Part shown: positions 1 through 64,000 of the stretch, piece by piece
How the letters are laid out: each line of letters starts with the position of its first letter
Numbering within the stretch: position 1 is the stretch's first letter
Source: Bacilli bacterium
Lineage (GTDB): Bacteria > Bacillota_I > Bacilli_A > RFN20 > CAG-826
Length of the DNA: 64,000 nt
NCBI GenBank assembly: GCA_017651165.1
Contig: JAGCDH010000012.1
Coordinates: forward strand, 22,595 to 86,594
Reading direction: 5' to 3'
The notes under the pieces: generated by a model
Databases searched by the model: none
What the model was told of the DNA's origin: nothing
What the model saw: only the letters and a program-made list of their open reading frames with translations
Made by a program: the position numbers and the translations under genes

Positions 1-76
1 TAGCCAAAGCCTCTTGTGTTAAATTGTTCTTCTTTCTAAATTCTCTGATCTTCGGACCAATCATTTGTTTAGCCAT
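1..76 (-). CDS. XRE-family helix-turn-helix transcriptional regulator (partial, runs off window start)
   Basis: Read by hand: MAKQMIGPKIREFRKKNNLTQEALA, a typical HTH_3 N-terminus; AGGAG SD upstream of the ATG at 76. Confidence 0.85.
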   Translation of the reverse strand, partial: MAKQMIGPKIREFRKKNNLTQEALA

Positions 77-242
77 ATTAAGTTTCTCCTGTTCATTAGC
101 CCTAACAAGCGAAAAGACGTTGCCTAGAGCATTCTCTTAAAATCACGGAAATATCTTTCATCTGTATAATATCAATTCGTTGTCTATTTTACAACTGAAT
201 ATAAACAGTTTTAAGATTTCTACTCGTTGAGTAAAATTAAAA

Positions 243-884
243 ATGATGAAAAGATCTGAAAGAATCAGAATAATTGTTGGCGCAATGATTAATATCATTG
301 TCTTTTGCCTAAGTGTTTATTGTCTTTCTACTTTCATCAGATACGCTATACATGGAAACCCAGATAATCGTTTTAGATATTTCACTAATATTTCCACATT
401 AACTGTTGGTTTCATCGCCCTACCAAACGCTGTTTTACTTGTGGTATCTGCAATTAAAGGAAGGATGATTTATCCGACATTCTTATCGATCGTCAAATTT
501 ATTGGCCTATCAATGATCTCTCTTACATTCTTTACAGTTCTATGCTTTATAGCGCCTTTATCTAGCTTCAAGAGCATGTATCAAAACATGCGCTTTATTA
601 CCCATCTTGTCATACCTATTTTAGTAATGGCCTCCTATTTCTTCCTTGAAGAAAAAACTATGTTTGAATGGAAACTATCGATGATCGGTGTTGTGCCATC
701 CATTATCTACACAGCTATTTATGGTATTAATGTCGTTTTATTAAAAACATGGGATGACATTTATAAAGTTAATAACGATGGATTATGGTTTCTTTTTGCC
801 TCTCTGGTAGTCCTATTCAACTTTGCAATTTGCCTGGGCTTATATTTTGCAAAGAGAGCATTGATAAAAAAGCTTTCTAAGTAG
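243..884 (+). CDS. Pr6Pr-like integral membrane protein
   Basis: About 6 hydrophobic segments; YFTNIS and HLVIP motifs resemble the Pr6Pr/FAR-17a-like family. Confidence 0.6.
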   Translation: MMKRSERIRIIVGAMINIIVFCLSVYCLSTFIRYAIHGNPDNRFRYFTNISTLTVGFIALPNAVLLVVSAIKGRMIYPTFLSIVKFIGLSMISLTFFTVLCFIAPLSSFKSMYQNMRFITHLVIPILVMASYFFLEEKTMFEWKLSMIGVVPSIIYTAIYGINVVLLKTWDDIYKVNNDGLWFLFASLVVLFNFAICLGLYFAKRALIKKLSK

Positions 885-914
885 AAGTCATTTATTAGTT
901 AGTGTTTTGACTTA

Positions 915-1583
915 TTACTTAGCGTAAAAGATGGTGTTCTTATGGAACGCTCCAAAAGCAAAACCAAAGTTTAAGAATAATGGCATATTTTTATATGCGC
1001 TAAAAGTTGTTCTGCTTATGAATTCTTTGGTGGTTACATTTTCAATGTATCCATAAGGGTTATAGACTGTGACATTATCATTTTGTAAATCTAATCCGCT
1101 AACAACAGAGAAATGTAATGTCCAGGCGTTTTCATATTTTGCCGCCCATTCAATAGCGACAGGATTATTTTTCTTTAAAGAATCGTGAATCTCCTTTAAT
1201 AAGACATTATGTTTTAAATAAGTTCTTTTAACAAACGACTTAGATGGGATGGATTTATTAATTTCCTTAAGGAAACCATCGGTAGAGGCAGTAGAAATTG
1301 CTTTGTTTCTAGCGTCTAATTCATCTTCGGTTATGGGGCTACCATAATAGGCCGAAATCATCTCAATAGAAGCATAGCCACAAGAGACGTGTTGTGTTAC
1401 TAGTTCAAAGCCAGTAACCTCCACTTTTTCTTTATAAGCTGCATCTTCTTTTAAATAAGAATAATCAGCTTTTAAATTAGCGGTCTTTATACCTAGAATA
1501 GCAAAAGGGATTGCTACCACTAATCCAAGAGTCAAAACTACGCTTGATAGTGAGATTAGAATAACCTTAGTTCTCTTTTTCAT
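915..1583 (-). CDS. Membrane-anchored papain-like (C39-like) cysteine peptidase family protein
   Basis: N-terminal TM; QHVSCGYAS (Cys), HFSVVSG (His), YNPYG (Asn where DP is usual). Confidence 0.65.
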   Translation of the reverse strand: MKKRTKVILISLSSVVLTLGLVVAIPFAILGIKTANLKADYSYLKEDAAYKEKVEVTGFELVTQHVSCGYASIEMISAYYGSPITEDELDARNKAISTASTDGFLKEINKSIPSKSFVKRTYLKHNVLLKEIHDSLKKNNPVAIEWAAKYENAWTLHFSVVSGLDLQNDNVTVYNPYGYIENVTTKEFISRTTFSAYKNMPLFLNFGFAFGAFHKNTIFYAK

Positions 1584-1600
1584 AACCTCGCCATTATAAC

Positions 1601-1630
1601 AAAAAAAGCCGTCACGTGTACGGCTTTTTT
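1601..1630. terminator. Intrinsic terminator after rpsR (bidirectional form)
   Basis: A7-GCCGT-cacgtgt-ACGGC-T6 hairpin. Confidence 0.8.
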
Positions 1631-1645
1631 ATGTTTTTTAACTAA

Positions 1646-1873
1646 TTAGTCAGCAACGTATGGAAGAAGCGCCATAAATCTTGCGTTCTTAATTGCTTTG
1701 GCTAATTCTCTTTGGTGTTTAGCACATGTGCCTGTTGCTCTTCTGGTGGAAATCTTACCATTTGGAGTAATCATTGTTTTTAAGAGTTCAACGTCTTTAT
1801 AATCAATGAATTTAGATTTGTTCTTACAGAAGATACAAACTTTTTTATGTGGTCTAACTTTTCTAAATGCCAT
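1646..1873 (-). CDS. rpsR: 30S ribosomal protein S18
   Basis: [34 protein letters not shown]; rpsF-ssb-rpsR order. Confidence 0.98.
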
Positions 1874-1893
1874 AATTATTTACCTTTCTTTCA

Positions 1894-2322
1894 TTAAAAT
1901 GGAAGATCGTCATCTGGCAAATCAATAGAATCTAAATTGCTGTTTGCAGGAGCTTGGATGTCATCGAATTTTGGTTCTTCGACAGCGTTATTTTCTCTAT
2001 TTGGATTTGGATCTAAGAATGTAACACTATCAACAACGATTTCGATAACTTTACCTTTGGTACCATCTCTGCGTTCAAAATTTCTTTGATTTAAACTGCC
2101 ATCGACTGCGACCTTTGAACCTTTTCTTGTGGATTTTACCAAATTCTCAGCTTGATCTCTGAAGACACGGCAATCGATGAAGATCGTACCTCTGGTACCA
2201 TCTTGTTCTCTAATGCGGTTATCAACAGCAAGGGTGAATGTGGCAAAGCTCACATCAGAACTGGTTTTTCTTAGTTCTGGATCTTTAACTAAACGACCCA
2301 CTAAGACGACTCTGTTTACCAT
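1894..2322 (-). CDS. ssb: Single-stranded DNA-binding protein
   Basis: NRVVLVGRLVKDPELR start; C-terminal DDDLPF. Confidence 0.98.
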   Translation of the reverse strand: MVNRVVLVGRLVKDPELRKTSSDVSFATFTLAVDNRIREQDGTRGTIFIDCRVFRDQAENLVKSTRKGSKVAVDGSLNQRNFERRDGTKGKVIEIVVDSVTFLDPNPNRENNAVEEPKFDDIQAPANSNLDSIDLPDDDLPF

Positions 2323-2335
2323 ATGTTAGTCCTCC

Positions 2336-2626
2336 TTATTCTTGGTCAACTGTGACTAAGTGACGTAACACGGCTGGATTGATTTTGACTTTACGATTGA
2401 ATTGATAAAGTGCAGTCTCATCGGCAGACACTTTGAGCACGACATAGAAACCTTTGGTTTCATCGTTAATTGGGTACGCTAATTCGCGGAGACCTAATTT
2501 AACGTCTGTGTTTTTAACTTTAGCGCCATTGTCTTCGAGAAGTTTTTGCAAATCTTGCATAGCAGCTTCACGATCGGCGTCAGCTAAGTCGGCTTTCAAA
2601 ATGTACATGATTTCGTAATTGCGCAT
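2336..2626 (-). CDS. rpsF: 30S ribosomal protein S6
   Basis: MRNYEIMYIL..GLRELAYPI..GFYV..VLRHL. Confidence 0.97.
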   Translation of the reverse strand: MRNYEIMYILKADLADADREAAMQDLQKLLEDNGAKVKNTDVKLGLRELAYPINDETKGFYVVLKVSADETALYQFNRKVKINPAVLRHLVTVDQE

Positions 2627-2680
2627 TTTATATACCTCCCTTTGGTCTAATGGCTACCATATTCTCTTGGTAGCAGAGAT
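2627..2680 (-). promoter_or_regulatory. S6:S18-binding ribosomal leader (autoregulatory)
   Basis: Minus strand TCTCT-GCTACCA-agagaata-TGGTAGC-CATTAGACCAAAGGGAGGT directly before the rpsF ATG; architecture resembles Bacilli rpsF leaders. Confidence 0.7.
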
Positions 2681-2708
2681 TTGTGCTTAATAAATACTAA
2701 GCGTGTCA

Positions 2709-2737
2709 ATTATACAGGTGTCAAAAGCATTTGTAAA
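2709..2737 (-). promoter_or_regulatory. Sigma-A promoter of the rpsF operon
   Basis: TTTACA-17 nt-TATAAT on the minus strand. Confidence 0.8.
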
Positions 2738-2780
2738 GCGCATGTACGCACTATTGTGCTTGGTAGCGGGCAAAAGCCCG

Positions 2781-2808
2781 TTGACAAGTGCTATGCGAGT
2801 GTTATAAT
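2781..2808 (+). promoter_or_regulatory. Consensus sigma-A promoter with no annotated downstream gene
   Basis: TTGACA (2781-2786), 16-nt spacer ending TGn, TATAAT (2803-2808). Confidence 0.8.
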
Positions 2809-2856
2809 GAAGGTGCTTGTTGGATCCTCGTTTCGAGGACCCTTTTTATTAAACGT

Positions 2857-2922
2857 TTAGTGGCGTTTAACATATTCAAGCATCAACAAAATAACAACGA
2901 GAATTATCACTAATTCCTGCAT
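2857..2922 (-). CDS. Small hydrophobic peptide MQELVIILVVILLMLEYVKRH (type I toxin-like)
   Basis: Hand-translated 21-aa ORF below the ORF-track cutoff; single TM-like core and basic C-terminus; no SD immediately upstream. Confidence 0.5.
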   Translation of the reverse strand: MQELVIILVVILLMLEYVKRH

Positions 2923-3040
2923 AAACTTGGCGCCAACGGAGCAGATGCCCTATTAAATGTCTCATGGATTGTCTCCTTTCGGCATTTAAACCAAGCATAT
3001 GTAGAAGCATTATTGGCAGTTAGACCATTAGGCACAACCA

Positions 3041-3076
3041 AAAAGTGCTCCTATTAAACCAATAGAAGCGTTTTTT
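3041..3076. terminator. Bidirectional terminator-like hairpin
   Basis: A4-GTGCTCCTATT-aaacc-AATAGAAGCGT-T5; a T tract follows on both strands. Confidence 0.65.
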
Positions 3077-3103
3077 GATTTTTGTCCAAAATATTTTATG
3101 CAG

Positions 3104-3135
3104 AAAGAAAAAGGAGCAAAGCTCCTTATTTTTTT
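3104..3135 (-). terminator. Terminator after lysS
   Basis: AAGGAGC-ttt-GCTCCTT followed by TTTCTTT on the minus strand. Confidence 0.75.
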
Positions 3136-4618
3136 ATCTATCCCTCATTGTTGGGAAGAGAATGATTTCACGGATCTGTTGTTGGTTCGTTAATAGCATC
3201 ACGAATCTATCAATACCCATGCCCACGCCGCCTGTTGGAGGCATACCATACTCGAGCGCTTCCACAAAGTCTTTGTCCATTTCACTAGCTTCTTCGTCGC
3301 CTAGTTTCTTGGCTTCGAGTTGAGCGGCAAATCTTTGTTCTTGATCGATTGGGTCATTTAATTCTGTATAAGCATTAGCGAGTTCTTTGCCATTAACGAA
3401 TAATTCAAATCTTTGAACGAATCTTGGATCTTTTTCTTTCTTGGTTAATGGAGAAACTTCGATTGGGTATTCATAAACAAAGGTAGGTTGGATTAAATCT
3501 GCCTGGCAGTATTCTTCAAAGAATTCATTCATGACATAACCAACGGTGTTTTTGAACTTGTCTAAACGTAAACCTTTTTGATCTGCTAAGGCTTTTGCTT
3601 CTTCGTATGTTTTGATTTGTTTGAAATCGATTCCACATTTTTCTTTAATCAAATCATTCATGGAAATCCATCTGAATGGTGATTTGAAATCAATATCACG
3701 GTCCCCGTATTTCACTATAGCAGAGCCAGTAACTTCTTTAGCGGTATTTCTGATCATCTTTTCAGTAAGAGCACCAATACCTTTTAAGTCAGTATAGGCT
3801 TGATAGATTTCAATACTTGTGAACTCTGGATTATGGGAAGCGTCCATACCTTCATTACGGAACAATCTACCAATTTCATACACTCTTTCCATACCACCAA
3901 CGATTAAACGTTTGAGGTTAAGTTCAGTAGCGATTCTTAAGTAGAAATCTTTATCTAAAGTATTGTGATGGGTAACGAATGGACGAGCAGCGGCACCACC
4001 TAATGTTGGCGAAAGAATTGAAGTTTCAACTTCAACGAATCCTTGTCCATCTAAGAAGCGTTGGATACTACGAACGATTTGTGGCCTCATGAAGGCAACT
4101 TTACGAGCTTCATCATTCATGATTAAGTCGAGGTATCTTCTTCTAGAACGTTCTTCAACATCGGTTAAACCATGGAATTTTTCTGGTAATGGGTGTAAGC
4201 ACTTAGTTAAGTGGATGAACTTTTTGGCTTTGATAGTCAATTCGCCAGTTCTAGTGAGATTCATGACACCTTTGATGCCAACGATATCACCGATATCGGC
4301 CATCTTGAAAAGTTCATAGTTCTTTTTACCTAAGTTATCTAAAGATAAGTAGACTTGCATATTACCTGTCTTATCTTGAATGTTCATAAATGAGGCTTTA
4401 CCCATTTTTCTGATGGCTTTAATACGTCCCGCCACAGAAACATGTAAGTCCATTTTTTCTAATTTAGCAGCATTCTTTTTAGCGCAAAGCTCTCTAATTT
4501 CTTGGAAGGAATTAGAAACTTTGAAGGCTTGTCCGTATGGATCTAAACCTAATTCTTGGTATTTTTTGAGTTTCTCAAGACGGTTTAATTCTTGGTCGTT
4601 TAATTCATTAATGTTCAT
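3134..4618 (-). CDS. lysS: Lysine--tRNA ligase (class II)
   Basis: RRRYLDLI, GGAAARPF, YLRIATEL, FRNEG, YGMPPTGG.GMGIDR. Confidence 0.98.
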   Translation of the reverse strand: MNINELNDQELNRLEKLKKYQELGLDPYGQAFKVSNSFQEIRELCAKKNAAKLEKMDLHVSVAGRIKAIRKMGKASFMNIQDKTGNMQVYLSLDNLGKKNYELFKMADIGDIVGIKGVMNLTRTGELTIKAKKFIHLTKCLHPLPEKFHGLTDVEERSRRRYLDLIMNDEARKVAFMRPQIVRSIQRFLDGQGFVEVETSILSPTLGGAAARPFVTHHNTLDKDFYLRIATELNLKRLIVGGMERVYEIGRLFRNEGMDASHNPEFTSIEIYQAYTDLKGIGALTEKMIRNTAKEVTGSAIVKYGDRDIDFKSPFRWISMNDLIKEKCGIDFKQIKTYEEAKALADQKGLRLDKFKNTVGYVMNEFFEEYCQADLIQPTFVYEYPIEVSPLTKKEKDPRFVQRFELFVNGKELANAYTELNDPIDQEQRFAAQLEAKKLGDEEASEMDKDFVEALEYGMPPTGGVGMGIDRFVMLLTNQQQIREIILFPTMRDR

Positions 4619-4682
4619 AATGCTGCTCCTTTGAATGCACGTTAATACTATATACGAGTTTTTTGACTCAAAAAAGTCAAAA

Positions 4683-5660
4683 TTACATTTTCAAATATTC
4701 CTGCTTAAATTCATCCAATATATTGATGAGTGATTGGTATGTGGTTAATGACGTTGCTAAGACCGTTCTAAGCGTTCTTGAATTAGCGAACCCCGCAAAG
4801 AATTTAGGGGCAATACTACGATAAATACGCATCGCAGTTAATTCACCTTTTTCTTCCACCATTGCTTTAGCAAGTTCCAAACAATACTCGCATTGTTCTA
4901 AGAAAGAAGGATTAGGTAATCTTTCACCTGTTTCATAAAAAGCTTTGATTTGCTTAATCAAAAACGGGTTACCAACACCACCTCTAGCCACCATCACGGC
5001 TTCCGCTCCTGTGATTTCTAACGCTTTAATCGCGTCATCTAGCGTATAAATGTTTCCAGATACCATCAATGGTACTGTCATTTCTTTTCTTAAATCTTTG
5101 AGTAGTTCGTAGTGAGGTTCACCAGAATAGAGTTCTTTTCTAGTCCTGGCATGAATGCCAATTGCATCAACACCAGCGGCCTCAAGTTCTTTAATGACCT
5201 CTTTAAAGTTAACCTCGTTATAGCCTAATCTAATCTTCGCAGTAACTGGCTTATTTGTGGCCTCTTTAATAGCCCTGATGATGTCTCCAGCAAGCTTTGG
5301 ATGGAGCATTAAAGAAGAGCCCGCTCCAGTCTTTGTGACCTTTGGAACTGGACACCCCATATTCACATCAATAAAATCGATATTTCTGTTTAATTGTAGG
5401 ACTATTTCCGTGGCTTTTTTGATATTTTCCGGGTTTGAACCGAATAATTGGACCCCGGTAACTACTTGATCTTTATCGAAGGTCACATAGCTTTCTGTTT
5501 CTTTATTTTTGTAGATTAGGCCCATATCAGAAACCATCTCGGTAACACAGATATCCACACCAAAAGAATTGAGGTATTTTCGATAACCTGCACTTGTGAT
5601 TCCTGCCATTGGGGCAAGAACGATTCTTCCTTTGATTTCAATATTGCCTAATTTCCACAT
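4683..5660 (-). CDS. dusB: tRNA-dihydrouridine synthase (NifR3/DusB family)
   Basis: LAPMAG, DVNMGCP, KIRLG, HARTR, ARG..GNP; ATG at 5660 preferred over GTG at 5681. Confidence 0.92.
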   Translation of the reverse strand: MWKLGNIEIKGRIVLAPMAGITSAGYRKYLNSFGVDICVTEMVSDMGLIYKNKETESYVTFDKDQVVTGVQLFGSNPENIKKATEIVLQLNRNIDFIDVNMGCPVPKVTKTGAGSSLMLHPKLAGDIIRAIKEATNKPVTAKIRLGYNEVNFKEVIKELEAAGVDAIGIHARTRKELYSGEPHYELLKDLRKEMTVPLMVSGNIYTLDDAIKALEITGAEAVMVARGGVGNPFLIKQIKAFYETGERLPNPSFLEQCEYCLELAKAMVEEKGELTAMRIYRSIAPKFFAGFANSRTLRTVLATSLTTYQSLINILDEFKQEYLKM

Positions 5661-5693
5661 AATGAAAGGAAGGATTTTCACCTTCCTAATTAA

Positions 5694-7745
5694 TTATTTG
5701 TTTTCTTCAGCTGGAGCTTCAACCTTTGGTTCTTCTACCGTCTGTTCGTTTTGCGCTTCAGCTTCAATTTTCTTTTCATCACGTTTTAGATGACGATTTT
5801 CCATTAAGTAATCGATTTCTTCAGCGGTGATTTGTTCATGCTCCATCAAAGTCTTTGCAAGCAAGATTACATCTTCCTTGTTTTCTTTGATGACTTTGAG
5901 AGCTTCTTTGTGAGCATTTTCAATAATGGCACGAATCTCAGCATCAATCTTTGTTGCGGTCTCAACAGAGAAATTCTTTTGGGTTGATGTGTAGTCTCTT
6001 CCTAAGAAGACACTACCGGTATCTCTTTCATATTGGATTGGTCCTAAGGAAGACATACCTAATTCACACACCATGACACGCGCAATCTGGGTAGCGACTT
6101 CGATATCGTTTTGAGCGCCACTAGAAACATCGTCGAAGAATGTTTCTTCACTGGAACGACCGCCTAAATAACCAACGATACGAGCTTCTAATTCTTTCTT
6201 AGTCAATAAGAAGCGATCTTCTTCAGGTGTCATACGGACATGGCCGCCTGTATTACCACGAGGAATGATTGTAATCTTTTGAACCTTATCGGAATGAGGA
6301 TATCTTAAGCCAATAATCGCATGGCCTGCTTCATGATACGCCACGACTTCTTTTTCGTGTTCGCTCAAAGAGCGAGAAGATTTAGCAGGACCCGCTACTC
6401 TTCTATCAATAGCTTCATCAATATCATCAACAGAGATTTTATCTCTATTGGCACGGACTGCTAAAATGGCAGCTTCGTTCATGATATTTTCAATATCAGC
6501 ACCAGAGAAACCAACAGTACGGCGAGCAATGTTTTCAAAGTTGATATCGTTTTCTAAGAACTTGTTACGAGCATGAACTTTGAAAATCGCTTCTCTACCT
6601 TTTCTATCTGGTAATGAAACTGTAATCTTTCTATCGAAACGACCAGCTCTTAATAAAGCAGGGTCTAAAACGTCGTCTCTATTAGTGGCCGCGATAACGA
6701 TAATGCCTGAATTATCATTAAAGCCATCCATTTCAACAAGTAATTGGTTAAGTGTTTGTTCACGTTCATCGTTACCACCGCCTAAACCAGCACCTCTTTG
6801 TCTACCAACAGCATCGATTTCATCAATGAAGACTAAACATGGGGCATTTTCTTTGGCAATTCGGAACATATCACGTACACGTCCCGCACCAACGCCGACA
6901 AACATCTCAACGAAATCAGAACCGGAAATAGAGAAGAATGGTACGCCAGCTTCACCGGCAACAGCCTTAGCAAGTAAGGTCTTACCACATCCCGGAGGGC
7001 CCACTAAGAGGACACCCTTTGGTAACTTAGCACCAAATCTGGTGAATTTCCTTGGATCTTTTAGATAGTAAACAAGTTCTTCCATTTCAGCTTTCTCTTC
7101 ATCTGCACCAGCAACATCAGAGAATCTAACTTTGGAAGTAGCTTTTCTTGCGCGTGAGCGATTAAAATCCATTGCTTGTCTATTCGCACCATTAACGGTG
7201 GATGACATTCTGGATAACAAGAAGATCATGATAAGGGCAGAGCCACCAATCAAAATGATTGTTGGACCCCATTGATCCCACCATGAAACGCTATATGGAT
7301 TAGCAGTATTGTTTTCTTTGAATTTGACAACTGGATCTTCGTGGTATGTTTGATAAGCATGACCAATGATATCTCTTAATGTACAAACGTCTTTGTCATC
7401 AATAGTACCATCGTTGTTAAAGTCAGCAACATACCATGCGTTTGGTGTGTCTAAGACACCACCATCAAATGTAATTGTGTAATTAGCCTTGGTCTTCCTA
7501 GCGTCATCAGTAAAATATTTACCTCTAACGGTAGTAAAGTTCTCGCCGGAAACAACTTGAACTTCAGTAACACGACCATTGTAAAGATAGTTCATGAAAG
7601 CATACTTATCATCAAGCGTTGTAGCGGTATTTGAGTTAGAAAAGATGAAGTAAGCGACTAAGGCAATAATAGCCGCGACGATAAAAATAGAGAAAATAAA
7701 ACTTCTGGATACACCCGGTCTCGGTTGTCTGTTTTCTTCGTCCAT
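5694..7745 (-). CDS. ftsH: ATP-dependent zinc metalloprotease FtsH
   Basis: Two TMs, [17 protein letters not shown] region, HEAGH. Confidence 0.98.
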
Positions 7746-7821
7746 ACAATTTCCTCCTTCAAGCAGTGTTGATTTATTTTACTATAATTTCTTTATTTAT
7801 AAAAAGAAAAACGCTTAAATG

Positions 7822-9030
7822 TTAAATTTTGACCTTGAAGTTCATGTTTTCTTCCACGATGAAATCTTTTCTATAGCGTGGAACATACACAATAATGCCA
7901 TCTTTGTTAATAATTATTGGCCAGCGATTTCTTAAAGAGACAGGCATCTTCCAATCGATAAATAATCTTCTTAATTCCTTTTCGTAATCTTTAATCTTGT
8001 AAGCGTCGTTTGGACGAGCGTTTCTAATAGTTAAAGGATAGTCATCTGGGAAAACATTTCTGTTAGAAGTATCACCATTGAAATCTAAGGAGAAATAAGG
8101 AGTATCTAATTTGCCTGGTGCATCAAGTTTATATTCATAATCGCATGACGCAGCATCTTCTTTAATGGTGAATGAGTCATATTCTTTCAAGAAACATAGT
8201 TCATCTACAGTTAAGGAGATGTTCGGTTTATCAGAATTAAGAACTTTACGTAATTCTTCGCCTTGTTCTTTGGAAATGGTAAAGTCCGCTTTAATCTTAC
8301 GTCCTAAGGCCACGATAGCGTATAAGAACTCTGTATCATTTAACCTATTATAATCTTCAATCTTATTAGAATTAATCTTGGAAATCTTATCAAATATCTC
8401 AGCGAGGTTCTTATTTTCGGAATCAATCTCTTGTAAGATTTGTTTTCTTTCTTCCACAGACATCTGTTCCACGACACTATGTCTGATTTGGTTTCTAAGG
8501 AAGTGATCTTCAAGGTTTGTTTTGTCAATAGCGTAAGGCACACTGAACATACGGCAATAGATCAATAATTCCTTCTTGCGATACTTCAATAATGGCCTGA
8601 TAATCTCGACATCTGTAAAATAGGAAATTTCCTTAATTCCGAAATAATTAACGAGGTTTTTACGCCTTTTTTGCATTAAATAAGTTTCAATTAGGTCATC
8701 TTCTTGGTGGGCAACAAGCAAGGCATCAAAGCCGTTTTGTTTGACCACATCAATAAAGAAGTTATAGCGGATATCACGGCATTTAGCTTCAAGATTATTA
8801 TCACCAAGATTCTCTCTTACACTTTTAACGAAGATTCCAACGCCATGAGTTAAGCAATAATTCCTTAATTCAATCTCTTCATCATCGGATTCGCTTCTTA
8901 AATGATAATTGACATGAGCGACTGCAAATCGATAACCTTCTTTTAATAACATATCAAACAAGGCCATTGAATCTGGTCCAAATGAACACGCCAATAAGTA
9001 CTTTTTGTTTTTTTCTAAATTAAGCATCAC
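7822..9030 (-). CDS. tilS: tRNA(Ile)-lysidine synthase
   Basis: SFGPDS, HVNYHLR, RY.FF, AHQEDD.ET, IIRPLL, RNQIRH. Confidence 0.95.
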   Translation of the reverse strand: MMLNLEKNKKYLLACSFGPDSMALFDMLLKEGYRFAVAHVNYHLRSESDDEEIELRNYCLTHGVGIFVKSVRENLGDNNLEAKCRDIRYNFFIDVVKQNGFDALLVAHQEDDLIETYLMQKRRKNLVNYFGIKEISYFTDVEIIRPLLKYRKKELLIYCRMFSVPYAIDKTNLEDHFLRNQIRHSVVEQMSVEERKQILQEIDSENKNLAEIFDKISKINSNKIEDYNRLNDTEFLYAIVALGRKIKADFTISKEQGEELRKVLNSDKPNISLTVDELCFLKEYDSFTIKEDAASCDYEYKLDAPGKLDTPYFSLDFNGDTSNRNVFPDDYPLTIRNARPNDAYKIKDYEKELRRLFIDWKMPVSLRNRWPIIINKDGIIVYVPRYRKDFIVEENMNFKVKI

Positions 9031-9277
9031 TATTCACCTTCTTTGTTAATACTTCTTTATAAGTTGGGAATTCCCTTTTAAATCTTTCAACGAAAGATAT
9101 CTCGACTACTAAAACGCGATTTCCTAAGCGAAGTTCTAAAAGATCTCCGCTTTTTACTTCGCTAGATGGTTTGGCCACTCGATCGTTAATTAAAATACGA
9201 CCACGCTCCGCTAATTCTTTAGCGACAGTCCTTCTTTTAATTAATCCTGATTGTTTTAAAACTAAGTCTAGTCTCAT
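9020..9277 (-). CDS. yabO: S4-domain RNA-binding protein (YabO/RqcP)
   Basis: MRLD...LIKRRTVAKE..GRI.IN..AKPSSEVK.GD; located between mfd and tilS. Confidence 0.9.
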   Translation of the reverse strand: MRLDLVLKQSGLIKRRTVAKELAERGRILINDRVAKPSSEVKSGDLLELRLGNRVLVVEISFVERFKREFPTYKEVLTKKVNSDA

Positions 9278-9278
9278 T

Positions 9279-12200
9279 TTATACAATTTCCTTAATCACA
9301 AAGTGTTTTTGGATTTCTAGAAGACTCTTGAGAATATTCTCTAAATCAGAAATCCATTTTTTATTCTTTGTTAAAAGTATTTTGAATACATTATTAGCAT
9401 AACTGATTTTTACCGAAGCTAAAAATGGAATTAACGCTTCAAATAAGATATTTCCGATTCCTTTGATGTTGATATAGTCGTCTCCAAGAAGGATTTCCAC
9501 GAATTTTGGCTTCTCTTCGAGTTTTAAAACTTTAGACTCTCTCATCAATAAATCGATATTGCGCTTAGTAAATAATGCTTCGACTTCTTCTGGTAAACGG
9601 CCATAGATATCTCTGGTCTTTTCTTTAATAACTAACAAGTCTTCTATAGAAGGAGCGTGCAAAATATCTTGATATAGTTCAATCTTATCTCCTTCTTTAG
9701 CATAGCTATTAGGAATATAGGCATCAACATTAAGCGTTGGATTGATTTCCACTGTTTCTTCTTCTGTTTTGCCTTCCATCTTCTCTTTCACGGCTTCGTT
9801 TAAGAGTTTGATATACATGTCTAAACCTATGGAGTCAATAAATCCCGCTTGTTCTGGACCTAAGATATCACCAGCGCCTCTAATCATTAAGTCTCTTTGG
9901 GCAATCTTATAACCACTACCAAGTTCGGTAAAATCTTGTAAGGCCTTTAATCTCTTTTGGGCTTTTTCATTTAATACTTTGTATTCACTATACATTAAGT
10001 AAGCATAAGCAATGCGACTTGAGCGACCCACCCTGCCTTTGATTTGATACAACTGTGACAAACCATAGTTTTCACTGTCTTCAACGATAATCATATTCGC
10101 ATTAGGCACATCAATCCCATTCTCAATGATGGATGTGGACACTAAAACATCAATGCCGCCATCATAAAAACGCATCATCACATCTTCGATATCTTCACGG
10201 TCCATCTTGCCATGTGCCACACCAAAAGTGACGTTTGGCATCATCTTTTGTAAGACTGATACTCTATTATATAGAGTAGATATATTGTTATGTAAGAAGA
10301 ATACTTGTCCGTTTCTTCCTAATTCTCTTTCGATTAATTCTTTAACGACATCCATTTTAAATGGTGTCACATATGTTTGAATTGGCATTCTATCTTGTGG
10401 AGGAGTATCGATCTTTGACATGCTTCTCACACCGATTAAAGAAATCTGCAATGTTCTTGGAATAGGAGTTGCCGTTAATGTTAAAACATCAATGTTGTTC
10501 TTAAGTTCTTTGATTCTTTCTTTTTGTTCCACACCAAATCTTTGCTCTTCATCAATGATTAATAAGCCTAGTTCTTTAAAGTGGACATTTTTAGAAAGTA
10601 AGCGATGCGTGCCTATAATTAAGTGGGCTTTTCCTTCTTCCACTTGCTCTAAAAACTTCTTCTGTTCTTTAGTGGTTACTAATCTAGAGAAGATGGCGAT
10701 ATTGACATCAAAGTTAGCAAAACGTTTAAGCGCTAGTTCGTAGTGTTGTCTCGCTAATAATGTAGTTGGACACAAGATAGCGACTTGTTTACCTGATAAG
10801 ATGGCCTTAAAAGCCGCGCGAAAAGCCACTTCGGTTTTACCGAAGCCAACATCACCACAAAGGAGCCTATCCATTGGTGAAGTTGATTCCATATCTTTCT
10901 TAATTTCATCTAACGCTCTTTGTTGATCTCTAGTTAATGGATATTCAAATTCATTTTCAAAAGCTTCTTGGAACTCATCATCTTCTTGGAAGGCAAAGCC
11001 TTTGACTTTACTTCTTTCAACATATAGTTGCATTAGGCGTTCCGCTAAATCATTAACTCTAGCTTTGACTTTCTTTTTAGTGTTTTCCCAATCTTTACTG
11101 TGTAAATGGCTCAAACGCGGAGTCATACCTTCCTTGCCAAGGTACTTTCTCACTAATTGGAACTGTGCTAAAGGAACATAGAGGAATTCATTACCCCAAT
11201 AAGCTATCTTAAGATAGTCTTTATGGACACCTTCAACTTCTAAGGTTTGCAAAGCAACGAATTGACCAATACCTTGATATTCATGAACGACATAATCACC
11301 AGGCTCTAATTCTTCATAACTTCTTAGGATTGTAGCTTCCTTAAATCTGTTATCAAATCTAGCGGTTCTGACTTTCTCGTTAAACAATTCAGCGGTTGTT
11401 AGATATACAACCTTCTCGTCTGTTAAAACGAATCCGCTTGGAAGGTTGATTAAGCTGATACCAATCTTTCCTTGCTTAGGAAGATTAAAGGAATCCACGA
11501 TTTGATATGGCAAATGATGGAAATCTAATAATTGTTCTATCGTGAAGATATGTTCTTTATTATTTAATGCCAAAACTATCTGATACCTATCAGATAAGTA
11601 TGATTGAATGATATTAATTGCATCATTGGCTTTACTGGCTTGAAACGGGACATTTTTAATTGGAACAGTTACCGCTTCTGGTGAATCAATCAACGACGAT
11701 GTCGTAATACTATCTTTGATACTAGCGACTCTTTCTAGGTTCTGATAGATTTCTAATCTAGGCAGAGCCTTTTGATTCTCATATAGCTCGCTTAAATACA
11801 TGTGAGAGTCATTCTGTAAGATACTATGGGAACTATATATCGCTGGTAAATCCACGAACACTTTGGTAAAGGATTGGCAGTAGTCAAAGACTGAATAATG
11901 GTTCTCAGTTAAGAATCCATAATATTTATAGAGACTCTCATCAATCGTTCCTTCGCTTAACCTGAAGGCTAAATCATCTACTGTGTCGCGTATTTTTTCA
12001 AAATCGCTATATGAGAGAACCTCTTGTTCCTTCTCTAAAGCGGCATATAACTTTTCACTACCTTTGGCCTTTTCTTCTTCGGTCAACAAGATATCAGAAG
12101 CAGGCAAGATGGTTACTTTATTAAGAGATTCTATCGATGTTTGCTTTGCAATATCGAAATAACGAATGCTTTCCACTTCATCATCGAAGAATTCAATACG

Positions 12201-12755
12201 TACTGGATAATCATTATTAACCGAGAAGATATCTAAGACATCGCCTCTGATTGCAAATTGCAATGATTGGTCAATTTTATTCACAAGTGAATAACCATCC
12301 ATTACTAGTTTCTTTTTAATATCAGCGATGTGGTAATGGTTACCCACCTTTAGTTCAAAAGTACTGCTCTTAAATAAGGCTGGGCTTGGCAAGAAGCGTA
12401 AAGCGCTTGATAAGTTAGCGATAACGATAACATTTTTTCTTTTTAAGATTTCGTCTAGTACGTATAAGCGATGCGCAGACATTTCTTTAGATTGGGCAAT
12501 CGTCTCCGCGCGAATGAGTTCATCGCTTGGGAATAATAAGACATCGTCTTTAGATAAGAATGACACTAATGAGGAATAGATTTTTTGGGCCTTAAATAAG
12601 TTAGAGGCAACGATTAAATATGAACCTTTATTTGCCTTATAATTGGAGGCAATTAAAAGTGAGATTCCGTTATTATCGTCAACGACAAAATGCCCCTTTT
12701 TCCTTTCTAGGAGGGGGGTAATACTATTCGTTTTGAGTTTCTCAAAAAGGTTCAA
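9279..12755 (-). CDS. mfd: Transcription-repair coupling factor
   Basis: CarD-like GDYVVH, GDVGFGKTEV, DEEQRFG, TATPIPRT, QIKGRVGR, C-terminal TRCF domain. Confidence 0.98.
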   Translation of the reverse strand: MNLFEKLKTNSITPLLERKKGHFVVDDNNGISLLIASNYKANKGSYLIVASNLFKAQKIYSSLVSFLSKDDVLLFPSDELIRAETIAQSKEMSAHRLYVLDEILKRKNVIVIANLSSALRFLPSPALFKSSTFELKVGNHYHIADIKKKLVMDGYSLVNKIDQSLQFAIRGDVLDIFSVNNDYPVRIEFFDDEVESIRYFDIAKQTSIESLNKVTILPASDILLTEEEKAKGSEKLYAALEKEQEVLSYSDFEKIRDTVDDLAFRLSEGTIDESLYKYYGFLTENHYSVFDYCQSFTKVFVDLPAIYSSHSILQNDSHMYLSELYENQKALPRLEIYQNLERVASIKDSITTSSLIDSPEAVTVPIKNVPFQASKANDAINIIQSYLSDRYQIVLALNNKEHIFTIEQLLDFHHLPYQIVDSFNLPKQGKIGISLINLPSGFVLTDEKVVYLTTAELFNEKVRTARFDNRFKEATILRSYEELEPGDYVVHEYQGIGQFVALQTLEVEGVHKDYLKIAYWGNEFLYVPLAQFQLVRKYLGKEGMTPRLSHLHSKDWENTKKKVKARVNDLAERLMQLYVERSKVKGFAFQEDDEFQEAFENEFEYPLTRDQQRALDEIKKDMESTSPMDRLLCGDVGFGKTEVAFRAAFKAILSGKQVAILCPTTLLARQHYELALKRFANFDVNIAIFSRLVTTKEQKKFLEQVEEGKAHLIIGTHRLLSKNVHFKELGLLIIDEEQRFGVEQKERIKELKNNIDVLTLTATPIPRTLQISLIGVRSMSKIDTPPQDRMPIQTYVTPFKMDVVKELIERELGRNGQVFFLHNNISTLYNRVSVLQKMMPNVTFGVAHGKMDREDIEDVMMRFYDGGIDVLVSTSIIENGIDVPNANMIIVEDSENYGLSQLYQIKGRVGRSSRIAYAYLMYSEYKVLNEKAQKRLKALQDFTELGSGYKIAQRDLMIRGAGDILGPEQAGFIDSIGLDMYIKLLNEAVKEKMEGKTEEETVEINPTLNVDAYIPNSYAKEGDKIELYQDILHAPSIEDLLVIKEKTRDIYGRLPEEVEALFTKRNIDLLMRESKVLKLEEKPKFVEILLGDDYINIKGIGNILFEALIPFLASVKISYANNVFKILLTKNKKWISDLENILKSLLEIQKHFVIKEIV

Positions 12756-12767
12756 ATAATCACCTCT

Positions 12768-13322
12768 TTAATTATAATTGTTCATCGCCCGATCAAAATC
12801 AGACTTTAAGTACTCCTTTACTGCTCTTACTGCGTTAGCAATTGCTTCTTCAATCAAAGGCGCTTCTTCTTTGAGGGGTTTAGATAAGACAAAGTCAACG
12901 TTGTCCCATTCACCTGGTTCACCAATTCCCACTCTGATGCGTTTGATTTGTTCGGTTGATAAACAATCAATAATGTTTTGCATTCCTTTATGACCACCAG
13001 AAGAGCCTTCTTTACGAAGTCTAATCACACCTGGCGCTAAAGCCATATCATCATAGATGACAACGATATCTTCAAGTGCAATTTTGAAATAATGCACAAC
13101 TTCTTGTACCGCTGTCCCTGAGAGATTCATAAATGTTGTTGGCTTAAAAAGAATGACATCTTCGTTGAAGATTTTTCCACGACTCATTAAGCCATGAAAC
13201 ACTTCTTTATCCACATCGATTTCCGCTTGGTCGCTTAAAAGATCGACCGCCATAAAACCCATGTTATGACGAGTGCCTTCGTATTTCTTGCCAGGATTAC
13301 CTAAACCAACAATTAGTTTCAT
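12768..13322 (-). CDS. pth: Peptidyl-tRNA hydrolase
   Basis: LIVGLGNPG..Y..TRHN.GF, KPTTFMNLSG, GGHKG. Confidence 0.98.
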   Translation of the reverse strand: MKLIVGLGNPGKKYEGTRHNMGFMAVDLLSDQAEIDVDKEVFHGLMSRGKIFNEDVILFKPTTFMNLSGTAVQEVVHYFKIALEDIVVIYDDMALAPGVIRLRKEGSSGGHKGMQNIIDCLSTEQIKRIRVGIGEPGEWDNVDFVLSKPLKEEAPLIEEAIANAVRAVKEYLKSDFDRAMNNYN

Positions 13323-13408
13323 ATCAATCTCGTGCGCTTATTATACAACACATTTATACGTTATGCGCACTTTAAATAAATGAACGACTCTTGTATACTC
13401 ATATCTGT

Positions 13409-14374
13409 ATGAAAGTTAAAGCATGGTTTAAAAAGTTTTTTGCCGGTATGGCTATTGGTACGGGTGCCGCCATACCTGGTGTTTCCGGTGCGGCTATTGC
13501 CGTTATCTTTAGAGTTTATGAGGATATCATTAACGCTGTTAATAATTTCAGAAAGAAATTCGGTTGGGCATTATCCATTCTCGTCCCAATCTTAATTGGT
13601 GTTTTATTAGCGGTCGCTATTTGTATTGTTTTATTCCACATCGCATTTAGTCACTTCATGTTTGTCTTGATGTGCCTATTCGCAGGTTTCTTAGTGGGTT
13701 CATTCCCTGGTATCACAGACGAAGTCAAAGATGAAAAGTTAAACAAGAAAGCCATCATCTTAATCGTGATTGGTTTTATCTTTGTCATCGTTTTAGGTGT
13801 TCTTAGTGTCATTGCCGGGGCAAACGGCTTTGAAGTGAGTGGATTATTTATCAAATTACCTTGGTGGTTATATCTAGTTTTAATCCCAATAGGCGCGATT
13901 GCCGCGGTTGCTTTAACTGTACCTGGTTTATCAGGCTCATTAATTTTATTAATTATCGGTTTCTATCGTCCATTAATTGATTTTGTTGAAGGTTCCGCAA
14001 AAGCGATTTTAAAGGGTGACGCCAGTTTAATTCTTCCTTTATTAGGGGTCGTTGGTTGCTTTGCCATCGGTTGTTTAATCGGTGTGGTCTTAGTTTCTAA
14101 GATTATGAATGTTCTTTTAAGAAAGTGGCGTATAGAAACCTTCTACACCATTATTGGTTTTATTGCCGGTTCAGTCTTTGTCTTATTCTTTAACTATGAA
14201 ATCTTCAAATATTATCAAGTCTGGGCAGGACAAGCTGTTGCAGGCATCGATCAATATATGCCAATGTGGCTAGAAATGATTATCGGTTTCCTTGTCTTAG
14301 GAGCGTGTGCCTTTGGTAGTTATCAACTGGTTAGAGTTCAAAGAAAGAAAGCCCCACAAGAAATAGCAGAATAA
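13409..14374 (+). CDS. DUF368-family membrane protein (polyprenyl-phosphate translocase family)
   Basis: Duplicated PGVSG / PGLSGS motifs in a polytopic membrane protein; ATG at 13409. Confidence 0.85.
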   Translation: MKVKAWFKKFFAGMAIGTGAAIPGVSGAAIAVIFRVYEDIINAVNNFRKKFGWALSILVPILIGVLLAVAICIVLFHIAFSHFMFVLMCLFAGFLVGSFPGITDEVKDEKLNKKAIILIVIGFIFVIVLGVLSVIAGANGFEVSGLFIKLPWWLYLVLIPIGAIAAVALTVPGLSGSLILLIIGFYRPLIDFVEGSAKAILKGDASLILPLLGVVGCFAIGCLIGVVLVSKIMNVLLRKWRIETFYTIIGFIAGSVFVLFFNYEIFKYYQVWAGQAVAGIDQYMPMWLEMIIGFLVLGACAFGSYQLVRVQRKKAPQEIAE

Positions 14375-14406
14375 AAAAGAGATAGGCATTAGCCTATCTT
14401 TTCTTT
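14373..14406. terminator. Bidirectional terminator between convergent genes
   Basis: AGATAGGC-atta-GCCTATCT with A and T flanks. Confidence 0.75.
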
Positions 14407-15439
14407 AACCGAGCTTCATCTTTCTTTGATAACGGGTATAAACCTTTCTACATAAGAATGATTTGATATTGTATGTCGGAATGTTAAGCACCAAAGACAA
14501 TAATGAACGATGGCGAACCTTGTTATAGAGTTTCTTTTCGCTAGCCTTCAACCTTCTTAAGAATTTCTTATATTCTTCCTTACGCATTGGTTTATCTTCT
14601 TTAGTGCCAATGATGGTCATCGTGGTAATGGCCATAATAGTCATCACCCATTTGAACATATATTTATAAAGTGGTTTTGGGAATGTTTTTAACTCTTTTA
14701 AAGTGAATCCGTTGAAGATGATTTCAAATACACGCATCTGCTGATCGTAACGTTTACACATTGTTCCAAAGTTAATGGATTGATCCGCTCTACCGATGAA
14801 ATAGTGATAGAAATCGAGATCGTTATAATAGATCTTTTCGCAGTATGGAAGAGGGATATAAGCATAGATATCATCAACATAGAATGTATGATTTGGTAAT
14901 TCCATCTTAGATTCTTTTAAAACATCTAAGCGGAACATTAATGAGTGCATTAAGAAGATGGTGCTTAATTTCACATGTTTCATCTCATTCCATGTGAAGA
15001 TTTTATTCACTGGTAAACAGTAACGATAATGCATTTGATATTGTGTATTATCAGAAGCATGCTCATACACATAGTTAGAGATATATAAATCAATCTCTTC
15101 TTTTTCTTCTAAGTGTTTCTTGATTAAATCAAGCATCTTGATGACGTCTTCAGTTTCGACCCAGTCATCACTATCGACGACTTTGTAATAAAGTCCTGTA
15201 CCATTACGGATACCAGCCATAACGCCTGATCCATGACCACCATTCTCTTTTTGAATGGCTTTAACAATTGTTGGATACTTTTTTTCGTATTCGTCAGCGA
15301 TTTTTCCAGTATCGTCTTTAGAACCATCGTTAACGATAATGACTTCGATATCTTCGCCCACAGCGACGAGATTATCGATAATATGACGCATATAATCTTG
15401 AGAATTATAGCAAGGAATTGTGAATGTAATGTATTTCAT
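14405..15439 (-). CDS. Glycosyltransferase family 2
   Basis: IPCYN, VNDGSKD, ENGGHG, VDSDD, YYHYFIGR-like motif; directly downstream of glf. Confidence 0.9.
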   Translation of the reverse strand: MKYITFTIPCYNSQDYMRHIIDNLVAVGEDIEVIIVNDGSKDDTGKIADEYEKKYPTIVKAIQKENGGHGSGVMAGIRNGTGLYYKVVDSDDWVETEDVIKMLDLIKKHLEEKEEIDLYISNYVYEHASDNTQYQMHYRYCLPVNKIFTWNEMKHVKLSTIFLMHSLMFRLDVLKESKMELPNHTFYVDDIYAYIPLPYCEKIYYNDLDFYHYFIGRADQSINFGTMCKRYDQQMRVFEIIFNGFTLKELKTFPKPLYKYMFKWVMTIMAITTMTIIGTKEDKPMRKEEYKKFLRRLKASEKKLYNKVRHRSLLSLVLNIPTYNIKSFLCRKVYTRYQRKMKLG

Positions 15440-15476
15440 AAGGCTTGTTGTTTTCTCCCGGCAACAATCATACTAC

Positions 15477-16586
15477 TTATTTAGTTAAAAGAAACTCTAC
15501 TAATTGCAAAGCTTTCTCTATAACCACATCCATGTTGTAGTAGGAATAGGTTCCTAGACGTCCTCCAAAATGTATTTTGGGGTTAGTTTCTGCGAGGGCT
15601 TTATATTTAGCGTAGAGTTCGCTATTTTTTGCATCATTAATTGGATAATAGGCTTCATCACCGACTGACCAAGTCTTGGAATATTCTTTGGTGATGACGG
15701 TTTTGTTATGTTTTTGTCCTGGTTCAAAATATTGATGCTCAGCGATACGAGTATATGGAATTTCATATTCTGTATAGTTCACAACCGCTGTGCCTTGATA
15801 ATCAGGTTGGTCTAATATTTCTTCTTCAAATCTCAGTGAACGCCACTCTAAAGCGCCATAACAATAGTTAAAGAACTTATCAATCTCACCTGTATAGATA
15901 ATTTGATCCGCTAGAGCATCTAATTCTTCCCGATGTTCTAAATAATCAGTATTAAGTCTTACTTCAATACCTTCTAACATATGTTCGACGATTTGAGTGA
16001 AACCACCAATTGGGATGCCTTGATAGACATCATTAAAGTAGTTGTTGTTATATTCATATCTCACTGGTAAACGTGAAATGATAAAAGGTGGAAGTTCATT
16101 ACAAGGTCTACCCCATTGTTTTTGGGTATATCCTTTGACTAACATTTCATAAATTGTTCTTCCCACCATTGAAATAGCTTTTTCTTCAAGGTTTTTTGGT
16201 TCCTTGATATTAGCTTCTTTAATCTCTTTTTCGATACACGCCTTCGCTTCTTCTGCGGTATTAACACCAAAGACTTGATGGAATGTATTCATATTAAAAG
16301 GCATGTTATAGTATTTGCCTTTATAGTAAGCAATTGGCATATTGATATAGTTATTAAACTTTGCAAATTGGTTGATGTAATCCCACACCATCTTATTTGA
16401 GGTATGGAAAATATGCGGACCATATTTATGAACTTGAATACCTTCGATTTCTTGTGTGTATATATTACCGGCGACATTGCCTCTTTTTTCCACCACTAAA
16501 ACTTTATAACCGTGTTTAAATAATTCATGAGCACATGTCGCGGCAAAGAGGCCGGTGCCCACAATAAGGTAATCATATTTCTTCAT
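15477..16586 (-). CDS. glf: UDP-galactopyranose mutase
   Basis: YDYLIVGTG, HKYGPHIFHT, YT.KQWG, YFND.YQGIP, YYP, GRLG.Y.YYNMD. Confidence 0.97.
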   Translation of the reverse strand: MKKYDYLIVGTGLFAATCAHELFKHGYKVLVVEKRGNVAGNIYTQEIEGIQVHKYGPHIFHTSNKMVWDYINQFAKFNNYINMPIAYYKGKYYNMPFNMNTFHQVFGVNTAEEAKACIEKEIKEANIKEPKNLEEKAISMVGRTIYEMLVKGYTQKQWGRPCNELPPFIISRLPVRYEYNNNYFNDVYQGIPIGGFTQIVEHMLEGIEVRLNTDYLEHREELDALADQIIYTGEIDKFFNYCYGALEWRSLRFEEEILDQPDYQGTAVVNYTEYEIPYTRIAEHQYFEPGQKHNKTVITKEYSKTWSVGDEAYYPINDAKNSELYAKYKALAETNPKIHFGGRLGTYSYYNMDVVIEKALQLVEFLLTK

Positions 16587-16713
16587 AGCATAATCATTAT
16601 ACACTAAATGGTCTGTATATAAATATACGAATGCTTATTCTTACCTCCATGATGCATTGAATCCATGTATTGCGGATGTGAGTATTTATGAGTGGAAAAA
16701 TAAATTATATTTA

Positions 16714-16742
16714 TTGACAAGTTCATTAACTAACTACATAAT
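16714..16742 (+). promoter_or_regulatory. Promoter of the ABC exporter operon with an imperfect palindrome in the spacer
   Basis: TTGACA-17-CATAAT; AGTTCATTAACTAACT is a 12/16 palindrome (possible operator). Confidence 0.6.
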
Positions 16743-16763
16743 CTTTGCGAAGGAATTAAAGAG

Positions 16764-18548
16764 ATGTTCAAAGCGATTCTCAAAGTATTAAGAAGTGTCA
16801 GAGAGTATAAAATCTACGCGATTATTACTCCTTTATTTATGATTGGCGAAGCCGCTGTTGAATGTGCTTTACCTTTTGTCATGTCAAAGCTTGTTGATGA
16901 AATTGAATTTGCAGAAAGCATCAAAGTTCTGATTCCTTATTTCATCATCATTATTGGCATGTCGGTTGTTTCTATTACATGCGGCATATTAGGTGGAAGA
17001 TTCGCCTCTTATGCTTCTAGTGGATTTGCTAAAAACCTTCGTAAGGATTTATATCGAAAAGTTGAAAGTTTCTCTTTTGAGAACATTGATCACTTCCACT
17101 CCTCAAGTTTAGTGACCAGAATGACTACAGACGTTACAAATGCGCAAAACTCTTTTGCGATGACCATTAGAATCGTCGTAAGAGCACCTTTAATGCTCAT
17201 CTTCTCAGCGATTATGGCGTTTATCACTGGTGGCCATATGGCGTGGATCTTTGTCGTAGCCATCCCTGTCATCGGTATTATTTTCTTCGTCCTTGCTAAG
17301 TTAGCGATGGGTATCTTTAGAAGAGTCTTTAAACGCTATGACGCTTTGAATGAATCAGTACAAGAAAACGTCGCAGGTATGCGCGTTGTTAAAACATTCG
17401 TTAGGGAAGACTTTGAAGATCAGAAATTCTCCAATGCCTCAAATAGCTTATCTAAAGACTTTATCAAAGCGGAGAAGATTGTCGCTTTAATGACGCCTTT
17501 GATGAACACATCAATTCACATCGTCTATATGATTACGATGTTTCTCGCGGGATATATCATTTTCTCCACTTCAGTACCTGGCCTAAATAAAAAAGGTCAA
17601 GTTGTTCCTGTGGATGGAAAATTATCTATTTCCCAAATGTCCGCGTTGCTCACATATGGTATTCAAATCTTAATGTCCATTATGATGATTTCCATGATTG
17701 TCACGATGTTAGTCATGTCATTTGAATCCATTAGACGTATTGGTGAAGTTTTAGACGAAGAACCAACCATTAGGAACCCAGAAAACGCTATTACAGAGAT
17801 GGAAGATGGATCCGTTATTTTCGATCACGTCTCCTTTAAATACAAAAAAGAAGCGGAGCGTTACGCTGTTAGCAATCTTGATTTCACCATTAAATCAGGT
17901 CAATTCATCGGTATTATCGGTTCCACCGGTTCTGGTAAGAGTACATTAGTTAATTTAATCTCTTGATTATATGACACTACTGATGGTCGTATCCTTGTCA
18001 GTGGTCACGATGTGAGAGAATACGATTTAAAAACGTTAAGAGATTCAGTGGCAATGGTTCTCCAAAAGAACTTCTTATTCAGCGGCACTATCCGTTCCAA
18101 TATGAAATGGGGCAACAAAGAAGCCACAGACGAAGAAATTTTAAAAGCTATTGAGATAGCGCAGATCCCAGATGTCATCAACCACTACGCCGAAGGTTTA
18201 GACCATGTCGTGGAACAAGGTGGCGCTAATTTCTCTGGTGGTCAAAAGCAAAGACTTTGTATCGCAAGGGCGATTTTAAAGAATCCTAAGATTTTAATCT
18301 TAGACGACTCCACTTCCGCCGTTGATACAAAGACCGATAAATTAATTAGAAGAGCCTTAAAAGAAGACTTACCACATATGACAAAGATTGTCATCGCTCA
18401 AAGAATTAGTTCTATTGAGGAAGCTGATCAAATCATCGTTTTAGATAACGGCAATATCGATGGTATTGGCACTCACCAAGAACTTTTAAAGAGCAATGAA
18501 ATTTATCGCGAAGTCTATCAATCACAGACACAGAAAGGAGGTAATTAA
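16764..18548 (+). pseudogene. ABC exporter half (TMD+NBD, degenerate-site partner) interrupted by an in-frame TGA at 17964-17966
   Basis: Frame continues across the stop: GSTGSGKSTLVNLIS*LYDTTDGRILVSGHDVREYDL; FSGGQKQR, LDD and IAQR follow. Confidence 0.8.
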
Positions 18549-18549
18549 C

Positions 18550-20526
18550 ATGCCAGGTCCACGTATTAGATCTTATGCTAGACCAAAGAAGGGCACGATT
18601 AAGCGTTTAATCAAATCCCTTTGGAAGCATTTTAAGTTTGAACTTATTATTTCGTTAATTACCTTATTCGTTTCGATTCTTGTCAACTTATGTGGCAGTA
18701 TTTTCGCTAGTTTAATTACACAAGTGGTAACAAACGCCGTTATTGAAGGTGCACCACACGTCTTTACTGGTTCATTTAACGCATCATTGCTTAATATCAT
18801 TCCACTTAAAACAAACTTAACTCAATTACTTATTGCTTTAAGCTGTATTTATGGTCTTGGTGTGATTTGTTCTTGGACATGGAACAGAACTATGGCGGTT
18901 GTTACACAAAAATATCTTAATCTTTTCCGTATTAAGATGTTCTCTCACATGCAAAAACTTCCAATCAAGTATTTTGATACACATCAAAACGGCGCGATTA
19001 TGTCTTTGTACACAAACGACATTGATACAATTAGACAATTAATCTCACAATCCTTACCAAATATTATCTCCACAGGTGTCACTGTCATTGGCTGTTTAAT
19101 GGTCATGCTGTTCCTTTCAATTTGGATGTCTCTTGTGGTCATCTTAGGTACTGTCGCGATGGTATTAAATACCAAGATAATCGGTGGACGTGCCTCACGT
19201 TTCTTCGTTGCTCAACAAGCAAGTGTTAGTAAAGTTGAAGGTGCGATAGAAGAAAGCATTACAGGCTTAAAAGTCATCAAAGTATTCACTCATGAAGAAG
19301 ATAGTTTGAAAGACTTTGAAAAGGTCAATGATGAATTATATGGTAACTCCACTAAAGCTAACATCGCTGGTAATATCATGATGCCAATCAACGGTAACAT
19401 TGGTAACTTCATGTATGTTTTCATTGCGATTTTAGGTTGTATCCTATATCTCACACCAGGAACATATAACTTATCATTAACTGGCTTTAGAGAAGTTTCA
19501 CCTGATGTCTTCTATGGCTTATTGTTAGTGCCATTCTTAATGCTTTGTAGAATGTTCACCAATAATATTGGTAACTTCTCACAACAAGTCACATTCGTGG
19601 TTATGGGTACCGCTGGTGCATCAAGGTGTTTTGATTTACTTGATGAAATCAGTGAAACAGATGATGGCTATGTTACTTTAGTGAATATTAAAAAGAATCC
19701 TGATGGCACATTTGAAGAAACGAGCGAAAGAACAAGAGATTATGCTTGGAAGCATCCACATAAAGCGGATGGCACGATTACATACACTGAGTTAAAAGGC
19801 GATATCGTTATCGATAATGTCGACTTCTCTTATGATGGCAAAAAGACCGTCCTTAAAGGTGTCAGTGTCTACGCTCACCCAGGTCAACAAATCGCTCTTG
19901 TCGGTGCGACAGGTGCGGGTAAGACCACGATCACGAACTTAATCAACAGATTCTATGACATCGCTGATGGCAAGATCAGATATGATGGCATTAATATCAA
20001 TAAAATTAAGAAAGATGACCTACGTCATTCTTTAGGCGTTATTTTACAAGATGTGAACTTATTCACAGGTACCGTTATGGAAAACATCCGTTATGGAAGA
20101 CTTGACGCTACTGACGAAGAAGTTTATGAAGCGGCAAAGATTGCTAATGCTTATGATTTCATCATGAGATTGCCACAAGGCTTTAACACCATGCTTTCTG
20201 GTGATGGTGCCAATCTCTCACAAGGTCAAAGACAATTGATTTCTATTGCTAGAGCTGCAGTTGCGGACGCACCAGTCATGATTCTTGATGAAGCGACATC
20301 CTCAATCGATACCAGAACCGAAAGACTAGTGCAAAAAGGTATGGATCAATTAATGAAAGGCAGAACAACATTCGTTATTGCTCATAGATTATCCACTATT
20401 CAAAATGCTGACTATATCTTGGTCTTAGACCATGGTGAAATTATCGAAAGAGGTAATCACGAATCCTTAATCGAACAAAAAGGCACCTATTATCAACTCT
20501 ATACAGGAGCCTTTGAACTCGAATAA
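18550..20526 (+). CDS. ABC exporter half (TMD+NBD, consensus-site partner)
   Basis: GATGAGKT, LSQGQRQ, ILDEATS, IAHRLST; ATG at 18550 with AGGAGG SD. Confidence 0.93.
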   Translation: MPGPRIRSYARPKKGTIKRLIKSLWKHFKFELIISLITLFVSILVNLCGSIFASLITQVVTNAVIEGAPHVFTGSFNASLLNIIPLKTNLTQLLIALSCIYGLGVICSWTWNRTMAVVTQKYLNLFRIKMFSHMQKLPIKYFDTHQNGAIMSLYTNDIDTIRQLISQSLPNIISTGVTVIGCLMVMLFLSIWMSLVVILGTVAMVLNTKIIGGRASRFFVAQQASVSKVEGAIEESITGLKVIKVFTHEEDSLKDFEKVNDELYGNSTKANIAGNIMMPINGNIGNFMYVFIAILGCILYLTPGTYNLSLTGFREVSPDVFYGLLLVPFLMLCRMFTNNIGNFSQQVTFVVMGTAGASRCFDLLDEISETDDGYVTLVNIKKNPDGTFEETSERTRDYAWKHPHKADGTITYTELKGDIVIDNVDFSYDGKKTVLKGVSVYAHPGQQIALVGATGAGKTTITNLINRFYDIADGKIRYDGININKIKKDDLRHSLGVILQDVNLFTGTVMENIRYGRLDATDEEVYEAAKIANAYDFIMRLPQGFNTMLSGDGANLSQGQRQLISIARAAVADAPVMILDEATSSIDTRTERLVQKGMDQLMKGRTTFVIAHRLSTIQNADYILVLDHGEIIERGNHESLIEQKGTYYQLYTGAFELE

Positions 20527-20969
20527 TGAAAACGATTATCTTTGTTTGTCATGGATCAATTTGCCGTAGCCCCGCTGCGGCATTTATTGCGAAGAAACAT
20601 TTAAAAGAAGCGGGACGTGAAAGCGATTTTAATATCTTAATACGCGCGACATCTAGCGAAGAAATCGGTAATGATGTCTATCCTCCGATGAAAAGAGAGC
20701 TCATTAGAAGAGGCATTCCTTTATTTCCACATCAAGCGACAAGAATTAGACAATCTGACTACGATAAAGCGGATTACATCTTTTGTATGGATGATGAAAA
20801 CTATTATTCATTGTTAAGACAGCTCGATGATTATAAACACATTATTTATCGCATTAATAAATACACTAAAGACATCTATGAAATAGAAGATCCTTGGTAT
20901 ACAGGAAGATATGAACTGGTTTGTGACCAAATAACTGACTGTATTCACGATATATTTGCTAATATCTAA
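20526..20969 (+). CDS. Low-molecular-weight protein phosphatase
   Basis: FVCHGSICRS P-loop (Ser where Asn is usual) and IEDPWY. Confidence 0.9.
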   Translation: MKTIIFVCHGSICRSPAAAFIAKKHLKEAGRESDFNILIRATSSEEIGNDVYPPMKRELIRRGIPLFPHQATRIRQSDYDKADYIFCMDDENYYSLLRQLDDYKHIIYRINKYTKDIYEIEDPWYTGRYELVCDQITDCIHDIFANI

Positions 20970-20971
20970 TT

Positions 20972-22036
20972 ATGGTTATAGATAAAAATCCGGAATTACT
21001 TAAAGAGATTCAAAACATCATTAGCGTTAATAACATCAATATGAATGTCGCGGATATGCTAATGAATGTTTTTTCTTATACCGATATTATCGACCCTAAC
21101 GAAGTTAACCAATATATCAAAGAAGGCTGGTCAGAAAACGAAGCTATCTTAAATATCCTTTATGATTATTTGGGTTTGAATAAGGATGATAAAGATAATC
21201 AAGAAGTGATGGAAAAGTATGTTTTAAATAATTTGAAGCGTCTTAATCCTAATGATTATTTAAACAATCCTTATGTTAAAGCTATTAAAGATTCAGGCAA
21301 GAACAAGAAATATGCTTTGAAATATATCAATTATTATCCTTATCAACTATTTGCCTATGACGATATCAAAATGCAGGGCTATGAAGAGTTTAGTCAGATT
21401 GGTTATTTCGTTTCTAAATTCCCCTATTTAGCGTTAACCCAAGGCAATAATATTTGGATGTCATTAAATCCTAATGAAATAGAGACGATGAAACCTTTTA
21501 TTAATAAAGGTAAAGGCCACGTTTTAGTGCTCGGTTTAGGTATGGGTTATGTTCCATATATGCTTTCACTTAAAAAAGAAGTTAAAAGCATTACCATTAT
21601 TGAAAAGGACGAAGACGTGATTGAATTATTTAATAAATTAATCTGGCCAAAGTTCGTCAATAAAGAAAAGATTAAGATTATCAAAGATGATGCGATTAAA
21701 TATATTGAAAAGAATCATCAATATGATTATATCTTCGCGGATCTTTGGCATGACCCAGAAGATGGCTTACCTTTATTCGTTAGTTTAAAAAGAATTAATA
21801 AAGACATCGATTGTTGGCTCAATACATCGATGTACGCCTTATTAAGAAGGTGCATGATTACTTTATTAGAGGAAACAATAAACGGCGCTACAGAGGGCGA
21901 TTATCAGTTTGCTAAAATCTATACTGATAAAGTCATTAATCAGTACTATCAAAAAACAAAAAACCTTCCTATTAACAATAAGGAAGATTTAGATAACTTA
22001 TTAAAAGATGAAACGTTATTATCTTTAGTGCTTTGA
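20972..22036 (+). CDS. Putative class I SAM-binding (methyltransferase or spermidine synthase-like) protein
   Basis: VLVLGLGMGY, ITIIEKD, IIKDDA, YDYIFADLW motifs. Confidence 0.7.
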   Translation: MVIDKNPELLKEIQNIISVNNINMNVADMLMNVFSYTDIIDPNEVNQYIKEGWSENEAILNILYDYLGLNKDDKDNQEVMEKYVLNNLKRLNPNDYLNNPYVKAIKDSGKNKKYALKYINYYPYQLFAYDDIKMQGYEEFSQIGYFVSKFPYLALTQGNNIWMSLNPNEIETMKPFINKGKGHVLVLGLGMGYVPYMLSLKKEVKSITIIEKDEDVIELFNKLIWPKFVNKEKIKIIKDDAIKYIEKNHQYDYIFADLWHDPEDGLPLFVSLKRINKDIDCWLNTSMYALLRRCMITLLEETINGATEGDYQFAKIYTDKVINQYYQKTKNLPINNKEDLDNLLKDETLLSLVL

Positions 22037-22840
22037 TTTAGTGACTAAGAAGATTACTAAAGCGGCGACCACTAATAAGAAGAGAACGACCATCATGATG
22101 ACTAGTAAACCATTGCCGTTTTTCTTTGGTTTATTATCGTCAAAGTAATAATCCTTCTTATGTTTTCTAATAGCGAAGATATCTTTAAAGAATTTTAAAG
22201 ATGATTTAATAGGAGAAACCGTACTACCACGGTCATCGCTCCAAGTAATACCTAATTCATACATTGAAAGGTTATTTAATTTGGCGATATAGATATATTC
22301 AACATCAAAAGCGAAGTTATTAACTTGTTGCTTAGCTACAATCTGTTTAGCAACATCTGTTCTCATTGCTTTAAAGCCACATTGTGTGTCTTTAAATTTA
22401 GTGTGGAATAACATCTTCACTAATAAGCGACAGCAACGGCCAATAAAGACTCTTAAGAAAGGCTGTTTTTTCTTAATGACACTGCCTTTAGCGTGTCTTG
22501 AACCAATGATTAAATCATAGTTTGGCGCTAACTCTACGACTTTTTCAATCGCGGAAATATCAGTGGACAAATCAGCGTCCATAAATAAGACGTAATCGCC
22601 TGTCGCGGACTCAATGCCGTATTTAACCGCGCCACCTTTACCGCGATTCTTTTCATAGGAAAGCGCTCTCACGCCCTCAATGGATTCAATTACTTCTTTG
22701 GTGTTATCTTTGCTGCCATCATTAACTAAGATTAATTCGTGATCAATCTTTTTATCTTTTAGATAGGCCTTAACTTTCTCGATATTTGAAGCGATATCTT
22801 TCGCTTCGTTATAACATGGAATAACAATACTTAGTTTCAT
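22025..22840 (-). CDS. Polyprenyl-phosphate glycosyltransferase (GT2, Dol-P-Glc synthase-like) with C-terminal TM
   Basis: IVIPCYNE, NDGSKD, NRGKG, FMDADL, DTQCGFK, FAFDVE. Confidence 0.88.
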   Translation of the reverse strand: MKLSIVIPCYNEAKDIASNIEKVKAYLKDKKIDHELILVNDGSKDNTKEVIESIEGVRALSYEKNRGKGGAVKYGIESATGDYVLFMDADLSTDISAIEKVVELAPNYDLIIGSRHAKGSVIKKKQPFLRVFIGRCCRLLVKMLFHTKFKDTQCGFKAMRTDVAKQIVAKQQVNNFAFDVEYIYIAKLNNLSMYELGITWSDDRGSTVSPIKSSLKFFKDIFAIRKHKKDYYFDDNKPKKNGNGLLVIMMVVLFLLVVAALVIFLVTKSKH

Positions 22841-22909
22841 ATCCATATTATTCTAATTAATAAAAGTAAATAATGCTATAATAAAGCGACAAAAAAGGAT
22901 GATAGAGAT

Positions 22910-23338
22910 ATGAATCTAGCAAAGTTAAGAGAAAAGCTCCTTGAAACCGGAGCCAAAATTGGTTTTCAAGTTGAAAATGAAACTTCTAAAGAATTAACAA
23001 TGCACGCTGAACTTGTGGCGAGCAAATATTTTAAAAAAGCAGTCTATCTTCGTATGGTCTTCTTCGCCAGTGGCACAATTCACGTCTTCCTCACATTCGA
23101 TAAGATTGAAAAGACATATGATAATTTCTTCTTAATTAATAAACTCAATGAAGAAAATCCATGGTTTAGAGCCTATATTGTTAATTTAAATAACGATGAC
23201 TATCTTGAACTTCATTATGTCGCTGTCGATGTAGAAAAAGAAGAACAAGCAATGGATACAGTGGCGTTCTTGCTCAACGAAGTCTTAGAGGAATCCATTC
23301 AACAATACTTAAGGCCAATCTTAAAAAACAGTAAGTAA
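22910..23338 (+). CDS. Hypothetical protein (possibly YbjN-like fold)
   Basis: 142-aa ORF with SD and terminator; LINKLN..PWFRAYI pattern is only reminiscent of YbjN. Confidence 0.55.
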   Translation: MNLAKLREKLLETGAKIGFQVENETSKELTMHAELVASKYFKKAVYLRMVFFASGTIHVFLTFDKIEKTYDNFFLINKLNEENPWFRAYIVNLNNDDYLELHYVAVDVEKEEQAMDTVAFLLNEVLEESIQQYLRPILKNSK

Positions 23339-23348
23339 AAGAGTAAAG

Positions 23349-23385
23349 AAAAAGGAGAGTCAATTACAACTCTCCTTTTATTTTT
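23349..23385. terminator. Bidirectional terminator
   Basis: AAAAGGAGAG-loop-CTCTCCTTTT. Confidence 0.75.
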
Positions 23386-23394
23386 GTTTTTTAG

Positions 23395-26300
23395 CTATTC
23401 AGCGGCTTCAACCTTTTCTTCGGTTGGAGTTTCTTTAGTTTCTTCTGAAACTTGGCCTTTTTTAGCTTTTTTGGCTTTTGGTTTAGCGCGTAATGCGGTA
23501 AAGATCATGAAGAAGCCCCAAACTAATAAGAGACCAACAATACCCCATTCAACACCATTAAGGACCACTCTCCAAACAGCTGGCTTATAACCAATGATGT
23601 CGACTTTAATCGCACAAGAATTGGCTAAAGCATATAAAGTATTATGCGCAGCTCTTCTTAAGAGAACGACGTCTTTTGCATTTGTCTTGGAGACATTGTC
23701 ATAATCGCCACCAGATGTTTTAAGCATAATCTTTTCATCTGAGCAAAGACTGATGTCACCACCACCGTAGAGCATTTGTCTGCTATCCATATAGTCAGAA
23801 GCTTCTGTCTTATAGTCGCAGATAATTGAACCGACAAAGCCCCATTCTTTTCTAAGAATCTTTGTGCATAAACGATAGCTACCACCAGCCCATTCGACAC
23901 CGATACGGTTGAATGATGTCATTAAGCCACGTGGTTTACCTTCTTTAACAGCGATTTCAAACGCTCTTAAATAGTTTTCACGCATTGCTTGTTCATCACA
24001 CCATGTAGCAATACCTTTTGCGTCTCTATGTGTTTCTTGGTCGTTTAAGGCGTAGTGCTTAAGGTTAGCATAGACACCTTTTTCTTGGACGCCAAGAATG
24101 ACTTTAGCGGCGAACTTACCATTTAACCAAGAATCTTCTGAATAATATTCAGTATTACGGCCAGAGAATGGTGAACGGTGAATGTTAACGGCTGGAGCAT
24201 ACCAACCTGGATATGATAAGCCATCACCACGTTCGTTACCGATTAAAGCTTCATTACCAACGGCATGAGCTTGTTCTGTGGCTAATTCAAGGTTATATGT
24301 TTGCGCTAATAAGCATTCAGAGCAGTAATAGCAGCAACCATAAACTGGAGGTTTTTGGCCAACGTCTAAGACGGTACCTAAGAAGCTCACTAAGCCAGTA
24401 GGACCATCAACAGATGTGGTTTTTGGAATACCTAAACGGAGAATATCTTTTGTGGAATAGCAGCCATAGTTGAAGATGGCTAACATTTCTTCAAAAGTCA
24501 TTTGATTGAGGAATTCTTCCCATTTGGCATCGTTATATTCTTTTCCGAATAAATCTTTTAACTGAATTAAAGTTCCTGATTCTGGTGTATAACCGGTGAC
24601 TGGCATAGAGTCTGCTGGTTCATCGTTTTCAGTATAGGAACGTTGGGTGTTCTTTAATTCTCTTAAACCATCAGCATCAAGAGTACGTTCTTCTTTAGTA
24701 ATCATTTTTGGGAAAGTATTCTTGAAATCTCTACGAGATAAGCTTTCGTTGACGTTCATATGGGATGTCACGTCATCGAATAATGGTTCAACTTTTGTGC
24801 CTGTGACTGGGTCATTATTCCAGAAATAGTCACTCGCTAAAGTTTTGGAAAATGTTCCAAAATCATCGTGAGCGTTGATGCCAGCATGGAATATGTATTC
24901 ACCAGCATCTAATTCCCAGCCCTTATTGCCATTACCATTGGCGTCGTGATTATCAAAACTAGCAAAGTCATATGGATTAACAGTAATCTTGACATCATCG
25001 TGTTCGCCTGCCTTGATGAGATCTGTTTTAGCAAAACCAACAAGAACCTTGTATGGTTTTTCAATCTTACCTGCGGTATATGGAGCTTCGGCATATAATT
25101 GCACGACTTGTTTGCCGGCAACTGGGCCATTATTAGTCACTCTGATATTCACTTCAAATGTTTCAGCAGGATTTAAAGCGCCCGATAAAGCGGCAACGTT
25201 GGTAATTTCTTGTTCAAATTCTGTATAGCTTAAGCCATAACCGAATGGATAAACGACTTGTTTGCTATAATCGAATCCTTCGTAGTTACCATTTTTGGCT
25301 TCGTGATCAGCGGTTTCGTAATAACGATAGCCTTGATAAATATTTTCTTCGTATTCAACAAGGAAGAAGTCTGTACCAACAAGCTTGCTGTTTTTAACTT
25401 GTAAATATTGGTCGCCTTCAAAGGCTTCTGGAGTAACACCATCGTCTTTATATTCTTGGAAGTTACCACCAAAGTTTTGCCATGTTGGATCCTTATCGTA
25501 TTTTGTATAAATAGTATCAACTGTGCGACCAGAAGGGTTGACTGCACCAGTGAGAATTTCACCTAAAGCCATAATACCTTCAGCGCCAGGGCTACCGATA
25601 ACGATAGCACCATCGACATATTTACCAAAATCATTGTAATCAGTACCACTAGCGGTTTCTTCTTTTAAGAAGCCGACGTCAATATAGTTGGAACCGTTTA
25701 ATAAAATAATGATGTGTTGGAATTTGCCGGATTGGGCAATTGTTTTTAATAACTTTCTTTCGTAGTTATTTAATTCGAGATAATGACGTGTTGGGTCACC
25801 ACCGCCATCTTCTGTATCTTGGACACGTGGTAAATCCCATGTTTCACCAGCGATACGGGAGAAGACAACTAACGCTGCATCACCATATTCATTAAATGAA
25901 TTAGTGACTTCAGGAGTAAATCTATCTGGATCTGTTTCACCAATCTTTAAAGTTAAAGAAGAGGAAGCGCTATCCATGGCTGGGTTTTCACTACGGCCTT
26001 TACCAGATTTGGAATTGTCTTCATAGAATTCTCTAAGAACTTGGTTGTATTCGATATCTAAATCTTTTGCTGATAAAGAATCAAAAATTGTTTTCTTTTC
26101 AATGTTCTTATCTGGAGCGGCAGAGCCAGAACCACCATAAACTAGATTAACGGAGTTTTTGCCAAAGACAGAAACTTTAATCTTGCCACTGGCACCCTTC
26201 TGTAATGGTAAGGCTGGCACGTCACCTTTCTTTTCGTTCTTTAAAAGAACCATGCCTTCTTCACAAATCTTCTTTGTGATTTTGTCGCCGTTTTCACGAG

Positions 26301-26517
26301 CTTTATCTTTAGTTTCAAATTCTTGGCCGAAATCAATATCTGTTTCACCATCAGCGGTAATTGGTCTCTTACCACCAAAGATTTGATCTAAAGTTGGGGC
26401 AAATCTACCGACTGCAACATTGTTAGCAATAACAAGCGCTACAAGTAAGACAACGGTAAATCCTGCCCAAATGAAGACACGTGCTTTAAGAAGTTTTTTT
26501 AATATTTTCATTTTCAA
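23395..26517 (-). CDS. GH3 beta-glycosidase, permuted order (C-domain, Fn3-like, TIM barrel), N- and C-terminal TM
   Basis: EGMVLLKN, YPFGYGLSYT, VDGP, HRSPFSGRNTEYYSED, KHYALNDQE, LRKEWGF, ICDY nucleophile region. Confidence 0.93.
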   Translation of the reverse strand: MKMKILKKLLKARVFIWAGFTVVLLVALVIANNVAVGRFAPTLDQIFGGKRPITADGETDIDFGQEFETKDKARENGDKITKKICEEGMVLLKNEKKGDVPALPLQKGASGKIKVSVFGKNSVNLVYGGSGSAAPDKNIEKKTIFDSLSAKDLDIEYNQVLREFYEDNSKSGKGRSENPAMDSASSSLTLKIGETDPDRFTPEVTNSFNEYGDAALVVFSRIAGETWDLPRVQDTEDGGGDPTRHYLELNNYERKLLKTIAQSGKFQHIIILLNGSNYIDVGFLKEETASGTDYNDFGKYVDGAIVIGSPGAEGIMALGEILTGAVNPSGRTVDTIYTKYDKDPTWQNFGGNFQEYKDDGVTPEAFEGDQYLQVKNSKLVGTDFFLVEYEENIYQGYRYYETADHEAKNGNYEGFDYSKQVVYPFGYGLSYTEFEQEITNVAALSGALNPAETFEVNIRVTNNGPVAGKQVVQLYAEAPYTAGKIEKPYKVLVGFAKTDLIKAGEHDDVKITVNPYDFASFDNHDANGNGNKGWELDAGEYIFHAGINAHDDFGTFSKTLASDYFWNNDPVTGTKVEPLFDDVTSHMNVNESLSRRDFKNTFPKMITKEERTLDADGLRELKNTQRSYTENDEPADSMPVTGYTPESGTLIQLKDLFGKEYNDAKWEEFLNQMTFEEMLAIFNYGCYSTKDILRLGIPKTTSVDGPTGLVSFLGTVLDVGQKPPVYGCCYYCSECLLAQTYNLELATEQAHAVGNEALIGNERGDGLSYPGWYAPAVNIHRSPFSGRNTEYYSEDSWLNGKFAAKVILGVQEKGVYANLKHYALNDQETHRDAKGIATWCDEQAMRENYLRAFEIAVKEGKPRGLMTSFNRIGVEWAGGSYRLCTKILRKEWGFVGSIICDYKTEASDYMDSRQMLYGGGDISLCSDEKIMLKTSGGDYDNVSKTNAKDVVLLRRAAHNTLYALANSCAIKVDIIGYKPAVWRVVLNGVEWGIVGLLLVWGFFMIFTALRAKPKAKKAKKGQVSEETKETPTEEKVEAAE

Positions 26518-26546
26518 AAATCCTCTTTAAGTTTTTAAGTTTTAAA

Positions 26547-27776
26547 TTATTTATCCATGACAGAAATATCAGCATCTGCCCATTCGATTGTGCTAGAAGT
26601 AAATAATTTGAAGCAGTCAAAGACTGGAGCTTGAGCAACTAATGAGTTACCGGAACCAACGAAGTCGTTGTTGTCAACGAGGAACTTAAGGGTGTTTGTA
26701 CCTTTTTTCAAAGAAACGTTGGTGTTTAAGACATAGTCTTGGAATGTGAAGTACTTATTGAAAATAACGTTGTGAATATTGAGGTTACCATATTCCACTA
26801 ATTCGTTGTTAAGGTAGACTTTACATTTTTGATCGCTAATTGCGCAAACTAATTCGCCGTCTTGGCCATCTAAGCCATATTCAGCGCAAGCTCTCATTGC
26901 GAGAACGACATTGCTAGCAGCTTCAGAAGCGGTGAATTCCCATTCTAAGAAGTTGCCTTGAATGTGCATATTGTGGACAAAGCCACCGAATGTCTTTTCA
27001 TATTCATCGGAATCGGTCGCATATCTTGCTTCTTGGTTTTCATCCCAAATGTAATTACCAGAGGCTTTTAATGGGTTTTCATTAATTGAGCTGTGAGAAT
27101 CACGAGCAGTCATACCTCTACCTTGAGAACCACCAGAATATGTTGCACCTTTCATTGTTAAAATGTTCGGGCAAAGTTCACCTTCAAGGGCTTGAGCTTG
27201 GAGAGAAGAATCAATAAATAATGGTTCGAATGTTAAATCTTGCATGACCAATTTTAATTGCTTATCTTCGAAATCCCAAATTTGACCACCATTGTTTGTG
27301 GCTCTCCAGCCATAGAATGTTTTGCCGCTTGGCGCGATTGGATCGGCTGGCTTGGTTAATGTTTCACCTCTATTGATGTATTGGGTAGCAAGAGCGCCTT
27401 CAACACCACTAAATGTGACGGTGTACTTATCGTTCCATTTCGCCGACAAGGTAATGTTTTTGGTCACTTTAGAAAGTTCAAAAGACCAAATTGCGTTATC
27501 GGAGTCATACCAACCAAGGAATTGGTAAGCGCCTTTCACTGGATCATTTCTTGTTGGATCGGTAGGTTTGGTCGCATAACCATTGTGTTGAACGATTTGA
27601 TCTTCAATGGTTTCTGCACCACCATTTGTGTCGAATTTCACGGTGTAAGGACCTTTTGTTGTTTGGCTAGTGGAAGTAGGAACTTTTGATGTAGGATCTT
27701 TTCCACCATTGCCGCCACCGCAGGCGGCCAACATCATCGAACAGAGGATTACACCTAAGAGTACGGTTTTTTTCAT
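26547..27776 (-). CDS. Lipoprotein with two InlB B-type (Listeria-Bacteroides) repeats and a CBM6/35-like C-terminal domain
   Basis: LAAC lipobox; YTVKFDTNGG..P.DP..YQFLGWY..W.F..VTKNITL.AKW repeats; EGE...VSLKKGTNTLKF pattern. Confidence 0.7.
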   Translation of the reverse strand: MKKTVLLGVILCSMMLAACGGGNGGKDPTSKVPTSTSQTTKGPYTVKFDTNGGAETIEDQIVQHNGYATKPTDPTRNDPVKGAYQFLGWYDSDNAIWSFELSKVTKNITLSAKWNDKYTVTFSGVEGALATQYINRGETLTKPADPIAPSGKTFYGWRATNNGGQIWDFEDKQLKLVMQDLTFEPLFIDSSLQAQALEGELCPNILTMKGATYSGGSQGRGMTARDSHSSINENPLKASGNYIWDENQEARYATDSDEYEKTFGGFVHNMHIQGNFLEWEFTASEAASNVVLAMRACAEYGLDGQDGELVCAISDQKCKVYLNNELVEYGNLNIHNVIFNKYFTFQDYVLNTNVSLKKGTNTLKFLVDNNDFVGSGNSLVAQAPVFDCFKLFTSSTIEWADADISVMDK

Positions 27777-27938
27777 AATTACAATAATTATTCAGATAAC
27801 CCTAGCTTAACTGCTGAATAACATTCTCCTTTCTAGGGTTTTTATAATAACTTCGCCATAATCTAGATGATATATGGTGTTGGTTTATTAACAATTTTAT
27901 TATATATAATATTACTTCGAAATAATATATGATGATAT

Positions 27939-27985
27939 GCACGAAACTGCTAGGGCCGCTTTGACCCTAGCAGTTGTGCTTTTTT
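27939..27985. terminator. Strong hairpin after the second GH3 gene; T tract only on the plus strand
   Basis: AACTGCTAGGG (27945-55) / CCCTAGCAGTT (27965-75), extended by GCAC/GTGC. Confidence 0.6.
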
Positions 27986-28000
27986 ATTGTGCTTTATCGA

Positions 28001-31000
28001 TTAAGCTCTTTCTTTTTTGCGAAGGGAGAGAAGGATGAATCCGACACCCACAAGAGCAAGTAATCCGAGGGTAGCGCCTACGGAAGCGAGACTACCACCA
28101 CAGCCACCTTTTGCTTTTGGATAGACAAATTCTTCCATCACTTCTTCACTGAGTTCTTCTTCTGCTGGCACGATATCAATGATGAATTGAACTGCCACTT
28201 TATTAGAACCACTTTCAAGAATGAGATCAATTCTATATAAACCAAGATGTTCAAGTTTACCACTTAAGGCACCATTTTCGAGTTCAACGCCTTCTGGTAA
28301 GGAGCAACGTTGATTGAGTCTTGGAGTATATGATTCATATTGTGATGGTAAAACGTTGAGGGTGAATTCTTCACCGAGTTTCTTAGAAACGTTTTGGACA
28401 TCGACAACTTTGGTTAAACCACGGTTTTGACCTGTACAATTGATGGACATGTACATGATTTCTTTAATACGTTGTCTACATGCATACCACCATGTATAGG
28501 AAGTGAATTTGGAACCATTGTATGCTTGTTTGGAAACTGGAGCACCTTTTCCACCAAAAGCGGATGAGCTCCATTCACATTCGGAGTTACCACCGAAACC
28601 ACGTTGGTCTAATTGAGAGTTACAACCAGCGATAGCACGGTTATTAACGTTTTCATAGCACTTGAAGTTAACACTACCATTACCACTGTGGGTCATATCG
28701 GATAAGACCGCACCTTTGAAGCCCCATTCTTCACGGAGAACTTCTGTTAATAATGGATAGCTAGCCGCGGTTTCCATTAAACCTAAACGGTTATAGGAAC
28801 CCATAACACCCATGGATTTACCTTCTTCAAAGACCATTTGGAATGATCTGAGGTAAATTTCACGAAGTGCTTGTTCTGTTAAGTATGAGATACCACTTTC
28901 ACGGTTCTTTTCTTGATCGTTTGTAGCGAAGTGTTTGAAGTATGCATAGACACCTCTATCAGTAGCAGCACCAACGACTTCAGCAGCGATTCTACCCATT
29001 AAGAATGGATCGGCTGAATAATATTCGAAGTTACGGCCACCAAATGGAGAACGGTGTGTATTGACCGCTGGGCCCCACCAACCAGATTTACCATTGATTT
29101 GAGATTCCATACCAACGGCTTCACCTTGTTCGTGAGCAAGTCTTGGATTGAATGTCGCAGCGATAATTGGGGAAGAAACCCATTGCATAATGCTGAATTT
29201 TTGTGGGCCGTCACCTTCGCTGAAGCTATTTTTGCCAATAGCACTTAAGCCTGGTGAAGCCATACCATTAGACTCGATGTAGTTGAGCATTTCGCTATAG
29301 GAGAATTCGTTGACGAATGATTCCCATTTTGGATCATCTAAATCGACGCCTTTCATGGCAGAAAGTTGTGTACGTGGAGATGGTGTCTTTTGTTCCCATT
29401 TACCATCGATTGCGTCTTGTTCTGTCTTATAAGCAGCTTCTGGTGTGTATTCGAAGTTGTGATCAACATCGACTTCACCGAGTTTGTATTCGTGAGTAAG
29501 GAATTCTTCTGCACGGCTGCCTTCTTTAACAGTACGGGATTCAAAAGTTGGGTGATGTGGGAATGTCTTAACGAGATCGACACGGCTCATTTGTTCGAAT
29601 TCGATATCGTCTTCGCCTGGTAAGGAATTGTAGAAGCCTCTATCAGTGAAACGGTTTTCAACTTTGTTGCCAGTGAAACGGTCGTTTTCGTATTTAATAC
29701 CATTTTCAGTAACATTTAATGTAACTTGGCCATAGAATTCATGGGCGTTTTTGCCTAAGAGAATTTCGTATGCACCTGGATCTAATTCATAACCCTTGAA
29801 GCCATTACCATTCGCATCACTGAAGTCGTAGTTAGCGACATCTTGGAGATGGAAAGTAAGGTTCATGATTTGTGATTGTCCTGGTTGAATGAGTTCGCTC
29901 TTGTCGAAAGCACATAAGACGTGGTCTGCTTTTTCGATTTCGCCTTTTTTGTATGGAGCTTTCCAATATAATTGAACAGCATCTTTACCAGCAACTGTAC
30001 CTGTATTAGTCACCTTTACAGTCACTTCGATTAAATCACTATTTTCATCGAGAATAGCGTCTTTTGCAGGACTGACTCTCATGATTTGTTGATCGAAGGA
30101 AGTATAGCTTAAGCCATAACCGAATGGATAAACAACGCCACCTTTTTCTTTGTCTTGACCGTTGTACCATTTATCAGCGGCCTTTTTGTTTTTGGCAGCC
30201 ATATCAGCATAACGGGTTTCATAATAACGATAGTCGACATAAATGCCTTCTTCATATGAAACATAAGCGGATGGTTTAACGCCATTGATACCACCTTGGA
30301 CAACTTTAGCCTCTTCGTCAACCCATCTTGGGCTTTCGTGCTTGCTATAAGCTTTATCAGTACCAAAGCTCATCACTGGATCACCATCTGGAGTGAACAT
30401 TGTATCTTGTGGCGCGTATGTTTCGGTTTTGCCAAACCAAGAATTGTCATTCGCTTTGATAATTTGATCGTTTGTTTGTGCGTTGTCAGAGAAGTTTTGA
30501 TATGTTGGATCTAATTTGAAATCTCTTGCCCATGTATCAACTGTACGACCTGATGGGTTGACATCACCAACTAAAATTCTACCAACAGCGGCTGGGCCAA
30601 CGTCACCTGGGTTACCAATCCAAAGAACTGCAGAGACCTTTGGATCTTTTTCAAAGACATCACATTCGAAGATGTTGGAAGAGTTAATAACGATAATAAC
30701 ATTATCGAAATGTTCTTCTAACAAATGTAATAAGTCTTCTTCGTTGTCGGATAATTCAAGTGCGTGCTTATCGGTAATTTCATCAAGTGGTGTTGCCTCA
30801 ACGTTTGTACCGTTTGCTCTTGGATCGAAGTCACGAGCGTCAATTGCTTTGACGTCACAACCTTCTGAACCTTCACGAGTGATAACTTGGATAGCAACAT
30901 CGTTGAATTCATCCATACTGGCAATTAAATCTTCAGTATAGAGGTTCACTGGGGTTTCACCAATTTGAACTTGAGAGTTGCCTTTCCAACCATCGTTACC

Positions 31001-31432
31001 ATTGGTTCTGCCAATACCTGAAGCAGGATTGTTTTCCCATTGGCCTCTTGAGTTTTTCCTACGATAGAACTCTTTTAATGTAGTATTGACTTCAAAGCCC
31101 ACTTCTTCCAAAGCCATTTGGAGGTCATAGTCTTTGACACCACTACTAGCGGATGAGGAACCGGAACCTGCGCCACCTTTTGCAAGGTTAAAAGCAGATT
31201 TACCAGCTAATGTGGCCTTACCAGGTTGCATTGGTAAGAAGCCATCGTTCTTGAGAAGGACAAAGCCTTCGTCAGCAATGCGGCTATTTAAATCAGAACC
31301 ATAAGCTTTATAGGCACTGTCAGAATCATATTTACCAATGAATTCAGCGTTTAAACCGACTGGTTCACTGTGTAAACATAATGGAAAAGCCATTGCTGCT
31401 AGAAGAATTGGAAATAAAATTTTTTTCTTCAT
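28001..31432 (-). CDS. Secreted GH3 beta-glycosidase (permuted) with Ig-like domain and GGCGGS-TM tail
   Basis: Signal peptide MKKKILF (ATG 31432, AAAGGA SD); EGFVLLKN, YPFGYGLSY, HRSPFGGRNFEYYS, KHF, SDMTH; LPEG..L..G.LSG Ig-like motif. Confidence 0.93.
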   Translation of the reverse strand: MKKKILFPILLAAMAFPLCLHSEPVGLNAEFIGKYDSDSAYKAYGSDLNSRIADEGFVLLKNDGFLPMQPGKATLAGKSAFNLAKGGAGSGSSSASSGVKDYDLQMALEEVGFEVNTTLKEFYRRKNSRGQWENNPASGIGRTNGNDGWKGNSQVQIGETPVNLYTEDLIASMDEFNDVAIQVITREGSEGCDVKAIDARDFDPRANGTNVEATPLDEITDKHALELSDNEEDLLHLLEEHFDNVIIVINSSNIFECDVFEKDPKVSAVLWIGNPGDVGPAAVGRILVGDVNPSGRTVDTWARDFKLDPTYQNFSDNAQTNDQIIKANDNSWFGKTETYAPQDTMFTPDGDPVMSFGTDKAYSKHESPRWVDEEAKVVQGGINGVKPSAYVSYEEGIYVDYRYYETRYADMAAKNKKAADKWYNGQDKEKGGVVYPFGYGLSYTSFDQQIMRVSPAKDAILDENSDLIEVTVKVTNTGTVAGKDAVQLYWKAPYKKGEIEKADHVLCAFDKSELIQPGQSQIMNLTFHLQDVANYDFSDANGNGFKGYELDPGAYEILLGKNAHEFYGQVTLNVTENGIKYENDRFTGNKVENRFTDRGFYNSLPGEDDIEFEQMSRVDLVKTFPHHPTFESRTVKEGSRAEEFLTHEYKLGEVDVDHNFEYTPEAAYKTEQDAIDGKWEQKTPSPRTQLSAMKGVDLDDPKWESFVNEFSYSEMLNYIESNGMASPGLSAIGKNSFSEGDGPQKFSIMQWVSSPIIAATFNPRLAHEQGEAVGMESQINGKSGWWGPAVNTHRSPFGGRNFEYYSADPFLMGRIAAEVVGAATDRGVYAYFKHFATNDQEKNRESGISYLTEQALREIYLRSFQMVFEEGKSMGVMGSYNRLGLMETAASYPLLTEVLREEWGFKGAVLSDMTHSGNGSVNFKCYENVNNRAIAGCNSQLDQRGFGGNSECEWSSSAFGGKGAPVSKQAYNGSKFTSYTWWYACRQRIKEIMYMSINCTGQNRGLTKVVDVQNVSKKLGEEFTLNVLPSQYESYTPRLNQRCSLPEGVELENGALSGKLEHLGLYRIDLILESGSNKVAVQFIIDIVPAEEELSEEVMEEFVYPKAKGGCGGSLASVGATLGLLALVGVGFILLSLRKKERA
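28713..28799. repeat. 87-nt exact repeat shared with 32612-32698 (GH3 paralogs)
   Basis: cctttgaagcccc...ggttataggaa is identical in both genes by manual comparison. Confidence 0.9.
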
Positions 31433-31810
31433 ACGTTTTTCCTTTCGAAGTGTAAATTGCATTATTATGTTGCCTCTATTTGAGAGCAAGCGAAGAAACT
31501 GTCTAATTATGCTATCGTTTCATAATGCATGTGCATATTTAATATATATCGTGCACGAATACCTTTACAAGACAAATTGTTTTATTTAAACAGGACAATT
31601 ATTTGTTATTTTTTGTGCTAAACAAAAAGCTATTTATCCTACTAGTAATGAACCTTAATTATTTTAAATCAGATTCAAAGTATGCATTAAAGTGATCATA
31701 TCATTTCATATAGTTTTAAAAACTATTTCTTAAGAACGATGCGATTATAAACGCGCTAAACAAACTGATTGTTAAAAAATATTAACTTATTTTTGTAGTT
31801 AGTTAAAAAA

Positions 31811-31843
31811 TAAAGCGAAACGCCCCTAAGAACGTTCCGCTTT
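31811..31843 (-). terminator. Terminator after the third GH3 gene
   Basis: AAAGCGGAACG..CGTTTCGCTTT followed by ATTTTTT on the minus strand. Confidence 0.75.
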
Positions 31844-31875
31844 GAAATTGATATGTGATTAAGAAGCAATAATAA

Positions 31876-34800
31876 CTATTCAGTTACTCTTCTTTTTTTG
31901 TTGAGAAATAGAGCGCCAAAAGCGAGTAAACCAAGTGTCGCAACACCGATCATTGTGACGCCAATGGAGCCACCACAACCGCCTTTTCCTGCTGGCATTT
32001 CGGTTGACTCTGCATCAATTGCACCAGCTGGGATATAAAGCTTGAAGGAGTAACCAACGGTCGCTTTGCTTTGATCGCTATATGTCAAATTAATGATGAG
32101 GTGGACGAATTGATTAACAGCAGCATCAACCTTGCCAGAGATTGCGTTGTTATTCAATGATAATCCCTCTGGAAGAGGTGTTGTTGGGTCAATTGCGATT
32201 GAAGAATCAGCAATGTTCTTACCACCAAACGTTGTTGGAAGTGTAATTTGAATATCAACGTCTTCATTGATTGCGCCAACGAACACATCACGTTCTGTGT
32301 TAGAAAGTTGTGTACCAGTTAAAGGCTTAATCATGGAAGTGGAAGTAGCACCAGATCTTGCGCAAGAGTAAAGTGTTCCTTTTGCTGCTTTTCTAAGAGC
32401 ATACCACCAAGAATAAGCTTCCACTGTATCATTACCGATTTTGAAAGTTGGACAACCTAATGTTGGGCTCCATTTCGCTTCGATATTACCGTTGAAACCA
32501 CGTTGGTCTAATTGTTGGTTACAACCAATAAGAATACGCCAGTTAACGTTTTCATAGCACTTGAAGTTAACACTACCATTACCACTATGTGTCATATCGG
32601 AGATGATGTGTCCTTTGAAGCCCCATTCTTCACGGAGAACTTCTGTTAATAATGGATAGCTAGCCGCGGTTTCCATTAAACCTAAACGGTTATAGGAAGA
32701 CATAATACCAGTGGCTCTACCTTCTTGAACAACGATTTGGAATGGTCTGAGGTAGATTTCACGAAGCACTTGTTCTGTTAAGAATGTTGAAGTACCTTCA
32801 CGATTCTTTTCTTGATCGTTAACAACAAAGTGTTTGAAGTAACAATAGATACCTTTATCTGTTGCACCCGCCACAACTTGACCAGCCATCTTGCCCATTA
32901 AGAATGGATCGGCTGAATAGTATTCAAAGTTACGGCCACCAAATGGGGAACGGTGTAAGTTGACAGCAGGACCAGCCCAACCATATGTACCTTGGATGTG
33001 GGCTTCCATGCCAACCATTTCGCCTTGCTTTTTGGCCAATTCAACATTAAATGTTGCTGCCACGATAGGAGCGCCAGCCCACCAAATAATTAAGAATTGG
33101 GAAGGACCATCACTACTACCAGTTTCTGGTTTATTTAATCTGCTAATACTTGGATTTTGAGTTGTACCATCAGTGAATTTCAATAATTCATCGTAAGTAA
33201 GTTGATTTAAGAATAAATCCCATTTTGGATCATCGATATCTAAGTTATACATATCTGGGAATTTGATATCAGAGATATTTGTGCTAGTAGCTTGTGAATA
33301 ACCAAGAGCTTGAATTTCTTCTTTGGTCTTTTTAAGGACTGTTGGGATATATTCACCAGTTGGATTATCGAGTTCAATGTCCGCTAAAGTGACTTCGTGG
33401 TTGAAGAATTCTTCGACACGGCTGCCATCTTTTAATGAACGTGATTCAAAAGTTGGGTGATGTGGGAAGGTCTTAACCAAATCAGAACGGCTCATTTGTT
33501 CAAATTCGATATCTTCTTCCGCTGGTAAGCAGTTATAGAAACCTCTGTCGGTAAAACGGTTTTCAACTTTATGACCAGTGATGCGGTCATTTTCATATTG
33601 AATGCCATTTTCACCCACCATTAATTTAATGGAATCATAGGCTTCGTGAGCGTTTTTGCTTAATAAGATTTCGTATTTACCTGGATCTAATTCATAGCCT
33701 TTGAAGCCATTACCATTGGCATCGTTATAGTCATAGTTAGCCACGTCTTGGCTATAGAAATCTAATTTTAATGTTTGTGATTCGCTTGGTTGTAACATAT
33801 CTGTTTTAGCGAAAGCACATAAAACATGATCGGCTTTTTCAATTCCGCCTTTTTTATATGGAGCTCTCCAATAAAGTTGGACAACTTCTTTGCCAGGCAT
33901 ACCGCCAGTATTGGTGACTTTAACTTCGACTTCAATGTGAGCGTTGCCACTTGTAATCATTTTATTAGCGTAGTTACAAGAAACAACTTCTTGTTCAAAG
34001 CGTGTATAGCTTAAGCCATAACCAAATGGATAGATAACGCCGCCTTTTTCTTTATCTTTACCGTTGTACCATTTATCGGCTTTACCTTTACTCTTTTTCG
34101 CCATATCAGCATAGCGAGTTTCATAATAACGATAGTCGACATAAACGCCTTCTTCATATGAGACATAAGCGGATGGTTTAACGCCGTTTAAACCGCCTTG
34201 AACGACTTTGGCATCTTCATCCACCCAACGAGGAGCGTCATGGTCTTTATAGTTTTTATCAGTACCATAACTCAAAACTGGGTCACCATCAGCGGTGAAC
34301 ATTGTATCTTGTGGCGCGTATGTTTCGGTTTTGCCAAACCAAGAAGTGTCATTCGCTTTAATGATTTGATCGTTTGTTTGCGCATTATCAGAGAAGTTTT
34401 GATATGTAGGATCTAAGGTAAAATCTCTAGCCCATGTATCAACTGTGCGGCCTGATGGATTAACATCACCATTTAAAATACGGCCAATAGCACCTGTACC
34501 AACTGCGCCTGGATTACCCATCCAAATAATGGCTTTGACTGCTGGGTCATTTTCAAAAAGATTGCATTGGAAGATGTTGCCAGAGTTAATCAAAATAATG
34601 ATATTGTCTGTGTGTTCGTGAAGTTCGTTAAACAAATCTTCTTCGTTTTTTGATAATTGAAGAGCGTGTCTATCAGAGATTGGATCATCTGGGGTATTTT
34701 GGTTATTACCGCCGGTATGAGCATTACGTGGATCGAAATCACGTGCATCAATCGCTTTGACGTCACAACCTTCACTACCTTCACGAGAAATGACTTGGAT

Positions 34801-35316
34801 AGCGCAATCATTATACTCATCAAGCGTCGCTAATAAATCTTCGCCATAAAGGCTGAGTGGTGTTTCACCAATTTGAACTTGAGAGTTGCCTTTCCAACCA
34901 TCGTTGCCATTAGAACGACCTTTGCCTGATCTTTCCTCGCTTTTGTAAAACGCTGTTAAATCTGCATTGAGTTCAAAGCCTGCATCTTTTAAAGATTTTT
35001 GCAAATCGATATCAGATTCACCATTGACACGGCCACTACCGGAACCACCACCACCTCTAACAAGGTTTGTGGAACTCTTACCAACAACGGAAATTTTTTC
35101 ATTTCCAACCATTGGAAGGAAGTTGCCTTCATTCTTTAAAAGGACGAAACCCTCATCACATATTTGAGCGTTTAGGGCAGAACCAGCAACAATGTAGTCG
35201 TTTCTGGAACTGTACTCACCGATGAATTGAGCGTTTAAACCTTCAGCTTGTTGTTGAATACAAAGAGGAACGGCTAAAGCGCCAAGAAAAATTGGAATCA
35301 ATAATTTTTTCTTCAT
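31876..35316 (-). CDS. Secreted GH3 beta-glycosidase (permuted), paralog of 28001-31432, with GGCGGS-TM tail
   Basis: Same motif set (EGFVLLKN, REGSEGCD, SDGP, KHF, SDMTH); LPEGLSL...ISG Ig-like motif; ATG 35316. Confidence 0.93.
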   Translation of the reverse strand: MKKKLLIPIFLGALAVPLCIQQQAEGLNAQFIGEYSSRNDYIVAGSALNAQICDEGFVLLKNEGNFLPMVGNEKISVVGKSSTNLVRGGGGSGSGRVNGESDIDLQKSLKDAGFELNADLTAFYKSEERSGKGRSNGNDGWKGNSQVQIGETPLSLYGEDLLATLDEYNDCAIQVISREGSEGCDVKAIDARDFDPRNAHTGGNNQNTPDDPISDRHALQLSKNEEDLFNELHEHTDNIIILINSGNIFQCNLFENDPAVKAIIWMGNPGAVGTGAIGRILNGDVNPSGRTVDTWARDFTLDPTYQNFSDNAQTNDQIIKANDTSWFGKTETYAPQDTMFTADGDPVLSYGTDKNYKDHDAPRWVDEDAKVVQGGLNGVKPSAYVSYEEGVYVDYRYYETRYADMAKKSKGKADKWYNGKDKEKGGVIYPFGYGLSYTRFEQEVVSCNYANKMITSGNAHIEVEVKVTNTGGMPGKEVVQLYWRAPYKKGGIEKADHVLCAFAKTDMLQPSESQTLKLDFYSQDVANYDYNDANGNGFKGYELDPGKYEILLSKNAHEAYDSIKLMVGENGIQYENDRITGHKVENRFTDRGFYNCLPAEEDIEFEQMSRSDLVKTFPHHPTFESRSLKDGSRVEEFFNHEVTLADIELDNPTGEYIPTVLKKTKEEIQALGYSQATSTNISDIKFPDMYNLDIDDPKWDLFLNQLTYDELLKFTDGTTQNPSISRLNKPETGSSDGPSQFLIIWWAGAPIVAATFNVELAKKQGEMVGMEAHIQGTYGWAGPAVNLHRSPFGGRNFEYYSADPFLMGKMAGQVVAGATDKGIYCYFKHFVVNDQEKNREGTSTFLTEQVLREIYLRPFQIVVQEGRATGIMSSYNRLGLMETAASYPLLTEVLREEWGFKGHIISDMTHSGNGSVNFKCYENVNWRILIGCNQQLDQRGFNGNIEAKWSPTLGCPTFKIGNDTVEAYSWWYALRKAAKGTLYSCARSGATSTSMIKPLTGTQLSNTERDVFVGAINEDVDIQITLPTTFGGKNIADSSIAIDPTTPLPEGLSLNNNAISGKVDAAVNQFVHLIINLTYSDQSKATVGYSFKLYIPAGAIDAESTEMPAGKGGCGGSIGVTMIGVATLGLLAFGALFLNKKRRVTE

Positions 35317-35469
35317 ATTTTTTCCTTTCATTTTAAAAGCACATATCTTGTTTCACGACGAATACAAGTTAGTTAAATTAACTATGATATGTACCACTCA
35401 TATAATAACATTGAACGCTATTTAATAAATAGATAATATGACTATCTTGTGTTTTAGAGAAATTAAAAT

Positions 35470-35497
35470 GAAAAGAAAAAGGGCATTGCCCTTCTTC
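35470..35497 (-). terminator. Terminator after oppF
   Basis: AAGGGC-aat-GCCCTT followed by TTTCTTTT on the minus strand. Confidence 0.7.
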
Positions 35498-35498
35498 A

Positions 35499-36725
35499 TT
35501 ATTTGTTTTCGTTAATTTGCTTACGATATTTTTCAAGCTCTTCAGTGTTGGCCATGACGAAGTGTCCTGGGATAACTTCCACAAGGGATGGCGCTTCTTT
35601 AGAATAGTCATGCTCTTCTTGTGGCTTATAGACATATCTCTTTCTGACCTTTTCACTAAGTGGATCTGGCTTAGGAATAGCGGAAAGTAAGGCCCTCGTG
35701 TATGGATGTAATGGATGTTTGAATAATTCATCACTACTCGCCATCTCCACGATATTACCGAAGTACATAACCGCGATTCGATCACAGAAATATTTAACGA
35801 CGGATAAGTCGTGAGCGATAAACATAATGGTTAAACCCATTTCATCTTTTAAATTATTTAATAAATTAATGATTTGGGCGCGGATGGAGACGTCAAGCGC
35901 GGAAATAGGTTCGTCACAGATTAAGAAATCTGGATTCATAATTAAGGCTCTTGCGATACCAATACGTTGTCTTTGACCACCAGAAAATTCGTGAGGATAT
36001 CTAGAAGCATATTCTGGTAAAAGACCAACTTTAATTAAAGCGTCTTTCACTTTCTGGGAGTTTTCGAATCGATTGTATTGACCTTGAATATGTAAGCCTT
36101 CTTGAATGATGTCTTCAACAGTCATACGAGGGTCAAGAGAATCAACAGGGTCTTGGAAGATCATTTGCATCTTGCTCATGAGCTTCTTATCAACGTGTCT
36201 GTTATCGTAATTGTGTTGCGCAATCTTTTCTTTTTGTTCTTTGATAAGTTCCGCTAAATCGGATTCAATCTTTTTGATTTGTTGATCGTATTCCGCTTTA
36301 ATCTTCGCGGTTTCACTAGCGATAAAATCAGCGTTGCCTTGTTCGTCAGTTAAAGAATGAACCTTTTCGTTCATTTCGTTTTGTAGTTCTTTGATTCTAC
36401 GACGGGCTTTAATTCTCTTCCACTTGATTTCTTTTTCATTCCATCTGTTACCAGCGACAATACGGTAACCTTTGAAATAAACAGAACCAGAAGTAGCTTT
36501 GTAAAGCCTGATTAAAGTTCTACCAGTTGTGGTTTTTCCACAGCCTGATTCACCAACAACACCAAAGCATTCACCTTTCTTAATATCAAAGCTGACATTA
36601 TGGACGGCTTTAGTGATGAATTTGGATTTACCATGACCAAACTTAAAGAATTGTTTTAAGTGTCTAACTGATAATTCAATATTGTTTTCCACTAATTCTG
36701 GAAGATAAGTAACTTTTCTAGCCAT
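35499..36725 (-). CDS. oppF: Oligopeptide ABC transporter ATPase OppF (with charged insertion)
   Basis: GESGCGKT, FQDP, YPHEFSGGQRQR, CDEPISALD, HPLHPYT. Confidence 0.93.
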   Translation of the reverse strand: MARKVTYLPELVENNIELSVRHLKQFFKFGHGKSKFITKAVHNVSFDIKKGECFGVVGESGCGKTTTGRTLIRLYKATSGSVYFKGYRIVAGNRWNEKEIKWKRIKARRRIKELQNEMNEKVHSLTDEQGNADFIASETAKIKAEYDQQIKKIESDLAELIKEQKEKIAQHNYDNRHVDKKLMSKMQMIFQDPVDSLDPRMTVEDIIQEGLHIQGQYNRFENSQKVKDALIKVGLLPEYASRYPHEFSGGQRQRIGIARALIMNPDFLICDEPISALDVSIRAQIINLLNNLKDEMGLTIMFIAHDLSVVKYFCDRIAVMYFGNIVEMASSDELFKHPLHPYTRALLSAIPKPDPLSEKVRKRYVYKPQEEHDYSKEAPSLVEVIPGHFVMANTEELEKYRKQINENK

Positions 36726-38431
36726 TATTTACCCTCCAATCTCGCCGCGTTATTCGCTTTAGCGGTCTCAATACGTGTTTTAACAATCGCTGGCATTTCC
36801 ACTTTTGGCGCTCTTGGATCGAGTAACCATGTAGCAGCGTAATGTGTATCAGACACCTTGAATAAAGGTGGTTCTTTCTTAAAGTCGATTTTCATCGCAT
36901 ATTTACTACGTAAGGCGAAAGCATCACCAACAGGTGGATAGATTAAGTTTGGAGGTGTGCCTGGGATGGCATCAAGTCTTTCTTTGCTATCAACATCTGG
37001 GATAGAGGCTAATAATGCCCAAGTATATGGATGCTTTGGATCATAGAAGATTTCTTCTTCTGTACCATATTCCACAATCTTACCAGCGTACATAACCGCG
37101 ACACGGTCCGCCATATTAGCGACAACACCTAAATCGTGGGTAATAAAGATACACGTCATGTTTCTTTCTGCTTTCAAACGGTTAATTAATTCAAGGATTT
37201 GAGCTTGAATGGTAACGTCTAACGCAGTGGTTGGTTCGTCACAAATTAAGATATCTGGGTCCGCGGTTAAAGCAATGGCGATAACGATACGTTGTCTCAT
37301 ACCACCAGAGAATTCAAATGGATATTGTCTGAATCTGGTTTCTGGATTTGGAATACCGACTTCTTCCATAATCTTGAGGGCTTTTTGTTTGGCTTCCTCT
37401 TTGGAGACTTTGATTTTGGAGAGATAGTTTTTCCACGCTTTTCTTGGTTCGACATGGTGTTCTAACTCATAGTAGTATTCTTCAAGATAGCGTTGCTTGG
37501 TCGCTCTAACGACAGCGCTGGCTTCTTTATTCTTTACTTTGTAAGCCGCTTTAGTTTCAGCGATAATTGGTTTATATTTTTCTTTTAATTCAGACTTATT
37601 AGCGTTCTTATCATGTTTGGCTTGTTGAATCTTTTGATTAAAGTCTTTTTTAAGATTCGCTAATTTTTCTTTATTAGAAGAATGTTGCTCTTTAGCATTC
37701 TTTAAAATCGCGTTCTTTTCATTAACGTAGTTATCGTGTGCTTCTTTTAAAGCATTCGCTCTTTCTTTAGCTAATTCTGAACGTTTAGAAGCGTCTTCCG
37801 CTTCAGCGATCATCACTTTATATTTGTGGATAATAGTAACCTTTTCAAGACCATAGTCTTGCTTTAAAGCATAAATCTTACCATCAGATTCGTTTTTAGC
37901 GATGTTTTTAATTCTTTCGATTTCTTTTTTCTTTTCGCTCTTTAAGAATTTAATGGTTTCTTTACCTTTATTCACTTCGCTCTTATAAGCGGTAATCGCG
38001 TTTTTATAGGCAACGAATTCATTAGCGACGATTTCTTCTCTCATCTTTTTGAGATGGTTGCCGTTTAATAACATAGCTTCGGTAATTTGTTTACCAATTC
38101 TCATGATTGGGTTTAAAGATGATAAAGGATCTTGGAAGATCATACCAATCTTACGACCTCTGATACGGTGGAATTCATCTTCACTAACTTTGGTTAAATC
38201 TTCACCTTCATACATGATGGAGCCAGAAGCGATACGACCATTCGCACTTAAAATACCCATGATGGTTTTACTGGTGACGGATTTACCACTACCGGATTCA
38301 CCGACGATACATAATGTTTCACCTTTGTATAAGTCAAAGGAAACACCACGTACCGCTTGGACATAACCATGGTCTGTGGAGAAGTTAACTTTTAAGTCTT
38401 TAACGGATAAAACAATTTCTTTATTTTCCAT
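36725..38431 (-). CDS. oppD: Oligopeptide ABC transporter ATPase OppD (with long coiled-coil insertion)
   Basis: GESGSGKS, FQDPLSSLNP, YPFEFSGGMRQR, DEPTTALD, HPYTWALL. Confidence 0.93.
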   Translation of the reverse strand: MENKEIVLSVKDLKVNFSTDHGYVQAVRGVSFDLYKGETLCIVGESGSGKSVTSKTIMGILSANGRIASGSIMYEGEDLTKVSEDEFHRIRGRKIGMIFQDPLSSLNPIMRIGKQITEAMLLNGNHLKKMREEIVANEFVAYKNAITAYKSEVNKGKETIKFLKSEKKKEIERIKNIAKNESDGKIYALKQDYGLEKVTIIHKYKVMIAEAEDASKRSELAKERANALKEAHDNYVNEKNAILKNAKEQHSSNKEKLANLKKDFNQKIQQAKHDKNANKSELKEKYKPIIAETKAAYKVKNKEASAVVRATKQRYLEEYYYELEHHVEPRKAWKNYLSKIKVSKEEAKQKALKIMEEVGIPNPETRFRQYPFEFSGGMRQRIVIAIALTADPDILICDEPTTALDVTIQAQILELINRLKAERNMTCIFITHDLGVVANMADRVAVMYAGKIVEYGTEEEIFYDPKHPYTWALLASIPDVDSKERLDAIPGTPPNLIYPPVGDAFALRSKYAMKIDFKKEPPLFKVSDTHYAATWLLDPRAPKVEMPAIVKTRIETAKANNAARLEGK

Positions 38432-40680
38432 TATTGTTCTTCTCCTTTCAAACTTGGGTTAATCGCGTCTCTTAAACCATTACCAAACAAGTTAAATGAA
38501 ATCATAATTAAAGCGATGATAATGGATGGGTATATCAATAGATATGGGTCTGTCTTTAGATAGACCTGGTTCTTAGATAAAATGACACCTAATGAAGCGA
38601 TGTTCTGTAAGCCTAATCCTAAGTAGGAAATAACCGCTTCAGAGAAGATAACACTTGGGATCATTAAGACCGCACCAGTGATAATTGTGCCTAATGAGTT
38701 AGGTAAGATGTGTTTGGTAATTAATCTCGCATCACTCGCGCCTAAAGTACGTGACGCTAAAACGTATTCACGTCCTCTAAATCTATAGAATTGTGTTCTA
38801 GTTCGAGCCGCAGTACCAATCCACCCAGTCATACATAAGGCCAAGGCAAACGTCCAGAAGTTACTACCCATATGGATGATAACTAAGGTCATGACAACAA
38901 TCCACGGGATACCCGCTAGAATATCGGTAAATCTTTCCATTAATAAGTCCACGGTGCCGCCGAAATAGCCACAGATGGCGCCCCAGGCTAAACCGAATAA
39001 GAAGCAGACAATAAATGTTAAGAAGCCGAGTAATAAGGATGTTCTAAGACCTTCGAAAACATATTTAAATAAGTCTCTACCATTTCTATCTGTACCCATC
39101 AAGAATGTTGGAATAGATTTTAAGCCTTTTAACTTATACTGCCAGAACGTCGCTTTGATTGGGAAGAAACCATAGACATAGTCTTCATCATAATAGACGG
39201 CCATCTTTTCGTATTCTTCTAAATCTTTTAAAGTGATTGGCTCCGCTAATGGGCATTTATCTGGTTCAAGAATCTTACAAGTGAAGTTCTTGACGTCTAA
39301 ACAATAGCCAAAGTAAGTATCTTCGGTATCATAAAGAGTTGATTGGCCAGTCACATCAGAAGTTAATGAAATCCAGCCCTCTTTTTCATAATTGATTAAA
39401 TCTTTAAGAGCAATATCTTGGTCGATCTTACCAAAGGCCGCTTCATATGTGTCATATGTGAATGAACAGAAATAGGCTTTTGCGAGATAAACACGTCTAA
39501 TATCAGTACTGCTCCAGTAGGTCCAGTATTTAAAGTTGGTTTTGCCTTCGTCTTTACCGGAATCGATTTTTTTGCCTCTCACTTTATCGCTATTTGGGTC
39601 AACAGCGACGACTGGGGAAGCACTAGTAAAGGAAATAGCTTCAAACTTCTTTTGGGTTTCTTCATCAGCAGCATTATCATACTCAAAGGAAATACCACCA
39701 ATTAAGGAACAGGTATTACGGTCTTTGCCGTCCACCACCATTCTCACAGCGAATTGGGCATTTTGGAATGTGGTTTGACCAGTTTCGTTTTGAATGATTT
39801 CCGCAATATTGAGTTTTGGTTCTGCTAATGAGGTGACGAAACTACCAATGTTATGGACGAGTTTATAATCGATTAATTGCACTTCTTTATCAAAGACTTC
39901 TCTATTCACTTCTTCTTGATATTTGAAGTAAAGAGCACATTCACCTAAGTGATAGTTATCTGGAGTATCGAAAGTATCTTTACCTTCTCTTAAATGAATC
40001 TTATTGACGTCATAAACATCAAAAACATTAAGATATAAGTTATTGTTCAAATTTAAGTTTTCAATGGCTCTACTAGTGAAGTCATAGGCTTCGCCTTCTT
40101 TACGGCTACCTAAATAACCGAATTGGACGTAACCATCTTTCGCATAATCACCAGCGGTTGAGTCGTTGATATATTGTTGGTCAGTGAATTTCTTCTTACT
40201 AATCGCTCTATGATTAGAGAATCTATCCTTATCTGGCCACCAGTCTTCTTGCTTTTGGGCTTCGATTTCTTCAGGAGTGCCAGTTGGGTTAGGATTGGCG
40301 GAAATATCAACTGGAATATTCTTGTATTTTGCAGTGCCATCCCAGAAGCCTGTACCAGACTTAAATAGTTTAGGCGCTAAGAAAGTATAGTCTTCGTGAA
40401 CTTCTCTGGTGTCATTTCTATCAATAATTGGCACTAAGAAAGACATCAAAAGAAGAATGCCTAAAATATAAGCGGCGACGACTGATGATTTATTCTTTCT
40501 AAATCTCTTTAATGAGTCTTTTAAGAAGGTTGTTGGCTTGGTTTGAATCCTTTGTTCGTGAACGGATTCATCAATTTGAGTCAAAGTAAAATCATCATCA
40601 CTAATTTCCACATCATCGACGATGTTTTCGTTAACAGGGGCTTTTTCATCTAATAATTCGAAATCTTTGTCTTCAAACAT
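38431..40680 (-). CDS. oppC: Oligopeptide ABC transporter permease OppC (with large soluble insertion)
   Basis: KRFRKNK + TM1, then GTD..GRD, EYVLASRTLGA, H.LPN, GNGLRDA.NP; 749 aa. Confidence 0.9.
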   Translation of the reverse strand: MFEDKDFELLDEKAPVNENIVDDVEISDDDFTLTQIDESVHEQRIQTKPTTFLKDSLKRFRKNKSSVVAAYILGILLLMSFLVPIIDRNDTREVHEDYTFLAPKLFKSGTGFWDGTAKYKNIPVDISANPNPTGTPEEIEAQKQEDWWPDKDRFSNHRAISKKKFTDQQYINDSTAGDYAKDGYVQFGYLGSRKEGEAYDFTSRAIENLNLNNNLYLNVFDVYDVNKIHLREGKDTFDTPDNYHLGECALYFKYQEEVNREVFDKEVQLIDYKLVHNIGSFVTSLAEPKLNIAEIIQNETGQTTFQNAQFAVRMVVDGKDRNTCSLIGGISFEYDNAADEETQKKFEAISFTSASPVVAVDPNSDKVRGKKIDSGKDEGKTNFKYWTYWSSTDIRRVYLAKAYFCSFTYDTYEAAFGKIDQDIALKDLINYEKEGWISLTSDVTGQSTLYDTEDTYFGYCLDVKNFTCKILEPDKCPLAEPITLKDLEEYEKMAVYYDEDYVYGFFPIKATFWQYKLKGLKSIPTFLMGTDRNGRDLFKYVFEGLRTSLLLGFLTFIVCFLFGLAWGAICGYFGGTVDLLMERFTDILAGIPWIVVMTLVIIHMGSNFWTFALALCMTGWIGTAARTRTQFYRFRGREYVLASRTLGASDARLITKHILPNSLGTIITGAVLMIPSVIFSEAVISYLGLGLQNIASLGVILSKNQVYLKTDPYLLIYPSIIIALIMISFNLFGNGLRDAINPSLKGEEQ

Positions 40681-41729
40681 TATCTCTTTTCCCCCATTCT
40701 AATTCTTGGATCAATAAATCCGTACGATAAGTCTGTAACGATGCCTGCTAATAAGCCGACTGTGGTGAAAATCGCCATATCGACCATTAAGACGTTATAG
40801 TCAGGCGCGTTCAAGGCGGTGATGTATAGTCTTCCGATACCTGGGATATCGTACAAACTCTCTAAAATCATAGAGCCACCAAAGACACCAATAAATTCCG
40901 CCAAGATAGATGGAAGAATTGGCACGAAGGCGTTTCTTAAAGCGTGACGGACAATGGCTTGGTTTTTGGTTAAGCCTTTGGTTCTCGCTAACAATAAGTA
41001 TTCACTGGACATGACTTCACAAAGTTCAGCTCTGACGAATCTGGTATAACCACAAACAGAACCAAACGATAAGGACATGACTGGAATGAAGTACGCTAAA
41101 ATCTTTTTAGATATAGTTTCATCTGGTCTCGCCCAAGCCGGAGGCAGCCACTGCAGTTGATAACTGAACCACTGAATCATAAACGTAATAACAACGAAGG
41201 ATGGGATGGAAATAAAGACCATGACTAATGTAGAGATTAAATGGTCGACCCATGTATTCTTCTTTAGGCCCGCTAAAATACCAAGACCGATACCTAATGG
41301 CACAGAAACGATAACGGAAATCACGTTAACGCTGACGGTTGGTGGTAATTGTTGGGCAATAATGAAAATGGCGGATGCACCTGGTTCAACCTTTGTGGAG
41401 GTACCCCAGTCCCATTTAGTGACGATATTACCAATCCAAGAGAAATATTGCTTAATAATTGGTGTGGTATAGAAGAAATATTCAGTTCTACCGATAATAA
41501 CACGATCAAGTGGTGTGACAGTAGGAACCCATTCTTCCACCGCTGGATGTTCTATAACCGTACAATAACCAAGTTTAACTTGGTTCATGTAGAAAGCATA
41601 GATAACATTCTTATCAGTGGCAATAACTTTGGATGATGGAAGTGATTTTACAAGGAAAAAGGTCAGTGTTAGGATAATGAACGCTGTTACAAACGCTAGA
41701 ATTACTCTCTTAATTGAGTACTTTAACAT
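40680..41729 (-). CDS. oppB: Oligopeptide ABC transporter permease OppB
   Basis: MLKYSIKR, QYFSW, DWGTS, ARTKGL, HALRNA, IPGIG, IDPRIR. Confidence 0.93.
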   Translation of the reverse strand: MLKYSIKRVILAFVTAFIILTLTFFLVKSLPSSKVIATDKNVIYAFYMNQVKLGYCTVIEHPAVEEWVPTVTPLDRVIIGRTEYFFYTTPIIKQYFSWIGNIVTKWDWGTSTKVEPGASAIFIIAQQLPPTVSVNVISVIVSVPLGIGLGILAGLKKNTWVDHLISTLVMVFISIPSFVVITFMIQWFSYQLQWLPPAWARPDETISKKILAYFIPVMSLSFGSVCGYTRFVRAELCEVMSSEYLLLARTKGLTKNQAIVRHALRNAFVPILPSILAEFIGVFGGSMILESLYDIPGIGRLYITALNAPDYNVLMVDMAIFTTVGLLAGIVTDLSYGFIDPRIRMGEKR

Positions 41730-41766
41730 GTCCTTCTCCTTCCTAACACTTTCAACAAGTGTCTAT

Positions 41767-41806
41767 TAAATATACCATAATGAGACCCATTCTTCAAGAA
41801 TGGTCT
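41767..41806 (-). promoter_or_regulatory. Putative oppB promoter with an inverted repeat over the -35
   Basis: TTGAAG-17-TATATT (TGn extended) on the minus strand; AGACC(C)ATTCT-tca-AGAATGGTCT inverted repeat. Confidence 0.5.
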
Positions 41807-41883
41807 TAAGATATGTAAATATAATAAAACCCCTCCTCCGTTTAATTAGGATTTGGGGTTTATTTTTGTTAGTCAACTAACGA

Positions 41884-43704
41884 TTAGAGATCGAATAAAT
41901 CGTCCACTTCTGTGTAATCCTTAAGAGCAGGAACAAAGATTTGTGATTTTTCGTTATCTAAGTCTTGATAGGTGTGATTGATTTGATAAATAGCGTGGTA
42001 ATCATAGCCACCATAGCTATATGTCTCATCTAATTCAAGAGCAAGAGCCACGACGCGATTGTTTTCAATGGTATACATCATTCTTTGGTCGATAATTTCG
42101 GCTGTATTGTATGGAATACCATATCTATTTTCATCATCTAAATTTGATTTTTCATCGAAACGGATTGTGGCATCAAGGAAGAAACTATTTTCTCCTCTTG
42201 AACCATAATGAACGTTCTTGGCTCTGGAATAACCGACTAAATCAGTCATACCATCTAATCTCGCGTTTTTAAAAACGTTATTGAAATAGGATTTACCTGA
42301 GGTGAAAAGGTTATCAAGAACATCGAGGAGTGGATCGGTTCTCTGGTGGCCTTCGATATCTAGATAGTTTTGTGTAGGAACATCTAAATAGGTCTTAACA
42401 TCACCAGTTTGATGGAAGATGAATGTTTCATAATACTCATCGGTATGGAAGATCCAGTCGTAATTTGTGAAGTCCATTGCGCCTTCGACTGATTCGATTT
42501 CAGCATCGGTTTCCCAAATGCGGAAATAAGCATCATCTTTACTGGCAACGAATCTTTGATCCCAACGATCGTAAGAATAGAGTTCTGTTTTATTGTTGGC
42601 ATCTGTTCTATAGATGGTTCTCATCCACATTTCGTTATCACAGATAGCAGTGAGCTTTGGATCTTCAGTCGCAGAAATGGTCTTTAAGCCATCGTTAATT
42701 GCGGTAGCAGCGTCGATATCGATTTCTGGAGAAACATAGACTGGGACTTCAGTTTTGAGGTTTGGATTGTCTTTATCAGCGACAACGACAGTTGTTTGAC
42801 CAGGGTTGATACCGGTGATGAGACCACTATCACTGACGGTAGCGATTGATGGATCGTTACTGGTGTAAGTAACGTTTTGACCAGAATAACCAAATTGTGG
42901 AAGCGCGGATAATTGATAAGAGCTATCTGGATTTGGTTCTTCGTCATTGCCTCTTGTTAAAACAGAAACGAGACGGTTATTAACGATGAGTTCATCTGGA
43001 TAATACTTTTGAGTGTTGTCCACTACTGCGGTTGAATCTGGATCTGGCACCACAATTGGTGTGCTTCCATCAATGACATTAACAGAGAATGAATCGCTGA
43101 ATGATTGATAGGAAATAGTAATTGTGCGCTCACCAGTAGATTCAAATTTTGTACCTTCAACAGGATTAGATGTGTAGTTGGTGACTGGTTGGCTGGAACC
43201 ATCGCTATAGTTAGCGTTGACCACTAAGCCATCTAAATCTAATGCTCTATTAAGGAAATAACTTTTTCTCACATGTGTGGAATCAACAGTGATACCAGTG
43301 AGTTTAACCCCGACTGTAACGTCGAAACTAGCGGTGAAGTTTTCATAGCTAATTGTGACGTTTTGGGCACCATGTGTATTTAAAATGGCACCATTGGCAG
43401 GACTACTTGTGTAGTTGGTGACTGGTTGGCTTGAACCATCACTGAAGTTAAGTGTGACCACTAATCCAGTTAAGTTAAGCGCATCACCATTGAGATATTC
43501 TTTTCTCACATTGTCAGCATTGATAGAGATACCAGTCATCACTGGAGCAATGGAAGTAGAAGTACTGCTGCTCGATGTGGATGGTATTTCGCTAGTTGTG
43601 GAAGGTGGTAATTCACTGCTAGATGAAGATTTCTTTTTACCACCACAACCAACAATGGAAGAGGTAGCAAGTAATGCGACGAGTAATACTAATTGACGTT
43701 TCAT
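41884..43704 (-). CDS. Lipoprotein with Ser/Thr linker, two Big_3-like and one Big_2-like Ig domains, unknown C-terminal domain
   Basis: IVGC lipobox; two copies of Y..G/N.AL.L.GLVV...SDGSSQPVTNYTS; YTSNDPSIATVSDSGLITG. Confidence 0.75.
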   Translation of the reverse strand: MKRQLVLLVALLATSSIVGCGGKKKSSSSSELPPSTTSEIPSTSSSSTSTSIAPVMTGISINADNVRKEYLNGDALNLTGLVVTLNFSDGSSQPVTNYTSSPANGAILNTHGAQNVTISYENFTASFDVTVGVKLTGITVDSTHVRKSYFLNRALDLDGLVVNANYSDGSSQPVTNYTSNPVEGTKFESTGERTITISYQSFSDSFSVNVIDGSTPIVVPDPDSTAVVDNTQKYYPDELIVNNRLVSVLTRGNDEEPNPDSSYQLSALPQFGYSGQNVTYTSNDPSIATVSDSGLITGINPGQTTVVVADKDNPNLKTEVPVYVSPEIDIDAATAINDGLKTISATEDPKLTAICDNEMWMRTIYRTDANNKTELYSYDRWDQRFVASKDDAYFRIWETDAEIESVEGAMDFTNYDWIFHTDEYYETFIFHQTGDVKTYLDVPTQNYLDIEGHQRTDPLLDVLDNLFTSGKSYFNNVFKNARLDGMTDLVGYSRAKNVHYGSRGENSFFLDATIRFDEKSNLDDENRYGIPYNTAEIIDQRMMYTIENNRVVALALELDETYSYGGYDYHAIYQINHTYQDLDNEKSQIFVPALKDYTEVDDLFDL

Positions 43705-43720
43705 AAACTCTTACCTCCTT

Positions 43721-46700
43721 TTATTCCTTAACGAGGTTCTTATTCTTAGCAACTGAGGAATAGGATTCAGTTGGTGAACCGAATTCGCTAGCGCCTTCGA
43801 CTTTAATAGCTAAGCTATAGTAAATTTCGACTGTCCAATATTTGTTGTAGTTAACAAGGGTGAATGGGTGTTCGTCCCATTGATCTGGCTTGTCTGGATC
43901 ATCTAACTTATTAGCTTTTCTAATTTGTCTTTGAATCTCTTGTGCGGTTGTTTCATCTAAACTAATAGATGCGGTAATGGTACTACCATTAGCGGATGGT
44001 GTGTAATTAAGAGTGAAGCCACCATAACCGAAGACGTAAATTTGGACACGTGTTAACGCGATTTGGACGCTGCTAGAATCGATGAATTCTGCAACAACAG
44101 AGAAGTCACGGCCGAATTCGAATGTGTTGCCGGCTTCAGTGTTGACGTCCATGTAACATTTATTAACGGTCTTAGCAAGTTCACCTTCTTTAACGACACC
44201 GCCGTGGTCAGAGACTGCCCATAAGGAGTCAAATGCCCAAATCTTGTTGTCGTAAATTAATGGTTTACTTGGAGTGACTTTGGATGTATCAACACCCCAG
44301 TTAAGGGTGAATGATGAGGAGTTATCACTCTTTAATACTTCTAAGAAGTTAAGAGGATTATAGGTATTACCGGAAATAGCGCCGAAGCCTAAGTCGAATC
44401 TACCAATCATCATGTATTTGTAGTAAACATCCATCCAGGAAGTGACGGCTTCTTGTTGTACTTCTAAGATAACCTTGCCATCGCAGACACCTGGATCATT
44501 GAAGGCTGTGGTGAAGTATTTAGCAATCGCGTTGCCGTATTCTTCTGGGTCAGTTTGATTCATCCATCTAATATGGATTTTAATCTTTGTTGGGTTGGAT
44601 TTTGTGCCGTATTCAAGTTTGTTATCAGCGACTAATTCTTTAACGGCTGCTCTGAAGCAGGAGACCGCTCTATCGAGGGAGAAACCATAGGTTGGTTCAC
44701 CATCACTATCGTAGACTTGATAGGCCGCAATTGCGTCTTTATGAGCTTGTGAATCGTTATAAGAAATACCGTTTTCTGGATCGCTTAAATAGGCATCGGA
44801 GAAATAACTAATGGATGGTTGAACACCACGGTTAGAAGCGAATTCTTTTCTGTTAATGGAATAGAATAAACCATTTAAGAAGTTATCGTTACTCATCCAT
44901 GGTTTGATATCCCAACCTTCGGTATTCTTCCAAAGTTTGCTATCGATTTCATTCCACATTTCTTGTGTACAAGAGTTAACGTTGAGTTTAAATGTAGAGT
45001 CACCTCTGGTCTTATAAACTCTTGGTTTATTGACTTCGACAGAAATCATCTTGGATGGAATACCACAGCTGTCTAAGTCGCCGTTATTGAATCTTTCATA
45101 CACCTTTGTTGTGGAACTGGATGTATCGATACGGATAAGTTTGACACCGGCAATGAAGTATCTGCCTGTTTCAAACCAATCAGCGTTTTTCTTGAAGACG
45201 ATGTCTTGGTTCTTGTGCCATGCTTCAAGCATATATGGCGCTAAGTTAATGACATAGTCAAGAATGTTGTCTTTGTGTCCGGATGGGCCGTTAGGGTTGA
45301 AGGCACCGTATCTTTCAGCGCCGACTTTGACGGAACCACTACCGATTGTTTCAACGAATTCTTCTGGTAATGGAGATAATAAGCTGGATGATAAGGTGTA
45401 CATCGCGGTAAATCTATCGATTGGAGTCAAGATTTTTAATTGGATGTAATCACCATTATCGGAATGACCAGTCTCAAGGCCTAATTCGCCAGAAGCTTTC
45501 ATTTCATTCCAAGTATCTTTAGCGACTTGGTCGGAAACATCTTCGGTTAAATCGAAGTATCTCTTTGCACCATAGATACCATATGTTTCATCACCAGCCA
45601 TTTCTGGACCACGGTCTAATTCGTTCGCACCTGTTAAGAGAAAACGATAAGCGAATTCGTAGTCATTAATGGAAACTGGTCTATTGTCAAATGTCTTGTC
45701 TCCCCAAGCACTACCGTTGTAACGGTATTTGAGTTCGTTAGTCTTGACATAGATTCTCCATGTGTCATAAAGACCTAATGGGTTAGGATCTTGTGCACCT
45801 GGAGCGACTTCTTGACCATTGTAGACCGGAATTGGTCTATTGAACGCTGTGGTGTTGCCATTGAATGTGACGGTGTCTTTTGCTAAGACTGGGTACCATT
45901 CATAGGCGTCTTTTGTGCTGTTGAGTTTTGTACCCCAGAAAGAAGAGGTAATGTAACCTTCTAAGTCAGAGACTTGGCTACCTTTATTTTCTCTGGAGTT
46001 AATGGTTAATGGATCTTCAGAATAAGCACTGTGGAGATACATCTTATGAGCTTCGTTGGTTTCATTGATGGAACCATTTTCGGAAAGTGTACCTTCACTT
46101 AATAAACCGAAGCCGTAACCAGTAATATAGTTGGTTGTTGGTAAATTAACACGTTCGGAATATTTAACATAACCACCATTTTCGAAGAGGGTGATACCTG
46201 TTAAATGGTTATCCATCGCGTATTTTTCTAAGCTACCGAGAATTTCTGTTCTCTTTTCGATGGCTTCTTGTCCAGCGAGGGAAGCAAAGTTATAACCACC
46301 ATTGGCTGGAGCAGCGTCGCTAACAGTAATTCTGATGAGTTGTTGAGGAGCAGCATTGTTGCTTTCCTTAACAGTAAGAATGGCAGTACCTACACCAACA
46401 GCGGTCACAGTACCGTTATTTGTGCATGTGGCCACACTTCTTGGTGTGCAAGTGTAAGTATATGATCTTTGAACATCTGGATCACCGCCCTTAGCGTTAA
46501 CGATAACGTGGGCTTCTTCACCAATGTTTAATGGATATGAACCATCGGCTAATTTATTGCCACTACTTAATGCAACAGTGAAGGAGAATGGCTCAGCTTG
46601 TGAAGATGAACTGGAGCTAGAAGTACTTGGTTGAGCGCTTGTGCTAGTTGGCGCTGATGTGCTTGTGCTAGTTGGTTGATTAGAAGTACTTGGTGGGTTC

Positions 46701-46912
46701 ACAGAAGTACTGGTTGGTAAGTGTGAGCTTGTGGTCACGCCTTGGCCAGAAAGAGTGCTACTGTTGCTAGTTGGAACTTCACTAGTAGTACTAGGAATTG
46801 CACTAGTGCTTGGTGGAACTTCAGTTTTGCTGCCTTTTCCACCGCAAGCGGCAAGAACGCTAGTAGTTAATAAGCAAGCGGCAAGGATACTTAATGAAAA
46901 TCTCTTTTTCAT
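43721..46912 (-). CDS. oppA: Large OppA-like (family 5) solute-binding lipoprotein with Ser/Thr linker and Big_2-like domain
   Basis: LAAC lipobox; APYMLEAW..IVFKKNADW, F..GDLD, NDNFL.GL.YSINR, GRFDLGFG patterns; upstream of oppB. Confidence 0.75.
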   Translation of the reverse strand: MKKRFSLSILAACLLTTSVLAACGGKGSKTEVPPSTSAIPSTTSEVPTSNSSTLSGQGVTTSSHLPTSTSVNPPSTSNQPTSTSTSAPTSTSAQPSTSSSSSSSQAEPFSFTVALSSGNKLADGSYPLNIGEEAHVIVNAKGGDPDVQRSYTYTCTPRSVATCTNNGTVTAVGVGTAILTVKESNNAAPQQLIRITVSDAAPANGGYNFASLAGQEAIEKRTEILGSLEKYAMDNHLTGITLFENGGYVKYSERVNLPTTNYITGYGFGLLSEGTLSENGSINETNEAHKMYLHSAYSEDPLTINSRENKGSQVSDLEGYITSSFWGTKLNSTKDAYEWYPVLAKDTVTFNGNTTAFNRPIPVYNGQEVAPGAQDPNPLGLYDTWRIYVKTNELKYRYNGSAWGDKTFDNRPVSINDYEFAYRFLLTGANELDRGPEMAGDETYGIYGAKRYFDLTEDVSDQVAKDTWNEMKASGELGLETGHSDNGDYIQLKILTPIDRFTAMYTLSSSLLSPLPEEFVETIGSGSVKVGAERYGAFNPNGPSGHKDNILDYVINLAPYMLEAWHKNQDIVFKKNADWFETGRYFIAGVKLIRIDTSSSTTKVYERFNNGDLDSCGIPSKMISVEVNKPRVYKTRGDSTFKLNVNSCTQEMWNEIDSKLWKNTEGWDIKPWMSNDNFLNGLFYSINRKEFASNRGVQPSISYFSDAYLSDPENGISYNDSQAHKDAIAAYQVYDSDGEPTYGFSLDRAVSCFRAAVKELVADNKLEYGTKSNPTKIKIHIRWMNQTDPEEYGNAIAKYFTTAFNDPGVCDGKVILEVQQEAVTSWMDVYYKYMMIGRFDLGFGAISGNTYNPLNFLEVLKSDNSSSFTLNWGVDTSKVTPSKPLIYDNKIWAFDSLWAVSDHGGVVKEGELAKTVNKCYMDVNTEAGNTFEFGRDFSVVAEFIDSSSVQIALTRVQIYVFGYGGFTLNYTPSANGSTITASISLDETTAQEIQRQIRKANKLDDPDKPDQWDEHPFTLVNYNKYWTVEIYYSLAIKVEGASEFGSPTESYSSVAKNKNLVKE

Positions 46913-46915
46913 GGT

Positions 46916-49900
46916 TTATTTACCTCCTTCTTTTCTTTTCTTTGTTGCCAAAGAAATGGCAATGAGGGCCGCACCGATTAAGACGATGACAGCTGGGATG
47001 ATAATGGCGGCGCTATTAATAGAAGCGGAACGACCATTACTATTTGTGGTATTGGATGTGTTGTTGTTTTGGACGTTGGCTGGGAAACCGTTAATGAGGA
47101 TCTTGCCACCGACGTTGACTGTACGATCAAGCATATCGACGAATTCGAGGACGCCTTGTTCGTAGTAGAAGTCTAATTTGACTGTCACTTCTGTACCTTG
47201 TACAGTTGTGAAGCCTTTATTGAAGTCATCATAGTCATTCGCGTGAATGAGGATGCCTTGTTTGCCTCTTGCGTAGTCAGTCGCGCTGACGAAGAGTCTC
47301 ATATTGCCACCATCAGAGATTTCTTCAGCGGCTTCTTTAACGAAGTCTCTGGTTTCATCGAGATAGTACATATTTCTATCTTCATCATAATGGGCTTCAA
47401 CACGGTTATAACCGATAACGCCATAGGCTAATTTAGAATCGTTGAAGTAGAATCTGACACGTTCTTCACCACTAGCGTCGCGGTATTGAGTAATGCTTTG
47501 TAAGACTGGTTCTGCACCATCGATATGGAGAGTGTAGGTCTTGCTCACAAGATTACCTGTACCACTTAAGATGTAGTTGAATGTGAGTTCGTATTCACCA
47601 CTTTCGAATGATTCACCGGTCATTTCATCAAATAATGGAACGATCGCATAGGCTCTGTGGGCCACATAACCAGAGGATAAGTAGTTCGCATCAACGTGTG
47701 ATTTGAACAATGACCATCTACCTAATGTGTCACCGAAGAGCATATCTTGGAGAGAATTTCTATAGACTGGGTTACTTTCACCTTTCTTGGTGATGGTGAA
47801 GTAGTTGTCTATGACAGATCTCATCATGAATTGTTGAATAATTAAGGTGTTGGATGTTTTTGGATTGCCAACATAGATTTCATTGCTTGGGTTATCTAAG
47901 TATTCACCAGTGACTGGATCAGTACCGACTTTGTAGAAACCAACCATCTTATCGAAGGATTGATCATTGGTTAAGACTTTTTCGGTGATAATCTTTTGTG
48001 GTCTTTCAGCGTAACCCGCCATAATCATGGATTCGAAGTTGACGTTATCTTTACCAATTAAGGATTTAGCAACATCGTTCACTAAATCTGATGGGTAAAC
48101 TTTAGTAATGTCTTTTTCGAAGTTGAATGGTTCGAACACTGGAGCGGAATCATAGCTTCTACTTGCATCTCTATCTGTACCGGAATAGAAACCAGCATAT
48201 GGGATAGAAAGGTCTGGGCTATTATCTTTGGATTCTAATGTCACGAAACCTTCAATCATACAGCCGTATTCATAATTCGCTAAGATGAAGTCTTTGACTT
48301 CTTCGCTTAATGAATAGGAGTTGATGGTCACGGTGCTGTCGCCTGGGGCAACGCTCACGGTTTGACCGGTCACTTGATCAATAAGGACGTCCTTAGTGGA
48401 TTGAGCTGTATAACTTGGAAGTGGTTGCCAATCAATACCTTCAGTCGCGGCATTGTAATAATAACCTTTACTAATAATAGTCTTCTTGTTAGCTAAGTAA
48501 TCAGCTTCACTAGCGTAGTAATCGATGTCTCTTGTGACATGGAAGACATCTCTATAAGAAGCTTCACCTGTACCGGTGGTCATTTCATAGATATCAACAT
48601 CATAGAATGGGACACCAGTGAAGGAATCGACCTTTTCAATATCGCCTTTGAAGTTGTAATCTTTGGTAACGATATCGTTTGGTTGTTCAAGAGCTGGTCT
48701 CATGATGGATAATTTGACGTTGTATTCTCTTGTTTCTTGACCTTCGTTATGAGCGGTGAAGGAAATCTTCACATCGCCTCTAGCGATATCTGGATTATTC
48801 TTTAAGAGGACTTTACTTCTTCTGGAGATTTCGATGGTTGTGTCACTACCTTCATCGTGGTAATCGTAGTGAGAACCTTCGAGATAAACATCAGTGCTGA
48901 GAGCACCCGCTAAATCGACCATACCAGCACCTTGAATTCTTGGTGAGGTAAGTGTGATTTCGTTGGTCTCTGGATTTTCGTTTAAATCATAGCAAGGATC
49001 AGCGGTAGACATGAGTCTCATATCCACGGTGGATCTATATGCATTGTAAGCGTTGTTTTCTTCTTCAAGAGCGGTCGCTTTCGCTGCTTTTTCATCAGCG
49101 GTTGAGCTTGGCATAGCATTGATTTCCGCTAATCTAGCGATATGGCCTTTTGCTTCTTTGGAAAGAACAACTGATTGCGCACCTGCGTAGTTAGGCGCGG
49201 CCATGGATGTACCACTTAAATATTGGTAGCACTTGTATAAATATTTTGGAGACTCTTTTTCTTCTTTTGTGAGGTTGGTCATTGCGTGTTCTGGGACAGC
49301 GCCTCTGATGTTATCACCAGGAGTGGTGATATCTGGTTTGAGGTCTAAGTCATACGCTAAACCATCAGAAGAGAAGTTGCTGAGTGTATTAGCATTTGGG
49401 TTATCACTAACTTGTTTGTTAATGATTTTGAATGAACCGTTCTTTTCGCTTTCGAATAAAGCTTTATCTTTATAAAGAACGAGAGCGCAAGGCATTGTTG
49501 GTTTGAAGCCATCGCCGAAACTACAACGGAAGTTGAAGTCAGAAGCAGTTGGGTCGTTATTGATAATAACTAAGCCAATCGCACCTTTGCTAACCGCTGT
49601 GCTGTATTTATCAGCGAATGATGTACTACCACGATTGACAACAACAATCTTGCCGTAAACGTCTAAGTTGCTGTAGTCAGCGCTTGTACCAAAGCCTGGG
49701 ACGTAAACCCATGAACGGGATGGATTATCTTCATCAAAAAGATCTTTCATACGGAATTCTTTGGAGTAATCATCATCCATACCTTGTCTATTGACGATTT
49801 GATCTTCGAAGGCAACGTTTTGACCATTAATTTGGAAAGCGTTTTCATAGAAGATTCTGATTGGGTGACCAGAAGCGACAATCATCGCAGTTGGGTTATT

Positions 49901-51133
49901 AGCATAACTACCTAAAATACCTGTTTCCACCATGTCGGTTGTCCAGTGACCATAAGCACCTGTTGATGCATATGAGGATTTACCGGCGTTACCAGCGGAA
50001 ATAGAAGTTAAGATGCCAGAAGCACTTAATCTATTAATGGTTTTTAAGGAAATTGAATCAGCATCAAAGTCATCCAAGTCACTACCTAAAGACATGTTGA
50101 TGCCGTCAACATTTAATCTAATGGCATCTTCCAACGCATTAAGAATGTTGGTGTCATACATGAATAAGCCACTTTGGAAACCGAGCTTTTCGCCTAAACC
50201 TTTAGCGTCGTAATCGGTTGAAACTTTCATCAATGCTAATTGGGCTTTTGGCGCAATGCCTTTATATGTTGGGGCATTAGCAGCGGTAATGGAAGCAACG
50301 TGGCTACCATGGTAACCGAGTTTGGAGTGAACATCAAAGTCACCAACTTTCTCGGTTGAGCCTGGTTCTTTTTCTGGTGATTTACCATAGAATTTGGATG
50401 AGCCGCCGTAATCGTAATAGAAAGGAACCTTGTTATTGAAGTATCTGGAACCTTCATATCCTTCGTTTCTGCCTGGAGCTCTGTTTTTAGCGTTTAAAGT
50501 TTTGATACCTTTTAAATCATCAAAAGTGTATTTAACTTTCACATCATCATCTAATGGGCTAAATACTTCGTGGCACCACGCTGGTGTATCTTCTGCACCA
50601 TCTGCGCCCTTAATTGCACCTTGTAAGTGGAATTCGTTATCGAGAATAGCAACGATTGTGCCTTCACCATCGTTTGTATCTTCTGGCTTGTGCATTGTCT
50701 CACCAGAAATGTTGTTGGGATCGCCGAATTCGCCTTCACTACTTTCTTCGTCGTTATTAAGAGGAATTGCTTCATCTTCGTTAAAGACTTGTGTTACATG
50801 GGCTCTATCGACTGTGACACTCTTGACGCCAGGAACTTTTCTAATGTTAGCAATCTCATCGCTATTTACTTCCATGACGAACGCATTGTTAAGTACGTTG
50901 TAACGATGAACTAATCTGACGTTTTTTGTGACAAATTGTCTGATATTACCATAAACGACATCTTGTGATTGTCTCACGGCTTCTTCACTACCGAGAGATT
51001 TCAATCCGCGATTCACTTCTACAATGACGCGTGCATCTCTCTCTGGGGCTTTCCCTTGATGAGACGCAACTACACTACCCGCCGCAACAACCATTGCGCA
51101 AGTAGCACCTAGAATGAATCCAAGTTTTTTCAT
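46916..51133 (-). CDS. Cell-surface subtilase (S8; lactocepin/C5a-peptidase-like: propeptide, PA insert, C-terminal TM anchor)
   Basis: VAILD, HGSHVAS, SAGNAG, PA domain GKIVVVNRG..F..K, LKPDITTPG, SGTSMAAP, SPRIQGAG. Confidence 0.93.
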   Translation of the reverse strand: MKKLGFILGATCAMVVAAGSVVASHQGKAPERDARVIVEVNRGLKSLGSEEAVRQSQDVVYGNIRQFVTKNVRLVHRYNVLNNAFVMEVNSDEIANIRKVPGVKSVTVDRAHVTQVFNEDEAIPLNNDEESSEGEFGDPNNISGETMHKPEDTNDGEGTIVAILDNEFHLQGAIKGADGAEDTPAWCHEVFSPLDDDVKVKYTFDDLKGIKTLNAKNRAPGRNEGYEGSRYFNNKVPFYYDYGGSSKFYGKSPEKEPGSTEKVGDFDVHSKLGYHGSHVASITAANAPTYKGIAPKAQLALMKVSTDYDAKGLGEKLGFQSGLFMYDTNILNALEDAIRLNVDGINMSLGSDLDDFDADSISLKTINRLSASGILTSISAGNAGKSSYASTGAYGHWTTDMVETGILGSYANNPTAMIVASGHPIRIFYENAFQINGQNVAFEDQIVNRQGMDDDYSKEFRMKDLFDEDNPSRSWVYVPGFGTSADYSNLDVYGKIVVVNRGSTSFADKYSTAVSKGAIGLVIINNDPTASDFNFRCSFGDGFKPTMPCALVLYKDKALFESEKNGSFKIINKQVSDNPNANTLSNFSSDGLAYDLDLKPDITTPGDNIRGAVPEHAMTNLTKEEKESPKYLYKCYQYLSGTSMAAPNYAGAQSVVLSKEAKGHIARLAEINAMPSSTADEKAAKATALEEENNAYNAYRSTVDMRLMSTADPCYDLNENPETNEITLTSPRIQGAGMVDLAGALSTDVYLEGSHYDYHDEGSDTTIEISRRSKVLLKNNPDIARGDVKISFTAHNEGQETREYNVKLSIMRPALEQPNDIVTKDYNFKGDIEKVDSFTGVPFYDVDIYEMTTGTGEASYRDVFHVTRDIDYYASEADYLANKKTIISKGYYYNAATEGIDWQPLPSYTAQSTKDVLIDQVTGQTVSVAPGDSTVTINSYSLSEEVKDFILANYEYGCMIEGFVTLESKDNSPDLSIPYAGFYSGTDRDASRSYDSAPVFEPFNFEKDITKVYPSDLVNDVAKSLIGKDNVNFESMIMAGYAERPQKIITEKVLTNDQSFDKMVGFYKVGTDPVTGEYLDNPSNEIYVGNPKTSNTLIIQQFMMRSVIDNYFTITKKGESNPVYRNSLQDMLFGDTLGRWSLFKSHVDANYLSSGYVAHRAYAIVPLFDEMTGESFESGEYELTFNYILSGTGNLVSKTYTLHIDGAEPVLQSITQYRDASGEERVRFYFNDSKLAYGVIGYNRVEAHYDEDRNMYYLDETRDFVKEAAEEISDGGNMRLFVSATDYARGKQGILIHANDYDDFNKGFTTVQGTEVTVKLDFYYEQGVLEFVDMLDRTVNVGGKILINGFPANVQNNNTSNTTNSNGRSASINSAAIIIPAVIVLIGAALIAISLATKKRKEGGK

Positions 51134-51315
51134 AGTCTACCTCCTTTTTGTAAAATTACAAAAATTATAATGTATATAATATACACTTGTGACGAGCGTG
51201 TAAAGATAAAAACACTTTACTCAAAATCGAAGACAGGTTAATTAATTTTTAATTAATAATAAAAAGAGACTTTTAACGGTCTCTTACTTATTTATCAATT
51301 TGTATCGCAAACAAA

Positions 51316-51741
51316 TCACATCATTGATTCGTAGATGATGTATAGAACACCTGCGGATATCGCACATAATATACCAGCGAAAATGACAGAGACAAAAACG
51401 TATGCTGAATTGCTTCTTTTAGTGGCTTTATCCGCACGATAATCGGCGAAATGTCCATCTCTTCTTGCGTCTTTAGCAAACATCATGCTGCCCATTTGTT
51501 TGAAACCAAATGAGAAGATGTCAAAAGTGCCCATATGAGAGAGCCACATCAATAAGCCGAGAACGAGAATGACGATGCTACCGATTGTAGCACCATCGAC
51601 TGCGGCAATGATATTTTTGACTGGTCTAGTAAAGAAAATTGCACAGAAAATACCAGCGAAAATTGCCAACGAAACAAGGAATGTTACGAGGTTGGCGATC
51701 CAGTATTTTCTGACTTGTTGAAATGCTCTTTTCATATACAC
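51316..51741 (-). CDS. DUF3899-like membrane protein
   Basis: Three TMs with G.FD.FSFGFK motif; family is often found beside opp operons. Confidence 0.65.
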   Translation of the reverse strand: MYMKRAFQQVRKYWIANLVTFLVSLAIFAGIFCAIFFTRPVKNIIAAVDGATIGSIVILVLGLLMWLSHMGTFDIFSFGFKQMGSMMFAKDARRDGHFADYRADKATKRSNSAYVFVSVIFAGILCAISAGVLYIIYESMM

Positions 51742-51820
51742 CTGTCCTGTATTTTAACAAAATTGCCGCCATAAAACAAAGCGGCAATTTATGAGTTTAT
51801 AACTTGTTAAACGTTAATTG

Positions 51821-53170
51821 TTATTGCTGATAATTTTGATATGGTGGCATCGGCATTGGACGTCTGAATGACACCACTTCTTTGTTCGCAGCGATATTGG
51901 CTAACACCATATAGGCAATAGCCAAGAAGAGGACGAAGAAACCACAGATGCTTGGCATACCGGCAACGAATTCTGAAGTACCGTTGGAAACATAATAGAA
52001 GGCAACGGATAAAATACTGAGAATTGATGAAACGCCAGTAAAGATAATGGTTGAAAGTCTATAGGCTTTTCTTCTTGTTGGAGCGAATAATTCACCGAAT
52101 GACATACCACAATAGATGACAGACATCATATAGATGATGCCATGAATCAACATAAATGATCCTAATGAGGAATATTCGCTAGAACTTGATAACAAATAGT
52201 TACTGTAGGAATAGAAGAACATTGGATTTGCGGATGAACCTGTTCCAGAAACGGTAGCAACAGTTGCACCGTTAATGAAGAGGAACAAAACGATTCCGAC
52301 GACCGCAGCAGCCGCTCTTAAGATTGGAGCAGCAAGTGACTTTTTGATAATTCTGTTGTTTAAGAATGATCCCGCGACACCAATCATGAGGTAGAGAAGG
52401 AACGCCACAAAGAATAAGACGAACGCTGGCGAAGAGAATGTGAAACCTGGAATTGAGAATCCAGCAATATCACTAGTTTGTGCATAAGCGCCGAACGATA
52501 ATACAAAGAAAACCGCATAGAAGCCAATCGCATATCCGAGGGTGCCATATTTTGGCATATCTTTACGAATTAATCCTTGAATACCACTGATGAGGGCAAT
52601 CGTTCCAAAGGAAAGGAAGCCTACTAACGGTAAGAAGCACAATAAGATTTCAAGTGTACGATACATGACTGCGAAATTAGTCACGCCAGAGAAATTGAAC
52701 AAATCAAAGAAAATACGGAAGTAGTTATAACCACTACCATTTACCACTGGAATGACCAAGGTAACGAGCAACAATACATAAATTAAGAAAATGCCAATAC
52801 AAGAAACCAAACTTCTCACTAATGGAAGTGGTCCAGTAGGTTTGGCGGCATTTTGGTTATAGCCTTGTGGCATTGGTTGTTGTTGATAATATGGCTGCTG
52901 TTGGAAAACAGGTCTTGGTTGTTGTTGAACTGGAGCTGGCTGAGGGGCTGGAGCTGGTGCAGGAGCTGGCTGAGGAGCTGGAGCTTGTCCACCTTGTCTT
53001 AAATTAAAACCACAGATTGGGCAGAAAGCCGCTGATGGATCGACTGGTTGACCACACTTTGGGCAAGTTGGAGCTTTTGGTTGTTGTTGCTCTTCAACTT
53101 TTGCGCCACAGCTAGGACAGAATTTAGCGCCTTCCATTAAATCAGCGCCACATTGATTACATTTTGGCAT
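51821..53170 (-). CDS. Double zinc-ribbon, Pro/Gln-rich, polytopic membrane protein
   Basis: Four CxxCG knuckles, PAPQ repeats, about 8 TM segments. Confidence 0.75.
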   Translation of the reverse strand: MPKCNQCGADLMEGAKFCPSCGAKVEEQQQPKAPTCPKCGQPVDPSAAFCPICGFNLRQGGQAPAPQPAPAPAPAPQPAPVQQQPRPVFQQQPYYQQQPMPQGYNQNAAKPTGPLPLVRSLVSCIGIFLIYVLLLVTLVIPVVNGSGYNYFRIFFDLFNFSGVTNFAVMYRTLEILLCFLPLVGFLSFGTIALISGIQGLIRKDMPKYGTLGYAIGFYAVFFVLSFGAYAQTSDIAGFSIPGFTFSSPAFVLFFVAFLLYLMIGVAGSFLNNRIIKKSLAAPILRAAAAVVGIVLFLFINGATVATVSGTGSSANPMFFYSYSNYLLSSSSEYSSLGSFMLIHGIIYMMSVIYCGMSFGELFAPTRRKAYRLSTIIFTGVSSILSILSVAFYYVSNGTSEFVAGMPSICGFFVLFLAIAYMVLANIAANKEVVSFRRPMPMPPYQNYQQ

Positions 53171-53260
53171 AACTATACCTCTTAAACATTCATCGCGTTT
53201 TTCTTATTTTAAAATGATTCATCTTAAAAATAAAGATTGTAACAAGTGTCGTTATAAACA

Positions 53261-53292
53261 AAAATCCCCTTCTATTTAATAGAAAGGGACTT
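53261..53292 (-). terminator. Terminator after tRNA-Ala
   Basis: TCCCTTTCTATT-a-AATAGAAGGGGA followed by TTTT on the minus strand. Confidence 0.75.
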
Positions 53293-53368
53293 TGGTGGAT
53301 CCAACGAGGATCGAACTCGCTACCTCATCGTTGCGAACGATGCGCTCTCCCAGATGAGCTATGGACCC
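53293..53368 (-). tRNA. tRNA-Ala(CGC)
   Basis: 76-nt cloverleaf GGGTCCA..CATCG-TTCGCAA-CGATG..TTCGATC..TGGATCC-A-CCA; G3.U70 Ala identity pair; encoded CCA. Confidence 0.97.
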
Positions 53369-53417
53369 ATATCTAGTTAGCGGTAAATATAATAATTTTA
53401 TTTTTAACAAAAATCAA

Positions 53418-54524
53418 TTAAACGTTATAGGCAGAGATATCAATCAGCATTTCTTCTTTAGTGTTTCCGGCGTGATGACCTTTGAAGAAATCCATCTTTT
53501 TCATTTCCTTAGAAGCATATAAGCAATACTCATCTTTACTCGTGGCAACATAATCACCAATAAACGCGATAGATTTGAAATTAACAACACCATCACCAAA
53601 GATTCTTTCTTGAAGAACTTCTTCTTTGCTCAACAAATCAAAGTGTTCACCATAATACTTGTTAAATAGTTTTTTGAATTCTTCGATTTTATTTTCTTCG
53701 ACAAAGAATGTTGGTGTTCTTTTTTCAAAAGAAAGTGGTAATCTAAGCAAACTATATAAATCATCGTGCTCACATATATCTAAATATTTAACATTGATAT
53801 GTCCATGATCCGCGAAAGTAAAGAAGATTGTGTCTTTATTCCTGTCACAAATCGATTCCACTATTTTGTTTATTTTGTTAATCATCTTATGGATGCGTTT
53901 ACTATCGATGCCAAGTTCATGCATTTCTCTATCTGGTGAATCAAAATAGAAATAGGCAACGCATTGATCAACGCCTTTTAAGGTCTTATTAATTCTCTTT
54001 TTCAAGCCTCTTAAAGACTTAGGACCCTTTTGGTCAATTGGAAATCTTTTAATATCAAATGCATACACGTCCCTATTATTTTCGTTGATTAGTTCAAGAA
54101 TGGGCTTAATTGGTAATTCGTCATTAGCGATACCTTTTGGTTCGATTTCTTCTTCGCTATTATAGTCAACGTTTTTAAACAAGATAATGTTTCTTTGATA
54201 CCTTTCAAAATATTGCGCCCAAGACATCCAACCTGTTTCAATTGGATATTTGCCTGTTAAGAACGCTGTTGTGGCAGCGGTTGTGGTTGGTGGGAAAGTA
54301 GAATTAATCGTACACAAATAGTTCTTTCTAATGAAAGAATCTTCCTCTAAATGTTTTCTGACAATATTTTGGCCCATTCCATCAAATAGAATGAGGGCGA
54401 CTTTTTTATGTCCTTTTAAAGCGTTATCGACAGCCTCTTCTGTTTGATGAAAAGGAGTCACACCAAAATGCTTTAAGATACTATTTGAGAATGTCACTAA
54501 GTTGTGGTCGTTATAGTTTTTCAT
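53418..54524 (-). CDS. Alkaline phosphatase superfamily / nucleotide pyrophosphatase-phosphodiesterase
   Basis: LFDGMG, STFPPTT, D...H, ADHGH, GHHAG metal and nucleophile motifs. Confidence 0.85.
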   Translation of the reverse strand: MKNYNDHNLVTFSNSILKHFGVTPFHQTEEAVDNALKGHKKVALILFDGMGQNIVRKHLEEDSFIRKNYLCTINSTFPPTTTAATTAFLTGKYPIETGWMSWAQYFERYQRNIILFKNVDYNSEEEIEPKGIANDELPIKPILELINENNRDVYAFDIKRFPIDQKGPKSLRGLKKRINKTLKGVDQCVAYFYFDSPDREMHELGIDSKRIHKMINKINKIVESICDRNKDTIFFTFADHGHINVKYLDICEHDDLYSLLRLPLSFEKRTPTFFVEENKIEEFKKLFNKYYGEHFDLLSKEEVLQERIFGDGVVNFKSIAFIGDYVATSKDEYCLYASKEMKKMDFFKGHHAGNTKEEMLIDISAYNV

Positions 54525-54665
54525 TGTTATTTCCTAAATCGCCACCCTTTTAATGAGTGGAGATTAATATAACAAATAATTTTCAATATTGCATAGAAAA
54601 AAATACAAAATGCATGTCAAGACTGAAAAGATATATTTTTCTTGTGTATAATACACTCACCCCTT

Positions 54666-55910
54666 ATGGAAAAAAGAACAATTGCAGTCATTGACTTAAA
54701 AGCTTTTTACTCATATGTTGAGTGCCTTGATCGAGGATTAGATCCTTGGAAAGCACCACTCGTGGTGGCGGATAAAGATAGAGGCACTAATACGATTGTT
54801 TTAAGTGTGTCCCCATATCTTAAAAAACAAGGTATCCCATCAAGATGTCGCATTAAAGAATTACCAAAGAAATTTAAATACATTTATGCTGTCCCAAGAA
54901 TGGAAAGATACTTAGAAAAAAGCGCGAATGTCATCAGTGTTCTTTATCACTTTGTCGCTGAGGAAGACGTCCATGTCTATTCCATTGATGAAGCATTTAT
55001 AGATTTAACAACTTATCTTAATTATTACAAAAAGACACCATTACAGATGGTCACCACTATTATTAATCAAATAAAAGAGGAAACGGGCCTACAGGCGACC
55101 GCGGGTGTAGGTGATAATTTCTTTTTAGCCAAAGTAGCGTTAGATATTTACGCTAAAACAGCCAGAAATGGTATTGCGAGATTATCTAGCGATGAGATCA
55201 AAGAGAAACTATGGCCCATCACACCATTACACAAAGTATGGAGTATTGGCGAAAGAACAGAAGCCAAACTCAATAAAATGAATATCTTCACTGTCAAAGA
55301 TATCGCTAATTCCAATATCGATTACTTAAAAAGTAAGTTTGGCATTATGGGCGAACAATTATGGAGACACGCTAATGGAATTGATGATGCTGATATCCAC
55401 GAACACTATGAACCGAAAGAAAGAAGCTTTTCATTAGGGCAAGTTTTGTTTAGAGATTATCAAAAAGATGAAGCTATCACCATCATTAGAGAAATGGTCG
55501 ATACATTGGCGGGCAGAATGAGAAATGATAATAAGATGTGTAATACAGTTTCTTTATATATTGGTTATTCAAAGAATCAAGGTGGTTTCTCAAGAAGAGC
55601 AACTCTGTTATCCACGACTGACGATAGCAAAGTATTATTGGACGCTATTCTAGAAATATATCGTAAACATGTAAAAGATTTACCAATCAGAAATATTGGT
55701 ATCTATTTTGGCAATCTTGTGAAAGCATCACACCAGCAATTGAATCTATTTGAAGATGAGAACAAACAAATCAAGCGTCATAATCTGCAAAAAGCGGTTG
55801 ATGAATTGCATAGCAAGTTTGGTAATAACTCTGTTCTAAGAGCGTCATCTCTTTTAGAGGAAAGCACTATTAAAGAAAGAAATGAATTTATAGGAGGACA
55901 TCGTAAATGA
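54666..55910 (+). CDS. Y-family DNA polymerase (UmuC/UvrX/DinB-like)
   Basis: IDLKAFY.SVEC-like motif, YSIDEAFID, AKVALD, C-terminal QLNLF and IGGH. Confidence 0.92.
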   Translation: MEKRTIAVIDLKAFYSYVECLDRGLDPWKAPLVVADKDRGTNTIVLSVSPYLKKQGIPSRCRIKELPKKFKYIYAVPRMERYLEKSANVISVLYHFVAEEDVHVYSIDEAFIDLTTYLNYYKKTPLQMVTTIINQIKEETGLQATAGVGDNFFLAKVALDIYAKTARNGIARLSSDEIKEKLWPITPLHKVWSIGERTEAKLNKMNIFTVKDIANSNIDYLKSKFGIMGEQLWRHANGIDDADIHEHYEPKERSFSLGQVLFRDYQKDEAITIIREMVDTLAGRMRNDNKMCNTVSLYIGYSKNQGGFSRRATLLSTTDDSKVLLDAILEIYRKHVKDLPIRNIGIYFGNLVKASHQQLNLFEDENKQIKRHNLQKAVDELHSKFGNNSVLRASSLLEESTIKERNEFIGGHRK

Positions 55911-56221
55911 GCGAACGCGGCATGAAAAAATGGGCTCCTTATAAATCATTAATTGAGCAAGAAAAATATCTTAAAAAAGCTAGTGATAACAATGAAAAAC
56001 AAGTAAGGCCTCAAATCTCGAGTGATGAGGCTGAAATCATTAATGAAATACTTGTTAATTACCACGGTGAAGAACTATTAATTTCCTATTGGAGAAATGA
56101 GAAAATCAATACCATGTCGGCTATTTTGGTCAAAATCGACGCTTTAAACAAAAAGATTGTCCTCCCAAACAGAAGAACAATCTATTTCCGTGAATTAATC
56201 GGTTTAGAAAGGGTTAGATAG
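55907..56221 (+). CDS. YolD-like protein (partner of the Y-family polymerase)
   Basis: RGMKKWAPY.SL N-terminus; ATGA overlap with the polymerase. Confidence 0.85.
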   Translation: MSERGMKKWAPYKSLIEQEKYLKKASDNNEKQVRPQISSDEAEIINEILVNYHGEELLISYWRNEKINTMSAILVKIDALNKKIVLPNRRTIYFRELIGLERVR

Positions 56222-57440
56222 CCCAAGTACCATCTTTAAAGATTTGTACTTTCTTACCATCCTTATCAATACCGATGATAGAAAGATCTCTTGTACCCAC
56301 CATGAAGTCAACGTGAATCATTGATTCATTAATACCGACTTCTTTTCTTTGTTCTGGGCTCATATCAAGAGCGCCCGGATATAAATCTGGGAAACCTGCG
56401 CCTAAAGCCACGTGGCAACAAGCGTTTTCATCAAATAATGTTTCATAGAATAATAAACCAGTTTGATTAATTGGGGATTCAAATGGCACTAAAGCAACTT
56501 CGCCTAACATCGAAGCGCCTTCATCCATCTTGACCATCTTTTCTAATAAGGATTGGTTCTTTCTAGCTTTGACTGCGCAGACTTTACCATCTTTAAAGGA
56601 AATGGAGAAGTCTTCAATAAGTTCACCATTATAAGATAATGGTTTAGAAGCTACTAATGTGCCTTCAGCCTTACCTCTCATTGGAGTAGTAAACACTTCT
56701 TCACTTGGGATATTTGGATTGAAAGGGCCTTTATTTGGTGCTTCTTCCACACCACCACCCCAATGCATTTTGTCCACTAATTCCACTTGGAAATCAGTAC
56801 CATTGCTGGCTTTATAAACGAGTTTCTTTAATCCAAGACTTTCTAATTTCTTTCTTTGATTAATTAAGAAACTATTGTGGTCATCCCAGTTTTTAACTGG
56901 ATCGTTGCCATCCACTCTCGATGTTTTAAGAATCGCACCCCATAAAGCTTCCATTGCTTCTTCTTCGTTGAGTTTTGGAAATACCTTCTTAGCCCAGGCT
57001 GGTCCTGGAACAGCGGCGATACACCATTTATATTTGCCATCCATTGCTTCGCGATATGGTTTGACCTTTGGATAGCTCTTTGCGATTGATTTGGTAACCT
57101 TGTTTTGATTAACGCCTTTCATCGCATCTGGATCATCGGAAATGATATGGATGACTGTCGGGAGTTTCTTCACCCAATATTTGTATTTAGCAAGAACAAT
57201 AGGACTAATTTTTGATAAGTTACCTAAAGTTTGATATTTATATCCTAATTTTTGGACCGGGTCATGATGCCAGAAAACAGTTACTGTTTTAGCGCCGGCT
57301 TTATAGCATTCTTCCACGACCATTGTGACGAAATCTGGTTGTTCTAAACCCGCATTAATCCATACCTCATCACCTTTTAAAACGTGACCGCCTTGTTTAG
57401 CAATTAATCTTGCATAATCTCTTAATAATTTCTCTTCCAT
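56214..57440 (-). CDS. Aminopeptidase, M29 family (AmpS/PepS)
   Basis: NIPSEEVFT, LGEVALV, LFDENACCHVALG, SMIHVDFM. Confidence 0.93.
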   Translation of the reverse strand: MEEKLLRDYARLIAKQGGHVLKGDEVWINAGLEQPDFVTMVVEECYKAGAKTVTVFWHHDPVQKLGYKYQTLGNLSKISPIVLAKYKYWVKKLPTVIHIISDDPDAMKGVNQNKVTKSIAKSYPKVKPYREAMDGKYKWCIAAVPGPAWAKKVFPKLNEEEAMEALWGAILKTSRVDGNDPVKNWDDHNSFLINQRKKLESLGLKKLVYKASNGTDFQVELVDKMHWGGGVEEAPNKGPFNPNIPSEEVFTTPMRGKAEGTLVASKPLSYNGELIEDFSISFKDGKVCAVKARKNQSLLEKMVKMDEGASMLGEVALVPFESPINQTGLLFYETLFDENACCHVALGAGFPDLYPGALDMSPEQRKEVGINESMIHVDFMVGTRDLSIIGIDKDGKKVQIFKDGTWAI

Positions 57441-57497
57441 ATTGATTTATAATTTCCTTTCAAAGAAACTATAATAGTAATTACGGAGGAAATCCAT

Positions 57498-58142
57498 ATG
57501 AAGAGTTTATTTAGTAAATATGTTTGGTTACGCTTTATCCTTTCAATTTCGCTTTTATTCGCGGGAACATTAATTATTATTTTTGCAGCTACTAATAAAG
57601 GAAACATCTTACAAGATGGCTTAGATATTATTGCCGCTACAATCTTATTCCTATTTGGTTTGTTCGCCATTATTTCTTCATTCTTCTTTGAATCAAATAG
57701 TGCGATTACCAACGGCTTATTGTATGGCTCAGCATGTATTGCTTTAGGCATCTTCTTATGCACAGATAAATTCCATTTATTACCATATGTAGTGCTCCTC
57801 TTATCAATATTCTTTGTGGTTATTGGTAGCGTGGAACTTATCAAAGGCCTCTTAATGATTGCTCAGAAATTCAAGAATGTGACTTATATCATTTTGACAT
57901 TCGTGTTTGCCGCATTATTCATCACAGGTGGTATCTTAGCCATTTGCAATCAAGGCAAAGCCACAACTGCATTATGCATTATCGGTGGCATCTTACTTGT
58001 GGCTTGTGGTGCTTATCAAATGGTGGTTGGTATTAAAGTTATGTCCGCTAAAAAAGGAAACAGAAACAATAAACCAGCTAGAAGATCTGCTCCTAAGAAA
58101 GAATCTCAAAAAGAAGTCAAAGAGATTGACTACACCAAATAA
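57498..58142 (+). CDS. Membrane protein (DUF308/HdeD-like)
   Basis: Six TM helices arranged as repeated hairpins; basic C-terminal tail. Confidence 0.55.
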   Translation: MKSLFSKYVWLRFILSISLLFAGTLIIIFAATNKGNILQDGLDIIAATILFLFGLFAIISSFFFESNSAITNGLLYGSACIALGIFLCTDKFHLLPYVVLLLSIFFVVIGSVELIKGLLMIAQKFKNVTYIILTFVFAALFITGGILAICNQGKATTALCIIGGILLVACGAYQMVVGIKVMSAKKGNRNNKPARRSAPKKESQKEVKEIDYTK

Positions 58143-58159
58143 TTACTGTTTTATGTAAT

Positions 58160-58197
58160 AAAAAAATGGATCCAAAACGGATCCATTTTTCTTTTTT
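58160..58197. terminator. Bidirectional terminator
   Basis: A-tract-TGGATCC-aaaac-GGATCCA-T-tract. Confidence 0.8.
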
Positions 58198-58205
58198 AAT
58201 CTTTC

Positions 58206-58448
58206 TTACTTAGCGCCACCGGCGTTAATAATTTCAATGATTAAAGCGAGGAAGAAAAATAAGATTGCACAAATAAGAGTGAGAACAGAAACAACTTTTT
58301 CTGCACCTCTTTCTTTTGTCTTAACGAAGACGTTTAAGCCACCACCAGTAATAGCACCAGAAGCACCTTCTGATTTACCGCCTTGGAGTAAGCAGAGGAT
58401 GATGATGACAATCGCAACCCCTAACATAATGAAGTCATATGGTTTCAT
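58206..58448 (-). CDS. secG: Preprotein translocase subunit SecG
   Basis: LLQGGKSEG.SGAITGG..F.K.KERG.EK; two TMs. Confidence 0.93.
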   Translation of the reverse strand: MKPYDFIMLGVAIVIIILCLLQGGKSEGASGAITGGGLNVFVKTKERGAEKVVSVLTLICAILFFFLALIIEIINAGGAK

Positions 58449-58521
58449 ACTTTTTTAACTTCCTTTCTCAATCGCTGATACTAATAATATTAGAATCGTT
58501 TAAATAACGCAAACTTTATTT

Positions 58522-60501
58522 TTACAAATTGCTCTTAATTTCGAGAATAATATCTCGAAGCTCTGCCGCTCTTTCAAAGTCAAATTCTTTGGCGGCTTGA
58601 CGCATTTGCTTTTCGAGTTCTTTGACCTTAGCTTCAATCTCAGCTCGACTACCATGTTTAGTAATATCAATCATTTCGCTAATTTCATCGTCACTATTAT
58701 GGATTGGAGGACGAATATCTTTAATAACGGTTCGTGGGATAATTCCATTTTCGTTATTATAAGCCTCTTGAATCATTCTACGACGATTAGTTTCTTCGAT
58801 ACATTCATGCATTGAATCAGTTACTCTATCAGCGTACATTATCACAAAACCGCGCTCATTCCTGGCTGCTCTGCCGGTAATTTGAATAAGTGAACGTGTA
58901 CTTCTAAGGAACCCTTCCTTGTCGGCGTCAAAAATTGAAATCAACGATACTTCAGGTATATCTAATCCTTCACGTAATAGGTTAATACCAACTAAAACAT
59001 CATACTTACCTTTTCTTAATTGATAGATAATCTCACTACGCTCAAGAGTTTTTGTTTCATGATGCAAATAAACGACCTTAATGCCTTTTTCTTTAAGGAA
59101 ATTAGTAAGGTCTTCCGCCATACGAATGGTTAATGTTACCACCATTGTTCTTTCGTTTCTCTTAACGCGTTCTTTAATTTCGTGGAGTAAATCATCAATC
59201 TGTCCAAGCGTTGGTCGTACTTCGATTAATGGATCTAATAAGCCGGTCGGACGAATGATCTGTTCAGCGGAAACACCACCAGCTTTTTCCAGTTCATAAT
59301 CACCTGGAGTAGCACTGGTGCAAATGACATTTGGCATGAGTTTTTCGAATTCTTCGAAATTAAGTGGCCTATTATCTAAAGCAGAGGGCAATCTAAAACC
59401 ATATTCCACGAGGGTTTCTTTTCTAGATCTATCACCGTTATACATACCTCTTAATTGAGGGAATGTGACATGTGATTCATCAATAATCATTAAGAAATCA
59501 TCTGGGAAATAATCTATTAAGCACCAAGGTCTTTCACCTGGCTTTCTTTTATCGATGTGTCTTGAATAGTTTTCAATGCCAGGACACATGCCGAATTCTT
59601 GCATGCTTTCCATATCTTGATTGGTACGCATTTCAAGTCTTTCCGCTTCTAATAGTTTGCCTTGTTCTCTGAAAAACTTGAGCCTATCTTCTAGTTCCGC
59701 TTTGATTGTGGCGCAAGCCTCTTTAATTCTTTCTCTAGTTGAGGCATGATCGTAAGCCGGGAAAATAGGAAATGTGTGATACGTGTGTTTGATTTCACCA
59801 GTCAAAGAGTTGATTTGAACAATCTTTTCAACCTCATCTCCGAACGTATCAATTCTAATGACATCGTTATCAAAGAAATTAGCAGGAACAATCTCAATAA
59901 CATCGCCCCTTACTCTAAAGGTGCCTGGTGCAACATCTAGATTGTTTCTTTTATATTGGGCATCAACGAGTTTCTTATAAAGCTCTTGACGATTAATCTC
60001 TTCGCCCACTCGTATGTTAAATACGAGATTACGATATTCATCAGGATCGGTTAAACCATATATAGAAGCAACAGACGCAACGATAATTGTATCTCTTCTT
60101 TCTAATACCGAATTAATTGCCGATGTTCTAAGCATCTCGATTTCTTCATTCATCACTGCGTTCTTATCAATATAGGTATCACTTTTTGGAATATAGGCTT
60201 CTGGTTGATAAAAATCGAAGTTGGATACAAAGTATTCAACTCGATTGTGAGGGAATAGTTCTTGGAATTCCGAATATAATTGACCGGCTAAAGTTTTATT
60301 GTGAACTAAAACAAGCGTTGGCTTTTGAACTCGTTCAATGATATTGGCCATAGTAAAAGTTTTACCTGTACCAGTAGCGCCTAATAGCACTTGAAACTTT
60401 TTGCCGTTAAGAATGCCAGCACTAAGCTTACTGATGGCCTCAGGTTGGTCACCAGTTGGTTTGAATTTGGAAACTATCTCAAAACGGTGTTCATTTTCCA
60501 T
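58522..60501 (-). CDS. uvrB: Excinuclease ABC subunit B
   Basis: [35 protein letters not shown]-terminal FERAAELRD. Confidence 0.98.
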
Positions 60502-60521
60502 ATTTTATCGGTAAAACCCCA

Positions 60522-61629
60522 TTAATTTGTTTTGTTTTTAGCCTCAAAACGCAAATAAGCATTGATAAATCCATCGATGTTACCGTTCATGACAGATTGC
60601 ACGTCGGTAACTTCATATTTAGTCCTATTGTCTTTGACAAGGGTGTAAGGGCAAAACACATATGAACGGATCTGACTCCCCCACTCAATATTCTTCTTTT
60701 CACCAACGATAGAATCGAGTTTATTTTGACGTTTTTCTAACTCTATAAAATAGAGTTTACTTTTAAGCATTTTCATAGCGGTTTCTTTATTAAGCAATTG
60801 GCTTCTTTCGATTTGGCAAGAAACCACGATACCTGTTGGCAAGTGCGTAATTCTAACAGCGGTTTCAACTTTGTTGACGTTTTGTCCACCAGCACCACCA
60901 CTACGATATGTATCAACTTTCAAATCTGCTTCATTAATATCGATGTCAATCGCATCATTATTGAATTCTGGTACAACGTTAACAGAAGCAAATGAAGTAT
61001 GTCTTCTCTTGTTAGCATCAAATGGAGAAATTCTCACTAATCGATGCACGCCCTTCTCGCTTTTCAGTAAACCATAGGTATGTTTACCACTAATTTGGAG
61101 CGTTACCGACTTGATTCCAGCTTCATCTCCAGGCTCATATGAAAGGATGGACATTTTGAAACGATGTTGTTCGGCATAAAGCACGTACATTCTATAAAGC
61201 ATATCCGCCCAGTCTTGTGCTTCTGTACCACCAGCACCTGGATGGATTTCCACAATGGCGTTTAAATCATCAAATTCACCATTGAATAATATTTGTAATT
61301 CAAAGTCATCAGTTTTACTTTCTAAATCTTCTAAAGAAGATTCGATTTGTTCTAAAAATGAATCGTCATCAAAACTTAAAAGTTCTTCCAAGTCTTTGTT
61401 TTTGGAGATTAAATCGCGATATGTTTCAACGATTTCTCGTGAGTGATTTAAACGCGCAATCACTTCTAAAGCCTGGCTTCTGTTGTTCCAGAAGTCAGCT
61501 TCTTCACTTTTGATAGACAAGTCTTTTATTTCTGAATCAAGCTTTTCGAGGTCAAAGAGAAGACCCGAGTTGATGGATTCTCTCACCAACAGCACAAAGT
61601 TCTTGTTTTAAAGAAACAATGTCTTTCAT
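60522..61629 (-). CDS. prfB: Peptide chain release factor 2 with programmed +1 frameshift
   Basis: ATG 61629 gives [25 protein letters not shown], then CTT TGA C (61557-61551); the +1 frame has SPF and GGQ. Confidence 0.95.
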
Positions 61630-61630
61630 A

Positions 61631-64000
61631 TTATTCGTCTTTCTTTTCCTCTTCGGCTGGTTGTTCAGCTGGTTTTTCTTCAGGTTGTGGTTGAACACGA
61701 CGTTGTGGATGGATATTAACTAAGTTAAGAACACCATCAACAGATGCTAATTCTAAGCATTCTCTAAACATCGCATAGCCTTCATTGACGTAATCCTGCA
61801 AAGGATTAACGTTAGCATAGCTTCTTAAGAAGATGGTTTCTCTTAAGCGCGCCATAGAGTCAATATGTTTTGTCCAGTTTTGGTCAATACAGTGTAAAAC
61901 CACTGAACGTTTAATGCTGTCTTTATCTTCTTCATCAACATCCCATTCAGTCAGGAGTTGATCAAATCTTTCACGGATTAAAATCGCTAAGTCTGGTGCG
62001 ATGTCTTCGACAGGTGCATCATCATATAAACTTGGTTTAATAACACCAGATGGTAAGAATCTTGGTTCGACAACTTTAACAAGTTGTTCGCCTGATACTA
62101 AGTGGCTGTCATTGCTATCAGCAGGAACACCTTTCTTGGCTAAGAATTCACCAGTGGTTTTAAAGATATCGTCCATGATATCGTCAATGTTTTTACCTTC
62201 GATGATTCTGTCTCTCTTGTCATAGACAATTTGTCTTTGCTTGGCCAAGACATCATCGTATTCAAGTAAGCTCTTACGAGTATCGAAGTTTTGACCTTCA
62301 ATCTTCTTTTGAGCGGATGTGATTACATTAGTAATCATTCTTGCTTCTAACGCTTCTTCACCGAAGTTCTTTTCAATGAAGTTTCTGATACCATCAGCGG
62401 CGAATCTAATTAATAATTCGTCATCGAAAGAAACATAGAATCTAGAGAAGCCTGGGTCACCCTGACGACCACTTCTACCACGTAATTGATTATCAATACG
62501 TCTTGATTCATGTCTTTCTGTACCTAAAACACATAAGCCAGATAAGTTTGTAATGCCTTTTTTGGCTAATTCTTTTTTTTGCTCTGGAGTGAGTTTACTA
62601 TCAAGTGTTCTCACTTCATCGTTAATCTTAATATCGGTACCACGACCTGCCATGTTTGTGGCTAAGGTAATAGAGCCTTTTTCACCAGCGTGAGAGATGA
62701 TTTCCGCTTCACGTGCATGGTTTTTCGCGTTCAACATCTCGTGTTGTAGGCCTGCGGCTGTGAGTAAAGCAGAGATTTCTTCTGATGATTCAACAGAGAC
62801 TGTACCAATCAAGATTGGTTGGCCCAATTCATGACGGATTTGGACTTCTTTGACTAAAGCCGCAAGTTTTGGACCTTTGTGAGCATATACATAGTCAAGT
62901 GCGTCCACACGGATAACAGGTCTGTTTGTTGGAATACACACAACGCGCATATTATAGATTTTACGGAATTCTTCTTCCTCGGTTTTAGCGGTACCAGTCA
63001 TACCAGCAAGCTTTGTGTACAAACGGAAGAAGTTTTGATATGTAATCGTCGCCATTGTGACGGTTTCTTGTTTGATTTTAACATTTTCTTTAGCTTGAAC
63101 AGCTTGATGTAAACCATCAGACCATTCACGACCAGGAAGAACACGGCCAGTAAATGGGTCAATAATTTGAACTTCGCCTTCGGCATCGACTAAGTAGTCG
63201 ACATCTCTAGCCATAATGAAGTTTGCCTTTAAGGCATTATGGATTCTATGAACGAGATCAGCGAATTCTGGATCATAAAGATTCTTAATGCCGAACATAC
63301 GTTCCGCTTTTGCTTGGCCATCTTCGGTTAAGTGGACTGTTTTGTCTTTAACATCAACAGCAAAGTCTTTTTCTTTCTTTAGGGTTTTGCAGAATCTATC
63401 TGCAACTGTATATTGGGAAGCACTTGTTTTAGCACCACCAGAAATAATTAATGGCGTTCTACTTTCATCAATCAAAATTGAGTCGGCTTCGTCAACGATA
63501 CAGAAGTTAAGGCCTCTTAAAACACGATGGGCCATATCTGTGGCCATGTTATCTCTTAAGTAGTCAAAGCCTAATTCTGAGTTGGTGGTATATGTGATAT
63601 CGCATAAATATGCGTCTCTCTTCTCGCTTGTGGTCTTTGTACGAGAGTTAACACCTACGGTGAGACCGAGGAATCGATAGATTTGACCCATCCATTCCGC
63701 GTCACGACCGGATAAGTATTCGTTAACGGTAATAACATGCAAGCCTTTGCCTGCAAGAGCGTTAAGATAAACCGCCATCGTACATGTTAAGGTTTTACCC
63801 TCACCAGTTTTCATTTCGGCAACATCACCAGCGTGTAAAACTAATGAACCAATAATTTGAACTTTGTATGGGAATTCACCAATACAACGCTTAGCGGCTT
63901 CTCTTGCAACCGCGAAAGCTTCATATTTGATATCATCCAAGGTTTTACCTTGGGCTAATAATTCCTTGAAGTATGGAGTCTTGGCTTGAAGTTCTTCGTT
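61631..64000 (-). CDS. secA: Preprotein translocase ATPase SecA (N-terminus outside window)
   Basis: MKTGEGKT, DEADSILIDE, NMAGRGTDI, RRIDNQLRGRSGRQGDPG; frame is open to the window end. Confidence 0.98.
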   Translation of the reverse strand, partial: NEELQAKTPYFKELLAQGKTLDDIKYEAFAVAREAAKRCIGEFPYKVQIIGSLVLHAGDVAEMKTGEGKTLTCTMAVYLNALAGKGLHVITVNEYLSGRDAEWMGQIYRFLGLTVGVNSRTKTTSEKRDAYLCDITYTTNSELGFDYLRDNMATDMAHRVLRGLNFCIVDEADSILIDESRTPLIISGGAKTSASQYTVADRFCKTLKKEKDFAVDVKDKTVHLTEDGQAKAERMFGIKNLYDPEFADLVHRIHNALKANFIMARDVDYLVDAEGEVQIIDPFTGRVLPGREWSDGLHQAVQAKENVKIKQETVTMATITYQNFFRLYTKLAGMTGTAKTEEEEFRKIYNMRVVCIPTNRPVIRVDALDYVYAHKGPKLAALVKEVQIRHELGQPILIGTVSVESSEEISALLTAAGLQHEMLNAKNHAREAEIISHAGEKGSITLATNMAGRGTDIKINDEVRTLDSKLTPEQKKELAKKGITNLSGLCVLGTERHESRRIDNQLRGRSGRQGDPGFSRFYVSFDDELLIRFAADGIRNFIEKNFGEEALEARMITNVITSAQKKIEGQNFDTRKSLLEYDDVLAKQRQIVYDKRDRIIEGKNIDDIMDDIFKTTGEFLAKKGVPADSNDSHLVSGEQLVKVVEPRFLPSGVIKPSLYDDAPVEDIAPDLAILIRERFDQLLTEWDVDEEDKDSIKRSVVLHCIDQNWTKHIDSMARLRETIFLRSYANVNPLQDYVNEGYAMFRECLELASVDGVLNLVNIHPQRRVQPQPEEKPAEQPAEEEKKDE

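Follow-up and report, generated by a model that had tools for sequence, protein, structure and literature searches.

A putative competence-associated, type I toxin-antitoxin-like module between lysS and rpsF in uncultured Bacilli

In the window analysed here, a stretch of 64,000 nt from a Bacilli genome (G000), a 510-nt gap without annotation separates lysS from rpsF-ssb-rpsR, all on the minus strand. A first-pass annotation had read the gap as a type I toxin-antitoxin (TA) locus joining two architectures: an Ibs-like toxin gene covered by its antisense RNA, and a hok-like mRNA with overlapping leader ORF and 5′-3′ pairing. Does the gap hold such a locus, and which of the two architectures does it follow? 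The features assigned to it are collected in Table 1.

Table 1 Features of the lysS-rpsF gap and its borders (window coordinates)
Feature	Position	Strand	Elements or basis
Housekeeping sigma-A promoter of rpsF-ssb-rpsR, downstream of module (context)	2709..2737	-	sequence scan
3′ strands of long-range helices P4/P3 (with 2932-2950) and P1 (with 2990-2997)	2757..2785	-	folding
Extended -10 sigma-A promoter of the antisense RNA	2781..2808	+	TTGACA-16-TG-TATAAT
Predicted antisense RNA, ~33 nt	2815..2847	+	5′ tail, terminator hairpin 2822-2842, U-run 2843-2847
Gene of 21-aa single-helix membrane peptide, putative toxin	2857..2922	-	codon-level selection, 14 copies
Leader ORF, 29 aa	2876..2965	-	starts 43 nt before peptide ATG, -1 frame; frame open 15/15
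P2 hairpin, leader SD (2973-2979) and leader AUG in internal loop	2955..2987	-	15-copy alignment consensus
5′ switch element	2990..3001	-	predicted alternative pairings
Competence-box bipartite promoter-like motif	3048..3090	-	GGACA 3087-3083, CTATT 3065-3061, SD-like AGGAG 3052-3048
lysS terminator (context)	3111..3127	.	sequence scan

The proposed 21-aa ORF is present and, as had been noted, no Shine–Dalgarno (SD) sequence precedes its ATG. Relatives supplied the codon-level conservation that the annotation had asked for: across the 14 intact copies of the genus, g1, 15 of the 19 codons had an invariant second position and none an invariant third, and the peptide frame gave a pN/pS of 0.34, the leader frame 7.7 and the third frame 0.54 (a frameshifted copy, G009, was left out of the codon analysis). 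In all 14 peptides residue 3 is acidic, the core hydrophobic and the tail basic. Across 21 members of the peptide family M1 is the sole invariant residue and the core is generic. Judged by these substitution patterns the ORF is a real gene under coding selection, and a small hydrophobic transmembrane peptide under selection is a hallmark of the type I TA class. Since the leader, the fold and the convergent promoter are moreover kept in 15 of 15 copies, we regard the locus as real and conserved, and its peptide gene and antisense unit as very probably functional. Broken or altered peptide alleles, with a frameshift, a lost stop or a lost start, were seen as well (L133/L140, L012 in G009, L013 in G005, L149 in G268); in the single case of G268, the antisense -10 element and the peptide start are both lost.

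Twelve of the 22 other genomes of g1 matched the module. Among 21 extracted lysS-rpsF junctions, 13 genomes carry it in 15 copies, three of them in tandem in G019; it is cleanly absent from seven same-genus junctions and one from another genus, and the junction was not recovered for three genomes of the genus. The 15 copies are kin, stand for about one event and are not independent.

Both the SD AAAGGAG and the overlapping out-of-frame leader ORF that had been described were confirmed. SD and start are kept in 15/15 g1 copies within the nearly invariant P2 hairpin, and the frame stays open as far as the peptide ATG in all of them. The leader lies 43 or 46 nt ahead in the -1 frame in 13 copies and in-frame in the other two. 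The 24 modules from other genera or loci comprise 15 with a -1-frame leader (offsets 43–64 nt), five with a leader in-frame or stopping early and four with none; overlap in the third frame occurred in 0/24. Leader amino acids are not conserved in the overlap (pN/pS as above). Because open frame and offset are nevertheless kept, selection as read from these alignments acts on the leader frame and not on its product, as for mok. A hydrophobic codon run cannot give a stop in the -1 frame, which lets the leader extend across most of the peptide gene; the module thus has the overlapping leader ORF characteristic of hok/Sok and ldr/Rdl. In-frame leader-peptide fusions behind a strong SD occur in G015, G019 (copy 1), L136, G392 and G388, and further in G098 (twice), G036 and G211, which is awkward for a potent toxin.

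The minus strand between 2745 and 3045 folds at z = -7.1, with 0/100 shuffles as good, and all 15 g1 copies form the same nested helices (z -3.2 to -9.0). P2 is almost invariant among them, showing no compensatory change, and is weak on its own (-4.2 kcal/mol, z -2.1). RNAalifold on a MAFFT alignment of the 15 copies returned no compensatory pair and no long-range helix; since the long-range helices had been missed in this way, the arms were compared directly, and cognate arms outpaired non-cognate ones in 12, 13, 13 and 15 of the 15 copies for the four helices, a comparison that ignores kinship. The 8-bp inverted repeat between 2757-2764 and 2990-2997 was recovered as reported. The pairing of CATATGCTTGG with CCAAGTTTATG, proposed to sequester the peptide start, is there, but the predictions confine it to the nascent RNA, with 10.8 expected pairs against 0.0 at full length. 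In the nascent transcript the 5′ switch element is predicted to pair with the peptide start region, by at least four pairs in 12/15 copies; in the full-length RNA it would instead pair with the 3′ end at 2757-2764, this 5′-3′ helix replacing the sequestering one. In silico, the mRNA therefore appears structured and translationally guarded, as in the type I TA class. Activation by 3′ trimming as in hok was unsupported, since the SD stayed closed throughout a 3′ truncation series of the G000 RNA (equilibrium folding only).

The near-perfect plus-strand promoter reported earlier matched at 12 of 12 positions and is kept in 15/15 genome copies and in 14/14 metagenome rows (one a duplicate). The antisense RNA had been drawn across the whole ORF to 3041-3076; this extent has to be given up, as a hairpin with U-run at 2822-2847 comes first and is kept in 15/15. 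On this prediction the RNA most likely stops after about 33 nt. Predicted lengths are 30–36 nt in the 15 g1 copies and 29–41 nt in 28 of 29 modules scored, a set that joins to the g1 copies 14 of the 24 others, chosen for their -1 leader after removal of near-duplicates. The predicted 3′ end falls 7–12 nt short of the peptide stop in 13/15 copies, the other two having a shifted stop. Because the G000 RNA would end 9 nt short of the ORF, the antisense RNA is not Sib-like. In genus g45 the predicted RNA overlaps the ORF by 2–10 nt in 11 of 12 copies scored. According to the T1TAdb account, known type I antitoxins measure 60–200 nt, Sib spans the whole ORF, and Gram-positive families overlap at the 3′ side (PMC8594479).

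The antisense RNA has a conserved promoter and terminator and may be expressed. Among 24 RNA runs, all stored as contigs, the word share was at most 0.11; four were mapped, and module bins reached a depth of 0–1.8, from contigs of relatives. An RNase III gene is present, and several copies carry A-C mismatches in the 2822-2842 hairpin on the antisense strand. Once the mRNA is folded, most of the toehold for the antisense RNA is predicted to be inaccessible (mean unpaired 0.32); when the leader ORF was forced open, access to the toehold rose by more than 0.2 in 16/28 modules, compared with 2/28 when only the start was opened. This modelling suggests that leader opening may expose the toehold, the effect being in part a trivial consequence of the constraint. 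No conserved trans target of the antisense RNA was found, the best trans duplexes lying near the shuffled mean and at varying places. Trans action on the SD was likewise unsupported, as antisense binding left SD access unchanged in silico.

What would transcribe the peptide mRNA? The hairpin at 3041-3076, listed earlier as a terminator, exists but belongs to a promoter-like minus-strand motif found genome-wide in 17 copies. The stretch 3040-3096 is repeated across G000 (1.14 Mb, 79% complete) and reads on the minus strand TTGGACA-N17-CTATT, then an SD; 16 of the 17 sites have the 17-nt spacer, and the reversed genome has 0. Behind the 16 other sites lie comEA-comEC, comFA-comFC, dprA, recA, radC and a C39 peptidase gene, as well as genes for an ABC transporter, ORF6N, YhcG, NUDIX and an esterase and uncharacterised genes; further down the C1 operon behind one site is a comGA-like ATPase. 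The module thus shares a promoter-like motif with comE, comF, comG, dprA and recA, as a member of a late-competence regulon would. The right half of the motif is a hairpin too and may terminate read-through on either strand; since the recA site has no hairpin arm, the motif is not merely a terminator. From its fixed spacing and position we infer a promoter, with a transcription start at about 3054-3052 on the minus strand. The weak minus-strand promoter TTGTGC-17-AATAAT noted before is present, yet kept in only 1/15 copies; the motif common to competence genes is the likely promoter of the peptide mRNA on sequence grounds. It persists at module-less lysS-rpsF junctions, and it precedes rpsF-ssb in genus g45; in single genomes, it stands before recA and comFA in G370, rpsF-ssb in G386 and dprA in G036. 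In competent B. subtilis the rpsF 5′ UTR is 27.9-fold up (PMC7317962).

Candidate regulators of the motif are a 177-aa sigma factor on C5 and an MG284/MPN403-family gene behind the motif. At L070:2-1791 (-) the former, ECF-like and the only alternative sigma factor found in G000, is followed by a serpin-family gene and, adjoining that gene, may not be the regulator. The latter (L052:1353-1682, -) opens, directly after the motif, the operon that extends to the comGA-like ATPase. Several side observations concern the motif sites and junctions. Most motif copies have a -10-like box complementary to the downstream SD, so that the SD would be hidden in a read-through RNA and not in one that begins at the motif. 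Between motif and radC lies a gene for a hydrophobic peptide of 60 aa with no family above cut-off (L057:124-303, +), and another copy is followed by about 300 nt with no SD-led ORF (L064:74-372, +), possibly a competence-induced non-coding RNA. The motif also precedes mobile-looking, variable genes (L053, L055, L056, L062, L063, L065) with ORF6N, YhcG/DUF1016, LPD3 and uncharacterised cargo, suggesting that it travels or captures cargo. Nearly every g1 junction, whether or not it carries the module, has a GTCTAACT-like word (3017-3025, -) that follows a small variable hairpin; pairing of the conserved GGTCTAA (3019-3025) with the rpsF leader loop was unsupported at 0.0–0.2 expected pairs in 20 junctions. 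The rpsF leader itself (2629-2681, -) has a conserved hairpin and an SD-pairing stem with no Rfam match, and resembles the S6:S18-binding leader.

The hairpin motif of the module is shared by 12 named records, from uncultured Bacilli, Bacillales or Erysipelotrichaceae MAGs mostly of rumen or gut. The metagenome scan gave 14 rows (including the duplicate), 12 with an intact 21–25-aa peptide; one module, L139, occupies a different locus before hrcA, and in L133 a diverged second module follows the first. Iterated peptide profiles matched 35 of 401 family genomes at E ≤ 0.01, several weak matches being noise. Real modules occur in genera g9, g45, g7, g56, g44 and g15 at unrelated loci and often in multiple copies, at least seven in G370, each with its own motif. 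Of 11 weak non-g1 HMM matches only G030 proved a real module; there the module separates the motif from the C39 peptidase gene, whereas in G000 only the motif stands before that gene. A later profile search gave 22 matches, of which six inside long ORFs were dropped; L238 of G629 merely overlaps a spurious frame. With a PWM trained on 25 non-module motif sites, 35 of 40 modules scored above the 95th percentile of upstream regions as background. Among the 21 non-g1 modules found without the motif (g1 orthologues and motif-found copies left out, two G377 matches partly overlapping the motif), 18 did so and 13 exceeded the random-window 99th percentile. Three of the five modules without a motif are later members of tandem arrays. 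Collections and contigs of phages, plasmids and viruses gave 0 module matches.

Outside the family, similar peptides with convergent promoters occur in G629 (five copies), G634, G433, G455 and G526, recognised from peptide likeness and promoters alone. Those at L230, L237-L240 (G629, in tandem) and L231 (G634), in other Bacilli families, have convergent promoters and bidirectional terminators; by sequence, the G629 and G634 peptides may form a further type I family that has escaped annotation. For family f3, a link to competence was rejected: the upstream motif in G526 stands only before its two modules, apart from two unrelated near-matches.

How does the module compare with known systems? 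With ibs/Sib it shares an about 20-aa hydrophobic peptide and tandem repeats; however, Sib spans the entire ORF, which the predicted antisense RNA does not, and IbsC has no basic C-terminus (PMC8309996) whereas the module peptide has a basic tail. The Pfam Ibs family (PF13956) scored 10.4 bits against a cut-off of 27, with 1/21 members at E < 1. The combination proposed in the first-pass annotation thus stands by conservation for the mok-like leader and hok-like pairing, and falls for its Ibs/Sib half. As in hok/mok/Sok and ldr/ldrX/Rdl, an out-of-frame leader overlaps and its translation rather than its product would matter; 5′-3′ long-range pairing and a predicted nascent metastable pairing further recall hok (PMC9841398, PMC4147584). 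On the other hand, the peptide has neither SD nor Hok Pfam match, no activation is predicted from trimming the 3′ end, and Sok, which blocks the leader, is placed 5′ of the ORF whereas the module antisense lies 3′; Pfam gave no Hok or Ldr match at E ≤ 1. A 3′-side convergent antisense RNA, predicted here, is the arrangement of the Gram-positive txpA/RatA, bsrE-G-H and sprG/SprF systems. RatA, however, overlaps by about 75 nt, compared with a ~33-nt antisense short of the ORF in G000 and a 10-nt overlap in most of g45; the module in addition has a leader ORF and a competence-motif mRNA promoter, and Pfam, NCBIfam and Rfam held no match to these families. Pairing outside the overlap via repeats near the start, as in Fst/RNAII and SprA1, was not found, trans duplexes again lying near the shuffled mean. 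Since membership failed on the features tested, we place the module outside Ibs, Hok/Ldr, Fst and TxpA/Bsr, and as type I TA-like by sequence, its mRNA resembling hok and its antitoxin positioned as in txpA. An Rfam match to a housekeeping RNA, which would have spoken against the locus, was not credible in any of 12 cases, all far below gathering; four further loci gave 0 Rfam matches and a PDB profile search 0. A search of mostly non-subscription literature found no description of the peptide family.

Two further systems resemble the module in regulation. ComI of the B. subtilis plasmid pBS32 is a peptide that crosses the membrane once and belongs to a type I toxin-like (BsrE-like) family, described as expressed more in competent cells and killing them; the word "antisense" is absent from the main text of that report (bioRxiv 2024.02.02.578676). 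ComI is, however, plasmid-borne and 30 aa long, while the module is chromosomal and multi-copy and has an antisense unit. The toxTA system of H. influenzae is reported to be under a competence promoter and often deleted, but is type II, with a protein antitoxin and CRP-Sxy control (PMC6957337). A review section on competence-regulated TA systems names, besides hokD under Sxy overexpression, none but type II systems (PMC11951105).

Coding selection, leader frame, structure, antisense unit and motif association together lead us to favour, with some confidence, a competence-driven type I TA-like module that forms part of the leader of a late-competence transcript and probably acts as a switch by which competent cells poison themselves. 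Once the competence regulon is on, an RNA would start at the motif and run through the module towards rpsF-ssb-rpsR. The nascent RNA would hide the peptide start, and the finished RNA would refold into the nested 5′-3′ structure. Ribosomes would load at the only SD, translate the out-of-frame leader and open the structure, letting some initiation occur at the SD-less 21-aa peptide, as mok does for hok. The constitutive sigma-A promoter would supply an antisense RNA of ~33 nt directed at the 3′ UTR; this RNA would probably bring about RNase III cleavage as for txpA/RatA and set a threshold, and above it the peptide would depolarise the membrane and arrest or kill competent cells. Toxicity and neutralisation by the antisense RNA are putative, and the in-frame fusions and a regulator known only as a candidate are among our main doubts. 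Further points against this reading are the pN/pS of 0.54 in the third frame, the RNAalifold outcome, the five modules lacking a motif, the SD access unchanged in silico by 3′ truncation or antisense binding, the kinship of the g1 copies and an antisense length below that of published type I antitoxins.

The motif association would also fit a non-lethal, competence-induced membrane peptide that modulates the uptake machine or acts as a brake ending competence, the antisense RNA only damping leaky expression. Tolerated in-frame fusions agree with this, as does the first proposal that ComI acts on the uptake machinery (PMC12378983). We nevertheless consider it rather unlikely: tandem and dispersed multi-copy arrays, clean loss from sister genomes and broken alleles fit type I TA systems (PMC2887945), several layers of silencing fit a harmful product, and a generic core with M1 alone invariant across 21 members also argues against it. 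That the convergent promoter serves as cis transcriptional interference or a roadblock tuning rpsF-ssb read-through, with the 33-nt RNA a by-product, we judge improbable. The shortness of this RNA, the missing conserved trans target and the buried toehold speak for such a role; a conserved terminator and a length range held over 28 modules of several genera suggest a defined RNA, and the gain in toehold access upon leader opening, although partly trivial, points the same way.

The original Ibs/Sib-like model, in which an antisense RNA of ~260 nt covers the whole ORF, ends at 3041-3076 and opposes an mRNA from the weak sigma-A promoter, keeps only a very small share of our belief. A hairpin with T-run (3036-3080) can form on the plus strand, and the A-C mismatches in the early terminator make read-through possible in several copies; against this stand the retention of that terminator in every g1 copy, of the weak promoter in one, and the Ibs score far below cut-off. 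Just as little weight goes to a selfish, non-autonomous repeat that spreads beside competence promoters with no host role. Patchy distribution and the copies of G370, each with its own motif, would suit it, but viral contigs, phages and plasmids gave no match and the module has long been retained vertically at lysS-rpsF. This reading is compatible with a competence-linked type I TA module rather than exclusive of it.

A bolder extension of the competence-driven reading, which we put forward as a doubtful possibility, is that an entire family of type I toxins is wired into the competence regulon, with a ~33-nt antitoxin and a 3′ UTR target exposed by leader translation. Each copy would have its own competence promoter and would arrest or lyse competent cells of gut Bacilli; the target would be bare only when ribosomes cross the leader, so that mRNAs in translation alone would be destroyed. 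In several bacteria competence goes together with arrested growth and cell death, but the review section cited above names few competence-regulated TA cases (PMC11951105), and ComI is encoded on a plasmid. If the reading is true, a chromosomal multi-copy type I family behind competence promoters would offer a simple, clonable model of how competence is tied to arrest or DNA release, would lower the known size limit of antitoxin RNAs from 60–200 nt to ~33 nt, and would unite a mok-like leader and an antitoxin on the 3′ side in one system. The analysis incidentally defines the motif of a competence regulon for an uncultured lineage.
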